DNA from: an uncultured cyanobacterium
GTDB taxonomy: Bacteria; Cyanobacteriota; Cyanobacteriia; Leptolyngbyales; Leptolyngbyaceae
Direction: 5' to 3'
DNA length: 64,000 nt
NCBI GenBank assembly: GCA_963766075.1
Contig: CAVYAN010000017.1
Location: forward strand, 101,727 to 165,726
Shown here: in pieces, positions 1 to 64,000 of the stretch
Layout: the number at the start of each line of letters is the position of its first letter
How positions within the stretch are numbered: the first letter of the stretch is position 1
Notes under the pieces: model-generated
What the model was told of the DNA's origin: nothing
The model's input: only the letters and a program-made list of their open reading frames with translations
Databases searched by the model: none
Position numbers and translations under genes: made by a program

Positions 1-295
1 GAGGCGATGGGTGGTGGCGATCCCAGAGACGAGTGGGCGTTGGGTGAATGAGGCGATCGCGATGAACTCAGTGATCGGGCCGGGGACGTGGGGGGATGCC
101 ATCCGATGGGCGATGCTCTCCGAACTCTGGGGCTAAGGCAATTGCTGTTAAACTCCACTCCCCTGCGGGTAGCCAGCGAGTAGTAGAGCTTACACTGAGT
201 CGTATAAAGAACTCGTATTTTTGTCTGCATCTAAAACTTTTCTAAAATTTTAGACCACTTTTTAGGTGCTGATCGTAGAATTTAGACGGCTGCTG

Positions 296-459
296 AATTC
301 GGATGATTGAGTCATTCAAAATAACCTATGCGAGGGGATTCGGATGATTGAGTCGTGCGAAGCAGTCAATTTAAGGGTGTTAGGATGACACAAGCATCCT
401 ATTTCACTGATTTCCGGTGATTAGGATGATTAAGTCAGTCCAATTACATTGTTATGCGG
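296..459 (+). repeat. Four-unit array with exact 41-bp period (TT[C/A]GGATGA core), ending in a GTTATGC core-like site
   Basis: GGATGA at 301, 342, 383, 424. Units 1, 2 and 4 share GGATGATT[G/A]AGTC. Unit 3 has the perfect inverted repeat TAGGATG-N7-CATCCTA. GTTATGC at 451-457. Confidence 0.85.
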
Positions 460-590
460 TAAGTCTTCGGTGGGGAAGTAGCTGAAAGCTTGCTTTTTTC
501 CCAGAAATCAGCTTAGCCTCTAACCACAACAAAAAATCGTTTAGGTTGGGTAAAATGTTGAATATTTGATCGAGAGCAGGAGAATAGACC

Positions 591-2504
591 ATTAGCGTTC
601 CAATCGGTTTTTTTTTAACAGAGGAACATGTCAGGAAGGCTATTGAACTTCTGACTTGCCAAATTCAATCTAACTCACGCAGTCATCGCAGCTTAGATTT
701 AGAAATTCTTAGAAGAGAAAATGCTCTTGCTGCAATTGTTTTAGAGCAGTTTTACACCAATTACGTTTGCAACGACCTCTGTTTTAATTACCCAGGCTTA
801 TTCCGTGCTACTCCTTATTCTGTGCCTAAAGGTGATGGTGGGGTACGTCAATTTCACTTTCTTGAAATTTCCCTCTGGATACTGTATTACGTTTTAGGAT
901 TTTATTTTCTTGATTTAACGCAAGCAATGCGAATTGAATTGCATTCAATTCAAGAACGTGCATCAATTTATACTTACTATGGCGCAAATATTCGTTTAGT
1001 AAATCCAACGGGAAGCCAGATCCATTATCAGGAAGATTATCAAGAATTTACAAGGAATATACGCCGAGCAGTACGTCGCCAAGTGCAAAATCATAAAGTT
1101 GCTGTTTTGCACCTAGATATTCAAGATTTTTTCCGTTCAATTGATCATTCTCGTCTCATGCAAGTTTTAGCCGATCAAGCATTACCAGCATCACGACTTC
1201 GCCTTCGTTATGACGAGCATACGCGGTTGACAATTCGGGAAATCTTATTTCTAATAATGCGGCGTTCAGAAGGTTTGCCTATATCTCAACAGAATATTGT
1301 CTCCAATCTTTTGAGCCATCTCTTTCTCTATCCACTTGACTGTTGTATACGTGAGATTCAGATGGAGATTAATACATCTCTTACTTTTCATCGCTATGTT
1401 GATGATATGTTTCTCACTGTACAGTTCTCTAATGTAGAAATTAATGAGAATATTGGAACAAAGATGCTTGATATTTCGACTCGAATTGGTGAACATTTAT
1501 CAAGTAATCTTGGATTAACTCTAAATCCGCTTAAAACCAGATTAGATATTCTTGCCTCAGAGGATGATGTTGACGAATTGATTGAACGTAGTCGTCTTGT
1601 AAGTTTCTACCATCCTTTACCAGAGGAGGGAGGAGAGCCGCCTCAAGAAACCTTAAATCGCGCAATTTTAGTTTTAAGAACGTTGAGAAACAGGTTTAGA
1701 GAGCGAGGATATGTAGACAGAATTGCAACTAACGATGATTTAGCTCTTAAACAGTGTTTTCAAAAAGCTGTTGTTAATTACACGCGCAGTGAGCAGGCTC
1801 AACAGCAACTTGAAGAAGTTTTCCATGATTGGCATCCTGCTTTAATGTCAAAGAGCATAAAGGTTTTAGTCTTCCTAGTATCTCGTGTACCAACGGCACT
1901 AAATACACTCCTTAATTATGTTTGTGAGGGTTTAAGAAACCCACAACCATCCTTAACTATTGTTCATTTGGCAGAGTATTTGATGCTTATAGAGGAATAC
2001 AATGGAGAGCTCAATAATGAAGTAATCCACCTTCTTCAAACATCTTCCAATCCATATACTCATTTGCTTGGTCGTCTTGTAAATCCGCTTTCTTCTTCCA
2101 GTAATCGCTACATTAATATAGAAGATAGCTGCCTACAGGCACACAGAAGTATTATGCAACAAGTTCGCCGTACAATTATTGCGGAAAGACGTGGAGTACA
2201 CGGTTTAGCTTATAACCATTTATTGAATGTTTTACAGGAGTGGTGTTTTTGTAATCAGCGGCAAAGTGTAACCCGAAATCATTATGATCGACATCATGTA
2301 GTAAGTTGGCTTGAACCCATTGCAAGCCATTCTGAAATTATGTTTGTAATCACAATATTTGATCGACGAAATCGTAATACAATTTCACATCCTGGAGATG
2401 AGAGTGTTGAGATTGCTCCAGTTAATCAAACTGAATATGAAGAACATTTAGAAAAGCTAAATCATCTTTTACCCAATTTTTGGAGGCGGCTCCCTAATTG
2501 TTAG
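591..2504 (+). CDS. AbiA-like abortive-infection reverse transcriptase with C-terminal HEPN domain (about 637 aa if started at ATT 591)
   Basis: RT motifs LDIQDFF, GLP, RYVDD, LNPLKT; C-terminal RNTISH (R-x4-H HEPN). Frame is open from 588 to the stop at 2504; AGGAG at 578-582 precedes ATT 591. Architecture and size resemble lactococcal AbiA. Confidence 0.8.
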   Translation: MSVPIGFFLTEEHVRKAIELLTCQIQSNSRSHRSLDLEILRRENALAAIVLEQFYTNYVCNDLCFNYPGLFRATPYSVPKGDGGVRQFHFLEISLWILYYVLGFYFLDLTQAMRIELHSIQERASIYTYYGANIRLVNPTGSQIHYQEDYQEFTRNIRRAVRRQVQNHKVAVLHLDIQDFFRSIDHSRLMQVLADQALPASRLRLRYDEHTRLTIREILFLIMRRSEGLPISQQNIVSNLLSHLFLYPLDCCIREIQMEINTSLTFHRYVDDMFLTVQFSNVEINENIGTKMLDISTRIGEHLSSNLGLTLNPLKTRLDILASEDDVDELIERSRLVSFYHPLPEEGGEPPQETLNRAILVLRTLRNRFRERGYVDRIATNDDLALKQCFQKAVVNYTRSEQAQQQLEEVFHDWHPALMSKSIKVLVFLVSRVPTALNTLLNYVCEGLRNPQPSLTIVHLAEYLMLIEEYNGELNNEVIHLLQTSSNPYTHLLGRLVNPLSSSSNRYINIEDSCLQAHRSIMQQVRRTIIAERRGVHGLAYNHLLNVLQEWCFCNQRQSVTRNHYDRHHVVSWLEPIASHSEIMFVITIFDRRNRNTISHPGDESVEIAPVNQTEYEEHLEKLNHLLPNFWRRLPNC

Positions 2505-2512
2505 GTGAAGCA

Positions 2513-2599
2513 GCATAGCAACCCTGTTGGAGCGGATTGCCGAGAGATCCTGGCTGTGTTGCATAAGTTATTGACAACCGCTCAACAGGAACGTTATAC
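2513..2599 (+). mobile_element. attC-like integron cassette recombination site
   Basis: GCATAGC (degenerate inverse core) ... CCTGTTGGAGCGG / CCGCTCAACAGG arms with one extra G ... GTTATAC core; directly after the RT stop. Confidence 0.75.
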
Positions 2600-2617
2600 G
2601 GATGAGGTAAAAATTAA

Positions 2618-3340
2618 GTGAATCCCACAATTAGGGCGGCAGTCCAAAACCTATTTGAGAATAAGTTAAATCTCGGGAAATGTCCTTCTTGTTCAGCATG
2701 TGATGCGATGTTCAAGAATCCGCTAATGCCTTGGTACATCGGAGATAATTTCTATCAAACCAAGGAGCGCGTCCTATTCTTCGGCAAACCTCATCGCGGA
2801 ACCCCGGGAGAAGTCCTAGAGTCCGGAATTATCGATCCTTCAAAAATAGTCTTAGAACTTATAGATAAAAGTTGGCCTTACTGGAGCTACACAAAACATA
2901 TTGGAGAGCAATTGTATGGAGAGAACGGGATAGATTATTTAGCAATGTCCAACATTATCAAATGCACAAATGTTAATGCGGACAAGCCCGGAAAAGCCGT
3001 AGACAATACTTCAATAAAAATGGCTGAAGCTTGTATTGGAAATTTGGGTGTAATTTTCGAGGAAATCGAAATTATCAATCCAAAAACGTTGATTTTCTAT
3101 ACTTGTGGGCTTTTCCCGGAAATTTTAGTTTCAGCAATCGAGAAGAAATTCAATAGAACTAAAATAGGCATTTCGAGCAGCGTTAAATGTGGAAAAAAGT
3201 CCCTTCAAACCCGGGAGCTGCTTATTGAAACAAAGAGTGGTGAGCATTTGAATGCTTTAATTGTAGGACATCCAGAAAGAATGAAGAAAGACGATTTCTG
3301 CTTCTATATTTCGGAGTGGATTAAGGCAAAGAATCCTTAA
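2618..3340 (+). CDS. Uracil-DNA glycosylase superfamily-like protein
   Basis: Motifs VLFFGK, SNIIKC, EEIEIINPKTLIF and C-terminal GHP fit the UDG-like fold pattern; AT-rich; follows an attC core. Confidence 0.6.
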   Translation: MNPTIRAAVQNLFENKLNLGKCPSCSACDAMFKNPLMPWYIGDNFYQTKERVLFFGKPHRGTPGEVLESGIIDPSKIVLELIDKSWPYWSYTKHIGEQLYGENGIDYLAMSNIIKCTNVNADKPGKAVDNTSIKMAEACIGNLGVIFEEIEIINPKTLIFYTCGLFPEILVSAIEKKFNRTKIGISSSVKCGKKSLQTRELLIETKSGEHLNALIVGHPERMKKDDFCFYISEWIKAKNP

Positions 3341-3444
3341 TAAATGCACAAAGGGCCGCGCTAAATTCATTAGGGCGCGATCTCCGATCTCGTAGGATGC
3401 TTTAGCGCCCGCGTAAAGCATCATCCCATGCAATGTGTAGTAAA

Positions 3445-3718
3445 AGTAGGGTGGGCATTGTCTACATTCACCTTTGCATCCGGCAGTAAGGCGATTTCCG
3501 ACAAATAATATACCTGCTGCTGGCTACCCTGCGGGAAGCGAACTACGGCTCCGCTCAGCCAGCGAGAGATTGCTCCCTACCCTGCGGGAAGCGAACTACG
3601 ACTTCGCTCAGGGAGCAATCTTGGTCGGTATAATTTTTCCTGGAAATCGCCCAACTTGAGTGGAGTACCGCACAACCCAACGCTCTAAAGCCAGCGATCG
3701 CCTCTCTCGGCTAAAATA
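3445..3718 (+). repeat. Composite repeat copy 1: GTAG-type REP plus MITE-like element (GGCGATTTCC...GGAAATCGCC, 3490-3651) plus promoter-like tail
   Basis: Near-identical to 4389-4656; 10-bp terminal inverted repeats; internal CTACCCTGCGGGAAGCGAACTACG motifs. Confidence 0.85.
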
Positions 3719-3748
3719 AAGGAGTCAAGTCGTAGCGAGGTCAAATTG

Positions 3749-4024
3749 ATGACTGTTCAACGACCCCGATATAGCAAGGAAGAGGTCGCCTGCCGTGGCA
3801 AAGCGATCTATGAGTCTCAAGTGCGTCCTAAGGTCGAAACAAGTCATCATGGCAAAATTGTGGCGATCGACATTGAAACAGGCGGTTTTGAAATAGCAAA
3901 GGACAGTCTCACAGCATCAGACCAACTGCTAGAGAAATACCCAGAAGCTCAGATCTGGTTTGTACGGGTTGGACATCGAGCCGTTCATCGCGTTGGTTCA
4001 GTCGGTTCAAGCGTCTTTCAATGA
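3749..4024 (+). CDS. Small conserved protein (DUF5678-like), partner of clan AA aspartic protease
   Basis: GKIVAIDIETG motif; stop overlaps next start (ATGA); paralog at 4687. Confidence 0.7.
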   Translation: MTVQRPRYSKEEVACRGKAIYESQVRPKVETSHHGKIVAIDIETGGFEIAKDSLTASDQLLEKYPEAQIWFVRVGHRAVHRVGSVGSSVFQ

Positions 4025-4392
4025 TTCTAGGCAACGTCAACATAAATCGTGAGGCGGTGATTCAGATTGCTGTTTTGAGCGATCGCAAGCAAGTCAAAGC
4101 TGTCAGAGCAGTGATTGATACAGGATATACAGGTGACTTGATGTTGCCGACAGCGATTGTCAAAGAGTTAGGTTTAACTCTTCGAGGAATCCAGGATACG
4201 ACTCTGGGCGACGGTAGCCTGACGATGTTTGAGATGTATGCAGGTTCCGTAATCTGGGATGGGCAAGTCCGAAGGGTTGAGGTTAATGCGTCAGAAACAG
4301 AGTTCTTGGTTGGCATGGGCCTATTGGAAGAGCACAAGTTAGAGATCGAGGCTAGACCTGGCGGTATGGTTAGAATTACTGCTCTCTCGTAG
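4021..4392 (+). CDS. Clan AA (retropepsin-like) aspartic protease
   Basis: AVIDTG catalytic motif, LGDG flap, LVGMGLL C-terminal motif; 123 aa. Confidence 0.85.
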   Translation: MILGNVNINREAVIQIAVLSDRKQVKAVRAVIDTGYTGDLMLPTAIVKELGLTLRGIQDTTLGDGSLTMFEMYAGSVIWDGQVRRVEVNASETEFLVGMGLLEEHKLEIEARPGGMVRITALS

Positions 4393-4656
4393 GTGGGCAC
4401 TGCCCATATTCACCTTTGCATCCGGCAGTAAGGCGATTTCCGACAAATAATATACCTGCTGCTGGCTACCCTGCGGGAAGCGAACTACGGCTCCGCTCAG
4501 CCAGCGAGAGATTGCTCCCTGAGCGCAGTCGAAGGGAGCGCAGTCGAAGGGAACAATCTCGGTCGGTATAATTTTTCCTGGAAATCGCCCAACTTGAGTC
4601 GAGTACCGCACAACTCAACGCTCTAAAGCCAGCGATCGCCTGCCTAAGCTAAAATA
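4389..4656 (+). repeat. Composite repeat copy 2 (MITE-like core 4432-4589)
   Basis: Near-identical to 3445-3718 except one internal motif is replaced by GAGCGCAGTCGAAGG x2. Confidence 0.85.
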
Positions 4657-4686
4657 GATGGGTCAAGTCGGAACGAGGTCACACCT

Positions 4687-4962
4687 ATGGCAGTTCGCCA
4701 ACGACGTTACAGCAAGGAAGAGTTGGCTCGGCGTGGGCAAGCACTCTATGACTCCAGCATTCGGCAGCAAGTCGAGGCGGGAAATGAGGGAAAGATTGTT
4801 GCGATCGACATCGAAACCGGAGCCTTTGAGGTCGATGACAATGTTTTGCCTGCGACCAACCGATTGTTTGAGCGACATCCCGATGCTCAACCCTGGGTAA
4901 TTCGGATTGGACACCGCGCTGTTTATCACTTTGGAGCACGGAGTCTGGCAAAAAACAAATGA
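4687..4962 (+). CDS. Small conserved protein (DUF5678-like), paralog of 3749-4024
   Basis: RYSKEE and GKIVAIDIETG shared with the paralog; ATGA overlap with the protease. Confidence 0.7.
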   Translation: MAVRQRRYSKEELARRGQALYDSSIRQQVEAGNEGKIVAIDIETGAFEVDDNVLPATNRLFERHPDAQPWVIRIGHRAVYHFGARSLAKNK

Positions 4963-5333
4963 TACAGGGCGTTGTTAGTCAGAGTCGTGAAGCGATTCTT
5001 CCCCTCGTGGTCGGAAATGCAACTGGGCAACGGCAAGTTGTTGAGGCTGTGATTGATACAGGATTCAACGGGTTCCTGTCGTTACCATCCACGATCATTG
5101 CCGCACTAAATCTGCCTTGGAATGGTTCTGATATCGTCACTTTGGGTGATGGCAGCGAGACGCTGTTTGATTTGTATGCTGCAACTGTCATTTGGGATGG
5201 GCAATACCGTGACATTGATATTGCAGACTCGGAGACAGAACCTCTGGTGGGCATGGCGTTACTCTACGGGTACAGATTGCAGATTGATGCGATTGAAGGC
5301 GGCATTGTCAGGATCGAAGTATTGTTATCCTAG
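4959..5333 (+). CDS. Clan AA aspartic protease, paralog of 4021-4392
   Basis: AVIDTGFNG, LGDG, PLVGMALL. Confidence 0.85.
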   Translation: MIQGVVSQSREAILPLVVGNATGQRQVVEAVIDTGFNGFLSLPSTIIAALNLPWNGSDIVTLGDGSETLFDLYAATVIWDGQYRDIDIADSETEPLVGMALLYGYRLQIDAIEGGIVRIEVLLS

Positions 5334-5356
5334 CAAAAGGTTATCGGTGAGACACT

Positions 5357-5437
5357 GTCTAACAAGTCGATAGAGCGGCCATTGAAGATTTTGTGCTTCG
5401 TTTTAAGTCCGGTTATTGCCGCTCATCTTAGTTACGA
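5357..5437 (+). mobile_element. attC-like site with degenerate right end
   Basis: GTCTAAC inverse core; GATAGAGCGGC / GCCGCTCATC arms with one extra base; GTT at 5431. Confidence 0.6.
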
Positions 5438-5539
5438 GGAGGCGTAGATATCAGTCTTATTGCATCTTCAACCGATAAACCTGTTGAAGAAATCCGTAAA
5501 CTTCAGCAGCAAGTAGGGGATAAATCTCCACAAAGCTAA
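5432..5539 (+). pseudogene. Possible C-terminal remnant of an Rpn-like (PD-(D/E)XK) protein
   Basis: Translates LRGGVDISLIASSTDKPVEEIRKLQQQVGDKSPQS*, resembling Rpn C-terminal tails; no start codon. Confidence 0.3.
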
Positions 5540-5725
5540 ATTGACCTGCGTAGCGATCGCCTGATAAACCACCAGAAGGCATTGTTCAACAACTTCTCTT
5601 CGCTACTGGATGAACGTGAGCCAATCATGAGCGACTGGGAACTTTAGTAGAGGCAATCCAGTGAGTCATGGAGAGCGTGATAGGCCATACTAGACGGTAG
5701 ACACCTTCAATCTTAGGAGTCGTCT

Positions 5726-5953
5726 ATGTTGCTACAAGAAGTCAAGGAGCAGGTCTTCAAACTTTCACCCAGCGATCGCCTTGCGTTAGTCAGCGCCATT
5801 ATTGAGTCCCTACAAGATCAGCCAGTTTCCAGGGCTGATCGTTCTGGTGCGATTCAGCGGATGCGAGGCTTGTTAAAGACAGACCACCCTGCACCGACAG
5901 ATGAGGACGTGGCTGCACTGTTGGAAGCGCGACAGGTGGAGAAGTATCTTTAG
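5726..5953 (+). CDS. Putative antitoxin
   Basis: 75 aa, AGGAG RBS, overlaps the downstream PIN gene by 1 nt. Confidence 0.7.
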   Translation: MLLQEVKEQVFKLSPSDRLALVSAIIESLQDQPVSRADRSGAIQRMRGLLKTDHPAPTDEDVAALLEARQVEKYL

Positions 5954-6381
5954 TGAGAGTTTTAATTGACACCAACATTGTCCTAGATTTTCTGTTGCAG
6001 CGAGAGCCATTTTCCCAAGACGCAGAGTTGTTGTTTCAAGCGATCGCGGCAGATCGAGTGATCGGATATGTTACGGCGACAACGCTCACGGATATTTTTT
6101 ACATTTCTCGCAAACATACTTGCAGCGTTGAGCAAGCACGGCAAGCCGTTTCAGAAACGCTGACTGCCATGGTCATTTGTCCTATTGATCGAGCCGCTTT
6201 AGAATTAGCTTTCAACTCCGGCTGGATTGATTTTGAAGATGCTGCTCAAATTTTCGGTGCGGTTGCTCAAGGGCTGGATGCGATCCTGACCCGCGATAAT
6301 CAAGGCTTTCTCAGTTCGCCCATACCTGTTTTGTCTATTCAGAAGTTGTTGCAGCAATCAGGGCCGCAGAATCGAGGGTAG
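5953..6381 (+). CDS. PIN-domain (VapC-like) toxin
   Basis: MRVLIDTNIVLD, DFEDA, ILTRD PIN motifs. Confidence 0.9.
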   Translation: MRVLIDTNIVLDFLLQREPFSQDAELLFQAIAADRVIGYVTATTLTDIFYISRKHTCSVEQARQAVSETLTAMVICPIDRAALELAFNSGWIDFEDAAQIFGAVAQGLDAILTRDNQGFLSSPIPVLSIQKLLQQSGPQNRG

Positions 6382-6437
6382 TTGGTGAGGCGGCATAGAT
6401 GGCGATCGTATTGTCAGATTGTCGCAAACGCAGTCCA

Positions 6438-6529
6438 ATCGGGATAGGGAGAATCCTCACGAATCCCCTCTTCCCACACTGCCGGTACCTTTGCTACCGG
6501 CAGTCGCGCAACCGGAACGTTGGACGCAC
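6438..6529 (-). mobile_element. Internally deleted group II intron remnant (92 nt)
   Basis: Minus strand begins GTGCG and ends with a domain VI-like GTGTGGGAAGAGGGGATTCGTGAGGATTCTCCCTATCCCGAT. Confidence 0.65.
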
Positions 6530-6648
6530 CCGCAAAGGTTAAAACTTATACAGAGTGGGTAGAATGGAAACTCAATCCTCTAAAGTGAAGGGTGAATCAG
6601 TAGCCACTGCAAAGCTACAATTTGATTAACATTCAGATGCTTATAACT

Positions 6649-6879
6649 ATGAACTACCGAAACCACATCACGATCGAACCCAATAAACGGGGTGGAAAGC
6701 CTTGTGTCCGTGGACTGCGGATTACGGTTTATGAAGTGCTTGAGTACCTGGCTTCCGAGATGACCGAAGCAGAAATTCTCGATGATTTTCCTGATCTAAC
6801 GCGAGAAGATTTGAAAGCCTGTATTGCCTATGCTGCCGACCGTGAGCGTCGGTTTATGACCGCTCCATTATCCGCATGA
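6649..6879 (+). CDS. DUF433 family antitoxin
   Basis: ITIEPNKRGGKPCVRGLRITV...DFPDLTREDLKACIAYA signature. Confidence 0.9.
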   Translation: MNYRNHITIEPNKRGGKPCVRGLRITVYEVLEYLASEMTEAEILDDFPDLTREDLKACIAYAADRERRFMTAPLSA

Positions 6880-7208
6880 AATTACTCTTTGATGAAAACT
6901 TGTCACCCAAATTGCCAAACCGTTTAAGTGATCTTTTCCCAAGTTCGCTTCACGTTCGAGATGCGGGCATGAAGGCGATGATCGACCCAATCGTTTGGGA
7001 TTACACCAAGGATAATAATTTGATGATTGTCTCGAAAGATGCGGATATGCACGACCTCAGCCTAGTATTTGGAAATCCACCGAAAGTGATTTGGCTTCGC
7101 CTTGGAAATTGTTCGACATCACAGGTGGAGCACTTGCTACGTCAGAGTTTTGACGCGATCAAGTTATTCCATGAAGATGAGAACTTATCGCTACTGGCTT
7201 TATCGTAA
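6876..7208 (+). CDS. DUF5615 / PIN-like toxin
   Basis: MKLLFDENLSP, IVSKDADM, PPKVIWLRLGN; ATGA overlap with DUF433. Confidence 0.9.
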   Translation: MKLLFDENLSPKLPNRLSDLFPSSLHVRDAGMKAMIDPIVWDYTKDNNLMIVSKDADMHDLSLVFGNPPKVIWLRLGNCSTSQVEHLLRQSFDAIKLFHEDENLSLLALS

Positions 7209-7239
7209 TCCGCAACGGTCTACGCGCCAAGTCATCCTA

Positions 7240-7415
7240 GGCGATTTCCCAGAAATAATATATCCACTGGGTCATCAATCCGCTGGCTACCCTGCGGGAA
7301 GTAAACTACGACTTCGCTCAGCCAGCGGAAGATTGCTCCCTACCCTGCGGGAAGCGAACTACGACTCCACTCCGGGAGCAATCTGGGTCGGTAGATTCTT
7401 GTATAGAACTCTCCG
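7240..7415 (+). repeat. Third, degenerate copy of the MITE-like element
   Basis: GGCGATTTCC left end and the same internal motifs as 3490 and 4432; right end eroded. Confidence 0.75.
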
Positions 7416-7438
7416 AATTTGAAGTGTGGCGATCGCGG

Positions 7439-8254
7439 TTAAGTCGGGGGCATCACCACCTTACGAGCAAGGCCCAAACGCTTTAATAGCCAAATAGCCC
7501 ACCAGGTTGGATCGTACTCCCACCAGCGCCAGCCCGCCTTGGCCACATGGGGATAGGCATGATGATTATTGTGCCACCCCTCGCCATAGGTCAAAATGGC
7601 CGCCCACCAGAGATTCCGAGAATTGTCATTCACCTCAAACGTGCGATACCCCCACAGATGGGTAACCGAATTGATAAACCAGGTGCTGTGCCACAGCAAA
7701 ACGGCCCTCACAAACATGCCATACACGACAAATGACCAGCCACCCAGCACATAGAGCAACAGCCCCAAGGGGACTTGCAGCAGGAGAAAATAGCGGTTGA
7801 GCCAGCGATAGAACCCCTGACGAGCCAGGTCAGGCGCAAACTTTTGATAGTGCTCATAGTCAAAAAATTCCGGCTTCGGGTAAAAGATCCACAGCATGTG
7901 GCTCCACCAAAATCCCCGCTTCGCCGAGTAGGGATCCTGCTCCACATCCTCCGTATGGGCATGGTGCAACCGATGCCCTGCCACCCAAAAAATCGGGCCG
8001 CCCTGGAGTGCCAGCGTTCCCAGGATGGCGATCGCATACTCCAACCCGCGCGGTACCTGCAAACTGCGATGGCTCAACAAACGGTGATAGCCCAAGCAAA
8101 TGCCAATACTGCCGAATAACCAGTGCAGAAATAGGGTGATCCCCAGGGCAGACCAAGAGAAGCACCAGATGGCTGAAAGGGCGAGCACATGAATAGTTGC
8201 GAAAAAGAAAACCGCTGTCCAATCTAGCGGATATTGAGTCGGCATTATTTGCAT
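7439..8254 (-). CDS. Delta-9 acyl-lipid desaturase (DesC/DesF-like)
   Basis: His boxes HRLLSH, HRLHH, WHNNHH. Confidence 0.9.
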   Translation of the reverse strand: MQIMPTQYPLDWTAVFFFATIHVLALSAIWCFSWSALGITLFLHWLFGSIGICLGYHRLLSHRSLQVPRGLEYAIAILGTLALQGGPIFWVAGHRLHHAHTEDVEQDPYSAKRGFWWSHMLWIFYPKPEFFDYEHYQKFAPDLARQGFYRWLNRYFLLLQVPLGLLLYVLGGWSFVVYGMFVRAVLLWHSTWFINSVTHLWGYRTFEVNDNSRNLWWAAILTYGEGWHNNHHAYPHVAKAGWRWWEYDPTWWAIWLLKRLGLARKVVMPPT

Positions 8255-8274
8255 TAGAACATCTCAAAAAATAC

Positions 8275-9684
8275 TCAAATGGATTTGGAAAAGGTTTGGC
8301 TCGCACAATTGACCGAGCGATCGCGGAGATAGGCATCAAACATCGCAGCGATATTGCGAATCAATAGTCGGCCAATTGGCGTCACTTCAATGCCATCACT
8401 CCAGCGCTTGATCAAGCCATCGGCTTCGAGGACATCAAGTTGGGATAATTCTTGGGCAAAGTAGTCATTGAAATCGCAATCAAAGCCAAGGTGATACTTA
8501 GCCTCCAAATCCGCTACCGACACTTGAAATTGACACATCAGTTCCATAATCACGGTCCGCCGGATCAGGTCGTCCTGGCTGAGACGAACCCCTTTTTCAA
8601 TGGGTAACGCGTTGGCATCGATCGCCCGATAAAAGTCTTTCAGGCGCTTGTGGTTTTGACAATACACATCCTGCAACATACTGATAGAGGTCATGCCAAA
8701 GCCGAGCAAATCCGATTCTGGCTGAGTGGTGTAGCCTTGGAAGTTGCGATGCAGTTGTCCAGCCTGTTGCGCGATCGCCAATTCATCATTAGGCTTGGCA
8801 AAGTGGTCCATGCCAATAAACACATAGCCATTGTGGGTCAATTGGGCGATCGTGTTTTGCAGAATGGTGAGCTTTTCTGCCGCACTGGGCAAGGCAGCCT
8901 CTGGCATGCGTTTTTGGACGGGTTTCAGCCACGGCACATAGGCGAAATTGAAGACGGCAATGCGATCGGGATTTAATTGCAGAGTCTTCCCCACAGTTTC
9001 CTGAAACGTGGCTGCACTCTGGTGGGGCAAGCCATAGATCAAATCCACATTGACACTTTCAAACTGGGCTTCACGAATCCAATCCATGACCTCAAACAAC
9101 ATCGCCTCGGGCTGCACCCGATTGATCGCAGCCTGCACCTTAGGATTAAAATCTTGAATGCCAAAGCTAATCCGGTTGAAGCCTAATTGACGCAGAAATA
9201 GAATATAGTCGCGATCCACGTAGCGGGGATTAATTTCAATCGAGACTTCCGCTGATTCAGCCAGGTGAAAATAATGATTGAACTGGTTCCAAAGAAACTC
9301 CACCTGGTGCGGGTCTAAATAATTCGGTGTGCCACCACCCCAATGCAACTGATGCACCCGGCGATCGCCATCCACCAACTGAGCCACCTGCCGAATTTGG
9401 CGGGCCAGATAGCCTAAATAGGGTTCTGCAACTTCTTTGCGTTGGGTGATGATCGTGTTGCAGCCGCAGAAGTAACACGGCGTTTCACAGAATGGGATGT
9501 GACAGTAGAGCGATAAGGGGGTTTGCTTATGGTTACCGACGGCGATCGCGGTGGCAAAGGCGTTGGCATCAAAGTCTGTATTTAATTCTGTAGCCGGGGG
9601 ATAACTGGTGTAGCGTGGGACCGGCTGGTTGTATTGATTTAACAATGCGGCATCAAATTTAACCGTTTGGGCTAACTGTTTCAT
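8275..9684 (-). CDS. hemN: Oxygen-independent coproporphyrinogen III oxidase
   Basis: PRYTSYP, HIPFCETPCYFCGC radical SAM motif, GGGTP, RNFQGY. Confidence 0.95.
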   Translation of the reverse strand: MKQLAQTVKFDAALLNQYNQPVPRYTSYPPATELNTDFDANAFATAIAVGNHKQTPLSLYCHIPFCETPCYFCGCNTIITQRKEVAEPYLGYLARQIRQVAQLVDGDRRVHQLHWGGGTPNYLDPHQVEFLWNQFNHYFHLAESAEVSIEINPRYVDRDYILFLRQLGFNRISFGIQDFNPKVQAAINRVQPEAMLFEVMDWIREAQFESVNVDLIYGLPHQSAATFQETVGKTLQLNPDRIAVFNFAYVPWLKPVQKRMPEAALPSAAEKLTILQNTIAQLTHNGYVFIGMDHFAKPNDELAIAQQAGQLHRNFQGYTTQPESDLLGFGMTSISMLQDVYCQNHKRLKDFYRAIDANALPIEKGVRLSQDDLIRRTVIMELMCQFQVSVADLEAKYHLGFDCDFNDYFAQELSQLDVLEADGLIKRWSDGIEVTPIGRLLIRNIAAMFDAYLRDRSVNCASQTFSKSI

Positions 9685-9760
9685 GAATGGATGTTTCCTG
9701 CGAGTGTGGCCTGGGTTTAGAGTCCTGTAGGTTTAGAGTCTTGAACGAGTCAGTGGGGAT

Positions 9761-9819
9761 GCATAGCTTTGGAGCGCATAGCTTTGGAGCGTATAGTTTT
9801 GGAGCGCATAGCTAAAGCG
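9761..9819. repeat. 15-bp tandem repeat (GCATAGCTTTGGAGC, about 3.5 copies)
   Basis: Directly visible between hemN and ho2. Confidence 0.8.
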
Positions 9820-9934
9820 CCTAGCTAAAGGGAGGCGTAAGCGGCTGATCCACCTAGCTCTCCACCCTCTTCTCTCTTGGACAAGGGATAAATCTGGCAC
9901 CCCTTCCCTCTCAGGGAAGGGGTTGGGGTTAGAT

Positions 9935-10693
9935 CTAGGTCGCAACGGGTTCGCGCTCCGCCCCAGAAGCGCGGCCATGGGCATGATGCTCTGTGCTGCC
10001 GGGACGATCCTGCCGCGTGAGCAAATCGAAGGTATGCTCGCCGATCGCGGCCTTCACATCGGCTTCCAGTTCATGCACCACATCCCGGTTCAGCGCAAAG
10101 GCCGTATTGGCTTCGGCCACAATGCGTTCAATGGTGGTTGCGTCGATCGGGAGCTGATCCAGGGTTTGGCGATAGCGTTCCTTAAAGGCACGTCGAGCCT
10201 CCGGAGTCGCAATTTGGGCAAATTCATAGAACTCTGTGCCCTGGACCGTGGGCAAGGATAATGCAGCTCGAATCACATTCTTCAAGCTTTGCCCGCCGGA
10301 CAAATCTCCCATGTAGCGGGTGTAGGCATGGGCGATCAGCAGCACGGGATCGGTTGCCGAGAGGGCTTGAATGCGATCGCGATACACGACTCCCGCCGGC
10401 GAAGCTGTAATTTGCGACTGCCAAGTTTCTCCGTAATAAAAGGCGAGATCACGGGCTAAATTCTCAGTCCGGTTTAACTCTGGGAAATAAAGGGGACCGA
10501 GGATCGGATGGTTGCTGTGGCGCTGCAAAGCGGCTTCGAGGGTGCTGTAGACAAAATACAAATCGGCAAAGAGTTTCCGTAGGGGTTCCCGCTCCACAAT
10601 GCCTTTCACAAAGCATTTCATAAAGGCCGTGTTCTCTGCGGTGGTGTGGGAATGTTGGGTGCCTTCCCGTAGACAGGTTGATAGCGTAGTCAT
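9935..10693 (-). CDS. ho2: Heme oxygenase (HO2 type)
   Basis: LREGTQHSHTTAEN, HAYTRYMGDLSGGQ; position between acsF and hemN. Confidence 0.9.
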   Translation of the reverse strand: MTTLSTCLREGTQHSHTTAENTAFMKCFVKGIVEREPLRKLFADLYFVYSTLEAALQRHSNHPILGPLYFPELNRTENLARDLAFYYGETWQSQITASPAGVVYRDRIQALSATDPVLLIAHAYTRYMGDLSGGQSLKNVIRAALSLPTVQGTEFYEFAQIATPEARRAFKERYRQTLDQLPIDATTIERIVAEANTAFALNRDVVHELEADVKAAIGEHTFDLLTRQDRPGSTEHHAHGRASGAEREPVAT

Positions 10694-10704
10694 GATTACA
10701 TCTC

Positions 10705-11781
10705 CTAATGAATTGCAGTTCTGGAGTCTTCGGCATTAATTGAGGGCAGTAAATAAAGGCGCAACAACTGCCATGCAATCACCGCGATCCAGGGTAATTT
10801 TTGGAAAAATTTGATCACTGTAGGGTGCTGACTGTTAGCGATTTCCGCCAACTTTTGATTTGCGATCGCACACTGATCCAACCGGGTAAAAAATTCAGGA
10901 TGATTTGTATCTAAAATGCTGGGAAAGGCGCGTTGAGCGGTTTCATTGGTGTGCTGAATTACCTGTCGGTTATAGTCCTCGGGATCGATGCCAATCGAGT
11001 CATAAAATGAGGAGCGCTCCAAGACCGTCATCGTGTGGGTCGCAAACACCGTTAGCAGGAAAAAGCGCGCCCAGAGCTTGGATTGCCACGTGTTCCAGAG
11101 TTGGGGCTGCGATCGCAGCAACACTTTAAAGAAATCCCCATGGCGATTTTCATCCTGACACCAATTCTCAAAATAGCGAAACAAAGGATAAATCCGATGC
11201 TCGGGGTGTTTTTCGAGATGGCGGTAGACCAAAATATAGCGCCAGTAGCCAATTTTTTCCGATAAATAGACGGTGTAGATTACCCATTCCGGCGGAAAGA
11301 ACGTGTAGGTGCGATTTTTAGTTAAATAGCCCAGGTCGAGAGAGAGGCCAAAGTCTGCCATGGCCTTGTTCAAAAACCCGGCATGCCGCGCTTCATCCCG
11401 CGCCAGTAGATTAAATGCTTCAGACAGAATAGGATTGCGCGTCTTGAGCTTGCGGGAGAGTTCTTTGAACAGCAGAAAGCCCGAAAATTCCGAGGTGCAG
11501 GAGCGTTCGAGAAAATCAATAAACGATCGCCGGGTTTCGCCATCAATGTGTTCCCAGCATTGCTCAAACTCTTCATTGCGGACAAAATGGTAGCGGTTAT
11601 AGTCCGCGCGCAATTCTGCCATCACCGCTTCTAGTTCTGCCTGTTGTCCAGACAGATCCATCTGAGCCACAGCATCAAAATCTGTCGTGTAAAAACGTGG
11701 CGTTAATAGGGTTTCTTGAACAGGTGCTTTAATACCAGCGGACCGACCCGCTGACTGGGGTTGTGTAATTGAACTGACCAT
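10705..11781 (-). CDS. acsF: Mg-protoporphyrin IX monomethyl ester cyclase, low-oxygen paralog
   Basis: [23 protein letters not shown] di-iron motifs; start trimmed to MVSSIT. Confidence 0.95.
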
Positions 11782-11869
11782 AGCGTGGATTGTTCGGAAT
11801 GGATAACTGTGCATTACTTTCCCTGAATCCGCGATCGCCCACAAGTCAGTTACCCCGGCCATCCCTTAG

Positions 11870-11883
11870 TTACGAATGGGAAA
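11870..11883. promoter_or_regulatory. Candidate ChlR binding site
   Basis: TTACG-AATG-GGAAA, one mismatch to the TTMCC-N4-GGWAA consensus, upstream of acsF. Confidence 0.4.
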
Positions 11884-12062
11884 GCATTCCGGGCAACTGG
11901 CGATTAGGGGCATTTCTAAAGAAATATTGAAATTCTGGTTTTGCCTATCCAAAGAACGTTACAACGATTCTACAGATCCAACTCGGCTGGAAATGGCGCG
12001 TTGTGCTGGTGCGATCGCGCTACCATCTATGCCTGAAATATCCCCTGAAATATCCTCAGTGA

Positions 12063-12437
12063 ATGGAGTTTATGCTGGAAGCCAACCCGTGCTTAGACGT
12101 GAAATGTCCCATTCAATTTGTTGTGGATTTGTTGGACAATAAATGGTCAATTTTAGTGCTCCGGGAATTGTTTGGGGGCGATCGCCGGACCCATGAATTG
12201 CTCTCGGCGCTTCCGGGCATCAGTACCAAAACCCTGACCCAACGCCTTCGCGAGATGGAGATGCAAGGGCTAGTGGAGCGGCGAGTCTATGCCGAGGTGC
12301 CGCCACGGGTGGAATACTCCCTAACGGTGAAGGGTCGCCAAATTCAGCCCGTTATGGCAGCGCTGCACCAGGTGGGGTCACAGTGGCTAGAGCAGGAATT
12401 ATGCGTTTGCCCCCTGACCACCCTGGATGCAGGCTAG
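12063..12437 (+). CDS. chlR: HxlR/MarR-type low-oxygen activator, ChlR-like
   Basis: CPI..KWS..ISTKTLTQRLREME..VPPRVEYSLT winged HTH; two N-terminal Cys plus C-terminal CVC; divergent from the acsF-ho2-hemN operon. Confidence 0.75.
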   Translation: MEFMLEANPCLDVKCPIQFVVDLLDNKWSILVLRELFGGDRRTHELLSALPGISTKTLTQRLREMEMQGLVERRVYAEVPPRVEYSLTVKGRQIQPVMAALHQVGSQWLEQELCVCPLTTLDAG

Positions 12438-12580
12438 CGCCAAGGCCGATGACCGGTGCCCCGTGGCCGCCCGTGCACCTGGGGAACGCACCCGTGCGCC
12501 GATGGCCAACTATCCCACAGGCCCAACTATTCCACAGAGGAAAATAAGTAGAATTGACTGCGCGATAGAAGCACACTATA

Positions 12581-12600
12581 GTTGAGAATATATTGCAATA
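12581..12600. promoter_or_regulatory. Fur-box-like operator
   Basis: GTTGAGAATATATTGCAATA imperfect palindrome just upstream of feoA. Confidence 0.6.
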
Positions 12601-12642
12601 CAGTGCACTCTATCCTCATCACTCTCCTATCTTTATCGCTCT

Positions 12643-12939
12643 ATGTCCAATGCTCTCTCTACGCCCATGGCTGAGGCTTCCCTTAACGATCTCAAGCCGG
12701 GGCAGTCGGCCACTATCCTAGCCCTCCATATAGACGCTCGCCTGCAACACCGCTTCTGTGCGTTGGGGTTGCGCTGTGGGCAAGAAATCCAGATGCTGCG
12801 TCAGGGGCAGATGAAGGGGCCGCTGCATGTGCGGGTGGGGATGACAGAAGTGATGCTGCGTCGCTGTGATGCCCGCCGAATTTCCATTGTGGCTGTTCCT
12901 ATCACGGTTTCTGCCGCCACCGTTGCAGGAGTCGCATGA
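12643..12939 (+). CDS. feoA: Ferrous iron transport protein A
   Basis: LNDLKPGQSA..ALGLRCG..GPLHVRVG; overlaps feoB. Confidence 0.9.
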   Translation: MSNALSTPMAEASLNDLKPGQSATILALHIDARLQHRFCALGLRCGQEIQMLRQGQMKGPLHVRVGMTEVMLRRCDARRISIVAVPITVSAATVAGVA

Positions 12940-14729
12940 GACAGATTGCGGTTCTGGGAATGCCCAACACGGGTAAATCAACCTTTTTTAACCGAATTAC
13001 CGGCTCCCATGCCCACATTGGCAATTGGCCTGGGATTACCGTTGATCTGATGATGGCAGAGGTGAAACTGGGCGACGAAGTCGCTGAAGTGGTCGATTTG
13101 CCCGGAATTTATGACCTGCGCGGGTTTTCGGAGGATGAAGCCGTTGTGCGGTGTTTTCTAGAGAAAACGCCGCTCGATTTAGTTCTAATTATTCTCAATA
13201 CCACTCAGATCGATCGCCAAATGATATTGCCCCTGCAGGTGCAGCAATTGGGCCTGCCTGCCGTGATTTTGCTCAATATGGCTGATGAAGCACGGCGCTT
13301 TGGGGTGCAGGTAGAACCGGATGTTCTGGCCCAGCGTTTAGGCATGCCGGTGCTGCCCATCAGTGCTAAGTACGGCATGGGCTATCCTGCGGCGATCGCC
13401 ACCATCACCACTTGGCTACAGCAGCACCACGGCTTGAGTCAGGTTGAAGGACTGGAATCCCGGTTACTGAGTGATCAACAACTGGCGGATGATCTCAAAG
13501 GCATCCTGGCGGGGGCTGTCCACATGCCTCTGCGGCTGTCGGATCGGTGGACGAGTGGGTTAGATCGCATTTTGCTGCATCCGGTACTGGGGCTGCCGAT
13601 TTTTTTTGGAATCATGTACCTGATTTTCCAGGCCATTTACGCCCTTGGTGCTCCGCTGCAAGCTCTAATGGGAGCGGGTCTGGACTGGATCAAGATCAAT
13701 GCCTTAATCCCAGTGCTGTCCCCCTTGCCTGCCTTTCTCAAAGGGTTTCTGATCGATGGGCTGTATGAGGGCATCGGCACTGTGGCGGCGTTCCTCCCGG
13801 TGATCTTCCTCTTTTTTCTGTGTATGGCGATCGTGGAGGATAGCGGTTATCTTTCGCGATCGGCGTTTTTGATGGACGCCTTGATGGAACGCTTGGGATT
13901 GGATGGACGATCCTTTGTGATGGCACTCATGGGATTTGGCTGCAACGTTCCGGCGATTTTGGGGACACGGGTGATGCGATCGCCCGGACTGCGGATGCTG
14001 TCGATGCTGGTGATTCCGTTTTCCCTGTGCTCCGCCCGGTTAAACGTCTTTCTATTTATGTCCACGGCGCTGTTTGCGCCAGCCCAAGCGTCCACGGTTA
14101 TCTTCAGCCTCTATCTCCTCAGTTTTGCGGCAGCCCTGTTGACGGCAACCTTGTTCAAGGGCAAATTTCCCAGCGAAGAACCCTTGGTGCTGGAACTGCC
14201 ACCCTATCGGTTTCCCACGATCAAACAAATGCTGGTGCGGGCCTGGTGCGAGGTGAAGCACTTCTGGTTTTGGTCGCGGCGCTTCATCATTTTTGGCGTG
14301 ATTGCCATCTGGCTGCTCAATAACTTGCCCATGAATGTGCCCCCGGCCAGTGCCCAAACGCTGTCGGGTATGATTGGGCAAGCTTTACAGCCCGTGTTTG
14401 CACCGCTCGGTATCAACCCGCAGCTCACCGTCGCCCTGTTTTTTGGCTTTATTGCCAAAGAGATTGTCTTGGGCGGACTAGCGGTGATTTACGGCCAGCC
14501 CGAAGGCGGTGATTTAGCCGGGGCGATCGCCCACCAGATTGATTGGGTTCAAGCCTACAGTTTTATGCTGTTTACATTGCTGTATGTGCCCTGCTTATCT
14601 ACTGTGGCCGTGCTCAAGAGTGAATCCAAAAGCGTCAAATTTGCGCTGTTCTCGGTGGGTTGGTCACTCGTACTGGCTTGGCTAGCAAGTTTTATTTTTT
14701 ACCAAGGGGCCAGGGCCTTTGGGTTTTAA
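12936..14729 (+). CDS. feoB: Ferrous iron transporter B
   Basis: GMPNTGKS, NWPGITVD, DLPG, GFGCNVPA, LYVPC. Confidence 0.95.
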   Translation: MRQIAVLGMPNTGKSTFFNRITGSHAHIGNWPGITVDLMMAEVKLGDEVAEVVDLPGIYDLRGFSEDEAVVRCFLEKTPLDLVLIILNTTQIDRQMILPLQVQQLGLPAVILLNMADEARRFGVQVEPDVLAQRLGMPVLPISAKYGMGYPAAIATITTWLQQHHGLSQVEGLESRLLSDQQLADDLKGILAGAVHMPLRLSDRWTSGLDRILLHPVLGLPIFFGIMYLIFQAIYALGAPLQALMGAGLDWIKINALIPVLSPLPAFLKGFLIDGLYEGIGTVAAFLPVIFLFFLCMAIVEDSGYLSRSAFLMDALMERLGLDGRSFVMALMGFGCNVPAILGTRVMRSPGLRMLSMLVIPFSLCSARLNVFLFMSTALFAPAQASTVIFSLYLLSFAAALLTATLFKGKFPSEEPLVLELPPYRFPTIKQMLVRAWCEVKHFWFWSRRFIIFGVIAIWLLNNLPMNVPPASAQTLSGMIGQALQPVFAPLGINPQLTVALFFGFIAKEIVLGGLAVIYGQPEGGDLAGAIAHQIDWVQAYSFMLFTLLYVPCLSTVAVLKSESKSVKFALFSVGWSLVLAWLASFIFYQGARAFGF

Positions 14730-14826
14730 TGGCGTTGCTCCAGCGTTTACCCGGGCTAGGGTTTGAGCGCATAGCGCCGGCACGAGATCCATTGGCTAGT
14801 GAACTCCGGCTAGCATCATCGCCGCG

Positions 14827-15510
14827 TCAGAGCAATCCTCGTTTTTTTAACTGAACCAGGGCATTTTCAGCGGCCTGCTTTTCCGCCTCTTTCTTGCTGC
14901 GCCCTTTCCCTTCGCCGTAAAGTTTACCGTTTGCGTAAACCCGAGCCATAAACTCTGGCGCATGATCTGTGCCCCCTAATTTCTCGGTAACGTACTTTGG
15001 GGGCGTAGTGGCTCCCTGGGCCTGGGCAAATTCCTGAAACTTATTTTTCGAGTCTAGGGTTGAGCGTGCCACCATGACTCCGGACGGCACCGAGTCAAAG
15101 AGTTGGTGGACTGAAGGCCGCAGGGCTTCAATATTGCGATTGTTGTCTAAATAGTAGGCTCCAATCACGGCTTCAAAGGTGCTACTCAGAAGATTTGGAT
15201 TTTGAAAACCGCCATCCCGAATCGCCCCTTGTCCCAGGCGCATTCTGAAATCTAATCCCACTTCAGTCGCAAATCGGGCCAGTTGCTTTTCATCGACAAG
15301 CGCGGCGCGGCGGCGAGTCATTTCATCTTCTGCCAATTCAGGATACATTTGATACAGGTATTCGCCACTGATGAAGTTGAGAATGGCATCGCCCAAAAAC
15401 TCGAGGCGCTCATTATCGCCACCGGCTCCTGGGTTTTCGTTGATATAGGAGCGGTGCGTCAGCAATCGCCGGAGTAGCGTCTCATCCTTAAACATCAAGA
15501 GTTTATGCAT
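14827..15510 (-). CDS. rnc: Ribonuclease III
   Basis: NERLEFLGDA signature plus C-terminal dsRBD; start trimmed to MHKLL. Confidence 0.95.
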   Translation of the reverse strand: MHKLLMFKDETLLRRLLTHRSYINENPGAGGDNERLEFLGDAILNFISGEYLYQMYPELAEDEMTRRRAALVDEKQLARFATEVGLDFRMRLGQGAIRDGGFQNPNLLSSTFEAVIGAYYLDNNRNIEALRPSVHQLFDSVPSGVMVARSTLDSKNKFQEFAQAQGATTPPKYVTEKLGGTDHAPEFMARVYANGKLYGEGKGRSKKEAEKQAAENALVQLKKRGLL

Positions 15511-15657
15511 TTTGGATAGCCGCATCAAGCGGGACAGGTTGGCGTTGGCCTCCCAGAGACTCCAGACTGCTAACAGCTCCGACTCAGTGCCCCCACCGGA
15601 AACCCCAGCCTTCCGATGAAGTGCCGGGGCCAACCGTCATCGGGATGTGAGGCCCGT

Positions 15658-16029
15658 TTAGTAAAACCCGTCCAAATCCAACGCTTGGGAACCGCCTTCC
15701 TGAAGCTGGATCAAGATTTTGCCCAACTGTGCCCAGACCAACCAGCCCACCACCGTTGTCATTGGAATCGACAGCGCATAGGCGAACTGGGTCGGTAGGC
15801 CGAAAATTTCCACCCCAGCGGCCAGAAACACCGCCGACCCAATCGCAATTCCCACAAAGGGGACAAACAGTTGCATGCCGCGCAGATTAGCCAGGGTGCG
15901 CGTGGAACGATTTTTTTGCCAGTCCCGCACCGATTGTTTCAACACAGCTTCAAAGGCGGCACCAGAAGCCAAGCTCACCAGCAAACTGGCCAGCAGTAAA
16001 AAATAAGGCGGATCGGAGGGATAGTACAC
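15658..16029 (-). CDS. Conserved cyanobacterial membrane protein
   Basis: Three hydrophobic segments; co-oriented between the ABC1 kinase and rnc. Confidence 0.7.
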   Translation of the reverse strand: MYYPSDPPYFLLLASLLVSLASGAAFEAVLKQSVRDWQKNRSTRTLANLRGMQLFVPFVGIAIGSAVFLAAGVEIFGLPTQFAYALSIPMTTVVGWLVWAQLGKILIQLQEGGSQALDLDGFY

Positions 16030-16058
16030 AGCAAAACCTCAATAAATGAACGGAACGC

Positions 16059-17783
16059 TTAAGAGCGCTTCATAAAGCTTAATGCTGATGGTATCAGAGC
16101 GGCAGTGCCTGTGGTGGAAAATTCGGCTAGGGCTTCCCACGCCGCCGAAATCAGCCGATCCGGTTTAATCTCGGACTTGACCAGATCCCAGAGGCGCTGG
16201 ACCTCTTCCGTATGGAGGCGATCGTCTTCCGTCAGGGCAATGAGGATTTCGCGCCGAATAAACTTGCCTTCGTCGGACATCAAGAACTGGATCCCGAGCT
16301 GGGCGCTGGGCAGCAGGTCAAAATTATTATTGGTGCGGGCGATCGCAATCAAATTCTCTAGCCGCTGCCACTGGAATCGATCATCTTTGAACAGAACCGC
16401 CAACAACCGCCGCCGCAACTGGGGCGATTCGCCCGTTAGGAGGCGGCGCGCCACATAGGGATAAGCCACTTCCACAATCTTGAAACTGGAATTCAGGGTC
16501 AGGGCCAAGCCTTCCTGAGTCACCAGCGATCGAATAATCAGGGCAAACTTTGCGGGCAGGCGGAAAGGATACTCGTACATCAACTCTGAGAAGCGATCGG
16601 TAATCGTCTTAAAATTGAAATCCTGCACACTTTCGCCCATCACATCGCCCAGCACGGACTCCAGAGCAGGCACGATAGGCTGAATATCAGTCTCCGGAGT
16701 CAGAAAGCCCAGCTTGACAAAATCCGCCGCCAGATCCAAATAGTCCTTATTAATTAGATCCACGACCGCATCCACCAGCGTCTCTTTAGCAGGCTCCTCC
16801 AACTGGTCCATCATGCCAAAGTCGATATACGCCATCTGAGCGCGCGGCGTGCCATCGGCATTTTTCGCCGCGACTGCAAACAAATTGCCGGGATGGGGGT
16901 CGGCATGGAAGAAACCATGCTCCAGCAATTGTTGCAATCCAGAAGTCACCCCAATTTCGATCAGTTCGTCCTGATTCAAGCCCAGGGCCGCAATGCCCGC
17001 CGCATCTGTCAGCTTCACTCCGTCAATCCATTCCAGGGTGAGGGTCCGCTTGCCACAATAGCGCCAGTAAATAGCGGGCACCTTTACCCGAGGGTCGTCG
17101 CGGAAGTTGGTGGCAAATTTCTCAGCATTGCGCCCTTCGTTGAGATAGTCCACCTCCTCGAACAGCTTGGTGCCAAATTCATCCACCACCAAGGTTAAAT
17201 CATGTCCCAAATTCAGCGGCAGCCAGGGCACCATCCAGCTCGCCGCCCAGCGCATCAGGTATAAATCAAGGGTAATCACGGGCATCAGGTTGGGACGTTG
17301 CACCTTGACGGCCACCGCCTCACCCGAATAAAGCCGCGCCTTGTAAACCTGACCGAGGCTGGCTGCCGCCACCGGTTGGGGAGAGATTTCGCAATAGACT
17401 TCATCCACCGATCGCCCCAGTTCCCGCAAAATAATCGCGTGGGCTACATCATTACTAAAGGGGGGCAACTGGTCTTGGAGCCGGACGAGCTCTTCCAGAA
17501 AATCTTTGCGCACGAGGTCGGGGCGGGTGGACAGGGCTTGTCCGACCTTGATGAAGGTAGGTCCGAGGCCAATCAAAATTTTACGCAACTGGTCGGCGCG
17601 GTGGCGCTGCTTTTCCGGGGTTTGGCCCCACAGGTCATCGAGCTTCAAGCCGATCGCAAAACTGAGGAATGAAAAAACAATACGCAGAGCGCGAAAAAAC
17701 GCTTGCCAGGGACGAAGGCTATAGTAACGGGCGATCGCCCAGGCATCGTAACGCTTTAACGCTTCTAAAGGATGTTGACCCAC
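16059..17783 (-). CDS. ABC1/UbiB (AarF) atypical kinase
   Basis: LGPTFIKVGQALSTRPD, AAASLGQVY, VAVKVQRP, FFHADPHPGN, DFGM. Confidence 0.95.
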   Translation of the reverse strand: MGQHPLEALKRYDAWAIARYYSLRPWQAFFRALRIVFSFLSFAIGLKLDDLWGQTPEKQRHRADQLRKILIGLGPTFIKVGQALSTRPDLVRKDFLEELVRLQDQLPPFSNDVAHAIILRELGRSVDEVYCEISPQPVAAASLGQVYKARLYSGEAVAVKVQRPNLMPVITLDLYLMRWAASWMVPWLPLNLGHDLTLVVDEFGTKLFEEVDYLNEGRNAEKFATNFRDDPRVKVPAIYWRYCGKRTLTLEWIDGVKLTDAAGIAALGLNQDELIEIGVTSGLQQLLEHGFFHADPHPGNLFAVAAKNADGTPRAQMAYIDFGMMDQLEEPAKETLVDAVVDLINKDYLDLAADFVKLGFLTPETDIQPIVPALESVLGDVMGESVQDFNFKTITDRFSELMYEYPFRLPAKFALIIRSLVTQEGLALTLNSSFKIVEVAYPYVARRLLTGESPQLRRRLLAVLFKDDRFQWQRLENLIAIARTNNNFDLLPSAQLGIQFLMSDEGKFIRREILIALTEDDRLHTEEVQRLWDLVKSEIKPDRLISAAWEALAEFSTTGTAALIPSALSFMKRS

Positions 17784-18309
17784 GCTGACCTTAACCTCTC
17801 AGACGAACAATGACGCATCAGGGGAAGACAGTCCGGACGACTTTAGGATGGGGCCACACCACCAACCTGAGCGTGATCACCCGTTAGGTTTGAGCCCGAT
17901 CGCCGCCTGACAACCCTCACCGCTTGAGAATTCCAGACCACGCGGGCTAACCTGCTGCGGCCCTCCGAAAAATCAACGAGAGCGACGCACCTTCCCAACT
18001 CAACAACACCGGAAAATTCTCGTTGCTTTATTCAGCTTAACTATAGTATAGAAAACTACAAAGATTCCAGTCATAGAAGCGATGCAAATCACGGTTTATG
18101 CCGATTTGCCGCCGAGCTTATCCTAGCGAGAATTTAGACAAACCGTTGCAATTCCTGGGTTAGAACTGCATTGCGAAAAAATGCGGAACATGTTGATACA
18201 ACTACAAAAAGCAGAAAACCTTTACATTTGGCGATCGCATGGCAATTCCCACACCATGCTACCCCTCAAGAACTAAGCTTAGAGTGCCCAGCTTACCTTT
18301 GCTCTGCCC

Positions 18310-20136
18310 GTGGTATTTTCTCGCCGAAACCGCCAACCCTGGTTCACCGCTGGATCACCGCCTTTGATCTGGCCCCTGCTCTTGGCTGTGATGTTGGCCG
18401 TGGTCGTAACCGCCTGTCAGGACGTTCCCTCCCGGCTGTCCACAGCGGCGAAGTCTTTGACCCTAGCCACCCTGACGGACCCCAAAACCTTTAATCATCC
18501 GTTGAATTCATCGTTTCCAAATGTTTTCCTCTTCACCTACGAAGGCTTGACCCGTATCAATGGCAAAACGGGCCAAATTGAACCGGCCCTCGCTGAATCC
18601 TGGGTGATTTCAGCGGATCAAAAGCGGGTGGTGTTCCAGTTGCGTCCCGACTTGAAGTGGTCTGACGGCCAGCCGCTCACAGCCGCGGATGTGGTATTTA
18701 CCTTTCGAGACGTAGTTTTCAATCCAGACGTGCCCGCCGAATCAAAGGAAGAGCTGAAGATTGGTGAGCAGGGCCAGTTTCCGACAGTCCGACAATTGGA
18801 CGATCGCCGGATAGAATTTATTCTCCCCGAACCGTTTGCCCCCTTGTTGAATGCCGTGTCAGCTCCGGATGGCGTGCTGATTCTGCCGCAGCACGCCCTG
18901 GCCGAATCGATCAAAACCAAAGGCTCCGACGGCAACCTCAAATTTCTGTCCACTTGGAATACGGATACGCCACCCCAACAGGTGGTGGGCAATGGGCCTT
19001 ACCGCATGGAGAGCTACACCGCTGGACAACGCCTGGTTTTTCAGCGAAATCCGTACTACTGGCGCAAAGATGCCCAGGGTCGGGCGCTGCCCTACACCGA
19101 TCGCATTGTCTGGCAATTTATTGAAAATACGGATACCCAATTGCTGCGCTTTCGGTCGGGGGATTTGGACGTGATGGGAGATGCCCGTCCCCTGCGCCCA
19201 GAATATTATTCTTTGCTAAAACGGGAAGAGCGCCGGGGCAATTTTCAGGTGTACAACGGCGGGCCATGGTCCGGGATGCTGTACCTGGCCTTTAACCAAA
19301 ATCCGGGGAAAACCCAGGATGGCCAGCCGATTGTGGATCCGGTGAAGTTGAAGTGGTTTACGAATTTGAACTTTCGGCAGGCGATCGCCCACGGCATTGA
19401 TCGCGATCGCATCAACACCAACATCTTCCGGGGGCTGGGTGTGCCCCAAAATTCCTCGATTTCGGTCCAAAGCCCCTATTTCCTCTCTCCCCAGGCAGGG
19501 CTAAAAACCTATGGCTACAACCCGCAGAAATCCCAGGAATTACTGCGGCAGGCCGGATTTCAGCGCAATGCTCAAGGCCAACTGCTCGACGCGGAGGGCC
19601 ATCGGGTCCGGTTTACACTGTTGACGAATGCTGGCAATAAAGTGCGCGAGGCGATCGGGGCGCAGATCAAGCAAGATCTGGGAAACCTCGGCATTCAGGT
19701 GGACTTCCAACCGATTAACTTTAATACCCTCAGCGATCGCCTCAATACGTCTCGCAACTGGGATGCGCACATCATCGGGTTCACAGGTGGCATTGAACCC
19801 CACAGCCTTGCCAACTTTTGGATGTCGAAGGGAGCCTCCCACTATTTCAATCTGGGACCACAACCAGGCCAACCCCCAATTCGGGGCTGGCAACCCTATG
19901 GCTTTGAAACCCAAATGGATCGGTTATTTCTTCAAGGTTCACGCGAACTTGATCAGACCCGACGCAAGGCCATCTACGCTGAGTTCCAGCGCCTTGCCCA
20001 AGACCAACTGCCCATTATTTACTTGGTGAATGACTCGGCCCTGATGGCCGTCCGCAACACGATCGCGGGCTTAGAGTACACAGGCTTACCCAGTTGGGGC
20101 TTGTGGAATATTCAAAACCTACGCAAGCAAAATTAG
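18310..20136 (+). CDS. ABC transporter peptide/nickel-type substrate-binding lipoprotein (family 5)
   Basis: Lipobox VTAC, DPKTFN, LAESW, KWSDGQPLTAADVVFT, GPY. Confidence 0.9.
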   Translation: MVFSRRNRQPWFTAGSPPLIWPLLLAVMLAVVVTACQDVPSRLSTAAKSLTLATLTDPKTFNHPLNSSFPNVFLFTYEGLTRINGKTGQIEPALAESWVISADQKRVVFQLRPDLKWSDGQPLTAADVVFTFRDVVFNPDVPAESKEELKIGEQGQFPTVRQLDDRRIEFILPEPFAPLLNAVSAPDGVLILPQHALAESIKTKGSDGNLKFLSTWNTDTPPQQVVGNGPYRMESYTAGQRLVFQRNPYYWRKDAQGRALPYTDRIVWQFIENTDTQLLRFRSGDLDVMGDARPLRPEYYSLLKREERRGNFQVYNGGPWSGMLYLAFNQNPGKTQDGQPIVDPVKLKWFTNLNFRQAIAHGIDRDRINTNIFRGLGVPQNSSISVQSPYFLSPQAGLKTYGYNPQKSQELLRQAGFQRNAQGQLLDAEGHRVRFTLLTNAGNKVREAIGAQIKQDLGNLGIQVDFQPINFNTLSDRLNTSRNWDAHIIGFTGGIEPHSLANFWMSKGASHYFNLGPQPGQPPIRGWQPYGFETQMDRLFLQGSRELDQTRRKAIYAEFQRLAQDQLPIIYLVNDSALMAVRNTIAGLEYTGLPSWGLWNIQNLRKQN

Positions 20137-20321
20137 AGTCGGAGATCGGAAACCACGATCTCTCGGAGCGCGGTTGGACGGAATGGCTCAGGGTTTCACT
20201 GTTTAAAGGAGGAGAGTCCGCACTCCACCCGTGTATACCTCCCGGTTTGATGGGAGGTTTCGAGCTGTGAGCGGAATACTCAAGTGAGTGACTTGATTCG
20301 TGACCTCCAGCGCTTCTCCCT

Positions 20322-21641
20322 ATGTTTCGTCTGAATACCAAAGCCTTCAACCTACTCAAAGCCGAAATTCAGCGCTGTGCGAGCAGCAGTCCGGCGGGTG
20401 CCCTCCAGCAGCAAATCGCGCTGAAGCGCCTCGAAAAATTACGGCAGCAACCCGGCGATCGCGCTACCGAAGCTGAACTGTGGGATGCCGTGGACGATGT
20501 ATTTCCAGACTTCAACAAAGCTGTGATCCAAAAAGCCGCCCAGGCTAACCGTCCTCCGGGGAAATTCTGGGGACACCTAAAGATCGGCGCGATCGCCTGC
20601 ACGACCCTGGCCGGGGGGCTATGGTTCGTTAATTTGCCCTACCCGATGATTCGCCAGCCCGTGGCGGCAGTGGCCCCGATCCTGTTGCTGCCCAGCTTTA
20701 TGCGCATGGATTACGACTATCGGCAGGCGATCGCCCTGGTGGAGCAAGCCGACCAACTGGTGAACCAAGCCACCAGTCCCGCCGATTTGGATTTAGGCAG
20801 CACCAAGGCCAAGGCCGCTCAAAAACACCTGGATGCCCTACCCGTTTGGTTCTTGGGCTATTATCCCGGTGCCTACTGCGGGTGGCTTGGCTGCTCTTGG
20901 CGGTTTACCTACGATGAATTTAAACAGGCCCGCCAGTCCGTAGGCCGCATGGAAGCCACGCTATTTCAGGAAAAGAATGCCCAAACCCAGCTTGGGGAAG
21001 CCGATCTGGCCGTGGGCAATGCCAAGCAACAATTCCAAGAGTCACCCAACGAAGGCGAAAAACAAGCCGCAATCAGCCAATGGCAGCAGGGCATGGACAA
21101 ATTAACCGAAGTGCCCTCGGCCACGTTGGCGGGCAAAACCGCCGCTACCAAATTGGCCGCCTACCAGCGGGATTTTCAACAGGTGGTCGGGTTTACCGCC
21201 ACCAATGCCCGCTCGGGTAACCTGATCCAAGCCGCCCGCACCTTTGCCGAAACCGCACAACAAGGAATCACCGGAGCAGCATTGTCCGTCGCCGCGTGGG
21301 AGGCCGTCATCCAGCAATGGGATCAGGCGATCGCCCGCCTAGAGCAAATTAAAGTGGAGGATCCGGACTATGGGCCTGCACAACTGTTGCTCGCCACCTA
21401 CAAAAAAGAACAAAACCAAGCCCGGGTGCGCCTCAAAGCGGAACAAGCCGCCGTTCAAGCCTTTGAAGACGCAGAACAGCTCAAGGAGCGCCTGGTGGCC
21501 AGTGCCGATGGTTTATCCGTAAACCAAATGAGCAGCCAAATGCAAGCCATTGAAAGTCGTCTCAAGAAAGTACCCCAAGGCACCACCGTCTATGCTGAGG
21601 CCCAGGAACTGCTCCAGTTTGTACAAAAACGATTGAAGTAA
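20322..21641 (+). CDS. Hypothetical membrane-anchored helical protein
   Basis: 439-aa ORF, one TM segment followed by Ala/Gln-rich helices. Confidence 0.7.
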   Translation: MFRLNTKAFNLLKAEIQRCASSSPAGALQQQIALKRLEKLRQQPGDRATEAELWDAVDDVFPDFNKAVIQKAAQANRPPGKFWGHLKIGAIACTTLAGGLWFVNLPYPMIRQPVAAVAPILLLPSFMRMDYDYRQAIALVEQADQLVNQATSPADLDLGSTKAKAAQKHLDALPVWFLGYYPGAYCGWLGCSWRFTYDEFKQARQSVGRMEATLFQEKNAQTQLGEADLAVGNAKQQFQESPNEGEKQAAISQWQQGMDKLTEVPSATLAGKTAATKLAAYQRDFQQVVGFTATNARSGNLIQAARTFAETAQQGITGAALSVAAWEAVIQQWDQAIARLEQIKVEDPDYGPAQLLLATYKKEQNQARVRLKAEQAAVQAFEDAEQLKERLVASADGLSVNQMSSQMQAIESRLKKVPQGTTVYAEAQELLQFVQKRLK

Positions 21642-21714
21642 CGATTGAAGTAAAGCGATCTCAGGCGGTAGCAGTATCCCGTTCAGGGAAACGCCGAGGT
21701 GGCATTTATGCAGA

Positions 21715-22722
21715 CTACGGCTTCCTAACCCGCTGCAAAATAATCATTTCGGCACCCACAACCGGGCTGCGGGCAAGGCGATCGCCCATGGCATCCACGA
21801 GTTCCAATTTACTAAAGTCCAAATCCTGGGCCCGGCTCAGAATTTCATTCGCTAGGGTATCTTGCCGTTGAGCCCCCAGTTCGTACCAGCCATTACCCAC
21901 GTTCACCCGCAGCAAACTACTGCGAAAGTTGGCTTGAACCGATTGAATTAAGCCGTCCAAATACTGGTTACTCACTTCTGCCACCTGATCCTGAATCGAC
22001 GCAATCAGTGTTTGTTCTGGGGAGAGCTTCAGGGGTGGGACGGGGGGTTGAGCTTGGGGTAGTAGCGCAGGTGTCTCTGGTGATGTTTCTAAGGATGTCT
22101 CTGGGGATGTCTTGGGGGGTGTCTCTGGAGGAGAAGAGATTACGGCGTTCGGAGAGGGTTGGGGCAATGGCGCGAGGAAGGGGCGGGCCGAGGGGACGGC
22201 ATCGGACTCGGAACTCGGTTGAGGACTGGAGGCGGGGCTGGGTGTCGCACTCGGGCTAACGGCGATCACAGTCGGAGGGGGCGGTTGAAAGAGAATAATC
22301 GGCGTCATCAAGATGAAGAGTAGCAGAGTCGCGGCGATCGCCCCCGTCAAGCCCCAATCGCTCAGGCGCTGGTTCAGAGTCCGGGGCAGTACTGCCCGAA
22401 CTTTGCTGAGGACCGTTCGCCATCCTCCTCGAAATTGGCCCAGGGCTTGGGTGACGGGCGGACCGACCTTTGCTTGAATCTGTGCCGTGATGGACGGGGA
22501 GACCGAACCGGGAACGGGATCAGCCTCTAGGCGATCGACAACATGCTCTAAGGCTTGGATAGTAATGCGGAGGAGCTGAATGGCTTGGCGTTTCAGGGGC
22601 GATCGCTCGGGCAATGGCGTGGTCGCATCCAACGCTGGAAGGGGTTCGCTGGAACGGGGTGGGGGTGATTCTGGGGCGGGGTCAACGGGATCGGGTGCCA
22701 TAGGTCTCCTGAAAGGCGGCAC
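21715..22722 (-). CDS. Hypothetical Pro-rich membrane protein
   Basis: TM segment, Pro/Ser linker, globular C-terminus ending ARSPVVG..MIIL. Confidence 0.7.
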   Translation of the reverse strand: MPPFRRPMAPDPVDPAPESPPPRSSEPLPALDATTPLPERSPLKRQAIQLLRITIQALEHVVDRLEADPVPGSVSPSITAQIQAKVGPPVTQALGQFRGGWRTVLSKVRAVLPRTLNQRLSDWGLTGAIAATLLLFILMTPIILFQPPPPTVIAVSPSATPSPASSPQPSSESDAVPSARPFLAPLPQPSPNAVISSPPETPPKTSPETSLETSPETPALLPQAQPPVPPLKLSPEQTLIASIQDQVAEVSNQYLDGLIQSVQANFRSSLLRVNVGNGWYELGAQRQDTLANEILSRAQDLDFSKLELVDAMGDRLARSPVVGAEMIILQRVRKP

Positions 22723-22921
22723 AAATTGGCATAAATGCAGTACATTCTTACGGGGCCACCTCAGAGGATTAATTTAGCACTGAACGGGACGGGGCGGACC
22801 AACGGCTGAAGATAGGGTCTGTTTTCTGCTGGTTTTAGGGCGAACAGAATGTTTTAGGGCGAACAGGGTGATCATTAATGAGAGCAATCATAATTAGGGC
22901 GATCACGAGCGGGAGAGCACT

Positions 22922-24124
22922 ATGGGGTTGAAGCGGCGGCGGTTTGTGCAGTTGGGGAGTATAGTGGGCGGCGGTGGACTGGCTTTGCTGGCCAATCGGA
23001 TACTGACGGGGTGCGCCCTGGGATCAGGAGGCGCGGCATCGGTGACACCAGTAGCCAGTCCAGCCGTGACCAGTGCGGAGATGGCCAGTGCGGGGGTGCC
23101 CAGTGCGGGGGCACCGAAATCAGCGATCGCCCCGAAAGGTCTTTTTGCCCCCCTGCGCGGTGATGTGCGGCTTGTGGTGATTAGCGATTTGAATAGTGCC
23201 TATGGCTCAACGGATTACGAACCGGAGGTAGATCGGGCGATCGCTCTGATTCCGGATTGGCAACCCGATATTGTTTTAGGCGGCGGCGATATGGTCGCTG
23301 GACAATCGCCTTCCCTGACGACGGCGCAAGTGCAAGCCATGTGGCTGGCCTTTGACCAACATATTGGTGCACCTCTACGTAAAGCTGGGCTGCCGTTTGG
23401 ATTTACTATTGGCAATCACGATGCGTCTGCGGCGCTTGGGGTGAGCGGCAAGTTCTTATTTAATAATGAGCGTGAACTGGCGGCAGACCATTGGCGTGAT
23501 CCGAAATATGATCCGGGCTTGTCGTTTGTCGATCGCGCCCAATTCCCGTTTTACTACACGTTTCAACACAAAGACATTTTCTATTTGGTCTGGGACGCTT
23601 CAACAAGCAAATTGTCCCCGACCCAAATCGCCTGGGCTGAGAAAAGCTTGGCCAGTCCAACGGCGCAGCAGGCCAAGCTGCGGATTGCGATCGGGCATTT
23701 GCCGCTGTATGCCGTGGCGGTGGGCCGGGATGATTTGGGGGAAATCTTGGCGGATGCGGATACACTGCGAGCCCTGTTGGAAAAGTATCGGGTACATACG
23801 TATATTAGTGGGCATCACCACGCCTACTATCCCGCCCACCGTGGCCAGTTGCAACTGCTGCATTCGGGGATATTGGGCGCAGGTCCACGCCCCTTGCTGA
23901 ATGCAAATCTAGCCCCGTTTAAGGCGCTGACGGTAATTGATGTTGATTTGGCATCGGCCTCGACGGTATACACGACCTACAATGCCCAGACCTACGAACT
24001 GGTGGAGCAAACCAGCCTGCCCCGTTTGATTGTGGGCCCCAATGGGCGGGTATTGCGGCGGGATGTTGCCGAAGCGAGCCTGACAGCAGCGGAGCGATCG
24101 CTGACCTATATGGCTGATAGATGA
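22922..24124 (+). CDS. Tat-exported metallophosphoesterase
   Basis: KRRRF Tat signal; SDLN, GGDMV, GNHD, GHHH motifs. Confidence 0.9.
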   Translation: MGLKRRRFVQLGSIVGGGGLALLANRILTGCALGSGGAASVTPVASPAVTSAEMASAGVPSAGAPKSAIAPKGLFAPLRGDVRLVVISDLNSAYGSTDYEPEVDRAIALIPDWQPDIVLGGGDMVAGQSPSLTTAQVQAMWLAFDQHIGAPLRKAGLPFGFTIGNHDASAALGVSGKFLFNNERELAADHWRDPKYDPGLSFVDRAQFPFYYTFQHKDIFYLVWDASTSKLSPTQIAWAEKSLASPTAQQAKLRIAIGHLPLYAVAVGRDDLGEILADADTLRALLEKYRVHTYISGHHHAYYPAHRGQLQLLHSGILGAGPRPLLNANLAPFKALTVIDVDLASASTVYTTYNAQTYELVEQTSLPRLIVGPNGRVLRRDVAEASLTAAERSLTYMADR

Positions 24125-24640
24125 CGCTTACCCATTAGACCTCTTCAAGAATAAGCAAAGGTGTGAGAGTAGAGCAAGCCGAGTCACTGGTCCAGAGAAT
24201 GGATCAGTGCTTCTTCAAGCGCCTATTGCATCTGTTAGAATCCCGACCTCAGCAGGGCCGCCGAATGCTTGGCCTGGGAGCGCCCAGGCTTTGGGAACTA
24301 TGGCAACGGATCCACATCTTAGTGAATGCGGCTGAGGAAGCCCGCCGTCAAAGACTTGGGCGAAAACGTCAGGCAGGCGGTGTCAGGCAAAAGCGCCCCC
24401 GCCCCTGTGTCGGCTGCTGGTGACGGATTAGCCTGCCGATTTCTCTTAATTCTTGAAGTGGTCTATTACATCTTGGCAACGAAGCGCAAATTCCGATGGA
24501 CCATGGGTGATCATAGTCCAGTGATTGTGCCAGTGTCTTGGAAAGATCCCCATGCCCGACGCTAATTGTTTCGCTCAGTCCATGTCCGCTCAGTCCATGT
24601 CCGCTAAGCCCAGTCCGCTAAGCCCATATTCGCTAAGCCC

Positions 24641-25162
24641 ATGCCATTTCCATGGATTCAATTCATGGCTGGGGTCTTGATGGTGGGCTTGGGGGCGATC
24701 GCCCCTGCCATCGCCCAGCCAATCCCCAAGCCATCGACCATCGAATTCCGCGTGTTCCCTGCCCTCGATCGCAGTAACCAGGAGCATCTTTGCCCGACTA
24801 CCCTTACCGTGACAGAACAAGCCCACCCCTATCGCGAAGGAGGATTCACCATTGACGGCTCTGCGAATTTCAAGCATCTGGCGAGTAACTTTACCATCGC
24901 CACTAGCGATGATTTCAGTGTCACCTGGGTCGGCCAGCTTAATCCTCAGTATCGCCAATGCAAGGCCACTGCCCGCATGGTCAAATCGCGGGGGGCTAAC
25001 TATTCCGGGCCTTCCTATCTACGTCTTAGATTTGTCCAAGGCAAAGTTTATCTGATCCTGGACATGACGGGTATGAGCGATGCCAATGAATACACCACTG
25101 TGATCACCCGCAAAATGCTTCAGAATGGAAACCCCACATGGACCTGGGGCGGTACCGACTAG
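24641..25162 (+). CDS. Hypothetical secreted protein
   Basis: Signal peptide ending AIA; 173 aa. Confidence 0.65.
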   Translation: MPFPWIQFMAGVLMVGLGAIAPAIAQPIPKPSTIEFRVFPALDRSNQEHLCPTTLTVTEQAHPYREGGFTIDGSANFKHLASNFTIATSDDFSVTWVGQLNPQYRQCKATARMVKSRGANYSGPSYLRLRFVQGKVYLILDMTGMSDANEYTTVITRKMLQNGNPTWTWGGTD

Positions 25163-25328
25163 TACTGCGAAATCTTAAGGAAATCCCCATTGTGTCCAAC
25201 AGCGCGGCGCTGGGGACCAAATCTCGATATAGTTTGGAATGAAAAATAGTTTGCAGTGAAAACACGTTTTGATCCGATTGGACCTCTTTGGCCCTCTAAA
25301 CTTAAAGCCCTCTAGACATACAGGCATC

Positions 25329-25751
25329 ATGGCGAATTTTCCCAACCATCGCCCTAAGACCCTATCCCTAGGACCGTTAGAAACGGAAATTCTCACTTTG
25401 GTGTGGGAGTTGCAAACGGTGACGGTCAAAGATGTGCATGAGCGCATCTTGGCAGATCCCAATCGTGACTTGGCCTATGCTTCTGTCACAACGATTTTGA
25501 ATCGTCTGACTGCGAAGGGTTGGCTGGGCTGCGACAAGCGTCTACGCTGCTTTACATGGCGACCGTTAATTTCTCAGGCAGAGGCACAGGCCCTGTTAGC
25601 CTACGATCAACTGCAGCAGTTTTTGGCAGTGGGCAATCCTGATGTCGTAGCGGCTTTTGCCGATCGCCTAGATCAAGCCAGTGTTGAGCAACTTGCAGCG
25701 ATTTCCCAACGACTACAAGCCGCACGCCAAGCGCGGGAGGACCAGAAATGA
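25329..25751 (+). CDS. BlaI/MecI/CopY family repressor
   Basis: LGPLETEIL..VKDVHE..LAYASVTTILNRL..KG; start trimmed to MANF. Confidence 0.9.
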   Translation: MANFPNHRPKTLSLGPLETEILTLVWELQTVTVKDVHERILADPNRDLAYASVTTILNRLTAKGWLGCDKRLRCFTWRPLISQAEAQALLAYDQLQQFLAVGNPDVVAAFADRLDQASVEQLAAISQRLQAARQAREDQK

Positions 25752-26692
25752 GCCTACCCCTATCGTCTCTTTTCGTTCCGTTGTTCCTCCATTGGCCCCA
25801 GCCCGCCATGATGCATTTAACGGTCCACCTAACCACCCACCTCACAACCCATTTAGCCATGGTGGTGCTGGCCTTAGGCATCGCCGTGGGCGTGCGGTGG
25901 CTGCCATACCCCGCCGCCAAGACTTGGAGCCAACGCTGGCAATTTGCGTTGATCCAATTTGTGCTGCCACCGTTGCTATTGTTGACGACGGCGATCGCCA
26001 TTGCCTTCATGGGTCCCCAAGGCCAAATGGTCTGCCCCTGGGAAGGCTGGAGCAGCTATGGTCTGGCAATCGCTTTTCTGGGAGGAGCGGGAATCTGGGC
26101 CGTGACTTTAACCACGCAAGCTTGGAAATCTGTTCAGCAAGTGCACACATATCCACAGAAATCGGTGCACGGATACACCAGCCATCTGCTGGACAGTCCC
26201 ATGCCCTTTGTGGCCCAAGTGGGCTTTTGGCGATCGCACTTGGTCCTCAGCCAAGGCTTACTGGACACCCTAGATGCAGCCCACTTAGAGGCGGTACTCG
26301 TCCATGAAGAAGCCCACCAAGCCCATCACGATACCTTTTGGTTTTTTGGCCTGGGCTGGTTAAAACGCTTGACGGGCTGGCTCCCAAACACTGCAGCCCT
26401 GTGGCAAGAGTTACTGCTGCTGCGAGAACTGCGGGCCGACCAAACTGCGGCCCAGCGGGTGGATGGATTACTGTTAGCCGAAGCCTTGCTGGCTGTGGTG
26501 GGCAGTACTTCGCCCTTTGATCACACCCCGGCTTGTGCCGCTCTGACCAGTGGCTCCCTCGGCGATCGCCTCACCGAGCGTATTGATGCTTTGCTGACAC
26601 CGCCCCCCCCGCTCGAACCTAAACCCCACTGGACCTGGGCCAGACTGCTTCTGGGCTGTCTGCCCCTTCTGGCAATTCCGTTTCACCACTGA
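25748..26692 (+). CDS. M56 (BlaR1-like) membrane metallopeptidase
   Basis: TM helices, HEEAH, ELRAD; coupled to the BlaI gene. Confidence 0.85.
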   Translation: MSLPLSSLFVPLFLHWPQPAMMHLTVHLTTHLTTHLAMVVLALGIAVGVRWLPYPAAKTWSQRWQFALIQFVLPPLLLLTTAIAIAFMGPQGQMVCPWEGWSSYGLAIAFLGGAGIWAVTLTTQAWKSVQQVHTYPQKSVHGYTSHLLDSPMPFVAQVGFWRSHLVLSQGLLDTLDAAHLEAVLVHEEAHQAHHDTFWFFGLGWLKRLTGWLPNTAALWQELLLLRELRADQTAAQRVDGLLLAEALLAVVGSTSPFDHTPACAALTSGSLGDRLTERIDALLTPPPPLEPKPHWTWARLLLGCLPLLAIPFHH

Positions 26693-27828
26693 TGCAAAAT
26701 CTAGTCTTGGTGGGGGGTGGTCATAGCCATGCGATCGCGCTGTTGCAGGTAGGCCAGCACCCAATCCCCGGCGTCCGGTTAACCTTGATTACTGATGCCG
26801 TAGAGACTCCCTACTCAGGCATGCTGCCGGGATATGTGGCGGGTCTGTATCAGCGGCAGGAGTGCCATATTGATCTTCGGCCTTTGGCGGCGTGGGCGGG
26901 AGTCCAACTAATCGTGGATCGGGCTGTGGGCCTGGATTTGGTCCAGCAGCACGTGCTATGCGCCCAGGGTAACACCGTGGCGTTTGATTGGCTTTCCCTG
27001 GATATCGGCAGCACGCCGCTGTTGCCCTTTGGCGATCGCACAGGGATTATTCCGGCTAAGCCGGTACCGCAGTTTTTGCAGCAGTGGGATCATTTCCTCG
27101 CCCAAGTGACAGCCCAGTCAGAGCAGCCCCTTTGTTTGGGCATAGTGGGCGGTGGAGCCGGTGGGATCGAGTTAACGCTGTCTGTGCTGCAACGCTTGCG
27201 CGGGCATTTTCAGAAGCTGGGGCAATCGACCACCCCAGTGTCACTGCATCTGTTTCAGCGGGGTACTTCCCTTTTGCCCAATGCGCCCGCCGGGGCGGGC
27301 GATCGCTTTCGCCGCCTGCTCACCGAACGGGGCGTCTGCCTCCATTTCAACACCGAAGTGGTGGCGGTGCAGCCGCCGCAGGTGATCTGTCAATCGGGGC
27401 TGACAGTCAACTGTAGCCCCGTGATTTGGGTGACGCAGGCATCAGCTCCGGCCTGGATTGCCCAATCTGGCTTAGCGGTGGATGGAGCCGGTTTCGTGCA
27501 GGTGGATGCGGAGCTGCGATCGCTGTCTCATCCCCGGGTGTTTGCAACGGGCGACATTGCCACCCAGATCGATCATCCACGACCCAAGGCGGGCGTATTT
27601 GCCGTGCGTCAGGGGCGGCCCTTGGCGGCGAATTGGCGGCGGGCGGTTCTGGGGCAACCGTTACAGCCCTACTACCCGCCGCAAAACCATCTGAGTTTAA
27701 TTGGCACGGGGGACGGTGCGGCCATGGCCCTATGGGGGCCGTATGCAGGGCGATCGCCGCTATTCGCCTGGATTAAAACTGGGATCGATCGCCGGTTTAT
27801 GGCGCAATTTCAGCATCTGTCTGGGTGA
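26692..27828 (+). CDS. FAD-dependent pyridine nucleotide-disulfide oxidoreductase (SelD N-terminal-like domain)
   Basis: LVGGGHSH, PYSGMLPG, GGGAGG, FATGD, PKAGVFAVRQG. Confidence 0.85.
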   Translation: MQNLVLVGGGHSHAIALLQVGQHPIPGVRLTLITDAVETPYSGMLPGYVAGLYQRQECHIDLRPLAAWAGVQLIVDRAVGLDLVQQHVLCAQGNTVAFDWLSLDIGSTPLLPFGDRTGIIPAKPVPQFLQQWDHFLAQVTAQSEQPLCLGIVGGGAGGIELTLSVLQRLRGHFQKLGQSTTPVSLHLFQRGTSLLPNAPAGAGDRFRRLLTERGVCLHFNTEVVAVQPPQVICQSGLTVNCSPVIWVTQASAPAWIAQSGLAVDGAGFVQVDAELRSLSHPRVFATGDIATQIDHPRPKAGVFAVRQGRPLAANWRRAVLGQPLQPYYPPQNHLSLIGTGDGAAMALWGPYAGRSPLFAWIKTGIDRRFMAQFQHLSG

Positions 27829-27989
27829 CGAAGCTGTCTGGGTAAACGAGGCAATAGAAGCGTTTATAGCGTTTATTTAAGAGGAGCGTTTAACGAACAA
27901 CTCTGCCAAAATTTATCTTCTCTTGGGGGCAATCTCTCTTCAGGAGCGTCTCTCTGCGCCTCTCTTCAAGGCCAGAGCGAAAATGGCGT

Positions 27990-28697
27990 CTAGGCCACTG
28001 CCACTTGCCGATAGCGCCATAGGGGATCAGCCATCCCAGCGGTTTTAAAGCCATGATCACGCACCAAACAGGCATGGCAGTGGCCACATCCCCCCTTAAC
28101 GCCGGCATAGCAGGTGTGTGTAAGGGCCATCACCGATTCAAACCGTTTGCCCAAAGCCGCCTGCGCCAAATACAGCGATTCAGCCTTGGTCAGGTGCATG
28201 AGGGGATTGTGGATCCGGAAGGCGTCCGGTCGCCCGGACATCCCTTCGCCCATCGCCACCCCCATGGCATCAATAAAACTTTGGCGGCAATCCCAGTATC
28301 CGGCAATATCCGCTTCGCACACGCCGATAAAGATATCCTGAATGCCCAGGTGCATGGCATGGTTAGCCGCCAGGGTGAGAAACAGCAGGTTGCGACCCGG
28401 AACAAAGGTCGGTTCCGTGCCTGTCGGCAATTCTGCAATCCCGCCGTACTGTCCAAGGGTGTGGTCACTCACCAAGGGACTAGAGCTTTTCAACACAGGT
28501 CCAATAGTGCTGATTTCATGGCTCGTCAGGTCTAGGGCCAAGGCGACGGCGATCGCGCTTTCAATTTCAATGGCGTGGCGCTGCTGATAATTGAAGGTAA
28601 TCGCATGGACCTCAGCAAACTGTTCACAGGCGACAGCGGCACAGGTGGTCGAATCTTGGCCACCGGAGAGAATGACGAGTGCTTTTTGAGAAGGCAT
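27990..28697 (-). CDS. queC: 7-cyano-7-deazaguanine synthase
   Basis: LSGGQDST, TFVPGRN, YWDCR, TCY..CGHCHAC. Confidence 0.95.
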   Translation of the reverse strand: MPSQKALVILSGGQDSTTCAAVACEQFAEVHAITFNYQQRHAIEIESAIAVALALDLTSHEISTIGPVLKSSSPLVSDHTLGQYGGIAELPTGTEPTFVPGRNLLFLTLAANHAMHLGIQDIFIGVCEADIAGYWDCRQSFIDAMGVAMGEGMSGRPDAFRIHNPLMHLTKAESLYLAQAALGKRFESVMALTHTCYAGVKGGCGHCHACLVRDHGFKTAGMADPLWRYRQVAVA

Positions 28698-29080
28698 GGA
28701 TAGTGAGGGTTTTGCTAAATGTAGGGTTATTAGACGACCAGGTTTGACTCAGATCGATGCACCCCTAGCCACAGAGAGCAAGAAATGGGGCTTCTTGGTC
28801 AAATCCCCAGGGTGTGATGTCGTCTCCTGAGAAATCTGATTTGTTCCTGCGACCTAAGCTGTTCTAGGGTTTGATGGCTGGCAATCACGTTCCGAGCCAC
28901 CGTCCACTCGCCAAAATCAGGCACTCGCCAAAATCAGGCACTAGACGACGAACAACGGTTGGTTGCATGCCATTGGTTCTAGAGTTCCCCGTTCACCCAT
29001 GAATGGATAGATCCCGGTTTTCTGAATGCTGAGATTACCGTAGTATCCGGGAGTCCCTCGCTCTTTTTCCCCTGCTGCCC

Positions 29081-30034
29081 ATGGAAAAACCGTCAAATTT
29101 ACTGATCAAATTGAGCCAACGACTCTTCTCAAATCCTGAGGAGCAGGCCAGCTTCGTGGATCGATTGGTCCATCCCCAGCCCTTTGCACCCTGTATTGTG
29201 TGGTGCCAGCCCCGCCCGGCGGCCTCCCCTTTTGTATTAGCCGAGGCTGTAGCTTGGCAGCCACACTACGTTGATCGGCTCAGGCTTGACCAAAAACCCG
29301 GAAAACATACATGGCATGATCAAGGGTATTTTTATTGCCTTGATTTCTCTTCAGTTTTTGCTATTTCCGTACTGTCAGTTATTCCAAAGCCCGTTGATAT
29401 TGTTTTAGATATGTGTGCCTCACCCGGTGGCAAAAGCATTTTTGCCGGAGTATGTCTACGACCCCAATTGGTGATTAGTAATGAAGTCATTGGTAAACGG
29501 TTAGGGGCACTTGTTGCTAATTTAAACCGCTGTCGCATTCATCCCGCGATCGCTCTCCACCTGGATTCCAAAGTTTTAGCCGCAATGATACCTCAGACGA
29601 TACCCGTAGTATTAGTTGATGCACCCTGCACCGGGCAGTCTTTGATTGCGAAAGGCAATAAGGCACCGGGCTGTTTTCATCCTGTAACAATTAATAATAA
29701 TGCCAATCGGCAGAAACGGATTCTGGCAAACTCTGCCCAGTTGGTCGCACCCCAGGGCCATTTGGTGTACATGACCTGCGCCTATTCACCGGAAGAAAAT
29801 GAACAGGTTGTGACCTGGCTGCTGGAAAAATTTCCGCAGTTTCAGGCGATTGCGGTCCCCCACTTGGCGGCCTACCAGTCCCATCTAGTAGATTTTCCCT
29901 GCTATCGGATATTTCCACACACTGGGTTGGGGGCAGGCGCATTCACTGCTCTGTTGCAGAATACTGCCACCGGCCTCCGTCAGCCACTGCCCTCAGAACT
30001 TTGGCAGTCCGCAGTTTGGCAGTCTGAAGTTTAG
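29081..30034 (+). CDS. RsmB/NOP2 family RNA m5C methyltransferase
   Basis: LDMCASPGGK, VDAPCTG, YMTCAYSPEENE. Confidence 0.9.
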   Translation: MEKPSNLLIKLSQRLFSNPEEQASFVDRLVHPQPFAPCIVWCQPRPAASPFVLAEAVAWQPHYVDRLRLDQKPGKHTWHDQGYFYCLDFSSVFAISVLSVIPKPVDIVLDMCASPGGKSIFAGVCLRPQLVISNEVIGKRLGALVANLNRCRIHPAIALHLDSKVLAAMIPQTIPVVLVDAPCTGQSLIAKGNKAPGCFHPVTINNNANRQKRILANSAQLVAPQGHLVYMTCAYSPEENEQVVTWLLEKFPQFQAIAVPHLAAYQSHLVDFPCYRIFPHTGLGAGAFTALLQNTATGLRQPLPSELWQSAVWQSEV

Positions 30035-30140
30035 CCACCCGTAGGTTTAGCCACCCACATGCTTAGCCACCCGAATGTGCCGTTGGCTGATAGAGTCCAC
30101 CGGCGGCCAGCGCTGGAGGCAGGCTCCTTGGCAGAAGCTT

Positions 30141-30530
30141 CTAGGATTTAGCACGTTTTGTTGAGGCGCTGCTATCCGGTTGCAGGGCGGCGGCTTGCAG
30201 AAACGTGGCTGCCTGTTGTTGAAGGCGATCGCCAATCTGACCACAGGCCAGTTCGCAAAATTCAAACACCAGCGGATCGGCAATTTCATAATACGCACTG
30301 GTGCCCTTGGCTTGCCGGGTCAAAATTCCAGCTTGGGCCATCACTTTGAGATGTTTAGACAGGTTTGCCTGCCCCAATCCAGTCACCTCACACAGTTCCA
30401 TAACGTTCATCGACCTCGATCTCAGGCATTGCAGGATATGCAATCGGCTGGTTTCCGAGAGAATTTTGAAGTAATCGGCAACGGCTTCCAGTACAGCGAC
30501 AGGAACCAATGGCGGGACGGGTTTTGACAT
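30141..30530 (-). CDS. ArsR/SmtB family regulator
   Basis: FKILSETSRLHIL..QANLSKHLKVM. Confidence 0.9.
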   Translation of the reverse strand: MSKPVPPLVPVAVLEAVADYFKILSETSRLHILQCLRSRSMNVMELCEVTGLGQANLSKHLKVMAQAGILTRQAKGTSAYYEIADPLVFEFCELACGQIGDRLQQQAATFLQAAALQPDSSASTKRAKS

Positions 30531-30633
30531 GAGGCTGAGTGAATGTCGAAGAGGTTCAATGGCTATGTTTATGACTATATAGTAGTTTAGAGTGGTTTGG
30601 TCTCATCGGCTGACGCAGCGGTGAAAACCACGC

Positions 30634-31227
30634 TCACACCGTTTCCTGGGTACCCTGCTCTCGACTCCACCACCATTCCAATAGAACCGCACGGCACTGT
30701 AAACAGTGGAGGGCTTGCAGCAGCGAATAGACTCCGGCAGCGGTAGCAGGGTAGGCGGCGGTCACGAGCGGCGGTGAAACCGATGGAGAATTGTCAAGGT
30801 GGGCCGCAAAACCGTACAGATTCTGATTGGAAAAGGAACTGTTAACAGCCCAACCTGCGGCGCTTAATCGCCTCAATTGCGTGATAGCAGCGGCTTCAAT
30901 GCCTAATTCTCTGACGAGAACGGCGATCGCGGCCTGTTCCGGCGGTTGGCCATTGGCGACGCGACCGCCGGGAAAATCCAAGGTTACCTGGCCAATGCCG
31001 GGACGATAGCAGGGGCTAGGCAGGAGAATGCGATCGTCTTGAATCGGGAGCACAACCACGGAATCAGCTTTTTCAATCCGCCAATATTCCAACAGGTTAC
31101 CTTGAGGGTCTTGCAGGTGTTCGCCAATTAGAGTCATCCAGTGCGAGTGCAATTCCAGGAAGCGATCGCGCACGGGCCAGGGTTGTTCGGCCTGGGGCGG
31201 CGTTTTATTTATATCTGTCATACACAT
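30634..31227 (-). CDS. NUDIX hydrolase
   Basis: YRPGIG..DFPGG..AIAVLVRELG degenerate Nudix box; start uncertain. Confidence 0.75.
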   Translation of the reverse strand: MCMTDINKTPPQAEQPWPVRDRFLELHSHWMTLIGEHLQDPQGNLLEYWRIEKADSVVVLPIQDDRILLPSPCYRPGIGQVTLDFPGGRVANGQPPEQAAIAVLVRELGIEAAAITQLRRLSAAGWAVNSSFSNQNLYGFAAHLDNSPSVSPPLVTAAYPATAAGVYSLLQALHCLQCRAVLLEWWWSREQGTQETV

Positions 31228-31366
31228 CTGTCATATCTGGCCCTGTCATATCTGGCCGGAGTCCTGCTTTTAAGCCTGTCCGAGCAATCTAAGCACGCCC
31301 AAGCAGTCCCAACAAGGCATGAATCAGGCCATGCCAAAAGGACGCATTTAGATACTCTTGATTGAA

Positions 31367-31438
31367 AGCGGGTGAAGAGATTCGAACTCTCGACATCAAC
31401 CTTGGCAAGGTTGCGCTCTACCACTGAGCTACACCCGC
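31367..31438 (-). tRNA. tRNA-Gly (GCC)
   Basis: GCGGGTGTAGCTCAGTGGTAGAGCGCAACCTTGCCAAGGTTGATGTCGAGAGTTCGAATCTCTTCACCCGCT cloverleaf; CCA not encoded. Confidence 0.97.
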
Positions 31439-31601
31439 ATTTAGCGGCGATTCATATATTCGCAAGAAATAGAAGAAGTGTCAACTACTTTCGCAAAATC
31501 AGTAAAGAGCCCCAGAGATAAAAGCTTGGCGCTGTGGACCAGAAGAGGCACGAATAGAGTTTAATGATCTGGTATCAAATGGTTGGACGGGAATCGGTGA
31601 C

Positions 31602-31997
31602 ATGCTGGACCAAATTTGTTTAACGAACATTCGTAGCTATGGCTATACAGGCGCGTTACCCGAAGAACAGATTCTTGGACAGTGGTTTGAAGTAGATGTG
31701 ACGCTGTGGCTTGACCTGTCTCGGGCCGGGGAAAGCGATCGCCTAGAAGATACCCTCAACTACTGCACGATTATTGAACCCATCAAACAACTCATCAGCA
31801 CCACCAAATTTTTCCTGCTCGAGCGTTTGGCCACCGCGATCGCGGAGTTGATCCTTTATCCAGCCTCCCCCCATCCAATTCCTGTACAGCAGGTGCGGGT
31901 GCGCCTGAATAAACCCCACGCCCCCATTCCTGACTTTGACGGCACCATCACCATTGAGTTGACCCGATCTCGCAACTCATTAGATCCCGCAACCTAG
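31602..31997 (+). CDS. folB: Dihydroneopterin aldolase
   Basis: YGYTGALPEEQILGQWFEVD, DTLNY, LLERLA, KPHAPI. Confidence 0.95.
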   Translation: MLDQICLTNIRSYGYTGALPEEQILGQWFEVDVTLWLDLSRAGESDRLEDTLNYCTIIEPIKQLISTTKFFLLERLATAIAELILYPASPHPIPVQQVRVRLNKPHAPIPDFDGTITIELTRSRNSLDPAT

Positions 31998-32503
31998 GGA
32001 TTCCGCAACTCCTGCACCATAGCGTCTAAACGCAACCGGGCAATCTGCGCAATTTCCGCCAGAGCCTGCTGCTGTTCAGCGGCCAAAGAGTTTTCCAAGC
32101 GTTGGGTAAAGGCCGCCAGAATACTGGCCTTGGTCTGGTGCTTAACCGCAATAATGAAGGGGAAACCAAATCGAGCCTTGTAGGCTTGGTTAAGGGCTTG
32201 GAAGCGATCGAATTCCTCGGGTGATAATCGATCCAGCCCCACGCCTGCCTGTTCCTGCACCGAAGCCGTCGCCATTTTGACGCGACTACCAAGGTCTGGA
32301 TGGGCCCGAATCAGCGCCAACTGATCGGCTACAGGCATCTGCTGGACCACCGCTACCATTTTGCGATGAAGGTCGGCTACATCAGCAAAGGGACGCGCTA
32401 GCCAAACCTGTCGGGCGATCGTCGGGGTCTCCTCAAAAATAGCCCCCAAAGCCTCTACAAAAGGCTCCTGGTCCATCTGATTCAGTTCATCAGTGAAGTA
32501 CAT
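31994..32503 (-). CDS. uraD: OHCU decarboxylase
   Basis: LIRAHPDLG, SVQEQAGVGL, YKARFGFPFIIAV, IARLRL. Confidence 0.9.
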   Translation of the reverse strand: MYFTDELNQMDQEPFVEALGAIFEETPTIARQVWLARPFADVADLHRKMVAVVQQMPVADQLALIRAHPDLGSRVKMATASVQEQAGVGLDRLSPEEFDRFQALNQAYKARFGFPFIIAVKHQTKASILAAFTQRLENSLAAEQQQALAEIAQIARLRLDAMVQELRNP

Positions 32504-32688
32504 ACAAGCAGTCCATTCAACAGACGCAACCATTCCATCAGGCACTCAGCCACCGTTCCCAGACGCTGACACCCATCCACTCAGATTACAACAATTACTA
32601 CAACGACAATTACTACAACGTCATCGCGATCCGACCAGCGTCCAGCATCACGCCCAGATACAGGACTTGTGCAGTAACTCTTCCTGGC

Positions 32689-33372
32689 TCAGCTCACCTT
32701 AGCATGCCAAGGCGTCTGTGTCCGCCCGGTAATCGAGCAGGGTGTGGTCATATCATGGGTGGATGACAGTGAGAGGGCCACCCCGTTTTCAACGGGTTGC
32801 AGGGTTTGAGGGTTAAGAATACAAACGCTGGGCTTAGGCAGAGCCACGCCAAAACCATCATCCGGCTCCATATGGCGATGCTGCGAGCGGACAGCCGTGA
32901 TAGTTTGCGGCAACACACCCGCCAAAAGTGCCAGAACTTGGTCCGGCAGACTAACTAAAATCTTGCTATCGAAAAAAGCTTCAAAGCTAAACAGCAATTT
33001 TTCCGCACGCTGAATGGGATTGGGAGAGTCCGCAATCTTTTCTAGCCACCGAATCCATTGAATACGGCGACTGTATGCTTTTTGACGATCTTCATAGGTC
33101 ATGACTGCTACAATTTCTGGACCGCCGATAGCAATCACCGCCGTATAAGGCTGCTCTACTCCCGTAAACACCGCTGCTCCCGGCCCCGCAAATTCCGCAT
33201 GAAAGCGCTGGCAAAGAATCAAGCCACTCTTGCGGTGCTCGCTCACGGCCAGTAGGCGATTGGCCACCACCACGGTGGCCGAGTCCTTTATACTCAGGTG
33301 AGTTTGGGCAATCGGAGAAATCGGGCAACTCACAAACTTAATCCTGCACGTATGAACCCTGGGCCGAAACAT
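32689..33372 (-). CDS. Hypothetical cyanobacterial protein, possibly Crp-like
   Basis: Long ORF with FHAEFAGPGAAV and a putative HTH (LALLAGVLPQTI); start uncertain. Confidence 0.55.
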   Translation of the reverse strand: MFRPRVHTCRIKFVSCPISPIAQTHLSIKDSATVVVANRLLAVSEHRKSGLILCQRFHAEFAGPGAAVFTGVEQPYTAVIAIGGPEIVAVMTYEDRQKAYSRRIQWIRWLEKIADSPNPIQRAEKLLFSFEAFFDSKILVSLPDQVLALLAGVLPQTITAVRSQHRHMEPDDGFGVALPKPSVCILNPQTLQPVENGVALSLSSTHDMTTPCSITGRTQTPWHAKVS

Positions 33373-33685
33373 AACTAGCCAACCGATAGAGGAAGAACAT
33401 CTAGGCCGTGGATTCTTCAGCCCAAAGCTGGATATTCAAGCAAAACCTGCTCCAATAAAGACACCCATAAAATTCCAATGCCAACACTCGGGTGTCAGCA
33501 TCCTAATTAAGTGAATATTATGGTTTATGTCCCACCCATCCTAAAGCAACAAAAAGCAGGCATGGCTCGCACTCGCACCACTTTGCCGAATCTACATGCA
33601 GGTAAAATGAAAACCAAAATTCCATGAAGCTTGTATAAAGTCGGGTTTCCCTCCTCGGCAAGGCTGTGAAGAGTCAAGGAAAAAG

Positions 33686-34176
33686 GAGAAAGAGCAGGAC
33701 ATAAGCCGGGTTCTGTTCCTTTCAGATTCGTCCCGAACTGTATCGCCGAAGCCCTACACCCGTGACATCTCTGAAGGGGGCAATCATCTATCTTGGATGC
33801 CTGTTACCAAGCACCTCCAGCGGACAGGCAGCGCGGGGTGGACCCCACCCTACAGGGAACCGGAAAAAGACCAACCTTGGTTCCACGGCCTTGCTTCCAA
33901 CCGGGGTTTACCGAGCCAGCACCTCTCGATGCTGCTGGTGCGCTCTTACCACACCTTTGCACCCTTACCAGAGAATTAAAAATGACATGTTAAAAATTAA
34001 AAATGAGATTTTTAATTTTGCATTTTGCATTTTTAATTCCCTTCGGCGGTATCTTTCTGTGGCACTATCCTCACGATCGCTCGCACTGGGCGTTACCCAG
34101 CAAGTCTGGTCTTTGGGAAGCCCGGACTTTCCTCAGATGGAAACCCATCCGTGATCGCCTGCGCCTACTCTTTCTC
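33686..34176 (-). ncRNA. rnpB: RNase P RNA (type A) with AT-rich P12 insertion
   Basis: GAGGAAAGTCCGGGCT, AGTGCCACAGAAA, GGGTGCAAAGGTGTGGTAAGAGCGCAC, ACAGAACCCGGCTTAT; termini pair. Confidence 0.97.
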
Positions 34177-34271
34177 ACGTTCTAGTTTAGTGGGGAACCG
34201 GGCAGGCAAGTTTAGATTTTAGCCTCACGCTGTGGGATCAACCCCCTCCAGGCTATGAGCTACAACCAGAT

Positions 34272-34970
34272 TCATGCCAAATCAAACAGCATGACCGAGG
34301 CATTGGTGTGGGCTTGCAGGGTGAACCCGTTGGCGTCACTGATGGCGACGGCATCCCCCGCGTGTAGTCCCGTACCCTCTATATCCACATCTCCTGCAAT
34401 CACCTGAACCCAAGCATGGCGCTGGAGATGCAACGCATAGTCGCAGGATTCTCCCGACTGCAATGCCGTAACATAAATTTCTACATCCTGGTGAATTTTC
34501 ACTGTATCGGCACTGGGAGTCCGACTCGCAAACTTCCGCCACTGCCCTTGCTGGGTTTCCAAAGGAAACTCCTTTTGCTCGTAGCTCGGAGACAACCCCT
34601 GAGTATCAGGCAAAATCCAAATTTGTAAGAGATGCACCGGATCGATGGCAGACGGATTAAATTCACTGTGGGTAACGCCAGTTCCCGCTGAAAACCGCTG
34701 CACGCCCTGAGCACCAATCCTTTCCGTGTTCCCAAGGCTGTCTCGATGAGCCAAAGAGCCTGAAATGATGTAGGAAATAATTTCCATATCCCGATGGGAA
34801 TGGGTCGGAAAGCCTTTGCCAGGAGCAATAATATCCTCATTAATCACCCGCAGATTACGAAACCCCATATGACGAGGATCCTGGTAGCTGGCAAAGGAAA
34901 AGCTGTGGTGTGAAGTGAGCCAACCATGCTCTGCGTGGCCGCGATCGCAACCACGTCGAATCGTTAACAT
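34272..34970 (-). CDS. Pirin family protein
   Basis: HSFSFASY, LRVINED, HSHRDMEI, AGTGVTHSE, LLQIWI. Confidence 0.95.
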   Translation of the reverse strand: MLTIRRGCDRGHAEHGWLTSHHSFSFASYQDPRHMGFRNLRVINEDIIAPGKGFPTHSHRDMEIISYIISGSLAHRDSLGNTERIGAQGVQRFSAGTGVTHSEFNPSAIDPVHLLQIWILPDTQGLSPSYEQKEFPLETQQGQWRKFASRTPSADTVKIHQDVEIYVTALQSGESCDYALHLQRHAWVQVIAGDVDIEGTGLHAGDAVAISDANGFTLQAHTNASVMLFDLA

Positions 34971-35069
34971 AAATTTTATCCCTCAAATTTTTATCGAATA
35001 TGCGAACCCTGCTTCTTGTACAACCTCCTACTTTTAACCCAAGGCTCTTGGGCGATATGTCACCCACAC

Positions 35070-35142
35070 AATTCCGCGAACTCAATACGATTCTGCGAAC
35101 TCAATACGATTCTGCGAACTCGATGTGATTCCGCAAACTCAA
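35070..35142. repeat. 19-bp tandem repeat (ATTCTGCGAACTCAATACG, about 3.8 copies)
   Basis: Directly visible in the divergent intergenic region. Confidence 0.8.
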
Positions 35143-35419
35143 CTTTCCAGCCTTTAGCCTTTGAACTCAAGCGCTACAGCTACGCTATCACAGGAACTGT
35201 TTGAGTACAAACAAAACCATAACCATGCGCTTCTGGATCAATTTTGGTGATCCATGGGCTTGAAAGGTGGTCCCAGCCCCGCTCAATGTAGCGTTCAAGC
35301 GTTTACCCACCTTTTTTCCTACTTCTGGATGCCCTCATCAACTGGCGTTCCGTCACACTGGAAAAATCGCTGTCCCGGCTACAGAACTCCCCGGATCGAG
35401 CACCGAGCACCGCGCAACC

Positions 35420-36943
35420 ATGCACACTCTTCAGAAAACCCATCCGAAATTTCTAGAACTCCGCCAGCACTTGTTGGAAATTAATGACCTGGATGCGGCT
35501 GCCTCACTGTTGTATTGGGATCAAGCGACCTACATGCCCGCAGGCGGCACTGCAGCCCGCAGTCGCCAGTTGGCAACCCTGCAACAAATCGCCCACGAAA
35601 AATTAATCGATGGTCGAATTACCCGCCTCCTGGATGATCTGGAACCCTATCAAGCAGATCTCCCCTACGACAGCGACGAAGCCAGTTTGCTACGTCTCAC
35701 GCGGCGCATTCACGCTCAATCCACCCAGGTGCCCGCGTCTTTTATGGCAGACCTGTCCCGTCTACGGACTCAATGCTACCAACACTGGGCCCAAGCCAGG
35801 GAGGAAAACAACTTTGCCAGAGTACAGGCCGATCTCGAACACATGCTCGACCTGAGTCGGGCGTGGTCTAACTTCTTCCCGGGATCCAGCCACATTGCGG
35901 ACCCCCTGATTGATTTATCCGACCATGGCTTCACCACCACCACCCTGCGCCCTCTGTTCACAGCATTGCGGGATCACTTAGTTCCCGTAGTCACCGCCAT
36001 TCTGGAGCAACCCCTGCCAGATGATAGCTGTCTTCATCGAGGGTTTCCCGAACCGGGACAATGGGCCTTTGGCATTCATGTGATTCAATGCCTCGGTTAT
36101 GATTTGCGCCGGGGACGGCAGGACAAAACCCTGCACCCATTTATGACTAATTTCTCGATTCACGATGTCCGGATTACCACCCGGATTTACGAGCATGATT
36201 TGAGCCAAGGGTTGTTCAGCACGATTCACGAAATGGGCCACGCTCTCTATGAGCAAGGCAATGATCCCCGGTTTGAAGGCACCCCATTGGCGGGTGGCAT
36301 CTCCTCCGGCGTGCACGAGAGCCAGTCCCGGCTTTGGGAAAACTTGGTGGGGCGATCGCACCCATTTTGGACTCACTTCTATCCTCAGTTGCAAGCCACC
36401 TTTCCCCAGCAATTAGGGGATGTCGATCTTGACACCTTTTATCGCGCTATTAATAAAGTCACCCGTAGCCTGATCCGCACCGATGCCGATGAAGTCACCT
36501 ACAACCTGCACGCCCTGATTCGCTTTGATCTAGAACTGGATTTATTAGAAGGCAATCTAGCGGTGCGCGATTTGCCCGCAGCTTGGAACGCCCGCTATGC
36601 TGCCGATCTCGGGGTGATTCCCAACAGCGACAACGAGGGCGTGTTGCAGGATGTCCATTGGTACACCGGCCAAATCGGGGGAATGTTCCAAGGCTATATT
36701 CTAGGCAATTTGATGAGTGCCCAATTCTGGGAAGCACTCGTGGCTGAAAACCCAGAAATCCATTCCCAATGGGCACAGGGCGATTTTGGCCCCTTACACC
36801 ACTGGCTCCGTTCAAATATCTACCGCCATGGCCGCAAGTATACCGCTGGGGAATTAATGGAACGTGTTACAGGCAAACCCCTGAGCATTGCCCCCTTAAT
36901 GCGCCATATTCACCAAAAGTACGGTCAACTCTATAACCTATAG
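35420..36943 (+). CDS. Carboxypeptidase, M32 family
   Basis: HPF, DVRITT, HEMGH, HESQS, IRTDADE, QDVHW. Confidence 0.95.
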   Translation: MHTLQKTHPKFLELRQHLLEINDLDAAASLLYWDQATYMPAGGTAARSRQLATLQQIAHEKLIDGRITRLLDDLEPYQADLPYDSDEASLLRLTRRIHAQSTQVPASFMADLSRLRTQCYQHWAQAREENNFARVQADLEHMLDLSRAWSNFFPGSSHIADPLIDLSDHGFTTTTLRPLFTALRDHLVPVVTAILEQPLPDDSCLHRGFPEPGQWAFGIHVIQCLGYDLRRGRQDKTLHPFMTNFSIHDVRITTRIYEHDLSQGLFSTIHEMGHALYEQGNDPRFEGTPLAGGISSGVHESQSRLWENLVGRSHPFWTHFYPQLQATFPQQLGDVDLDTFYRAINKVTRSLIRTDADEVTYNLHALIRFDLELDLLEGNLAVRDLPAAWNARYAADLGVIPNSDNEGVLQDVHWYTGQIGGMFQGYILGNLMSAQFWEALVAENPEIHSQWAQGDFGPLHHWLRSNIYRHGRKYTAGELMERVTGKPLSIAPLMRHIHQKYGQLYNL

Positions 36944-37576
36944 AGCACCCTAAACACATGCGCTCTGGACACTGTCCATCACCTTAGATCAGCCCTGCCA
37001 AAATCTCTTTCTGGGGTTTCCGGAATCACGGCCATGGCTTGTGTATCACTTCATTAACCCAGCATTAAGCTTTCCATCGGCGGAATGACGGGAGTTCCTC
37101 AAAGTTCTATGATTGGATCATGGATGTTGAGGATGCTCTTCATTAGTCCAGTTTGTCTTTCTGTCGCTGTTCCTAAAAACCATTGCCGTGGATGTTTTAG
37201 GATTTTATCGCTTTGCAGTGAATGTGACAGTTGGCCGATTAGGCTAGATTGCCCTTCCCTCCGTAAGTGCTTTCTCAATAAGCTCTACACTCTTAGTTAA
37301 TGCTCTTAGTTTCAGTGACCTGTCGTCCGTAACTTTCTCAGGCTTGATCGATTTGGCTCTGATCAATTCAGTCCTGAGTGAGCGCTTCCTGTTTAGGAAC
37401 CTCCTCACAGAGGTGTGACTTAACTCCTCCTTTCTGCTGTAGCGTTGCTGAATTAGTTATGTGGGTTCACTTGATTCCTACAGATTGTTCGGTGTTGCTA
37501 CAGCACACGCATCTGTCCTATGGATAGGGCCATTATTTTTTAACTTCTTATTAACGCAGCAGGGGGAATATCTAAA

Positions 37577-38128
37577 GTGCACTACTCATTGCGGTCTTTT
37601 CGCGCCATCGGCTCCCATGTCTTGAATCACTTCAATCAGGTCTGTGTGAGTACCGTTGCGGCCAGTCTAGCCATGCTTAGCTTTTCCGTGGCCAGTGCTA
37701 ACCCAGCCACCACTCCCCAGTTGCACCGGGTAGAGGGTGCCCAGTCTGCCAGCCCGATGCCAGTGAATGCGGCGCTGGCAGATGGCATCTATCTGTATGG
37801 GCAGTCCCAGCAACGGGAACAGTTGGGGCAGGGCTACTTCATCTTTGAGGTGAACCAGGGCAACGTAATGGGGGCGCTGTATATGCCGCGATCGTCCTTT
37901 GACTGTGCTTCGGGTAAGTTCGATGGGCAACAGTTGGCGCTGACCGTGGTGAATAGCTACGATCGCACCACTAATCCCTTTGCCATTGCCCTCGACACCA
38001 CCTCCACTGTGGCTTCAGCCCAGAATCCGTCCCTCAAGCAGATTGGTTTGCAAGGGTTTCATCCGTTGACAATCGCCGCCAGCGATCGCCACATGCTCAG
38101 CGTGTGCAAGGCCGATTTGCAAAAATAA
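37577..38128 (+). CDS. Hypothetical secreted cyanobacterial protein
   Basis: Signal-like N-terminus; DGIYLYGQS..GALYMPRSSFDC. Confidence 0.7.
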   Translation: MHYSLRSFRAIGSHVLNHFNQVCVSTVAASLAMLSFSVASANPATTPQLHRVEGAQSASPMPVNAALADGIYLYGQSQQREQLGQGYFIFEVNQGNVMGALYMPRSSFDCASGKFDGQQLALTVVNSYDRTTNPFAIALDTTSTVASAQNPSLKQIGLQGFHPLTIAASDRHMLSVCKADLQK

Positions 38129-38859
38129 GCGCGAACGCTGCTGACACCCCATTAAATCGATGGCGGCACCCCGTAGAAGCGCAGCCACTCCCCAGCACTT
38201 TTTCATATTTTTCCCGTATTTCTGATGTTTCAATCCCCTTAACCCCAAGGAGGATGGACAACACAAAGTACGGGAATTTTTTAAGTGATTTTTTGAGCAT
38301 TGGGAGCAGATTGGTTGCAGTGGGATAAAGATAACCATTGGAATAGGGGTAAACGACGGTAGACCTTCACCTTGTTTCATGACCGCCGAGCAAACGGAAT
38401 ATCGAAAGAGCCGAGCAAACGGAATATCGAAAGGATTGGCGATCGCCTCTGACTTTCAAAGGGCAATTTGGCGGCGGCATCGAAACCGATCGAGAATTTA
38501 CCCAGGCAGATCCCATCAATACCATTCAAACAGAGTAATATTTTATACCGGATTATTGGCTAAAGAATTGGCTGAAAAACCTCCCTCCAAACGCTGAATC
38601 GAAGAAAAATAGCGCCCTTACTCAGATCACAAATTTTCGTGATCTAAGTCACATAGCCTATTCCCAATACTTCTGGCTAATGGTATGCGCCCAGAGCCAA
38701 AGCGGATAACCCCACCTTGACATGCACTGCTATTCGGTATGGTGCGTCAAATATTCAGTATCAAATTAGACTTAAAAATAAAGTTTTGATTCTGTATCGC
38801 TACTTAAGGGAAGACTAAGCGTAATAGACTCATCCGATTCTCCTTACTGAATAGATTGC

Positions 38860-40203
38860 ATGGTTAATCCCAAAGACACCGTTCAGGCTCTACGCCAAGC
38901 CTTGGACTTCTCGCCCGACAATTTGCCCCTCCGCCAGCACCTAGCCGACTCCCTGCTCAGTCTAGGGCAAGCGGCAGATGCCGAGCTTGAATATCGCTAT
39001 GCGCTGAACTTAGCCCCTGCCGATCCGGATATCCGTCTGGGCTTGGCCAAGTCGTTTTACCAACAGGGCAAACACTCCCAGGCCCTGGTATTAGTCGAAG
39101 GCCTGCTCAAAGACGATGTTTCAGCGGGGGCTTACCTCCTCCATGCCCGACTGCTGCTGAATCTGGGTGCGGCCCAAACCGCCGCCCAACAGTACCAAAG
39201 CGGTGTGGATCTGGACCCAACCCTACAGGATCCAGAGTTGGCAGAACGCCTGGGCATTAGTCTATCTCCCCCCGATACCATGCCGCTCTTGGCCCAAACG
39301 TCAGAAGCGCTTTTCCCGCCAGCATCCTGCCGAATGCCCAGTCATGTCGAACATCCCGCCATTACGTTTGCGGATATTGGCGGCATGGAAGCCCTCAAAG
39401 AAGAAATCCGCTTGAAGATTATTTACCCCATGCAGCATCCGGACATGTATCGGATGTATGGCAAAACCATTGGGGGCGGCATGCTGCTCTATGGGCCACC
39501 GGGCTGTGGCAAAACCCATTTAGCCCGAGCCACGGCAGGGGAAATTCAGGCGAGTTTCCTGGCTGTGGGCATCAACGATGTCCTCGATCTTTGGCTGGGC
39601 AAGAGCGAACGGAACCTGCATGATTTGTTTGAGCAAGCGCGGCGGCATCAGCCCTGTGTGCTGTTTTTTGATGAGGTAGATGCGCTGGCCGCAAACCGCA
39701 GCGATCTGCGGCACAGTGGGGGGCGACAGTTAGTCAATCAGTTTTTAGTGGAACTGGATGGGGTACAGCATAACAATGAAGGCGTCCTGGTGTTGGCGGC
39801 AACGAATGCGCCTTGGCACTTGGATACGGCGTTTCGCCGTCCCGGACGGTTTGACCGAATTTTGTTTGTAGCTCCGCCGGATGCTCAAGCCCGTGCCGCC
39901 ATTCTGCGGTTGCTCTGTCGAGGCAAGCCGGTTCAAGATATTGACTTTGATTACTTAAGTCAACAGACAGAAAATCTGTCAGGGGCCGATTTAGCAGCAT
40001 TGGTCGATCGCGCCGTGGAGCAGAAACTCCAGCAAGCTATGAAAACCGGGATTCCCCAGCCCTTAACGACCCATGATTTAGCCACTGTAGCGACTACTCT
40101 GAAGCCTTCGACTCGGGAATGGTTTGCGGCAGCGCGGAACTATGCGCTCTATGCCAATCAGGGCGGATTGTACGATGACGTTTTGAAATATACGCAGGTA
40201 TAA
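38860..40203 (+). CDS. AAA ATPase with N-terminal TPR region
   Basis: GPPGCGKT, FFDEVD, ATNAPW, RPGRFDR. Confidence 0.9.
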   Translation: MVNPKDTVQALRQALDFSPDNLPLRQHLADSLLSLGQAADAELEYRYALNLAPADPDIRLGLAKSFYQQGKHSQALVLVEGLLKDDVSAGAYLLHARLLLNLGAAQTAAQQYQSGVDLDPTLQDPELAERLGISLSPPDTMPLLAQTSEALFPPASCRMPSHVEHPAITFADIGGMEALKEEIRLKIIYPMQHPDMYRMYGKTIGGGMLLYGPPGCGKTHLARATAGEIQASFLAVGINDVLDLWLGKSERNLHDLFEQARRHQPCVLFFDEVDALAANRSDLRHSGGRQLVNQFLVELDGVQHNNEGVLVLAATNAPWHLDTAFRRPGRFDRILFVAPPDAQARAAILRLLCRGKPVQDIDFDYLSQQTENLSGADLAALVDRAVEQKLQQAMKTGIPQPLTTHDLATVATTLKPSTREWFAAARNYALYANQGGLYDDVLKYTQV

Positions 40204-41859
40204 ATGGGACAGCACTACGATCGCGCACGTCTTTTATACGATCTAGGACGCTACACCGAAGCTGTGGTAGAGCTTCAGCGAGAGATGGCGGTCAACCCAG
40301 AGGACACCATCACGCAAGCGTTTTTGGGCGTGTGTCTTTCAGAATGTCATGAGCACGAGGCAGCCTTGCAAACCGTTGATCAAGCCGTCAGCGTTGATCC
40401 CAACTGCGACTATGCCCACTTTGCTAACGCCACAATTTTGGCAAATTGCAGCCGCCTGCCAGAGGCAGAACGGGCCATTATCGAGGCGATTTGGTTAAAT
40501 CCGGGATCAGCCCGCAATTTCCGTCTGCAAGCCAGCATTTACTATGATCAAAGCCGTTGGCAAGAAGCATTGGAAGCCGCTCAAATGGGGTTGGAGATTG
40601 ATCCCCAGCATTTGGGCTGTCTTAACCTATGCGCTCTGGCCTGTATGCGTTTGGGGTATATGAGTGACGCGGAACAAACCTTGCGCGCGGCTCTGGGCAT
40701 TGATCCGGAAAATGCCTTCACCCATGCCAATCTGGGCTGGATTTATCATCAGCAGGGCAAAACGCAAGAGGCGGAGCGCCATTTCCAAGAGGTGCTGCGC
40801 TTGGAACCAGAAGATGGGTTTCGGCGAGGTTTTATTCGCGGCAAGTTGGGAGATATGCAGGGCGCAATTGAAGAATATGACGACATTCTGGGAAAAAATC
40901 CACAGGACGCACTGACGTACAATAATCGAGCCTATGCCCATTATGCGGTGAAGCACTACACCGAAGCTTTGGCCGACTATACGGTAGCCCTACAGTTAAA
41001 TCCGTCTTTGGTGTTGGCATATCGGGGACGCGGGGATACCTACTATGCCCTGGAAAACTATGCGGCAGCGGTAGCCGACTACAATCGGGCCTTGGAAATT
41101 GATCCAAATTATATCAAGGTGTTTTGCGATCGCAGCCTTGCTTACTGTGCCCTCCGTGATCGCGAGGCAGCTACCCGCAGTTGCGACCAACTCCTGCGAT
41201 TGCAGCCCAATGACGCGATCGCCTACAGCACCCGCAGCTATGTCTACTATTGGTTTGGGGATTACGGGCAGGCGTTGGCGGATTGCCAGCACGCCCTGGC
41301 ACTGGATGGGAATTGCTTTGATGCCCGCTGCAATTTAGGATTAATTCACCAGGCTCTGGGACAATTACCCCAGGCCATTGAGGCATTTCAAGGGGCGCTG
41401 CGGATTGATCCGGCTTCAGCCTGGGTCCATCATAAGCTGGGCTATTTGTACTATGGCCAGCAGCGTTATTCGGACACGATTCGGTGTTTTGACGAGGCCA
41501 TTCGGCTGGATCGGCATTATGCGATCGCCTATCGCGATCGAGCTTGTGTGAATATGCAGCTCAATGCCACCCAGCATGCCCAAGAGATTATCCAAGACTG
41601 TTCTGCATTCTTGAGGCTCAAACCTGACGATGCTCAGTGTTTAGAGGTATACGGCTGGCGGGCCTATGCCTATCTAGAGCTGGGCAAAAATCAAGCCGCG
41701 ATCGACGACTATAACCGGGTGTTGCAGCGGCAACCGCATCACCTTTTGGCAACCGTGAATCGCACAGATGCCCAGATTCGCTTGGCTTTGCAAACGTGGG
41801 TTGAATCGACCGTGGGGCGATTTTGGAGTCTGTCAGAAACTAAATTTTCAGAACATTAA
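40204..41859 (+). CDS. Tetratricopeptide repeat protein
   Basis: Continuous 34-aa TPR units; starts immediately after the ATPase stop. Confidence 0.9.
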   Translation: MGQHYDRARLLYDLGRYTEAVVELQREMAVNPEDTITQAFLGVCLSECHEHEAALQTVDQAVSVDPNCDYAHFANATILANCSRLPEAERAIIEAIWLNPGSARNFRLQASIYYDQSRWQEALEAAQMGLEIDPQHLGCLNLCALACMRLGYMSDAEQTLRAALGIDPENAFTHANLGWIYHQQGKTQEAERHFQEVLRLEPEDGFRRGFIRGKLGDMQGAIEEYDDILGKNPQDALTYNNRAYAHYAVKHYTEALADYTVALQLNPSLVLAYRGRGDTYYALENYAAAVADYNRALEIDPNYIKVFCDRSLAYCALRDREAATRSCDQLLRLQPNDAIAYSTRSYVYYWFGDYGQALADCQHALALDGNCFDARCNLGLIHQALGQLPQAIEAFQGALRIDPASAWVHHKLGYLYYGQQRYSDTIRCFDEAIRLDRHYAIAYRDRACVNMQLNATQHAQEIIQDCSAFLRLKPDDAQCLEVYGWRAYAYLELGKNQAAIDDYNRVLQRQPHHLLATVNRTDAQIRLALQTWVESTVGRFWSLSETKFSEH

Positions 41860-41994
41860 ATTCTACGGAAAGAAGGCGGGCAGGCGGCAGCGGGCAGCTT
41901 GACACCGGGGGGAAAGGCAACAGAGCCTTAGGAAGAAGGGATGGGTTCTCCCTAAGGCCGCATTCAGTCGTCAGAAATTGCCTTACAAATTGCC

Positions 41995-43497
41995 TTACAG
42001 GCGGTTGATCGGATTATCGATGGGACTTAAATCACCGATAAACTTCAGCAAGTCAGCCATGGTAAACGTTCCTGGAATCGCACTGGGCAGTGTCGGTGTC
42101 CAGTCGAAATTTCGCGTCAAGTAAGAGTTGCTATCGCTTTCTAGCAAGCCGATGAAGACTTCGGCGATGATTCGACTGCCGACTTGTCCCAAGCGCAGTC
42201 CTTCGCCCTGAATTTCGGCTTCCTTGAGGATGTAATACCACAGGGGAGTTTCGCGATCGAATCCGTGCTTTTGGGCCACAGCGCCATCCACACCCGTCGC
42301 AATTTGTTCTGGTTTCAAGGGTTTAAACCGCATGCGGCGCGCAATACTTTGGCCAGTGGGTAAGCCCAAACTGCGCCCTCGCAGGAGGTTTCGCACCGCC
42401 AGCGAACTGGGAGAGGGAACATTCGGCAGATTTTTGAGTGGATCAACCAGGAACGGATCGAGTTTGCGGCTGGAGTTGACGCTCACGGCAGGATCGAGTT
42501 CAAAAAACCGCCGCCAATCAATGATCCAATCGCTAGGGATCGGTACTGGAAAAGGATCCGTGGGATTCCCCGATTTACCAGTGAAGGCAAATAAAAGTTC
42601 CAACGTCGCCGGTGTCACCCCACCGGGTCGGGGCGTAAACACACGGTTATAGTCGTAGGCCGATCGCACCATGCTGTGCCCCAAGCGGTAGGCCGCAACC
42701 GAAAATTCCACTGGAATAAACGGCTGGCTGGAGAAACGGTAAAACTGGCGTCCGTTTTGTAAGACATCATCCAACTGCTGGGCGTCCAAAATGCGGCGTA
42801 AAAAGTCGTGGACAACGATCCATTGATAATGCCAAATCACTAGATCCCGCGCTTCTTCAAAAATCGATTTGCGCAACGGCGCACGGCGGGCGATCGTGCG
42901 ATTTTTGAGTCCTTCCACCACCCGATTATGGAATTTCAAAAATGCTAGGTGCAGTTGGGCCACAATCAGGTTCTCATCATTGCGAGGATCGCCAACGATC
43001 GCTAGCCCACTGGCCGCACGGGGTAAGTCATTCGGCAGATTTGGTTTAACCTTCGGATCGCCACCGCCGGGATTCCCATTGGTATTGCCAATGGCAAACA
43101 ACTCTTGCGGGGCAAACCCATTGCTCAGTTGATAAAGATAGGGTTGTACCGAAGGGCCCATGCCATAGAGATTATCCAGTTCCAGCATGGGCGTGCGGAA
43201 GTTGGTGATGGCCATCGGATCGACCATGACTTCTTGCAGGGATGTGGTGTCGAAGGTAATGTCATGATCGATAAATTGCCCCAGATAGGTGAAGCCTGCA
43301 GGCACTTTTAAGTTATTGCCACTTGGCGCATCTTTACTGCCATCGGTCATGGCGTCGCCCAGCTCTTTCAAGCTTTGCTCTGAGGGCGTGAAGGGTCGCA
43401 GGGCCGGAAACATGCGCCCAAATTTACCGCTCGGGGCTGATTCGCCAGCGGGACAATTTTCGCCATTGCGATTGCTAAATCCATGAAATCGAGCCAT
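41995..43497 (-). CDS. Heme peroxidase (peroxidase-cyclooxygenase superfamily)
   Basis: GQFIDHD, GDPRNDEN, AAYRLGHS, TPLWYYIL. Confidence 0.9.
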   Translation of the reverse strand: MARFHGFSNRNGENCPAGESAPSGKFGRMFPALRPFTPSEQSLKELGDAMTDGSKDAPSGNNLKVPAGFTYLGQFIDHDITFDTTSLQEVMVDPMAITNFRTPMLELDNLYGMGPSVQPYLYQLSNGFAPQELFAIGNTNGNPGGGDPKVKPNLPNDLPRAASGLAIVGDPRNDENLIVAQLHLAFLKFHNRVVEGLKNRTIARRAPLRKSIFEEARDLVIWHYQWIVVHDFLRRILDAQQLDDVLQNGRQFYRFSSQPFIPVEFSVAAYRLGHSMVRSAYDYNRVFTPRPGGVTPATLELLFAFTGKSGNPTDPFPVPIPSDWIIDWRRFFELDPAVSVNSSRKLDPFLVDPLKNLPNVPSPSSLAVRNLLRGRSLGLPTGQSIARRMRFKPLKPEQIATGVDGAVAQKHGFDRETPLWYYILKEAEIQGEGLRLGQVGSRIIAEVFIGLLESDSNSYLTRNFDWTPTLPSAIPGTFTMADLLKFIGDLSPIDNPINRL

Positions 43498-43927
43498 TGC
43501 TAAACGTCCTTCAATGATGAGGTTGGGTGGTGTGGTCGAGTCAAAAAGCCCACCCCAAAACTGTGGCTCAAGCAGTTGAGAAATAAGGGTACCCGGATGG
43601 GGAGTTTTGCAGAATTCAATTCACGATTTCATCTAATTCGCATCTAATTCGCATACGACGTGGCGCTGGGAAATCGCTGACAATTGCTCAAAATAATCGC
43701 CCCGTAACGCACAGGCAAGCCGCGTGACTCGCCAAGTTGGTGGGGAACGGGATTCGCTGGTAGGGGCGATTGCACAGTGATCCCGGACCTCCACAAAAGC
43801 GATCAGTTGGCGACGAGGCTGGGATCTTGACGTGCATTTAGCCAAAGTTTTGTACCGCATTCCCGGGGGAATTGCTATAGTCTCCAACATCTCGCCCCAC
43901 TTAGTCCTCTGCAATTGGATCGTTTCC

Positions 43928-45624
43928 ATGACAGTTTCCACCCCGCCTGCCCCGCTTTCCCCCTGGAGTCCGTTGCGACAACCCGTATTTCGATCGCTCT
44001 GGCTAGCCTCGGCGTTTTCCAGCGTTGGGACCTGGATGCACGATGTCGGTGCCGCTTGGCTAATGACTTCCCTAGCACCGGGGTCGCCGTTTTGGGTGGC
44101 GCTGATGCAGGCAGCGGGGAGCTTACCCTTCTTTCTGCTGGCTTTGCCCGCCGGGGCGATCGCGGACATTATCGATCGCCGCACCTTGCTGCTGCTGACC
44201 CAAGGGTGGATGTGTCTGGTGGCCACAACCTTGGGACTATTGACCCTCACCCATCAGATGACGCCCACGCTGCTGCTGGGGCTGACCTTTGCCCTCAGTT
44301 TAGGCACTTCGATGAACCTGCCGGTGTGGCAGGCTACCATGCCCGAACTCGTAACTAGAGCTGAATTACCCGCTGCCGCAACCCTGAATGGATTGGTGAT
44401 TAATTTAGCGCGATCGGTCGGACCCGCGATCTCGGGTCTGCTGATTGCTGCAGCCGGGGGCAATCCCGGCATTGTGTTTTTGCTGAATGCCACATCCTTT
44501 TTGAGTGTGATCATCACCGTATATCGCTGGCGCAATGTGCCCAAGGTCCAAGCGTTACCGGCGGAACGCTTTATTGGCGCGATGCAAGCTGGGATCCGCT
44601 ATACGCGCTATGCGCCACAACTGCAAACGGTATTGGTGCGATCGGGAGCCTATATCTTATTTACTTGATTTAGTTTGTGAGAAACCATCCGATTTTCCTG
44701 GTATTGGTGCGATCGGGAGCCTATATCTTATTTACCAGTGCGCTGTTTGCCTTGCTACCAACGCTAGGACGGCGCGAATTGGGATTGGATGCCTTGGGCT
44801 ATGGCACAATGCTAGGCTTTTGGGGCATCGGTGGACTAGCGGGAGCCTTTATTTTGCCCAGGGTTCGCCGACGCTTTAGCACCGATCACGTCGTCGCTGG
44901 CGGCACGATTTTGCTGAGCACCACCATGCTGATTTTGGCACAGCTACGCAATTTCCCCGGCGTTTGTGCAGTAATGCTGCTGGTGGGCATCGGGTCGATT
45001 AGTGTCATGGTGAGTTTGAATGCCACGGCCCAAACTGCGGTGCCGACGTGGGTAAGAGCGCGGGCTTTGGCAATTAATCTGCTGCTGTTTCAGGGCTGTA
45101 TGACGGTGGGCAGCTTGCTTTGGGGCGCGATCGCGCAACGTTCTGGCATTCAGCTAGCTTTGACAATGGCAGCGATCGGGCTGATGGGGACGACCTTATT
45201 ATCTAAGCGCTTTTGCCTTCAATGCACTGAGAAAATGGACCTATCTGCATCACTGCATTGGGATCAGCCATTTCATTCTTTTGAACCCTGTCCCAATGAT
45301 GGTCCGGTCATGATTACGATTGAATATCGCATTGATACGGCCAAAGCTGCCGCCTTTAGTGCTGCCATGGCGGCGCTCAGCCATATTCGCCGCCGCGATG
45401 GGGCTATTTACTGGGGTTTATTTCAAGATTTATCGGAGCCGGGGCGCTTCGTGGAAAGTGTGATCGTGGAGTCCTGGATGGAGCATCGGCGACAGTATGA
45501 ACGCATCACCCTGGCGGACAAGGTGGTGGAAGAACGGGCTTGGTCGTTTCACATCGGCGCAGCTCCACCCCAGATTTCCGAGATGATCTACGCCCATCCA
45601 GGGATTGAAGACAATAAGGCTTGA
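43928..45624 (+). pseudogene. MFS transporter (DUF894/MFS_3-like) interrupted by a 71-bp insertion
   Basis: Two ORFs share the duplicated peptide VLVRSGAYILFT; removing 71 bp restores one 541-aa frame. Confidence 0.85.
44629..44735 (+). repeat. 36-bp perfect direct repeat flanking a 35-bp unique insert
   Basis: GGTATTGGTGCGATCGGGAGCCTATATCTTATTTAC at 44629-44664 and 44700-44735. Confidence 0.95.
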
Positions 45625-45705
45625 TCAAGCGATCGCTCTCTTTTCCCCATCATGGCAACACGATATTTCCGATCATGCAACAGAGATCCTCTCACCGGCA
45701 CTCTG

Positions 45706-46278
45706 TTACGGATTCGTGACAGAAGGACTGGGTATCGGCGGACTATTAGACGGCACCGTCATTGGTGAACTGGATGCCTCCGGCTTCGCCGAGGGTAGCG
45801 GTGCCGCTAAATGGTCTGCCACCAGCCGATACCCCACATAGGCCGGAACCACCATCGCCACCAAAAACGCGATCGCCACCCCCACACGTCGCCAACTCAG
45901 TCCTGACCCATACTCCGTGCGGTAGGGGTCAAAGGCCAACTGGTCCGCCTTTACCAAATCGCGTAGCGCCAGCGGTCGCTTGAATCGAACCCGGCGATTG
46001 TCCAGCTTTTCCAGCAGCACCCAGCCCGCCTGTGCTTCTTCCGCGCACAGCTTGGCAAACCGGGCAGGATCGCGAAAAGCATGCCACCGCGCCCGCACGA
46101 TTTTATACTCCCAACCATTCAACCGCGGATCGGGTCGATTGCCGCCCCGCCCGGTCACCTCCGCATTCTCATAGGTTGTCAACTTTTCTTCCTCCTCCTG
46201 TTGCTCATGCACCTGCCGCCGCCAAGTGACTATGATCGCCGTTGGCACACCCACCACCCACCACCCCAGCTCGATCAT
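45706..46278 (-). CDS. Hypothetical membrane protein
   Basis: WEYKIVRA..LCAEEAQAGWVLLEKLDNRRVRFKRP block with flanking TM segments. Confidence 0.7.
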   Translation of the reverse strand: MIELGWWVVGVPTAIIVTWRRQVHEQQEEEEKLTTYENAEVTGRGGNRPDPRLNGWEYKIVRARWHAFRDPARFAKLCAEEAQAGWVLLEKLDNRRVRFKRPLALRDLVKADQLAFDPYRTEYGSGLSWRRVGVAIAFLVAMVVPAYVGYRLVADHLAAPLPSAKPEASSSPMTVPSNSPPIPSPSVTNP

Positions 46279-46313
46279 TCCCCAGCTCCCAACCTGCTTA
46301 TCCCCCCAACCTT

Positions 46314-47447
46314 TTACACCAGGATCTTGCGATCCGTCATCTTTCCTTCAATGTATCCTTCCACCAGGAGATCCGCGCCGATCGATTGCCAACTGACATC
46401 CCGCAACGCCACCGCATCCGTCATTAGCGACAAACCCAAGTCCCCCACAGGCGAAGCCGCCGCACTCCCGCCAATGATTTTCGGCGCAATAAAAGCCAGA
46501 ACTTTTTGGATAGAGCCATCGGCGATCGCCCGCGCCGCTAAGGTCCCGCCACATTCCCACAACACCGAGAGAAATCCCAGATCCGATAAATGGGCCATCA
46601 CCTTCGCCGGAGTCAGCGCATCAAAGGCCACCACCTGAACCCCCTGGGATCGCAACCAGTCCTGAAACTCGGGCTTGGCTCCCGATACCGTAGCCACCAA
46701 AGTAGGAGCCATCGCCGTAGACCACAGATTCGCACTCATCGGTAAATCGAGCGATCGGCTCATCACTACCCGCAACGGCGTAGATCCCGGTTGCCGACTG
46801 GTCAACAACGGGTTATCCGCCCGCACCGTATTCCCGCCGACCACCACCGCCTCACAGGCAGCACGCAGTTGGTGTACCCTTTGTCGCGCCAGGGCACCCG
46901 TCACCCAGGCACTATGCCCCCCTGCCGCCGCAATCTTGCCATCCAACGTCATGGCATATTTCAAAATCCCGAAGGCCCGCCCCTGTAGCATCCGATGAAC
47001 AAAAGCTTCATTCAATCGCTGGCAAGCTGCCGCTTCCACCCCTACAACTACCGCTATGCCTGCCTGCCGTAATTTTTCCAGGCCCCGGCCCGCCACCTGG
47101 GGATTGGGATCCACCATACCCACCACCACCCTGGTGACTTCCGCCGCAATCAAAGCCTCGGCACAGGGGGGCGTCCGTCCGTAGTGGCTGCACGGCTCTA
47201 AATTGACATACACCGTGGCGCCCCGCGCCCGATCGCCCGCCGCCCGCAATGCAAACACCTCGGCATGGGGGTCACCCGCACGGGGATGATACCCCTCGCC
47301 CACAAGGGTATCGCCCTGGACCACCACCGCCCCCACGAGGGGATTCGGTGCTGTTTTGCCCGCAGCTTGCTGCGCGAGCACGATACAGCGCTGCATATAG
47401 CGGCGATCGTCCGCAGTTTCCCCATCTACCCACTCAATTTCTGCCAT
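46314..47447 (-). CDS. ribD: Riboflavin biosynthesis deaminase/reductase
   Basis: PNPLVG, HAE, LEPCSHYGRTPPC, TLDGKIA, ECGG. Confidence 0.95.
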   Translation of the reverse strand: MAEIEWVDGETADDRRYMQRCIVLAQQAAGKTAPNPLVGAVVVQGDTLVGEGYHPRAGDPHAEVFALRAAGDRARGATVYVNLEPCSHYGRTPPCAEALIAAEVTRVVVGMVDPNPQVAGRGLEKLRQAGIAVVVGVEAAACQRLNEAFVHRMLQGRAFGILKYAMTLDGKIAAAGGHSAWVTGALARQRVHQLRAACEAVVVGGNTVRADNPLLTSRQPGSTPLRVVMSRSLDLPMSANLWSTAMAPTLVATVSGAKPEFQDWLRSQGVQVVAFDALTPAKVMAHLSDLGFLSVLWECGGTLAARAIADGSIQKVLAFIAPKIIGGSAAASPVGDLGLSLMTDAVALRDVSWQSIGADLLVEGYIEGKMTDRKILV

Positions 47448-47547
47448 CGTCCGTTGCCATGACCTCTTCGAGAAGCGATACCCCAATGACTTCTCCGTCG
47501 AGATTTTAACCTGTCGCCCTCGACCTGCCGCCCTCGACCCACCGCCA

Positions 47548-49582
47548 CTACGGTGAAAACGTAATCCCTTGAAAAACCTCCCTCGGTAACTCCACCCGTA
47601 AATCCTCCATCCGCAGGGGCAACCAAATCCTAAAGGTACTGCCTGCACCGGGTTTCGATTGAAACGAGACAGTGCCCCCGTGCAGCTCTGCCAAGCGTTT
47701 GGTCAGGGCTAACCCCAAACCCGTACCTTCGTGTTGGCGCGTGTGGGAGGAATCAATTTGCTGAAACGGGCGAAACAGGAGATGCCAGCGTTCTTTGGGA
47801 ATGCCAATACCGGTATCCCGGACCTCCAGACACAGGTAAGGGGCATCGGCACTCACCGGGCTGCGATCGGGGCGGATATCGTAGCAGTTCATAACCATAG
47901 TCAATACGCCCGCCCAGGCGAATAGAGCCATTTTCCGGGGTGAACTTCACCGCGTTGGACAGAAGGTTGATCACCATTTGGCGGACGCGGCGTTCGTCCA
48001 GGGGCACGTGATGCAAATGTGCTGCCACATCCACCGACAAAGACAGGTGTTTTTTCTCGGCCCGGGGCATCACCATCCGCAGGCACTGATCGCACAAATC
48101 CTGGATGGCCAAGGGTTGCAGGTTGAGTTCAACCCGACCCGCCTCAATTTTAGCAATGTCTAACAAATCATTGATGATTTTGAGTAGGTGAATCGCCGCA
48201 TCGTCCGCTTGCAAGAGAAAATCCAACTCCTCCTCGCGATCGTCGCAGCAGCCGTCCCGCACCAGCCGAACACATCCAATAATGGCATTCAGGGGGGTCC
48301 GAAGTTCGTGGGAGGTCGTGGCTAGGAATTCACTTTTCAGTTGATTCGCCACCTGCGCCTCTTGCCAAGCCGCTTCCAACTCTTCAGCCCGCTCTTGCAG
48401 GCTTTCCACCATGCTGTCTAGCGCTTCCGCTAGGTGATCAATTTCCCTGATCTTGAAATTTTTGGGAGCATGGTTATCCACCGGAATCAGGCTATCCACC
48501 GCGATCGCCCCATCGCTGTCCACGCCCGTCTGCCGCCGATAAATCCTCTGGGCGTAATCACTGAGCCGCTCAATCGGCGCGGCCAAGTCACGGGCCAGAT
48601 AGAGCGCGACCATCACATTCACAATCACCAAGCCCAAGATTAAGATGACCAGCACCTGCTTAATCTCTTCTAACCCATAGAGGGCTTTATCCAGAGGCGA
48701 AGCCGCCAGAATCGTCCAACTGCGCCGTTCCGTGGGTGCGGTATTTACTTCAATCGAGCTGTAGCCCACCAGCCATTCCGCCCCATCCCCAAAGGAAAAT
48801 AGACTCAGAAAATCTTGATCACCAGCGATCGCCTTGGTCAACACCTTTTGGAGCTGGGCCGCATCCTTTTCTTGCTTGATATTATGACCAATCTTATCCA
48901 TCTGCGGATGGGCCAAAATCATGCCATCCTGATCAATCACCACGGTTGATCCCGTCAACGAACCGCGCTGATTCGTCGCCTGCCGATGCACTGCTGACTG
49001 CACACTCAAGTCATAGCGCAATCTCCCGGCCCCATCGTAAATCGAGGTGCTAAAGATCAAATCCAATTGTCGTAGCTTCGCGTTTGATGCATCGGCTGAC
49101 CGGGACGGATGAAGCGGCATCACCGGAGACACCCGTACCGTAGTGCGCGGATCCACAAACCCCTGACCCAGAGTGTCCCTCCCTCTTGCCGCAGCGAGGG
49201 CAATCCCCTCAGGGCCACAGGAGCTAGCCACCACTTGCATGGTGCGCATATTCGTTAACTGAACACATTGCACCCCCGTGGGCAACCAACGCACCATGCG
49301 CGTTACAAAGTCCTGAGCCCGATCGGGCTGGAGGGTATTCAGTTGCAGAGAGAGAGCCTCGTTGGCAATCACCAAGTTCGCCCGCATGGATTCAATGCGA
49401 TCGCGAATATTTTCGCCCTTCTGAACGGCGCTTTCCGTCAAATTCTGCCGTGCCGTTTCCAGTAAACTCGCGCGCGCCTTGTGATAGGTCACCAGTTCCC
49501 CCGTGAGCAACACGGGTATACTCAGCAGCAAAAGCCTCGACAGCAGCATGCGGCGAAATGACGATTGACCCAATTTAGCCAT
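47548..49582 (-). pseudogene. Sensor histidine kinase (Cache-HAMP-HisKA-HATPase) with frameshift near 47881
   Basis: SHELRTPL and NLLSNAVKFT in one frame; DTGIG and GTGLGL G-boxes in another. Confidence 0.85.
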
Positions 49583-49877
49583 AGGGCGGGTGAAGACAGC
49601 ACAACTGAACGGCTTGACAAAAAACTCTACCCAGGCAATTCAATCAAATTGCTGGCCAATTGCTGGCATGGTTCTACGGGGACGCTTTTACCAACATGCT
49701 GTTCTGGCATAACTTTATAGGCAATAACACGCTGAACAGCGACAGCAATAAAGCACCCAACCTGGCAAAGCCACCCTAACGGTCGGCTATGTTCACTAAT
49801 TATTACAGGGTGTATAGGCTTTAAGCTATGAATGTTTCGATATAAACCACGCAAATCTTCACGATTGCCTTGAATCC

Positions 49878-50588
49878 ATGCGTCGCCCCGCCATAACGGT
49901 TATTCTCGCTACCAGCCTGGATGGTAAAATTGCCGATTTTCAGCGTACTGCGGCTCGGTTCAGCTCCCCGAGGGACCAAAGCCACCTCGAAAGCCGCATT
50001 GCCGAAGCGGATGCAGTGCTATTTGGCGCAGGCACCCTGCGCGCCTATGGCACCACCTTGCGAGTATCGACCCCCGCATTGTTGCGTGCACGCACCCTAG
50101 CAGGCCGCCACCACCAGCCGATTCAGATTGTTTGTTCCCCCTCAGGGCAACTGGATGCCGACTACCGATTCTTTAGTCAGCCGGTGCCCCGTTGGTTGCT
50201 GACGACAGCCACCGGAGCCTTATCTTGGCAGCATTCAGAGCAGTTCGATCGCATCTTAATTGCCCCTACCCAAACCCCCATCGCCCCCACCCTGGACTGG
50301 CCACCCGTCATGCAGCAACTCGCTGAGTTAAACATTGAACATTTGGCCGTTCTAGGCGGTGGCACCTTGGTCGGATCGTTGTTTACGGCAGGGCTGATCG
50401 ATGACCTATGGCTCACCCTTTGCCCCCTCGTCTTGGGCGGCCAAACCGCACCCAGTTGGGTAGATCTTCCCGGTTGGCTACAAACCACTGCCCCCCGCTT
50501 AACCCTGGTCAGTTGCACCCCGGTCCATGATGAGCTGTTTATTCACTATCGGGTGCATTCATCCCAGCATCTCCCAGACCTGTATTAA
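49878..50588 (+). CDS. RibD C-terminal domain reductase
   Basis: ATSLDGKIA, FGAGT, LGGGTL, IDDLWLT. Confidence 0.85.
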   Translation: MRRPAITVILATSLDGKIADFQRTAARFSSPRDQSHLESRIAEADAVLFGAGTLRAYGTTLRVSTPALLRARTLAGRHHQPIQIVCSPSGQLDADYRFFSQPVPRWLLTTATGALSWQHSEQFDRILIAPTQTPIAPTLDWPPVMQQLAELNIEHLAVLGGGTLVGSLFTAGLIDDLWLTLCPLVLGGQTAPSWVDLPGWLQTTAPRLTLVSCTPVHDELFIHYRVHSSQHLPDLY

Positions 50589-50619
50589 GCTGTATGAAGT
50601 TCACTCCCCTTGGCCCACC

Positions 50620-51852
50620 GTGAGTCAGTCAAAGCCCTTGTCTCCCAATTCATCAAAGTCCCCCGAATACTCCATCGCCTGGACCCAGTCTGTCGCAGAC
50701 CTGCCCCAATCGGCCTGGGATGATTTGGCCCTCCCGCTGAAAACCCCATTCTTTGAGTGGGACTGGCTACACAATATGGAAACCTCCGGCAGCGCCACGG
50801 CCAAGGCGGGATGGTTGCCCAATCATTTAACGGTGTGGCGCGATCGCACCTTGGTGGCGGTAGCCCCGCTCTATCTCAAAGGGCACAGCTACGGCGAATT
50901 TGTCTTTGACCAACAGTGGGCCGAGTTAAGCGATCGCCTTGGCATTCAGTATTATCCAAAACTGCTGGGCATGTCGCCGTTTACCCCTGCTGAAGGATAT
51001 CGCTTCATCATTGCACCCGGGGAAGACGAAGGGGCATTAACCGCACTGATGGTTTGGGCCATTGATCAATTTTGCGATCGCAACCAAATTTCTGGCTGTA
51101 GCTTTTTGTATGTGGATCCGGCGTGGCGATCGCAAATGGAACGCCACGGCTTTGTCCCATGGCTGCACCACAGCTACATCTGGCAAAATGACGGCTTTCA
51201 AAGCTTTGAGGATTACCTCGGCTCCTTCAACGCTAACCAGCGGCGGAATATCAAGCGCGAACGCAAAGCTATGGAAACGGCGGGCCTGCATCTGAAAATC
51301 CACGCTGGCGAAGCGATCCCCCCGAATTTATTTCCGCTGATGTATCACTACTATGCCGACACCTGCGATAAATTTGGCTGGTGGGGCAGCAAGTATTTAA
51401 CCCCTAAGTTTTTTGAGCAGCTTTATCCCCGGTATGCCCATCGGGTCGTCTTTGCCGCCGCCTATGCCGAGTCCGATCCCCAGCAGCCGATCGGACTATC
51501 CTTCTGTTTAACCAAGGGATCAAATCTATACGGGCGCTATTGGGGATCAACGGCAGACATTGATTGTCTGCACTTTAATGCCTGCTATTACGCTCCGATT
51601 GAGTGGGGGATCGCCAACGGCGTACAAATCTTTGATCCGGGAGCGGGCGGGCGGCACAAAAAACGGCGCGGGTTTCCAGCCACCCCCAACTATTCTCTGC
51701 ATCGGTTCTATCCACCCCGGTTGAAGCAGTTGTTTAACCAATACATTAATCAAATTAACGAGATGGAACAACAGGAAATCGATGCGGTGAATCAGGAATT
51801 GCCGTTTACCCAGCGTCGAATTGTTCTGGATGTAGAACCGGGCACTCCCTGA
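50620..51852 (+). CDS. GNAT/FemAB-like protein (DUF482)
   Basis: KGHSYGEFVFD, YYPKL, GRYWG, LHFNACYY, GAGGRHK; start uncertain. Confidence 0.85.
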   Translation: MSQSKPLSPNSSKSPEYSIAWTQSVADLPQSAWDDLALPLKTPFFEWDWLHNMETSGSATAKAGWLPNHLTVWRDRTLVAVAPLYLKGHSYGEFVFDQQWAELSDRLGIQYYPKLLGMSPFTPAEGYRFIIAPGEDEGALTALMVWAIDQFCDRNQISGCSFLYVDPAWRSQMERHGFVPWLHHSYIWQNDGFQSFEDYLGSFNANQRRNIKRERKAMETAGLHLKIHAGEAIPPNLFPLMYHYYADTCDKFGWWGSKYLTPKFFEQLYPRYAHRVVFAAAYAESDPQQPIGLSFCLTKGSNLYGRYWGSTADIDCLHFNACYYAPIEWGIANGVQIFDPGAGGRHKKRRGFPATPNYSLHRFYPPRLKQLFNQYINQINEMEQQEIDAVNQELPFTQRRIVLDVEPGTP

Positions 51853-51920
51853 CTAGTGCATTCCCGACTGTCTTCTGATTTTGCTTGCATAGCTTTGCTT
51901 TTATGGCTTTGCTTTTATGA

Positions 51921-51961
51921 CTGCTCTGAACGTCGTTTACCGTAAACGACGTTCAGAGCAG
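51921..51961. repeat. Perfect 41-bp palindrome
   Basis: CTGCTCTGAACGTCGTTTAC-C-GTAAACGACGTTCAGAGCAG. Confidence 0.95.
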
Positions 51962-52349
51962 CGATCGCACCGTTCCTCAGCTTGCCTATCTCAGCTTGCA
52001 CAGTAAACGACACCAGAACCAGCCGAACCCACTGGAGATAGTCCGAGATCGACTTGATCTGGGCAGGACTCGCCCGAAATCTGACCTAACTTCTCGAAAA
52101 TCGCGCAATTCCTCGACAATCAAAACTCGACAATCAAAAACCTCTCTAAAACAAAATCCTTTCTAAAATTATCTCCAAAATCAAATTAATTCGTTCAAAT
52201 TTCTCTGGTTAAACCTATAAAAATCTGATATGATGGTCAGATCTTTAAAAAGACGTTCACGGCCTAGGCTTCCTAGCCTCAACGATGCCACTTCCCAGAC
52301 CTGGGAATCGCCCTTCCCCGTCTGATCAGTGCAGCTTATCACCGAATTT

Positions 52350-52660
52350 GGCGATCGGCTGTGGAGAAGTGGGTAAATCTATAAATTTATGTAACAGGTC
52401 GTCAATTCTTAAAAAATACCTGTGGAAAAGTGGGCGATTTTCTGGGGAAAACTTGGGGGAAAGGGGTCGGAAAACTGAACGGCGATCGGGGAAAAGTAGA
52501 ATGAGTATAAATACTCTGTGGGAAAACGCGCCTTTTCTCCCCAAGTTTTCCACAATTGATAAGTTTCGCTGATCAGTGCAGTGATTTGGCTAGAGCAGTT
52601 TCTCCCCAGTTTCCCCAGCCCCTACTACTACTCTTTTAAATAAGTTTTTCTTAAGTCTGA
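52350..52660. other. Probable replication origin (oriC)
   Basis: DnaA boxes TGTGGAAAA 52421, TTTTCCACA 52546, TGTGGAGAA 52360 and several variants; CTACTACTAC DnaA-trio-like run at about 52623 followed by an AT-rich tract; directly upstream of dnaN. Confidence 0.75.
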
Positions 52661-52852
52661 TCCGATCCATATTTTCCGGATCGCGCGATTTGGTGACCTG
52701 AAAATCTGCCGAAAATCGATCTGGATCCGAAGGAACAAGGGTGCTAGTATTCACAGGCATCAGCCGTCGCTGCCCCAGTCCTGTCGCCCCAGGATAGTGG
52801 TAAATGCCGGTGGATAATGCCTTCCAGCCTATTTACCCCTTGCCCTTGCCCT

Positions 52853-54007
52853 ATGAAACTGGTCTGCGCCCAAAACGCCTTCAGCACAAATCTTTCGCTG
52901 GTGAGTCGCGCCGTTTCTGCTCGTCCCACCCATCCCGTCCTGGCAAACGTGTTGATGATCGCAGACGTGGAAACACAGCAGGTCAAGCTCAGCGCCTTTG
53001 ACCTCAGTTTAGGCATTCAAACGAGCTTTGCCGCCGAGGTAGAAGTGGGTGGCAAGCTCACCCTGCCTGCTAAGCTGCTAAACGATATTGTTTCCCGCCT
53101 ACCGGATGGCAACATTACCCTGGAAGATGGCGCGGCAGAGGGGAGTGAATCGCATTTGCTGACCATTCTCAGCTCGGTGTCGGGACGCTATCAGGTGCGG
53201 GGCATGGGAGCAGAGGATTTTCCCGAGTTGCCCGTGGTAGAAAATGGTGAAGTGGCTCAATTGCCGATTGAGGCGTTTATTGATGGGTTGCACGGGTCGT
53301 TGTTTGCGGCCAGTGCCGATGAAACCAAACAGGTCTTGACCGGCGTGCATTTGTCCCTACAAGCGGAAGGGCTTGAGTTTGCAGCGACGGACGGACATCG
53401 ACTGGCGGTGGTAGAAACGATCGCCGAAGAGGGCAGTCCCGTAAACGACGCTGCGCTGAATTTGAAGGTGACTATACCGGCCAAGGCACTGCAAGAACTG
53501 GCCAAGATGCTAGATAAACAGGCGGGCGGATCGGTAACCGTCCAGTTTGATCAGAGTCAAGTGGTATTTGAATGGACGGATCAACGGCTGACCAGTCGTT
53601 TACTGGAGGGGCAGTATCCCAACTATCGTCAATTGGTACCAAAACAATTTGCCCGTCAGTTGACAGTGGAGCGTCGTTTACTGCTAAGCGCGTTGGAGCG
53701 AATTGCGGTATTGGCTGATCAAAAAAACAACATTGTCAAATTGAGCCTCGATAGTGGGGCACAGCAAATTGCTCTATCGGTGGATGCTCAGGATGTGGGC
53801 AGTGGGCGCGAAGTGTTTCCGGCACAGATTACGGGCGAAGATTTGGATGTGGCGTTTAATGTGAAATATTTAATGGATGGCTTGAAGGTGATTACAACGT
53901 CAGAAGTGCAAATGCAGTTGAATACAGCCACAAGTCCAACGGTGCTAAGCCCTCTGGGAGGTATGAAGATGACGTATTTGGTGATGCCTGTACAGGTCCG
54001 TGGGTAA
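52853..54007 (+). CDS. dnaN: DNA polymerase III beta clamp
   Basis: SRAVSARPTHPVL, ATDGHRL, GQYPNY, AFNVKYL, YLVMPV. Confidence 0.97.
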   Translation: MKLVCAQNAFSTNLSLVSRAVSARPTHPVLANVLMIADVETQQVKLSAFDLSLGIQTSFAAEVEVGGKLTLPAKLLNDIVSRLPDGNITLEDGAAEGSESHLLTILSSVSGRYQVRGMGAEDFPELPVVENGEVAQLPIEAFIDGLHGSLFAASADETKQVLTGVHLSLQAEGLEFAATDGHRLAVVETIAEEGSPVNDAALNLKVTIPAKALQELAKMLDKQAGGSVTVQFDQSQVVFEWTDQRLTSRLLEGQYPNYRQLVPKQFARQLTVERRLLLSALERIAVLADQKNNIVKLSLDSGAQQIALSVDAQDVGSGREVFPAQITGEDLDVAFNVKYLMDGLKVITTSEVQMQLNTATSPTVLSPLGGMKMTYLVMPVQVRG

Positions 54008-54080
54008 GATGGGTTTCTAGCTGTGAAACTTTGAAAGATTAATAGTTCTTTTGACGGCAAATCCTGCGTGTGATGCTAAA

Positions 54081-54114
54081 AATCCTCCATGCCCAATACG
54101 AGCAATGGAGGATT
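54081..54114. terminator. Hairpin between convergent genes
   Basis: AATCCTCCAT / ATGGAGGATT arms. Confidence 0.6.
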
Positions 54115-54149
54115 GGGGTTTTTGCAAGCTGCTGCGCCACGGGTGGTGT

Positions 54150-57100
54150 TTAGTAGGACTCTTCGATCGCCTCGTCTCGGCTATTTGTCCGCTGCTCTAG
54201 GGTCGCCCGGTTGAAATTCATGTGAATCGAGCGGGTTTGGACTCCATCGGCGGCGATCGCCAAAATTGGGAAATCTACTTGACCATTTTGGAATGGCATA
54301 TGGAAGCGGAATGTGCCATCGGGATTGAGGGGAACAGGCTGGCCACCGATAAATAACGTAGCATCCGGTTCTGTTGCCCCATAGACAATCAACTCAGCAT
54401 CCGCAAGCAACCAAAACTTGCGCGCCCGAATGGGTGGCATCGAAGCAAAGAAGCCAACCCCTGACATGCCGACGCCCGACATGTTCATGCCCGACATGTT
54501 CATGCCCGACATCGTAGAAACAGCAAACCCCACGCCCGACATGCCCACGCCTGACATAGTGGGAACAGCAAACCCTATCCCTGACATGCCAACCCCTGAC
54601 ATGGTCAGGCGCGCTAATTCTGGTGGTACGGCTGGTCCTGCTGGAATTGAGAATCCCACCCCCGACATGTTCATGCCGATTCCGGACATCATCCCGATCC
54701 CCGACATGCCCACGCCCGATATACCCACACCCGACATCGAATGCACTGAAAAACTAGAGGCAGTGGCACCGACCCCGGCAAGGCCACCCGCCACCAGCGC
54801 ATAGGAACTGAGCGATTCTGAGCCCCCGAGGAAGCGTTCCGAACCACCCAGCATCTGCTCCGAGCCTCCGATCGCCACCATTTGCTCTGAGCCACCGACG
54901 AGGCGTTCTGAACTGCCAATCATGCGTTCTGAGCCACCAATCATCTGCTCTGAACCGCCAATCATCTGCTCCGAGGCTCCCACCATTTGAGCTGAACCGG
55001 GGGGAACCGAACCTGCTACATGGGGCATGGATCCAAAGATTGACCCCGCCACCCGCTGGGAATCAGCGGTTTTGGTGATATGGAAAATGTGGTCGTAGAT
55101 GGGATTGTCAAAGCCGCTGGTGCCGCCCCGCCTGAGCTGCATGAATGTTTTGCCGCGCAGATCTTCTTGCCAGTCAACGCCCAAAAACTGCTCGTTGTAC
55201 CAGTCAGAGGGAAACATGGGGGGGATACGAATTGGCAGCGATCGCGCCAACATGAGCCAGTGGCCGTTTGCGGTCAAATAGCCAATTTCGGCTACATAGT
55301 CGCAATCGCTAAAGGGAATCGGCACATACCAATCCCTGGCCAACTCATCACAGTCATACTGTTGCAAGTTCTGGGGGGCTTGCCCTAGAGTATCGCCCTG
55401 CGTCACATCGTAAACTCGCAGAGCTAGCGTTTCCCCCCCTTGGCGGCGCAATTCTGCCTTGTGATCATTGGGTGTATCCCAATAGGCATAGGCCCACTGT
55501 GGATCTCGGGGCAGCAGCACGATGCGACTGTCGCCATAACCGTCGGGCAATTCAGGGAGATGGGCATCCACCGTGGCTAAGAATGCACTAGATGGGGCAT
55601 TCTCGCCGTTACCTGGCACCGCCGAAAACTTGGTTGCTTCGACGTCGGTTTGGGCTTCTTGATTCAAGGCTCCAACCGCCATTGCTCCCAGTCCGACCGC
55701 TGCTACACCGCCTACGGCTGCCGCTACACCGGAGAGATCAAACTCGCCAGAGGAACTGGTTTCCAGGGGGCTGGCCGCAGTCACCGTACCGAGTTGCTCA
55801 TCGGCATTGGGGACAACGGGCAGCGGTACTCCGAGTACTGCTCCATCTGCGGTTACGTCTGGTACGGTTACATCTGGTGCCGACACATCTGGTGTGGCAA
55901 CCTCAGAGCCTGCCGCCGTAGCTATTCCGGCGGCAGCTATTCCGGCAGCGGCAATTCCTGTCGCTAGACCGGGTTGTCCAGAAGGGAGCGTTTCGTCCCA
56001 TGGATCAGGCAAGGGTGTGGTGGCGGGTGGGAGATTCGCGCTGGGATCGGCGATCGCCTCGTCATGTCCCAACCCATTATTCCCTGACCGGGCGGCGGCT
56101 ATGGCTCCGGCCCCAGCGGCTGCGGCTCCTAGGGCAGCACCCACCGCAGGAGAAGCGGCGGCTGCCCTAGGTGCTGACGCGTTGATGGCATTGGGTACGT
56201 CCCCAGCGAGAGGGGCGACTCCAGCGGTGAGGGCTGGGTCACTGGGTGGAGAGGGTGGCAGCGTGGGGGAGGGGGATCCAGAATCTAAATCCGTGCCAGA
56301 ACCCGCGCCTTTACGTCCGAATAGTGCCCACGCAGCAAGCAACCCCAAGGGCAATAATCCCCACAGCCAACCTATTGTGCCGTTGGAGTCAGGGGAGGGC
56401 GGCAGGGCGGCAGGGGCTGCCGCAGGACTCAAGGGAGCCCCTGTAAAGGTGGCTGAGGGAGAGGCGGTTCCAGTAGAAGCTGCTCCGGGGGAGGCAGTTC
56501 CAGGGGCAACGGTGCCGGGTGCCGGGGAGGCTGGGTACTGCTGCTGCAATGGCAGCCGCTTCGGCAGCACGGGCTTGGGCGATCGCGGCTCGGCCTTCGG
56601 GTGCCGTCGCATAGCCCAGAAAGGCCAAGGCGGCTGGGCTGGGCTGCGGGCCTTTGTATACGTACAGCAGCGGCTGCGAGAACGGATAACGGGGATCATT
56701 CGGCAGCACTTGGTGCATGTTGAGAATACGCACCGCCGCGACATCCTTCACCTGGTTGGCTGTGGCGTAGCTGATGCCGTCGGTACCCAGCTTCTCAATC
56801 ACGGCTGCGGTATCGTCTTTGACCGGGGTGGCGGTGGCTACGGCTTGGAAGGGGGCCGATTGAAAAACGGGATAGTTATGGAAAGCTTGACGTGTATCGC
56901 TGGATTCCGGGCGGTCCACCAGCCGAATCGGTCCTGGAGGACCGCCAACCTCTGACCAGTCGGTGATTTCTCCGCGAAAGATCTTGGCAAATTGATGAAT
57001 GGTCAGGCTGCCCTTAAAGGGATTGTTCGGACCTACCAAAATTGCAATTTTGTCACGCACAGCAGGGGTGGCCCTGAATCCCTTAGCCTTTTCTTCGGGC

Positions 57101-57438
57101 GTTAGAGGCCGCCCCATGGCTACAAGGTCTAACTTACCGTCTAGAAGGGATTGCAGGGCAGGTTCGATGCCACTGGTTGCAGTGGTTACAGTGGTGCCGG
57201 TAAATTTTCCTTCAAATTTTTGTTTTAGGGCTTGGTTGATAGCGACCATACTATTGGCCCCATCAATACGCACAGTAGTCCCTTGGGGCACGGTTTTAGG
57301 AAATGGAAAAGCCGCTGCGTCAGAGAGCTGCGCACGAGCGGTCGGCAGGGGCACTACCGCTGCCAAGGGAACAGCAACAGCAGCTAAGGCAGCAAGGAGT
57401 GCCAGATTTAGGACCGGAGAAATCTTTCGTTGCACCAT
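54150..57438 (-). pseudogene. PstS-like binding domain fused to a DUF4912 domain, frameshift near 56530
   Basis: 5' frame: signal, IDGANSM, DRPESSDTR, RYPFSQPL. 3' frame: TM, low-complexity linker, LLPRDPQWAYAYWD, DAELIVYGATEP. Confidence 0.75.
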
Positions 57439-57889
57439 TGGGGGAGAAAGCCGTATGAGTAAATCCAACAGGAATGAATCTGACTGAATAAAGAATTTTC
57501 TGGATAGGATTGAGCAATTATACCGCCTTCATCCGAAATGCCAAGTTATGTGAAGGACGATTCCAAAATGGCGAATATGGTATAAGGATAGACGGAAGTT
57601 TTACGCCTCCTCTTTTTTGTAAGCCTTCCTTGGGCTGAATTCCTTAGACTGAAGACTGAATTTGTTTCAGGACTCAGAATGTTTAAATTTTTAGAGCATT
57701 AAACTGTGAATAATTCCGCTTTGCCCGTCGTGTTCTAAAGAGTGCTTTCTCATCAGAAGAAATTTGGTCCCATCGGGTGAATCCTAGCAGGGCAATCGGT
57801 ACAGAATCGTCTTCAAGTCTATAAGCAATACGTTAAGGCGAGTGCAAGCAAGGGTGTTGAGAGGGTAGCTCAGCGAGAAGAGAGTCGGG

Positions 57890-58297
57890 TTATTGTGAGT
57901 TAGGGTGGCTACTACGCTGTTCAATTTCAGTCAATGCTCTGAGTACGAGGCGTTTTGCTTGCAATCTCCAGCCGCGTCGTTGAATGGAATAGTACAAAAA
58001 ACCACCAATCCCCGTAGCGACGAAGTCTAAAGGCTGAAACAGGGCGATCCCAAATAGCAGCCCCAGGCCAGCAATGCCTAAAAAAGGCAAAGCAACCGTT
58101 TGCCGCTGCGTTTCAATCAGGTGATTCAGCCAGTCTGTTGGGAGTTCTGTCGCGAGGGCGGCTTTGATCTGTTGCTGTTCGCTGAAGGAAACAGAAAGGC
58201 CAATTTTTTGGCGAAGTTTTTCCAGTTTGCGGGCGTCGGTACTGTACTGGGTCAGCTCGTCCTCTGCCATCAAGATCAGCCGCTCATACTGTCCCAC
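57890..58297 (-). CDS. Conserved cyanobacterial membrane protein
   Basis: GTG start after GAGG; two TM segments. Confidence 0.65.
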   Translation of the reverse strand: MGQYERLILMAEDELTQYSTDARKLEKLRQKIGLSVSFSEQQQIKAALATELPTDWLNHLIETQRQTVALPFLGIAGLGLLFGIALFQPLDFVATGIGGFLYYSIQRRGWRLQAKRLVLRALTEIEQRSSHPNSQ

Positions 58298-58501
58298 GGG
58301 TGTTTCCTCGCGATCGCCGCCATTTTCTGCATTATCCCAGATTCCGATCCCCGATCGGTTCGATTCTGGATTTCCGGCTCGGGATTCCCGATGCGGGGTA
58401 GGGCAATTGGTCTCGAATGGGCTGGCCGGAATATCCGGATTGTGCCCCATTGTCCGTGTTTCTACTGGTATATCGTTTCCTGAAATCGCGCAATCTACCT
58501 T

Positions 58502-59520
58502 ATGTCAAACTCTTTTGCCTATCGGCGTCTCCGGATTGGGGTCTGGGTGACGTTGTTTCTCTGTGCTCTCAGCATTGCCCTCGGGGTGGCTGGGTGGCAC
58601 CATCCGTCCGCGATCGCCCAACCTGTGACCCGTGCTACCCTCACTCAGGTGCTAGACGGTTCCGATGTCTTTATTCAAAATCGCAAAGCCAAGGTGAATG
58701 ACAGTGCCACTAAAGGGCAGCGGGTGCGCACAGGGGCCACTCGGGTCCAGTTGACCTTTGACACCGGAGCGATCGGTCGTCTTGGGCACAACTCCGTGCT
58801 CACCGTTGGCCAGTGTGCGCGGCTCAAAAAAGGAACTGTTTTAATTAATGGAGCCATGAATGGCTGTAGCGGCTCGGCGGTCGCGGGTGTGCGCGGTACC
58901 ACCTATATTATGGAAGTCGATGATGCCGGGATCACGCGAGTCAGTGTCCTGGAAGGCAATGTTGCCGTTGCTCCCGCTGATCCGTCCCAGCCCGTTGAGC
59001 CGGAAGCCGCTGACGACGAGGTGATTCCCGCAAAAACCAAGCAGGCTGCACCGCCCCCACCCAGACCCTTACCCCCACCCCCAGGCCATTACCGCCCCCT
59101 GCGCCTAAGCCTGTTGCGCCGCTGCCCGCGCCTAAGCCTGCCGCGACACCCAAGCCCGTCACCTCTCCCCCGTCGCCGCCCAAGGGGACGTCTGTGCCCA
59201 AAACTCCCGGTTTACCCGTGCCCGCGCCGACTCCACTCCAGTCCCCGCCGAATGCGGGCAGTGGTCAGCCCATTATGGTGGCCACTGGTGAAACCGTGGA
59301 GGTTGCCCCCACCGGTCAACTGGGGCCTGTGGCAAAGCTGACCGAAGCGGAGTATCGTCGGATCCTTACAGGGGCACTCTTTGACGGCTATACCCTGCAA
59401 ATTCCGGGAATTGACAAGGTGCGCCGTGCCTATGAGCAGCTCTTTCCAGGGGTGCCGTTCCCGGTTACCGTTCCCAGCTTGCACATTGCTCCCCCTGTGC
59501 GGATTCGACTGCCATTCTAA
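58502..59520 (+). pseudogene. FecR-domain protein with frameshift in the Pro-rich linker (about 59055-59085)
   Basis: VRTG, AGVRGT, VSVLEG FecR motifs; the PAPKP linker and C-terminus continue in a different frame. Confidence 0.7.
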
Positions 59521-59592
59521 GCCCAGATTCGCCCTCCAGCTCAGCCCGCATTTTGGCCCACCTTGATTTTGGCCCCATGATTAAGAGTGCTC

Positions 59593-59641
59593 CACAAGAA
59601 AAAAGATCCCACGGTTTAACCGGAGGATCTTTTTTCTTGTG
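59593..59641. terminator. Bidirectional intrinsic terminator
   Basis: CACAAGAAAAAAGATCC / GGATCTTTTTTCTTGTG between convergent genes. Confidence 0.8.
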
Positions 59642-59704
59642 CTCAACTTTTGGACTTAACTTTTGGACTTAACTTTTGAGCTTAACTGAGAAGCTGAACG
59701 AACG

Positions 59705-60358
59705 TTAAACCGCAGCAGTTTCGGGGTAGCAGACGTTGGTGCCTCCCAACCCACAGTAGCCCCCTGGATTTTTTGCCAAGTACTGCTGGTGATAGGCTTC
59801 TGCGTAGTAAAACGGGGGCGCATCCAGAATCTCTGTGGTGATTGGCCCATAGCCGCTCGCCTTGAGCATGGTTTCGTAAACGGCCTTGGATGCCTCAGCA
59901 GCCTGCCGCTGGGACTCCGAATAGGTGTAAATGCCGGAGCGATATTGGGTGCCTGCGTCGTTGCCTTGGCGCATGCCCTGGGTGGGGTTGTGGCTTTCCC
60001 AAAAAACCTTGAGCAAGGCATCGTAGCTGATCACGGTGGGATCGTAAACCACAAGCACCACTTCATTGTGCCCAGTCATGCCCGAACAGACTTCGTTATA
60101 GGTGGGGTTGGGGGTGAGGCCCGCCGCGTAGCCCACCGCTGTCGAGAATACACCCGGTTGCTGCCAAAACTTGCGCTCGGCTCCCCAAAAGCAGCCCAAG
60201 CCAAACAGGGCCGTTTCCAAGCCTGCCGGAAAGGGAGCTTGCAGCGGGTTGCCATTGACAAAATGCTTAGCGGGAACGGGCATGGCTTCGGCCCGCCCCG
60301 GTAATGCCTCTGCGGGACTGGGCAAGGAGGACTTTTTGCCAAAACCAAATAACACCAT
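59705..60358 (-). CDS. msrA: Peptide methionine sulfoxide reductase A
   Basis: [31 protein letters not shown]. Confidence 0.97.
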
Positions 60359-60467
60359 AGGACTGTCTCTACATGATTAATATCCTTTACGTTTTTTAAT
60401 ATAGCTTGGATGTCTGAGCGATCGCTGAGAGCGGGGTAAGAGTTGTGCGGGGTTCTGCTGTCCTTTA

Positions 60468-61823
60468 CTAGGACTGGCGCTCCAGCCACGCCCGCATTTT
60501 TCCAGGATTGAGTAGGCCGTGGGGATCGACTCTTTCTTTGAACTGGAGTTGGGCGATGTCCACGGTTTTCATGCCGCCGTCTTCCAGTAAATAAGTATGA
60601 GGATTAAAGATCAAAGCTCCCTGGGCTTCGTGGTAGTCCATGATGGCTTGCAGGCGTTCTGGGGTGCTATAGCGCACAATTTGCAGGGCGGCGGGCAGGG
60701 CTCTCCCGTTTGCCCGCAGAAATTCCAGATGCATCATCACTTCATCGCCAAAGTGCCTGTACATCTGCTCGACGCCAACCAGACCGTTCGGAAAAAGGGT
60801 TTGTAAATAGGTGAGGCTGGGATCAACGCTGCGGGCGTGGAGGGTGGTGTGGTTCCAGGAGTATTCCACGAGGGTGATGCCTTTGCTGGCTTCCTGGGCG
60901 GACTTTTGATAGGCAAGGGTGCCGCCTGAGTCCCGCACCAGTTCAGCAAAGGGTTCTAGGGACGACTCGGCTACGAGCACTAAGGCGCAATGACTGCCGC
61001 TGGGTATGTAACTTTTGAGGGCGGCGAAGTACTGGGGAATGGGATCGGCACAGACGCAGACGAGCTTTTTGATGATGCCGTCGCTGTCGCTGAGGGCTTG
61101 GCCGAATTGGGCAGCGGCCATGAAGTCGGGGAAGGTGGCGATCGCTTCGGCCCAGGCATAGGCGGGACCCAGGGGAATTTCTAATTCGGTGATGATGCCG
61201 TTGGTGCCGTAGGCATGGGCCACGGGGTACACGGCATCGCCGCGCAGTTCAATCACGCGGGGCTGATCTTCCAGGGTGACGACCCGCGCCGCGAGGATAT
61301 TGCCGCGATCGCGCAACTGGCCATACATCACCGACCCAATGCCGCCGCTACCGCCGCCAATAAATCCGCCCACGGTGGCGGTACGGTAGGTGGAGGGCGT
61401 CATCCGTACTTCCCAGCCCATTTCTCGCGTTTGTTTATCCAGGGCGGCAATTTTTACGCCGGGTTCGACACAGGCAATTCCTGGCTTGACCCACTTCACG
61501 GCCTGCATCCGGCTTAGGTCCAGAATGACGCCGCCTTCTAGGGGGATACATTGCCCATAGTTGCCCGTTCCGGCTCCCCGCACGGTGAGTGGCAGCCGGT
61601 GCTGCACGCAGATCTCGGCGACCTGCAGCACTTCTGCTTCATTGGTGGCGCGCACGACAATATCACCGCGTTTGTCGTGCAATAGGGGTTGCAAAATGGG
61701 GCTGAAGTGATAGTAGTCCTGTGACAATTTTGTGACTTGATGGCTGTCGGTAATGATGTCCAAACCGGTGAAGACCGCAATCAAATCATCAAGACTAAGA
61801 CTAGAGTTTGCGATTAACGTCAT
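60468..61823 (-). CDS. FAD-binding oxidoreductase (FAD_binding_4 family)
   Basis: RGAGTGNYGQ, ATVGGF, GTNGII, DPHGLLNPGK. Confidence 0.9.
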   Translation of the reverse strand: MTLIANSSLSLDDLIAVFTGLDIITDSHQVTKLSQDYYHFSPILQPLLHDKRGDIVVRATNEAEVLQVAEICVQHRLPLTVRGAGTGNYGQCIPLEGGVILDLSRMQAVKWVKPGIACVEPGVKIAALDKQTREMGWEVRMTPSTYRTATVGGFIGGGSGGIGSVMYGQLRDRGNILAARVVTLEDQPRVIELRGDAVYPVAHAYGTNGIITELEIPLGPAYAWAEAIATFPDFMAAAQFGQALSDSDGIIKKLVCVCADPIPQYFAALKSYIPSGSHCALVLVAESSLEPFAELVRDSGGTLAYQKSAQEASKGITLVEYSWNHTTLHARSVDPSLTYLQTLFPNGLVGVEQMYRHFGDEVMMHLEFLRANGRALPAALQIVRYSTPERLQAIMDYHEAQGALIFNPHTYLLEDGGMKTVDIAQLQFKERVDPHGLLNPGKMRAWLERQS

Positions 61824-62175
61824 GGCAGGGGGCGTCCTGGGTAGGCAATGAGGCTGAGTCGACTATTAAAAATGCAAGACTTAGAACTGTGAAATTAAAG
61901 ATGCAAGCTGAGGCAACGCTGAGAGGATGTTTTAAAAGTCCTCCGGTGAGTCGGTAAAACCTGAATCGAGTGTATCGTGATCTTGCAAGATTGGGCTGGG
62001 GAAGGGCTTGCAAAAGCGCTGAGCTGGTGGGGGTTGATAGTTGAGGGTTTACCGCCACGGGCGATCGCCCCTGCTAAAGATCGGCACGAACCTCCACGCT
62101 GGGCAGGCGTGTGGGTCAGCGCTGCGATCGCTCTCCGACAGGGGATTGATCGCAGCGCTGCTGACTTTTCCTGGG

Positions 62176-62448
62176 TTATTCCGTGCGCATGCCCCGAGAG
62201 GCAACACGAATGATCACCGGAGTAGATTTAATGGCAATGGCTTTGCTCCATTCACTGGCCCCAATCACGTTGACTTGGTGTAGGAGGTTGACCATGGCCC
62301 GGACGGCGGGGCGGGAGCCGGTGAGGGTGATGTTGACCCATTCGTTGCCGAGGGTGGTGAGGTCGGTGATGAAGTCGCGATCGCGTGAGGCCGGATCGTT
62401 GAGAACGGACGGGCAAACGCGGCTATCACTCGGCGGTTGAGTAGTCAT
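62176..62448 (-). CDS. Small hypothetical protein
   Basis: AGGAG RBS before MTTQPP; LTGSRPAV..LLH..EWS block resembling a recurrent cyanobacterial small-protein family. Confidence 0.55.
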   Translation of the reverse strand: MTTQPPSDSRVCPSVLNDPASRDRDFITDLTTLGNEWVNITLTGSRPAVRAMVNLLHQVNVIGASEWSKAIAIKSTPVIIRVASRGMRTE

Positions 62449-62833
62449 GATGGGTCTCCTTGTGTTTTTTGTGGGGGAAGGAAACCCAAAAACCAAAGCC
62501 ACCCCGATGCGTTGCAGAGCAGGGTGGCTTGTAAAATGTGACAAGCCGCCATGCTGGTGTGTTCAGCTTGGGGGTTAGCGATCGCTTGGTGGTTGCAAGC
62601 ACTGGGCGATCGCGTTTTATGGCAGAGGCTTTTGGGCGTCTGGGTGAGCGCAGTTAAACCTAGGTGCACTCACCTTAACGCAAGAGAATACCGAATCGCG
62701 CCGCACTTTGCAAGCCCTATTTTGAGTAAATTTGGGATGGACGGGCATTCCTGTGGGGTTGCCATCCACCGATGGCTTGAGATCAAGTTTTGGGAACCCA
62801 AAATCAAGTTGCATCTAGAGCCTACGCCTGAAT

Positions 62834-62950
62834 TTAGGCATCCAAGGGACTGCGCACCCCCAAACCGCCCCGATTGAGGACGTGGGTGTAAATCATCGTG
62901 GTTTTGACATCCTTATGGCCGAGGAGTTCTTGGACGGTACGGATGTCGTA
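62834..62950 (-). pseudogene. intI: C-terminal remnant of integron integrase
   Basis: Translates [38 protein letters not shown], the characteristic IntI C-terminus with catalytic H and Y; too short for the ORF track. Confidence 0.9.
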
Positions 62951-63084
62951 GGGATATCCGTACCGTCCAATATTCATGTATTAAGCACTACTCGAATTGA
63001 TTCAGTAATAAGTCTAAAGATTTACGGAAGAAATTGGCTCACAGTTTCGTCTACAGGATAAAATTTAAGTGAGATTGGAGTTTC

Positions 63085-63228
63085 GGCATAACACTCCATA
63101 TAGAGGTAGATATGCAGAATTATTTCTGCATAATGTTCTGTAGAGGGCAGTTATGCCGAATATTTCTACATAACACCCCGTGTAGAGGTAGATATGCAGA
63201 AATATTCTCTATAAATAATAGTTATGCC
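63085..63228 (+). repeat. About 41-bp-period palindrome array bracketed by GGCATAAC ... GTTATGCC
   Basis: TAGAGG at 63101, 63141, 63183; perfect TATGCAGAA-N4-TTCTGCATA at 63111-63132. Confidence 0.8.
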
Positions 63229-63314
63229 GCTTGAGTTCTCGGTGGTGGTGCAGTCGAAATCTCAGTCACTGATAAATTTGAGGTAGAGTGAGGACTGCCT
63301 ATATCGTATTGAAT

Positions 63315-63647
63315 ATGTTGATTCCGAATGCAGAAAATGCAGTCGTCGATATTCGTAAACTACGCGGCTACTGCTTGAATTCAGAGCACGACGACGGAAA
63401 GCATAAAGCTCGGCTTTTTTCATCAATTCTTGGCATGACGGCTGATGACGCTGAAGAGTTACGCCAAATTTTGCTAGAAGTTGTCATAATTCATGAAGCT
63501 CAGGTGGGGCGGCAAGATGAGTTTGGGCAGCGCTATACTCTCGACTTCACGATTGAATGGCACAATAGAAGTGCAACTCTTCGGAGTGGTTGGATTATCG
63601 AGCATGGCTCGGAGATTCCAAGATTAACAACCTGCTATCCTCTGTAG
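63315..63647 (+). CDS. DUF6883-like protein
   Basis: KLRGYCLNSEH..GKHKARLF..DEFGQRY..PRLTTCY. Confidence 0.75.
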   Translation: MLIPNAENAVVDIRKLRGYCLNSEHDDGKHKARLFSSILGMTADDAEELRQILLEVVIIHEAQVGRQDEFGQRYTLDFTIEWHNRSATLRSGWIIEHGSEIPRLTTCYPL

Positions 63648-63665
63648 TACTTGGAGGTGATACAA

Positions 63666-63914
63666 GTGACGAAGAACACAGCTAAATTGCTAGATGTCGT
63701 GGCTTTGACAGTTGATTTGCCCGAATACAACCTTTGGTGTGGACAAGTCGGAACTATAGTTGAGCTACTAGCTGATGGTGAAGCGTTTGAGGTTGAATTT
63801 AGCGATCGGGATGGACGAACGTTTGAGTCCATCGGATTGCGCCCAGAGCAAATCATGGTGTTACATTTTGAGCCAGCATCACCTGACTTGAAGCCTGAAA
63901 TGGTTACAGCATAG
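63666..63914 (+). CDS. DUF4926-like protein
   Basis: LLDVVALTVDLP..GQVGTIVE..FEVEFSD..GRT; GGAGG RBS. Confidence 0.8.
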   Translation: MTKNTAKLLDVVALTVDLPEYNLWCGQVGTIVELLADGEAFEVEFSDRDGRTFESIGLRPEQIMVLHFEPASPDLKPEMVTA

Positions 63915-63918
63915 CGCA

Positions 63919-64000
63919 GCACAACAACGCTGTTGCAACGGACGGTGTTCAAACTCTGGAAATGACTCGAAAACTTGTGCCGCCGCTGAACAGCAACGTT
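63919..64000 (+). mobile_element. attC-like site, cut by the window edge
   Basis: GCACAAC ... GCTGTTGCAACGG / CCGCTGAACAGC with extra G ... GTT. Confidence 0.75.

What the first reader, a model, noticed from the sequence alone, without database searches (positions are those of the whole stretch)
296..459. Exactly phased 41-bp repeat array directly upstream of an AbiA-like RT-HEPN gene
Seen: four units with GGATGA at 301/342/383/424, an about 18-nt conserved half and an about 23-nt variable half. Each unit holds an imperfect palindrome around 7 bp (perfect in unit 3). The array ends at GTTATGC, followed by a GC/T-rich hairpin (about 473-502) and then the RT. Known: AbiA-type RTs are protein-primed, template-independent polymerases with no described RNA partner; type III TA loci have a repeat array-terminator-toxin layout; tyrosine recombinase sites are inverted half-sites around 6-8 bp. 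Inference: either (a) an undescribed array-encoded RNA that guides, templates or inhibits the RT-HEPN, or (b) a multi-site recombination/operator element. The similar period at 63085 and a possible -10 (TAAAAT 551-556) downstream of the array favour (b), but neither is excluded.
Basis: partly seen in the sequence, partly recalled or inferred. Interest (0 to 1): 0.82.

Follow-up and report, generated by a model that had tools for sequence, protein, structure and literature searches.

The report
Integron landing pad before antiphage gene
The four evenly spaced repeats are real and likely form the gene-capture landing site of a cyanobacterial integron with no integrase gene beside it, likely a row of binding sites for that enzyme, and the reverse-transcriptase gene behind them is likely a swappable anti-phage cassette rather than the partner of a repeat-encoded RNA.

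Summary
The array is real (lag-41 identity 0.55 vs 0.25±0.04 background). It is best read as an integron attI region, not an RT-partner RNA. It ends in a simple site (439-457, GTTATGC), and the AbiA-like RT-HEPN gene is followed by an attC (2513-2599). Similar 39-43-bp arrays lie on the attI side of 53 of 80 integrase-search loci from this class, against 6 of 87 opposite flanks. A profile built from other genomes' arrays finds this one (E 1e-4). RT relatives share sequence from the G|TT crossover onward (97% after, 37% before) behind different arrays or none. Dyad mismatches show no G·T bias. Half-site base 5 tracks IntI residues 25/28; this array fits a different IntI than the genome's only intact one. 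IntI binding is inferred; no RNA data were available. The scan had already noted such arrays on other DNA; eight literature searches listed no description of them.

The parts
297..445 (+). Phased array ('type A'). Core-like half-sites at 297-303, 338-344, 379-385 and 420-426 alternate with inverted half-sites at 315-321, 356-362 and 397-403; period 41 bp. Likely accessory integrase-binding sites of attI.
   Evidence: Sequence; periodicity; foreign-trained profile hit at 353-457; half-site model.
439..457 (+). attI simple site: L box 439-445, 5-bp spacer, R box GTTATGC 451-457; predicted crossover between 451 and 452.
   Evidence: Sequence; the profile aligns its crossover here. In related loci shared sequence begins at this G|TT.
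452..2593 (+). Gene cassette carrying the RT-HEPN gene (leader, own promoter-like motif, ORF, attC).
   Evidence: Bounded by GTTATGC 451-457 and the attC R' at 2593-2599; R'' matches the cassette start at 6/7 (sequence).
541..560 (+). Conserved -10-like motif (TAAAAT 551-556) in the cassette leader, downstream of the array; likely the RT's own promoter.
   Evidence: TANNNT in a conserved context in the window and 5 of 5 relatives displayed. The consensus promoter scan does not call it.
591..2504 (+). AbiA-like RT-HEPN, 637 aa, likely ATT start 8 nt after AGGAG (578-582). YVDD at 269-272; R593-X6-H600.
   Evidence: PADLOC AbiA E 6.7e-43; TIGR04499 129.5 bits, below its 250 cut-off; top fold match 8OZ7 AbiA, TM 0.63; alignment.
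2513..2599 (+). attC: R''-5-L''(8) ... L'(7)-5-R'. R'' carries AGC instead of AAC.
   Evidence: One of 4 hits of a strict anatomical scan of the 5-Mb genome, 0 in the reversed decoy; bottom-strand hairpin z -2.06; similar sites on C65 and C109.
2618..3340 (+). Gene in second cassette position, 240 aa, UDG-superfamily-like lead; no attC detected behind it.
   Evidence: Atlas feature score 0.96; no Pfam or PADLOC hit; attC scans.
62837..62950 (-). intI 3' remnant in front of the second platform.
   Evidence: TIGR02249 positions 277-314; 100% identical to the intact IntI's last 38 aa.
63082..63227 (+). Second array ('type B') ending in GTTATGC 63221-63227; 88% identical to the array beside the intact intI on C41; followed by DUF6883-DUF4926 and an attC-like hairpin cut by the contig end.

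Best explanation
The array is likely the extended attI landing site of an integron platform with no integrase gene beside it, likely a phased row of integrase-binding half-sites, and the AbiA-like RT-HEPN gene is likely its first, exchangeable gene cassette. Shown: alternating inverted half-sites of GTTRRRY type repeat every 41 bp and end in a simple site; the same layout sits in front of most intI genes examined in this class; sequence shared between loci starts at the G|TT; an attC closes the RT gene. Inferred: IntI pairs load every four helical turns along the double-stranded array and favour attI x attC insertion at the last site, as DR1/DR2 do for attI1. Inferred: this array co-evolved with an IntI of the R25/E-Q-V28 type that is not in the assembly, so the platform is frozen or only weakly served by the one intact IntI (S25/K28). 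Inferred by analogy with Lactococcus AbiA: the RT is transcribed from its own leader promoter and defends by protein-primed, template-independent DNA synthesis without an RNA partner.
For: (1) 53 of 80 attI-side regions have 39-43-bp periodicity at p<=0.01, against 6 of 87 3' flanks; best lag 40 or 41 in 42 of 80 vs 3 of 87. (2) A profile from 53 arrays of other genomes hits 353-457 over model positions 5-107 at 26.5 bits, E 1.5e-5; reversed-genome decoy best 8.7 bits. Without the three arrays added by eye: 23.6 bits, E 1.2e-4. (3) RT loci L045 and L050 are 97% identical over 230 nt after G|TT and 37% over 100 nt before. (4) One 143-bp ORF-less cassette follows three array types in this genome (C65, C37, C11): 98-99% after, 37-49% before. 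(5) attC at 2513-2599. (6) Dyad mismatches across 53 arrays: G·T 77 vs A·C 81 and 105 vs 95, no RNA-type bias. (7) IntI residues 25 and 28 rank first and second of 170 columns for half-site base 5 (adjusted R2 0.42, 0.41; 47 loci). The 11 IntIs with non-basic residue 25 have G there in 0 of 60 half-sites, against a mean of 0.63 in the other 42. (8) attI1 has a simple site plus two IntI-binding repeats, and attI co-evolves with its integrase (PMC8946536, PMC3146285, passages).
Against: No intI or remnant lies at this locus, and no intI-linked copy of this exact sequence type was found in 400 other genomes (its 4 other hits are unrelated repeats). The second type-A copy (C22) ends at the contig end and scores weakly (E 0.6-1.4). 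27 of 80 attI sides show no significant period. Binding was not measured. The 25/28 covariation is modest and not corrected for kinship: 8 label changes on a quick tree, 3 forced. PMC2811028 (passages) names only K160 as base-specific at the GTT triplet and is silent on these residues. RT stands directly behind an attI-type site in 4 of 7 close loci, and none of the 4 other host genomes tested has an IntI above cut-off, which is not explained.
Confidence: 0.75

Rival explanations
1. The site is an attI, but the upstream dyads are operators for another protein (host regulator or accessory factor) that controls the integrase or cassette promoter, not IntI landing sites.
For: The arrays fill the intI-attI interval where both promoters would lie. 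Earlier scan notes describe palindrome arrays with a companion gene at attI in other bacteria (e1-9832002, e1-9887763; not tested here). A 90-aa ORF module accompanies most platforms in this genome.
Against: The half-site consensus is the integrase core itself and runs in register into the L box. Four array types coexist in one genome and change with IntI residues. The 90-aa ORF was found in 0 of 89 foreign loci within the 0.9-1.5 kb flanks held.
Confidence: 0.15
2. The array is transcribed into repeat RNA that templates, guides or inhibits the RT-HEPN (type III TA-like or DRT-like).
For: 296-440 folds at z -3.5, as any palindrome row would. RT follows an attI-type site in 4 of 7 close loci. 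AbiA's HEPN dimer has a basic cleft of unknown ligand (PMC11077055, passages).
Against: The arrays at RT loci differ in sequence and length (one unit in L050). L046 and L047 show none in the 466 and 281 nt held; L043 (94% aa identity) lacks this array and has only one dyad-like hit overlapping the cassette leader. The same layout precedes unrelated genes. No G·T bias, no terminator, no Rfam match at gathering score. With about 10 attI and about 26 attC in this genome (my count), 4 of 7 first positions has P 0.2.
Confidence: 0.04
3. A decayed tandem duplication without function that happens to abut a cassette.
For: Units are only 63-71% alike; the integrase is missing here; the exact sequence type is confined to this genome among those searched.
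Against: Period, dyad geometry (half-site spacings 21-23 and 18-19 nt) and the terminal simple site are kept across many families while spacers diverge. The present copy may be inactive, but its origin is not neutral.
Confidence: 0.04

Closest known systems
attI1 of class 1 integrons (simple site plus DR1/DR2; PMC8946536, PMC3146285, PMC4792948, passages read)
   Same: L box, 5-bp spacer, R box GTTRRRY; crossover at G|TT; core-like accessory repeats upstream; lies between the intI start and the first cassette in intact platforms.
   Different: About 150 bp here rather than 65 bp; mostly 3-5 forward half-sites per array (37 of 54) alternating with inverted ones at a fixed 40-42-bp period, against two direct repeats; PMC3146285 reports that most environmental attI lack repeats.
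CALIN / integrase-less arrays (Cury et al. 2016, PMC4889954, passages read)
   Same: Cassette with attC and no intI nearby; one intact intI elsewhere in the genome.
   Different: An attI is retained, and only one attC was detected here, so the two-attC definition is not met.
AbiA of Lactococcus (PMC11077055, passages read; PDB 8OZ7; TIGR04499)
   Same: RT + helical + HEPN order; R-X6-H motif; best fold match, TM 0.63; a Tyr (340; 10 of 12 homologs) at a low-confidence loop after the RT domain.
   Different: 13-14% identity; below the family cut-off; cyanobacterial integron cassette; likely ATT/ATC start.
RT-ncRNA systems DRT2/3/9 (PMC9226505, passages read) and type III toxin-antitoxin loci (layout recalled, not looked up)
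   Same: Repeat or non-coding DNA directly upstream of an RT/toxin gene.
   Different: The upstream element is not inherited with the RT, has no terminator and shows no RNA-type pairing bias.

Membership tests
Integron attI | Simple site with R box GTTRRRY and degenerate L box | tested here: met
   439-457; profile alignment.
Integron attI | Cassette exchange at G|TT | tested here: met
   Shown for related arrays. For type A itself only indirectly: the C22 copy ends at this point.
Integron attI | Divergent intI adjacent | tested here: not met
   No intI or remnant at this locus; present at the type-B array on C41 and at the foreign loci.
Integron attI | IntI binding and attI x attC recombination | not testable with these tools
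   Needs footprinting and a recombination assay.
Integron attI | Cassette promoter Pc upstream | tested here: inconclusive
   One weak sigma-70-like match at 221-248; chance expectation 0.9.
Integron gene cassette | attC with R''/L''/L'/R', 5-bp spacers, extra base, bottom-strand hairpin | tested here: met
   2513-2599; one mismatch in the R'' triplet.
CALIN | At least two attC sites without intI | tested here: not met
   One attC at this locus.
AbiA | RT domain with catalytic YxDD, helical domain, C-terminal HEPN with R-X4-6-H | tested here: met
AbiA | Curated family score (TIGR04499 >= 250 bits) | tested here: not met
   129.5 bits over residues 43-627.
AbiA | Protein-primed template-independent synthesis and anti-phage activity | not testable with these tools
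   Inferred from PMC11077055 only.
AbiA | HEPN-mediated dimer | not tested
   No complex prediction was run.
RT-ncRNA / type III TA-like | Upstream repeat element conserved with the protein across homologs | tested here: not met
   No match to window 1-470 in 5 loci by BLASTN; L050 differs upstream of G|TT.
RT-ncRNA / type III TA-like | Terminator between array and gene | tested here: not met
RT-ncRNA / type III TA-like | Abundant small RNA from the array | not testable with these tools
   No RNA holder listed.

The most novel reading that the evidence does not exclude
Cyanobacterial integrons use an undescribed attI design: a four-helical-turn lattice of integrase pairs whose sequence is read by a two-residue code in IntI (positions 25 and 28). 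Genomes collect scattered orphan landing pads of several codes; pads that do not match the resident integrase, like this one, lock defence cassettes such as the AbiA-like RT in place.
Probability: 0.45. Interest if true: 0.65.

Novelty: new variant of a known kind. Interest (0 to 1): 0.45.

Why it matters
attI sites are unknown for most integrons and cannot be searched for (PMC4889954), and how an integrase tells its own attI from others is open (PMC4792948). A long, periodic, natural series of half-sites paired with dozens of IntI variants makes that question testable by residue and half-site swaps, and gives a profile that finds integrase-less landing sites. The RT itself is a divergent AbiA-like defence candidate in a known setting, since integron cassettes carry anti-phage genes (10.1101/2024.07.02.601686).

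Tried and rejected
BLAST of the array in 60 related genomes gave only one 34-nt match. A type-A spacing pattern in 400 class genomes gave 4 genomes, all unrelated tandem repeats without intI, attI or attC hits. Viral contigs: no type-A pattern and no RT relative; plasmids: no RT match. Sequencing runs: no RNA holder listed; four DNA contig sets covered only pieces of the cassettes, not the array, so neither is evidence. No contig overlaps the C22 end at 15 nt or more. Rfam gave one chance-level match. The PDB sequence search did not reach AbiA; the fold search did. The first covariation scan over all 53 loci was dominated by one divergent clade, so that clade's 6 loci were left out for the ranking (L092 was also on the drop list, giving 47 of 53 in all). 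Two arrays whose crossover was not located (L016, L097) were dropped from the profile. Distant RT relatives (24-30% identity, L051-L053) show no array or profile hit. The careful tree did not finish; a quick tree was used. The 90-aa ORF as general array partner was rejected.

Full report
Observation. The four units are at the stated places. Lag-41 identity is 0.55 against a genome background of 0.25±0.04, reached by 1 of 20,000 windows. The hairpin behind the array is not significant (z -0.09) and is not called a terminator. A second copy of the array, 93% identical, ends at the end of contig C22 one base into the expected crossover; that break is suggestive only.

Setting. The gene content points to a cyanobacterium (my reading of the ORFs; close RT relatives are from named cyanobacteria). 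The assembly is 85% complete and holds one intact integron integrase (C41, 464.6 bits, cut-off 265) and several 3' remnants, one at window 62837-62950. The array at 63082-63227 is 88% identical to the DNA between that intact intI and its first cassette. I count ten array-bearing platforms of four sequence types: A (window 297, C22), B (window 63082, C41, C31, C65), C (C31, C11) and D (C10, C37). Where the end is assembled, each finishes in L box, 5-bp spacer and GTT.

Generality. IntI relatives occur in 102 of 301 genomes of the class. I examined 90 loci: the own intI, the 29 best others, 58 further near-full-length hits chosen from the roughly 150 listed, and 2 distant tyrosine recombinases as controls. 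Of 80 with at least 300 clean bases on the attI side, 53 have 39-43-bp periodicity at p<=0.01, against 6 of 87 on the 3' side; neither control passed. Related genomes are not independent. Successive forward half-sites are 40, 41 or 42 bp apart in 43, 55 and 12 cases. The consensus half-site is RTTAKRC, the integrase core.

Membership of this array. A profile trained on 53 arrays from other genomes hits window 353-457 at E 1.5e-5 with the crossover in register; the reversed genome gives at most 8.7 bits. Three training arrays were added by eye, one because it resembled this array. Without them the hit is 23.6 bits, E 1.2e-4.

The RT is a cassette. The protein is AbiA-like by profile and fold but below the curated cut-off. 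An attC follows at 2513-2599, one of 4 strict hits in the genome with none in the decoy. Six close relatives were obtained with DNA (L043-L047, L050). L044, L045 and L050 share the cassette from G|TT onward but have different upstream arrays; L045 and L050 are 97% identical after and 37% before the crossover. L043, at 94% protein identity, lacks this array; L046 and L047 show none in the short flanks held. A -10-like motif downstream of the array is kept in the window and the 5 relatives displayed. Independently, one ORF-less cassette stands behind arrays of types B, C and D in this genome, with identity starting at GTT.

DNA site or RNA. In 53 arrays the dyad mismatches are G·T and A·C equally often (77:81 and 105:95), which gives no sign of selection on a single-stranded fold. 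No RNA run was listed, so transcription is untested.

Which protein binds. Following a lead from an earlier scan note (e1-9895655), I found that IntI residues 25 and 28 rank top of 170 columns for the fifth base of the core. IntIs with S, Q, E or A at 25 have G there in 0 of 60 half-sites. They align to K21 and E24 of VchIntIA, PDB 2A3V; that this helix reads the major groove is recalled, not checked. The genome's IntI is S25/K28, and the window's type-B array has T in 7 of 7 half-sites, whereas this array has G in 6 of 6. It therefore likely belonged to another integrase, lost or unassembled. The signal is modest and not corrected for kinship.

Open points. The RT stands first behind an attI-type site in 4 of 7 close loci. 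That is not beyond a rough 35% baseline (P 0.2). None of the four other host genomes tested has an intact IntI, including a complete one, so these cassettes appear fixed after integrase loss; the mechanism was not examined.

Literature. Eight searches listed no description of periodic attI arrays in cyanobacteria; 'cyanobacterial integron' gave 0 papers. I read passages only, of PMC8946536, PMC4889954, PMC11077055, PMC3146285, PMC4792948, PMC2811028, PMC9226505 and 10.1101/2024.07.02.601686. No supplements were opened, and supplements or subscription papers could hold such alignments. The scan had already reported these arrays on other DNA, in other genomes and elsewhere in this one.

Verdict. 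A real feature and a variant of a known kind: an orphan, phased attI with an AbiA-like first cassette. Interest 0.45.

Noticed in passing
window 578-593; L043-L047 RT starts: Read by eye: in the window, L043, L044 and L045 an in-frame stop lies just upstream and no ATG/GTG/TTG precedes ATT/ATC, which sits 7-8 nt after AGGAG; L046 and L047 have an in-frame TTG. A rare start codon may keep this RT low.
   Followed up: partly
window 2618-3340: Gene in second cassette position resembles uracil-DNA-glycosylase-superfamily clusters (Atlas 0.96); possible anti-phage role.
   Followed up: partly
G000 C65:48807(-), C37:2700(+), C11:1727(-): The same 143-bp ORF-less cassette is first behind three different array types; function unknown.
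   Followed up: partly
L009 9458-10003 (just upstream of window base 1) and window about 62180-62726: A 90-aa ORF with a conserved leader has 21 tblastn matches in the genome and often flanks attI platforms; no NCBIfam hit; not found beside 89 foreign loci.
   Followed up: partly
G160 (complete genome), L050: A one-unit attI plus RT cassette follows directly on what looks like a housekeeping gene, in a complete genome without an IntI above cut-off.
   Followed up: partly
window 3420-3660, 4390-4640, 7230-7400: A dispersed repeat of about 200 bp separates pairs of small toxin-antitoxin-like or aspartyl-protease-like genes; a piece lies inverted at 158-174. It was not hit by the attC scans.
   Followed up: no
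window 451-495 and first cassettes of L022, L033, L037, L039, C60: Many unrelated first cassettes begin with a similar leader ending in a G-rich run about 20 nt after GTT; possibly a shared cassette-leader family.
   Followed up: no
G000 C8, C31, C41, C90 behind the intI 3' end: Tandem 21-bp repeats of variable copy number follow the intI stop.
   Followed up: no

Follow-up and report, generated by a model that had tools for sequence, protein, structure and literature searches.

A spacer-sized insert between duplicated coding sequence splits a transporter gene in a cyanobacterial genome: a probable case of off-target Cas1-Cas2 integration

The split MFS_3 transporter gene

The DNA analysed here (the window, 64,000 nt in length, corresponding to C17:101727-165726) belongs to an uncultured cyanobacterium of the family Leptolyngbyaceae, whose genome assembly comprises 126 contigs and 5.05 Mb and is 84.9% complete. 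In the window, a gene for a transporter of the MFS_3 family (PF05977) is split into two ORFs by a duplication of its own coding sequence around a short insert. This structure, referred to as the scar, is seen in the assembled sequence and has the following features:

43832..44668, + strand, 5' fragment of the split MFS_3 gene (PF05977, E 2.4e-80, profile positions 2-233 of 524)
44629..44664, + strand, first copy of the duplication (pseudo-repeat), native MFS coding sequence contiguous with the 5' half of the gene
44665..44699, no strand assigned, spacer-sized and unique insert of 35 nt, which supplies the TGA stop codon of the upstream ORF with its bases 2-4
44700..44735, + strand, second copy of the duplication, contiguous with the 3' half of the gene
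44700..45624, + strand, 3' fragment of the split MFS_3 gene (PF05977, E 2.2e-87, profile positions 219-519 of 524)

The ORF at 43832..44668 is listed from a GTG, and its true start is probably further in, near the methionine of MTVSTPP. The listed ORF of the 3' fragment (44677..45624) starts at a GTG within the insert.

The two copies of the duplication (44629-44664 and 44700-44735) agree at all 36 positions (100% identity) and have a start-to-start spacing of 71, and such a perfect pair of 36-mers cannot be due to chance. Immediately outside the copies the bases disagree on either side (C/T upstream and T/C downstream), which fixes the length of the duplication at exactly 36 nt; the sole ambiguity of register concerns its first G, which can also be assigned to the insert to give a 35-nt GT...AC duplication and a 36-nt insert. 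The 71-nt addition shifts the frame by +2. The first-pass annotation had described a perfect 36-bp duplication around a 35-bp insert, with 35+36 as an equally possible boundary and with an added stop and frameshift that knocked out a transporter, and each of these points holds: the copies are identical, the insert is as quoted, the first G fits either register, the stop and the +2 frame are present, and the PF05977 gene is in two ORFs.

In the 5.05-Mb assembly, with up to six mismatches allowed, the repeat occurs twice and the insert once. The GC content of the insert is 0.34 vs. 0.54 for the genome; none of its stretches of at least 21 nt recurs in the remainder of the genome, and its local alignment score against its own flanks is 5 of 35. 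It thus matches neither IS ends nor adjacent sequence, either of which would have refuted the earlier interpretation. No inverted repeat involving the insert was reported in 43500-46000, and in the same interval Rfam gave only a sub-threshold match to sR32 (15.2 bits vs. a cut-off of 40).

Intact homologues and the derived state of the insertion

The sequence VLVRSGAYILFT is present in both halves of the gene and aligns to one segment in four intact homologues, namely the 548-residue protein of the relative G020 (the L002 ORF) and the proteins P0087, P0088 and P0089. The duplicated 12 residues are thus single in intact relatives, with up to ~91% amino-acid identity. The last three homologues, which come from a large protein collection, are closer to the window gene than the G020 protein, and P0087 (500 residues) is 90% and 91% identical to the two halves of the window gene. 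At the DNA level, 40 relatives were compared, of which four matched and only G020 spans the site; its DNA (67% identity) lacks exactly 71 nt, as given by a gap of 87 nt in the query and of 16 nt in the subject. Computed removal of the 71 nt joins the two halves into a single frame of 573 codons, free of internal stops, whose translation has 340 identities over 534 columns with the G020 protein. A set of 86 MFS_3 homologues of at least 553 residues reached 51% identity at best and was uninformative on close alleles, and an exact 36-mer scan for the intact allele gave no matches in metagenome and genome contigs, from which records of or near this genome may be omitted. Because the relatives carry the segment once, G020 lacks the 71 nt and their virtual removal restores the frame, the insertion is derived, and the 71-nt addition is the only lesion in the MFS_3 gene. 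The intact alleles that the first-pass annotation had asked for are present in G020, P0087, P0088 and P0089.

These comparisons also bear on the footprint of an IS or MITE, or a tandem duplication with a diverged middle, as the source of the scar, which is extremely unlikely. IS target duplications are far shorter than 36 nt, and the insert is single-copy and without inverted ends, although the genome carries MITE-like and REP-like repeats and a 246-nt element with inverted ends that sits between 51-nt direct repeats. Slippage or tandem duplication is contradicted by the perfect identity of the two copies around a middle that resembles neither flank, as well as by G020, which lacks precisely the insert and one copy.

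The host CRISPR array and the adaptation genes of the lineage

The genome contains one feature that was used for comparison of lengths:

C26:26751-28474, host CRISPR array with 24 repeats and 23 spacers

Its repeats, of the form GTCGAA...CCCTTTCAGGGATTGAAAC, are 35-39 nt long (37 nt in 16 of 24, 36 nt in five, and 35, 38 and 39 nt in one each), its spacers 34-42 nt (36 nt in 9 of 23) and its units 71-79 nt. The 5' halves of the repeats vary in sequence and, in a C/T tract, in length, which gives the range of 35-39 nt. The scar, with 36+35 = 71, falls within each of these ranges and one base below each mode, and the comparison with the host's CRISPR that had been proposed for the 36+35 geometry is therefore favorable, the repeats and spacers of the array bracketing both lengths. 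The presence of the array also indicates that machinery with the same measurements has acted in the lineage.

The array looks orphan and is possibly decaying, and the heterogeneity of its repeats would be consistent with a loss of maintenance. No cas family was found among the 25 ORFs within 20 kb of it, and Cas1, Cas2, RAMP, Cas6_C and Cas6_N had no match in the genome's own 84.9%-complete assembly. A weak match to a Cas4 domain (C61:33319-33651, 28.5 bits) lies far from the array, and this family also matches the control genome of Synechococcus elongatus. A tblastn search with 60 ORFs from the Cas1 loci of six relatives returned only Uma2 nucleases, one match on C75 (50.5% identity, from an ORF of L012) and translated repeats. 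The tblastn matches on C23, C123 and C104, considered as Cas4 at contig ends, correspond instead to Uma2-family nucleases.

As a separate observation, genes for putative endonucleases of the Uma2 family are directly upstream of Cas1 in relatives (L010:173-832, L013:157-804 and L014). The genome studied here has at least three Uma2 copies (C23:7656-8243, C123:27691-28326 and C104:3-218), two of them near contig ends.

Of 60 family relatives, 44 carry Cas1 (PF01867), often in several copies and in some cases within long fused ORFs. In the relative G076, a cas6-cas4-cas1-cas2 block precedes an array whose 37-nt repeats have their 3' half in common with the host repeat, and G044 has a similar array beside its Cas1. 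The host repeat itself had no match with up to three mismatches in the 60 relatives, its likeness to their repeats being seen only through translated matches and inspection. Because Cas1 occurs in 44 of the 60 relatives and the G076 module lies beside repeats of this kind, the lineage can be taken to have adaptation machinery. The earlier supposition of cas1-cas2 in the lineage stands for these relatives and not for the genome's own assembly. The order cas6-cas4-cas1-cas2 is typical of type I-D, and a subtype for the host array would be read from the likeness of its repeats only.

Four further units of the same build

The genome has five clean units of the same build, including the MFS scar. 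All 521 perfect repeat pairs of at least 18 nt with a spacing of up to 600 were taken as input to a filter, which left 95 pairs with a repeat of at least 30 nt and an insert of at least 10 nt outside the array, 19 with an insert unlike its flanks, seven with sharp boundaries and, finally, four in which the repeat occurs twice and the insert once. A spacing of 71-75 is found in three of these four (the MFS scar, C8:68911 and C31:68517), and the fourth is the 246-nt element with inverted ends between 51-nt repeats. A mismatch-tolerant scan over spacings of 55-95 was added, from which the units on C87 and C63 were picked finally by inspection and copy counts. The four units outside the MFS_3 gene are as follows:

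C8:68911, 39-nt duplication with a 34-nt insert, from the perfect-pair filter
C31:68517, 36-nt duplication with a 39-nt insert, from the perfect-pair filter
C87:25454, 36+35 nt with two substitutions between the copies, from the mismatch-tolerant scan and inspection
C63:923, 36+35 nt with four substitutions between the copies, from the mismatch-tolerant scan and inspection

The duplication is 36 nt in four of the five units, and the insert is 34-39 nt in all of them. The five inserts are unrelated to each other, which excludes a single mobile element; four have no source in the genome, and that of C87 is a variant of a REP-like hairpin of the host. The C8 unit is just behind the hairpin downstream of an sppA-like gene, the C31 unit is in a terminator hairpin 34 nt after the gene for a photosystem I core subunit, and the C63 unit is intergenic. 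The C87 unit duplicates the last eight codons and the stop of a gene, which remains unbroken, so that the MFS scar is the only one of the five to break a gene.

Other candidates from these scans were set aside. C33:53832 has a third copy of the repeat and an insert of only 14 nt; those on C113, C7, C48, C32 and C72, at C17:21079 and at further positions are tandem or segmental repeats that have diverged; and those on C65, C5, C51 and C73 and at C17:9727 and C17:164813 are multi-copy families. C119:15501 was not counted, its repeat being from a family of at least 10 copies. At this last position (C119:15501-15600), two identical 33-nt REP-like copies surround a unique 34-nt insert, and the other copies of the C119 REP family differ by at least two mismatches; it is an ambiguous candidate for a sixth insertion of the spacer type, located within a REP element.

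The additional units are relevant to an artefact of assembly or sequencing, in which the 71-nt addition would be absent from the DNA of the organism. A fragmented and incomplete assembly as the only source of the scar, at least one other gene that looks frameshifted (sppA-like) and a homopolymer tract of variable length in the CRISPR repeats are in line with such an error. It is, however, very unlikely, since the 35-nt insert is novel sequence with a junction to the gene at either end, a structure not created by errors in an assembly graph, and the duplications differ in length (36 and 39 nt) and hence do not reflect one k-mer size. The two sister units with substitutions between their copies have aged, which also argues against misassembly.

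Origin of the inserts and choice of target sites

The exact 35-mer of the MFS insert had no matches in viral, metagenome and genome contigs, a scan to which diverged protospacers are invisible. With BLAST, the phage search returned seven records, none covering 80% or more of the insert (best E = 1), and the plasmid search one record (E = 4); in 89 relatives, the insert was not found with up to three mismatches. The C8 and C31 inserts similarly had no exact matches in viral contigs and no phage BLAST hit, so that a protospacer was sought for three inserts and found for none of the three, and no PAM was found. Type I-D systems have a reported PAM of GTN. In the spacer-integration reading developed below, the MFS insert would be of foreign origin.

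The five pseudo-repeats were compared with the host CRISPR repeat by global alignment against 3000 random genomic 36-mers, which gave P = 0.87, 0.03, 0.58, 0.08 and 0.36, and none of the five has a convincing likeness to it. The scar was accordingly rejected as a genuine CRISPR array, both because its duplication is unlike the host repeat (P = 0.87) and because its repeat is MFS coding sequence, single in the four intact homologues. The host repeat begins with G and ends with C, and the same G...C ends are found in three of the five pseudo-repeats, with a chance of ~0.003 from base composition for a pattern that was noticed post hoc. Unusually good folding, with a strong hairpin, was found at only one of the five targets, and no target motif or hairpin is shared among the five sites.

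Off-target Cas1-Cas2 integration as the proposed origin

Here it is proposed that the scar was produced by ectopic spacer integration, which is the best explanation and probably the correct one. Cas1-Cas2, the integrase of CRISPR adaptation, would have inserted a spacer-sized fragment into the MFS_3 gene and not into a CRISPR array; its source was probably a cas6-cas4-cas1-cas2 module of the kind associated with this repeat family in relatives. The two 3' ends of a prespacer of ~35 nt would attack the target strands ~36 nt apart in two staggered transesterifications, and gap filling would copy the 36 nt between the attack sites to both sides of the insert, just as a repeat is duplicated when a spacer is normally acquired. 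The product would be the 71-nt repeat-spacer-repeat unit, with the stop codon and the +2 frameshift that split the gene. Both the acting enzyme and the chemistry of staggered attack are inferred. To our knowledge, Cas1-Cas2 spacer integration is the sole mechanism that pairs a repeat-length duplication with heterogeneous inserts of spacer length. The proposal made in the first-pass annotation, an off-target Cas1-Cas2 integration, is supported circumstantially by the geometry, the unique insert, the intact alleles and the four additional units. Its description as a nascent CRISPR unit applies to the structure only, as nothing shows processing or use of the unit.

Casposons measure kilobases, carry inverted ends and produce target duplications of ~14-15 bp. 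They resemble the proposed process in having a Cas1-type integrase, staggered attack and a target duplication of fixed length, and differ from it in that the inserts found here are unrelated sequences of 34-39 nt between duplications of 36-39 nt.

Several results count against the Cas1-Cas2 reading, namely no match to Cas1, Cas2, RAMP or Cas6 in the 84.9%-complete assembly, pseudo-repeats unlike the host repeat, no hairpin shared among the targets, no protospacer for the three inserts searched, the 36-nt stagger in four of the five units vs. the modal 37 nt of the array repeats, and the insert of C87, a variant of a host REP-like hairpin. The stagger can be at most 36 nt, because chance matches only lengthen the apparent duplication. 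The stagger and the C87 insert would also suit a Cas-independent or unknown process of ruler type, placing fragments of ~35 nt at breaks staggered by 36 nt, for which an unrecognised integrase and the repair of paired nicks with captured filler DNA are candidates; targets unlike the CRISPR repeat and the failure to find cas1 and cas2 in the 84.9%-complete assembly also speak for it. Such a process is fairly unlikely, however, since no other enzyme is known to combine a repeat-length duplication with inserts of spacer length, the host array attests to machinery of the same measure in the lineage, and four of the five inserts were not copied from the genome itself. It is unlikely that all five units are due to a ruler-type activity absent from the chromosome (plasmid- or phage-borne, or non-Cas) and not to the integrase of the array; if this were true, the units would reflect a separate mutator active in nature, as opposed to a simple error of the resident CRISPR system.

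Comparison with known systems

Cas1-Cas2 is reported to integrate spacers at non-CRISPR sites of E. coli (Nivala 2018, via PMC7054753, PMC6607411 and bioRxiv 10.1101/148544), and the natural evidence given in that study is circumstantial and from two other species only (bioRxiv 10.1101/148544). As in the type I-E neo-CRISPR loci of E. coli, the units found here have one spacer-sized insert between repeat-length copies of host DNA, are in non-CRISPR chromosomal sites and are scattered over the genome. They differ from the E. coli loci in being natural, with no over-expression, in occurring in a cyanobacterium with a geometry of 36-37 nt, in that one unit knocks out a gene, and in that the integrase genes are not in the assembly.

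For Pyrococcus furiosus, full-site integration by Cas1-Cas2 at off-target sites has been shown in vitro, and these sites share sequence features with the repeat (PMC6698737). The present units would similarly be full-site integrations into non-CRISPR DNA, achieved in the P. furiosus experiments by Cas1 and Cas2 alone. Unlike the P. furiosus targets, all five pseudo-repeats are without a convincing likeness to the repeat, except for the G...C ends in three of the five.

The cyanobacterial type I-D adaptation module has been described as cas4-cas1-cas2 with leader motifs (PMC6607411). The relative G076 agrees with this description in having cas6-cas4-cas1-cas2 beside 37-nt repeats of the family of the host array; in contrast to such type I-D loci, no such module was found beside the host array or in the assembly.

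Significance of natural off-target units

Off-target integration is well documented from E. coli under over-expression and from work in vitro, and the sources cited here contain little evidence from nature. The scar is supported, on circumstantial evidence, as a further instance of this known process, here in the genome of a wild cyanobacterium. Five scars of different ages are found in one genome, and one of them inactivated a transporter gene. If Cas1-Cas2 is responsible, they would constitute a record of the natural mutational cost of CRISPR adaptation, as well as raw material from which new arrays could start. They would also provide natural data on the errors of the integrase, with four of the five units sparing genes, and would indicate a ruler of 36 nt at these sites vs. 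the 37 nt of the array. The possibly decaying array, with no cas genes found beside it, raises the question of whether adaptation modules tend to be lost because of such costs. A duplication of repeat length around a unique insert of spacer length is a signature that is easily scanned for and may explain some puzzling pseudogenes.

Other repeats and a second gene in two ORFs

The sppA-like gene for a signal peptide peptidase is present as two adjacent ORFs (470 aa and 127 aa) at L015:2588-4400 (C8:69087-70899) on the minus strand. This split is due to a frameshift or an assembly indel and bears on the quality of the assembly.

Near the end of the window (63087-63206, C17:164813-164932), two 38-nt copies with four mismatches are 82 nt apart. 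This dispersed 38-nt repeat has further copies at C31:99701, C41:96301 and C65:48904, and its middle stretch recurs at C31:99739; as a multi-copy element with a recurring middle, it was discarded as a spacer-type scar.

At C6:6762-7109, a 246-nt element with terminal inverted repeats is found between two perfect palindromic direct repeats of 51 nt, and has the appearance of a MITE within a second small element. Additionally, the genome has an abundant family of REP-like hairpins, with cores such as GGCTTCGGCTCCGCTCAG and GCTGAGCGCAGTCGAAGCCC, at C46:25781-26300, C17:9727-9830, C5:23507-23594 and many other positions, often in short tandem clusters with units of 29-58 nt.
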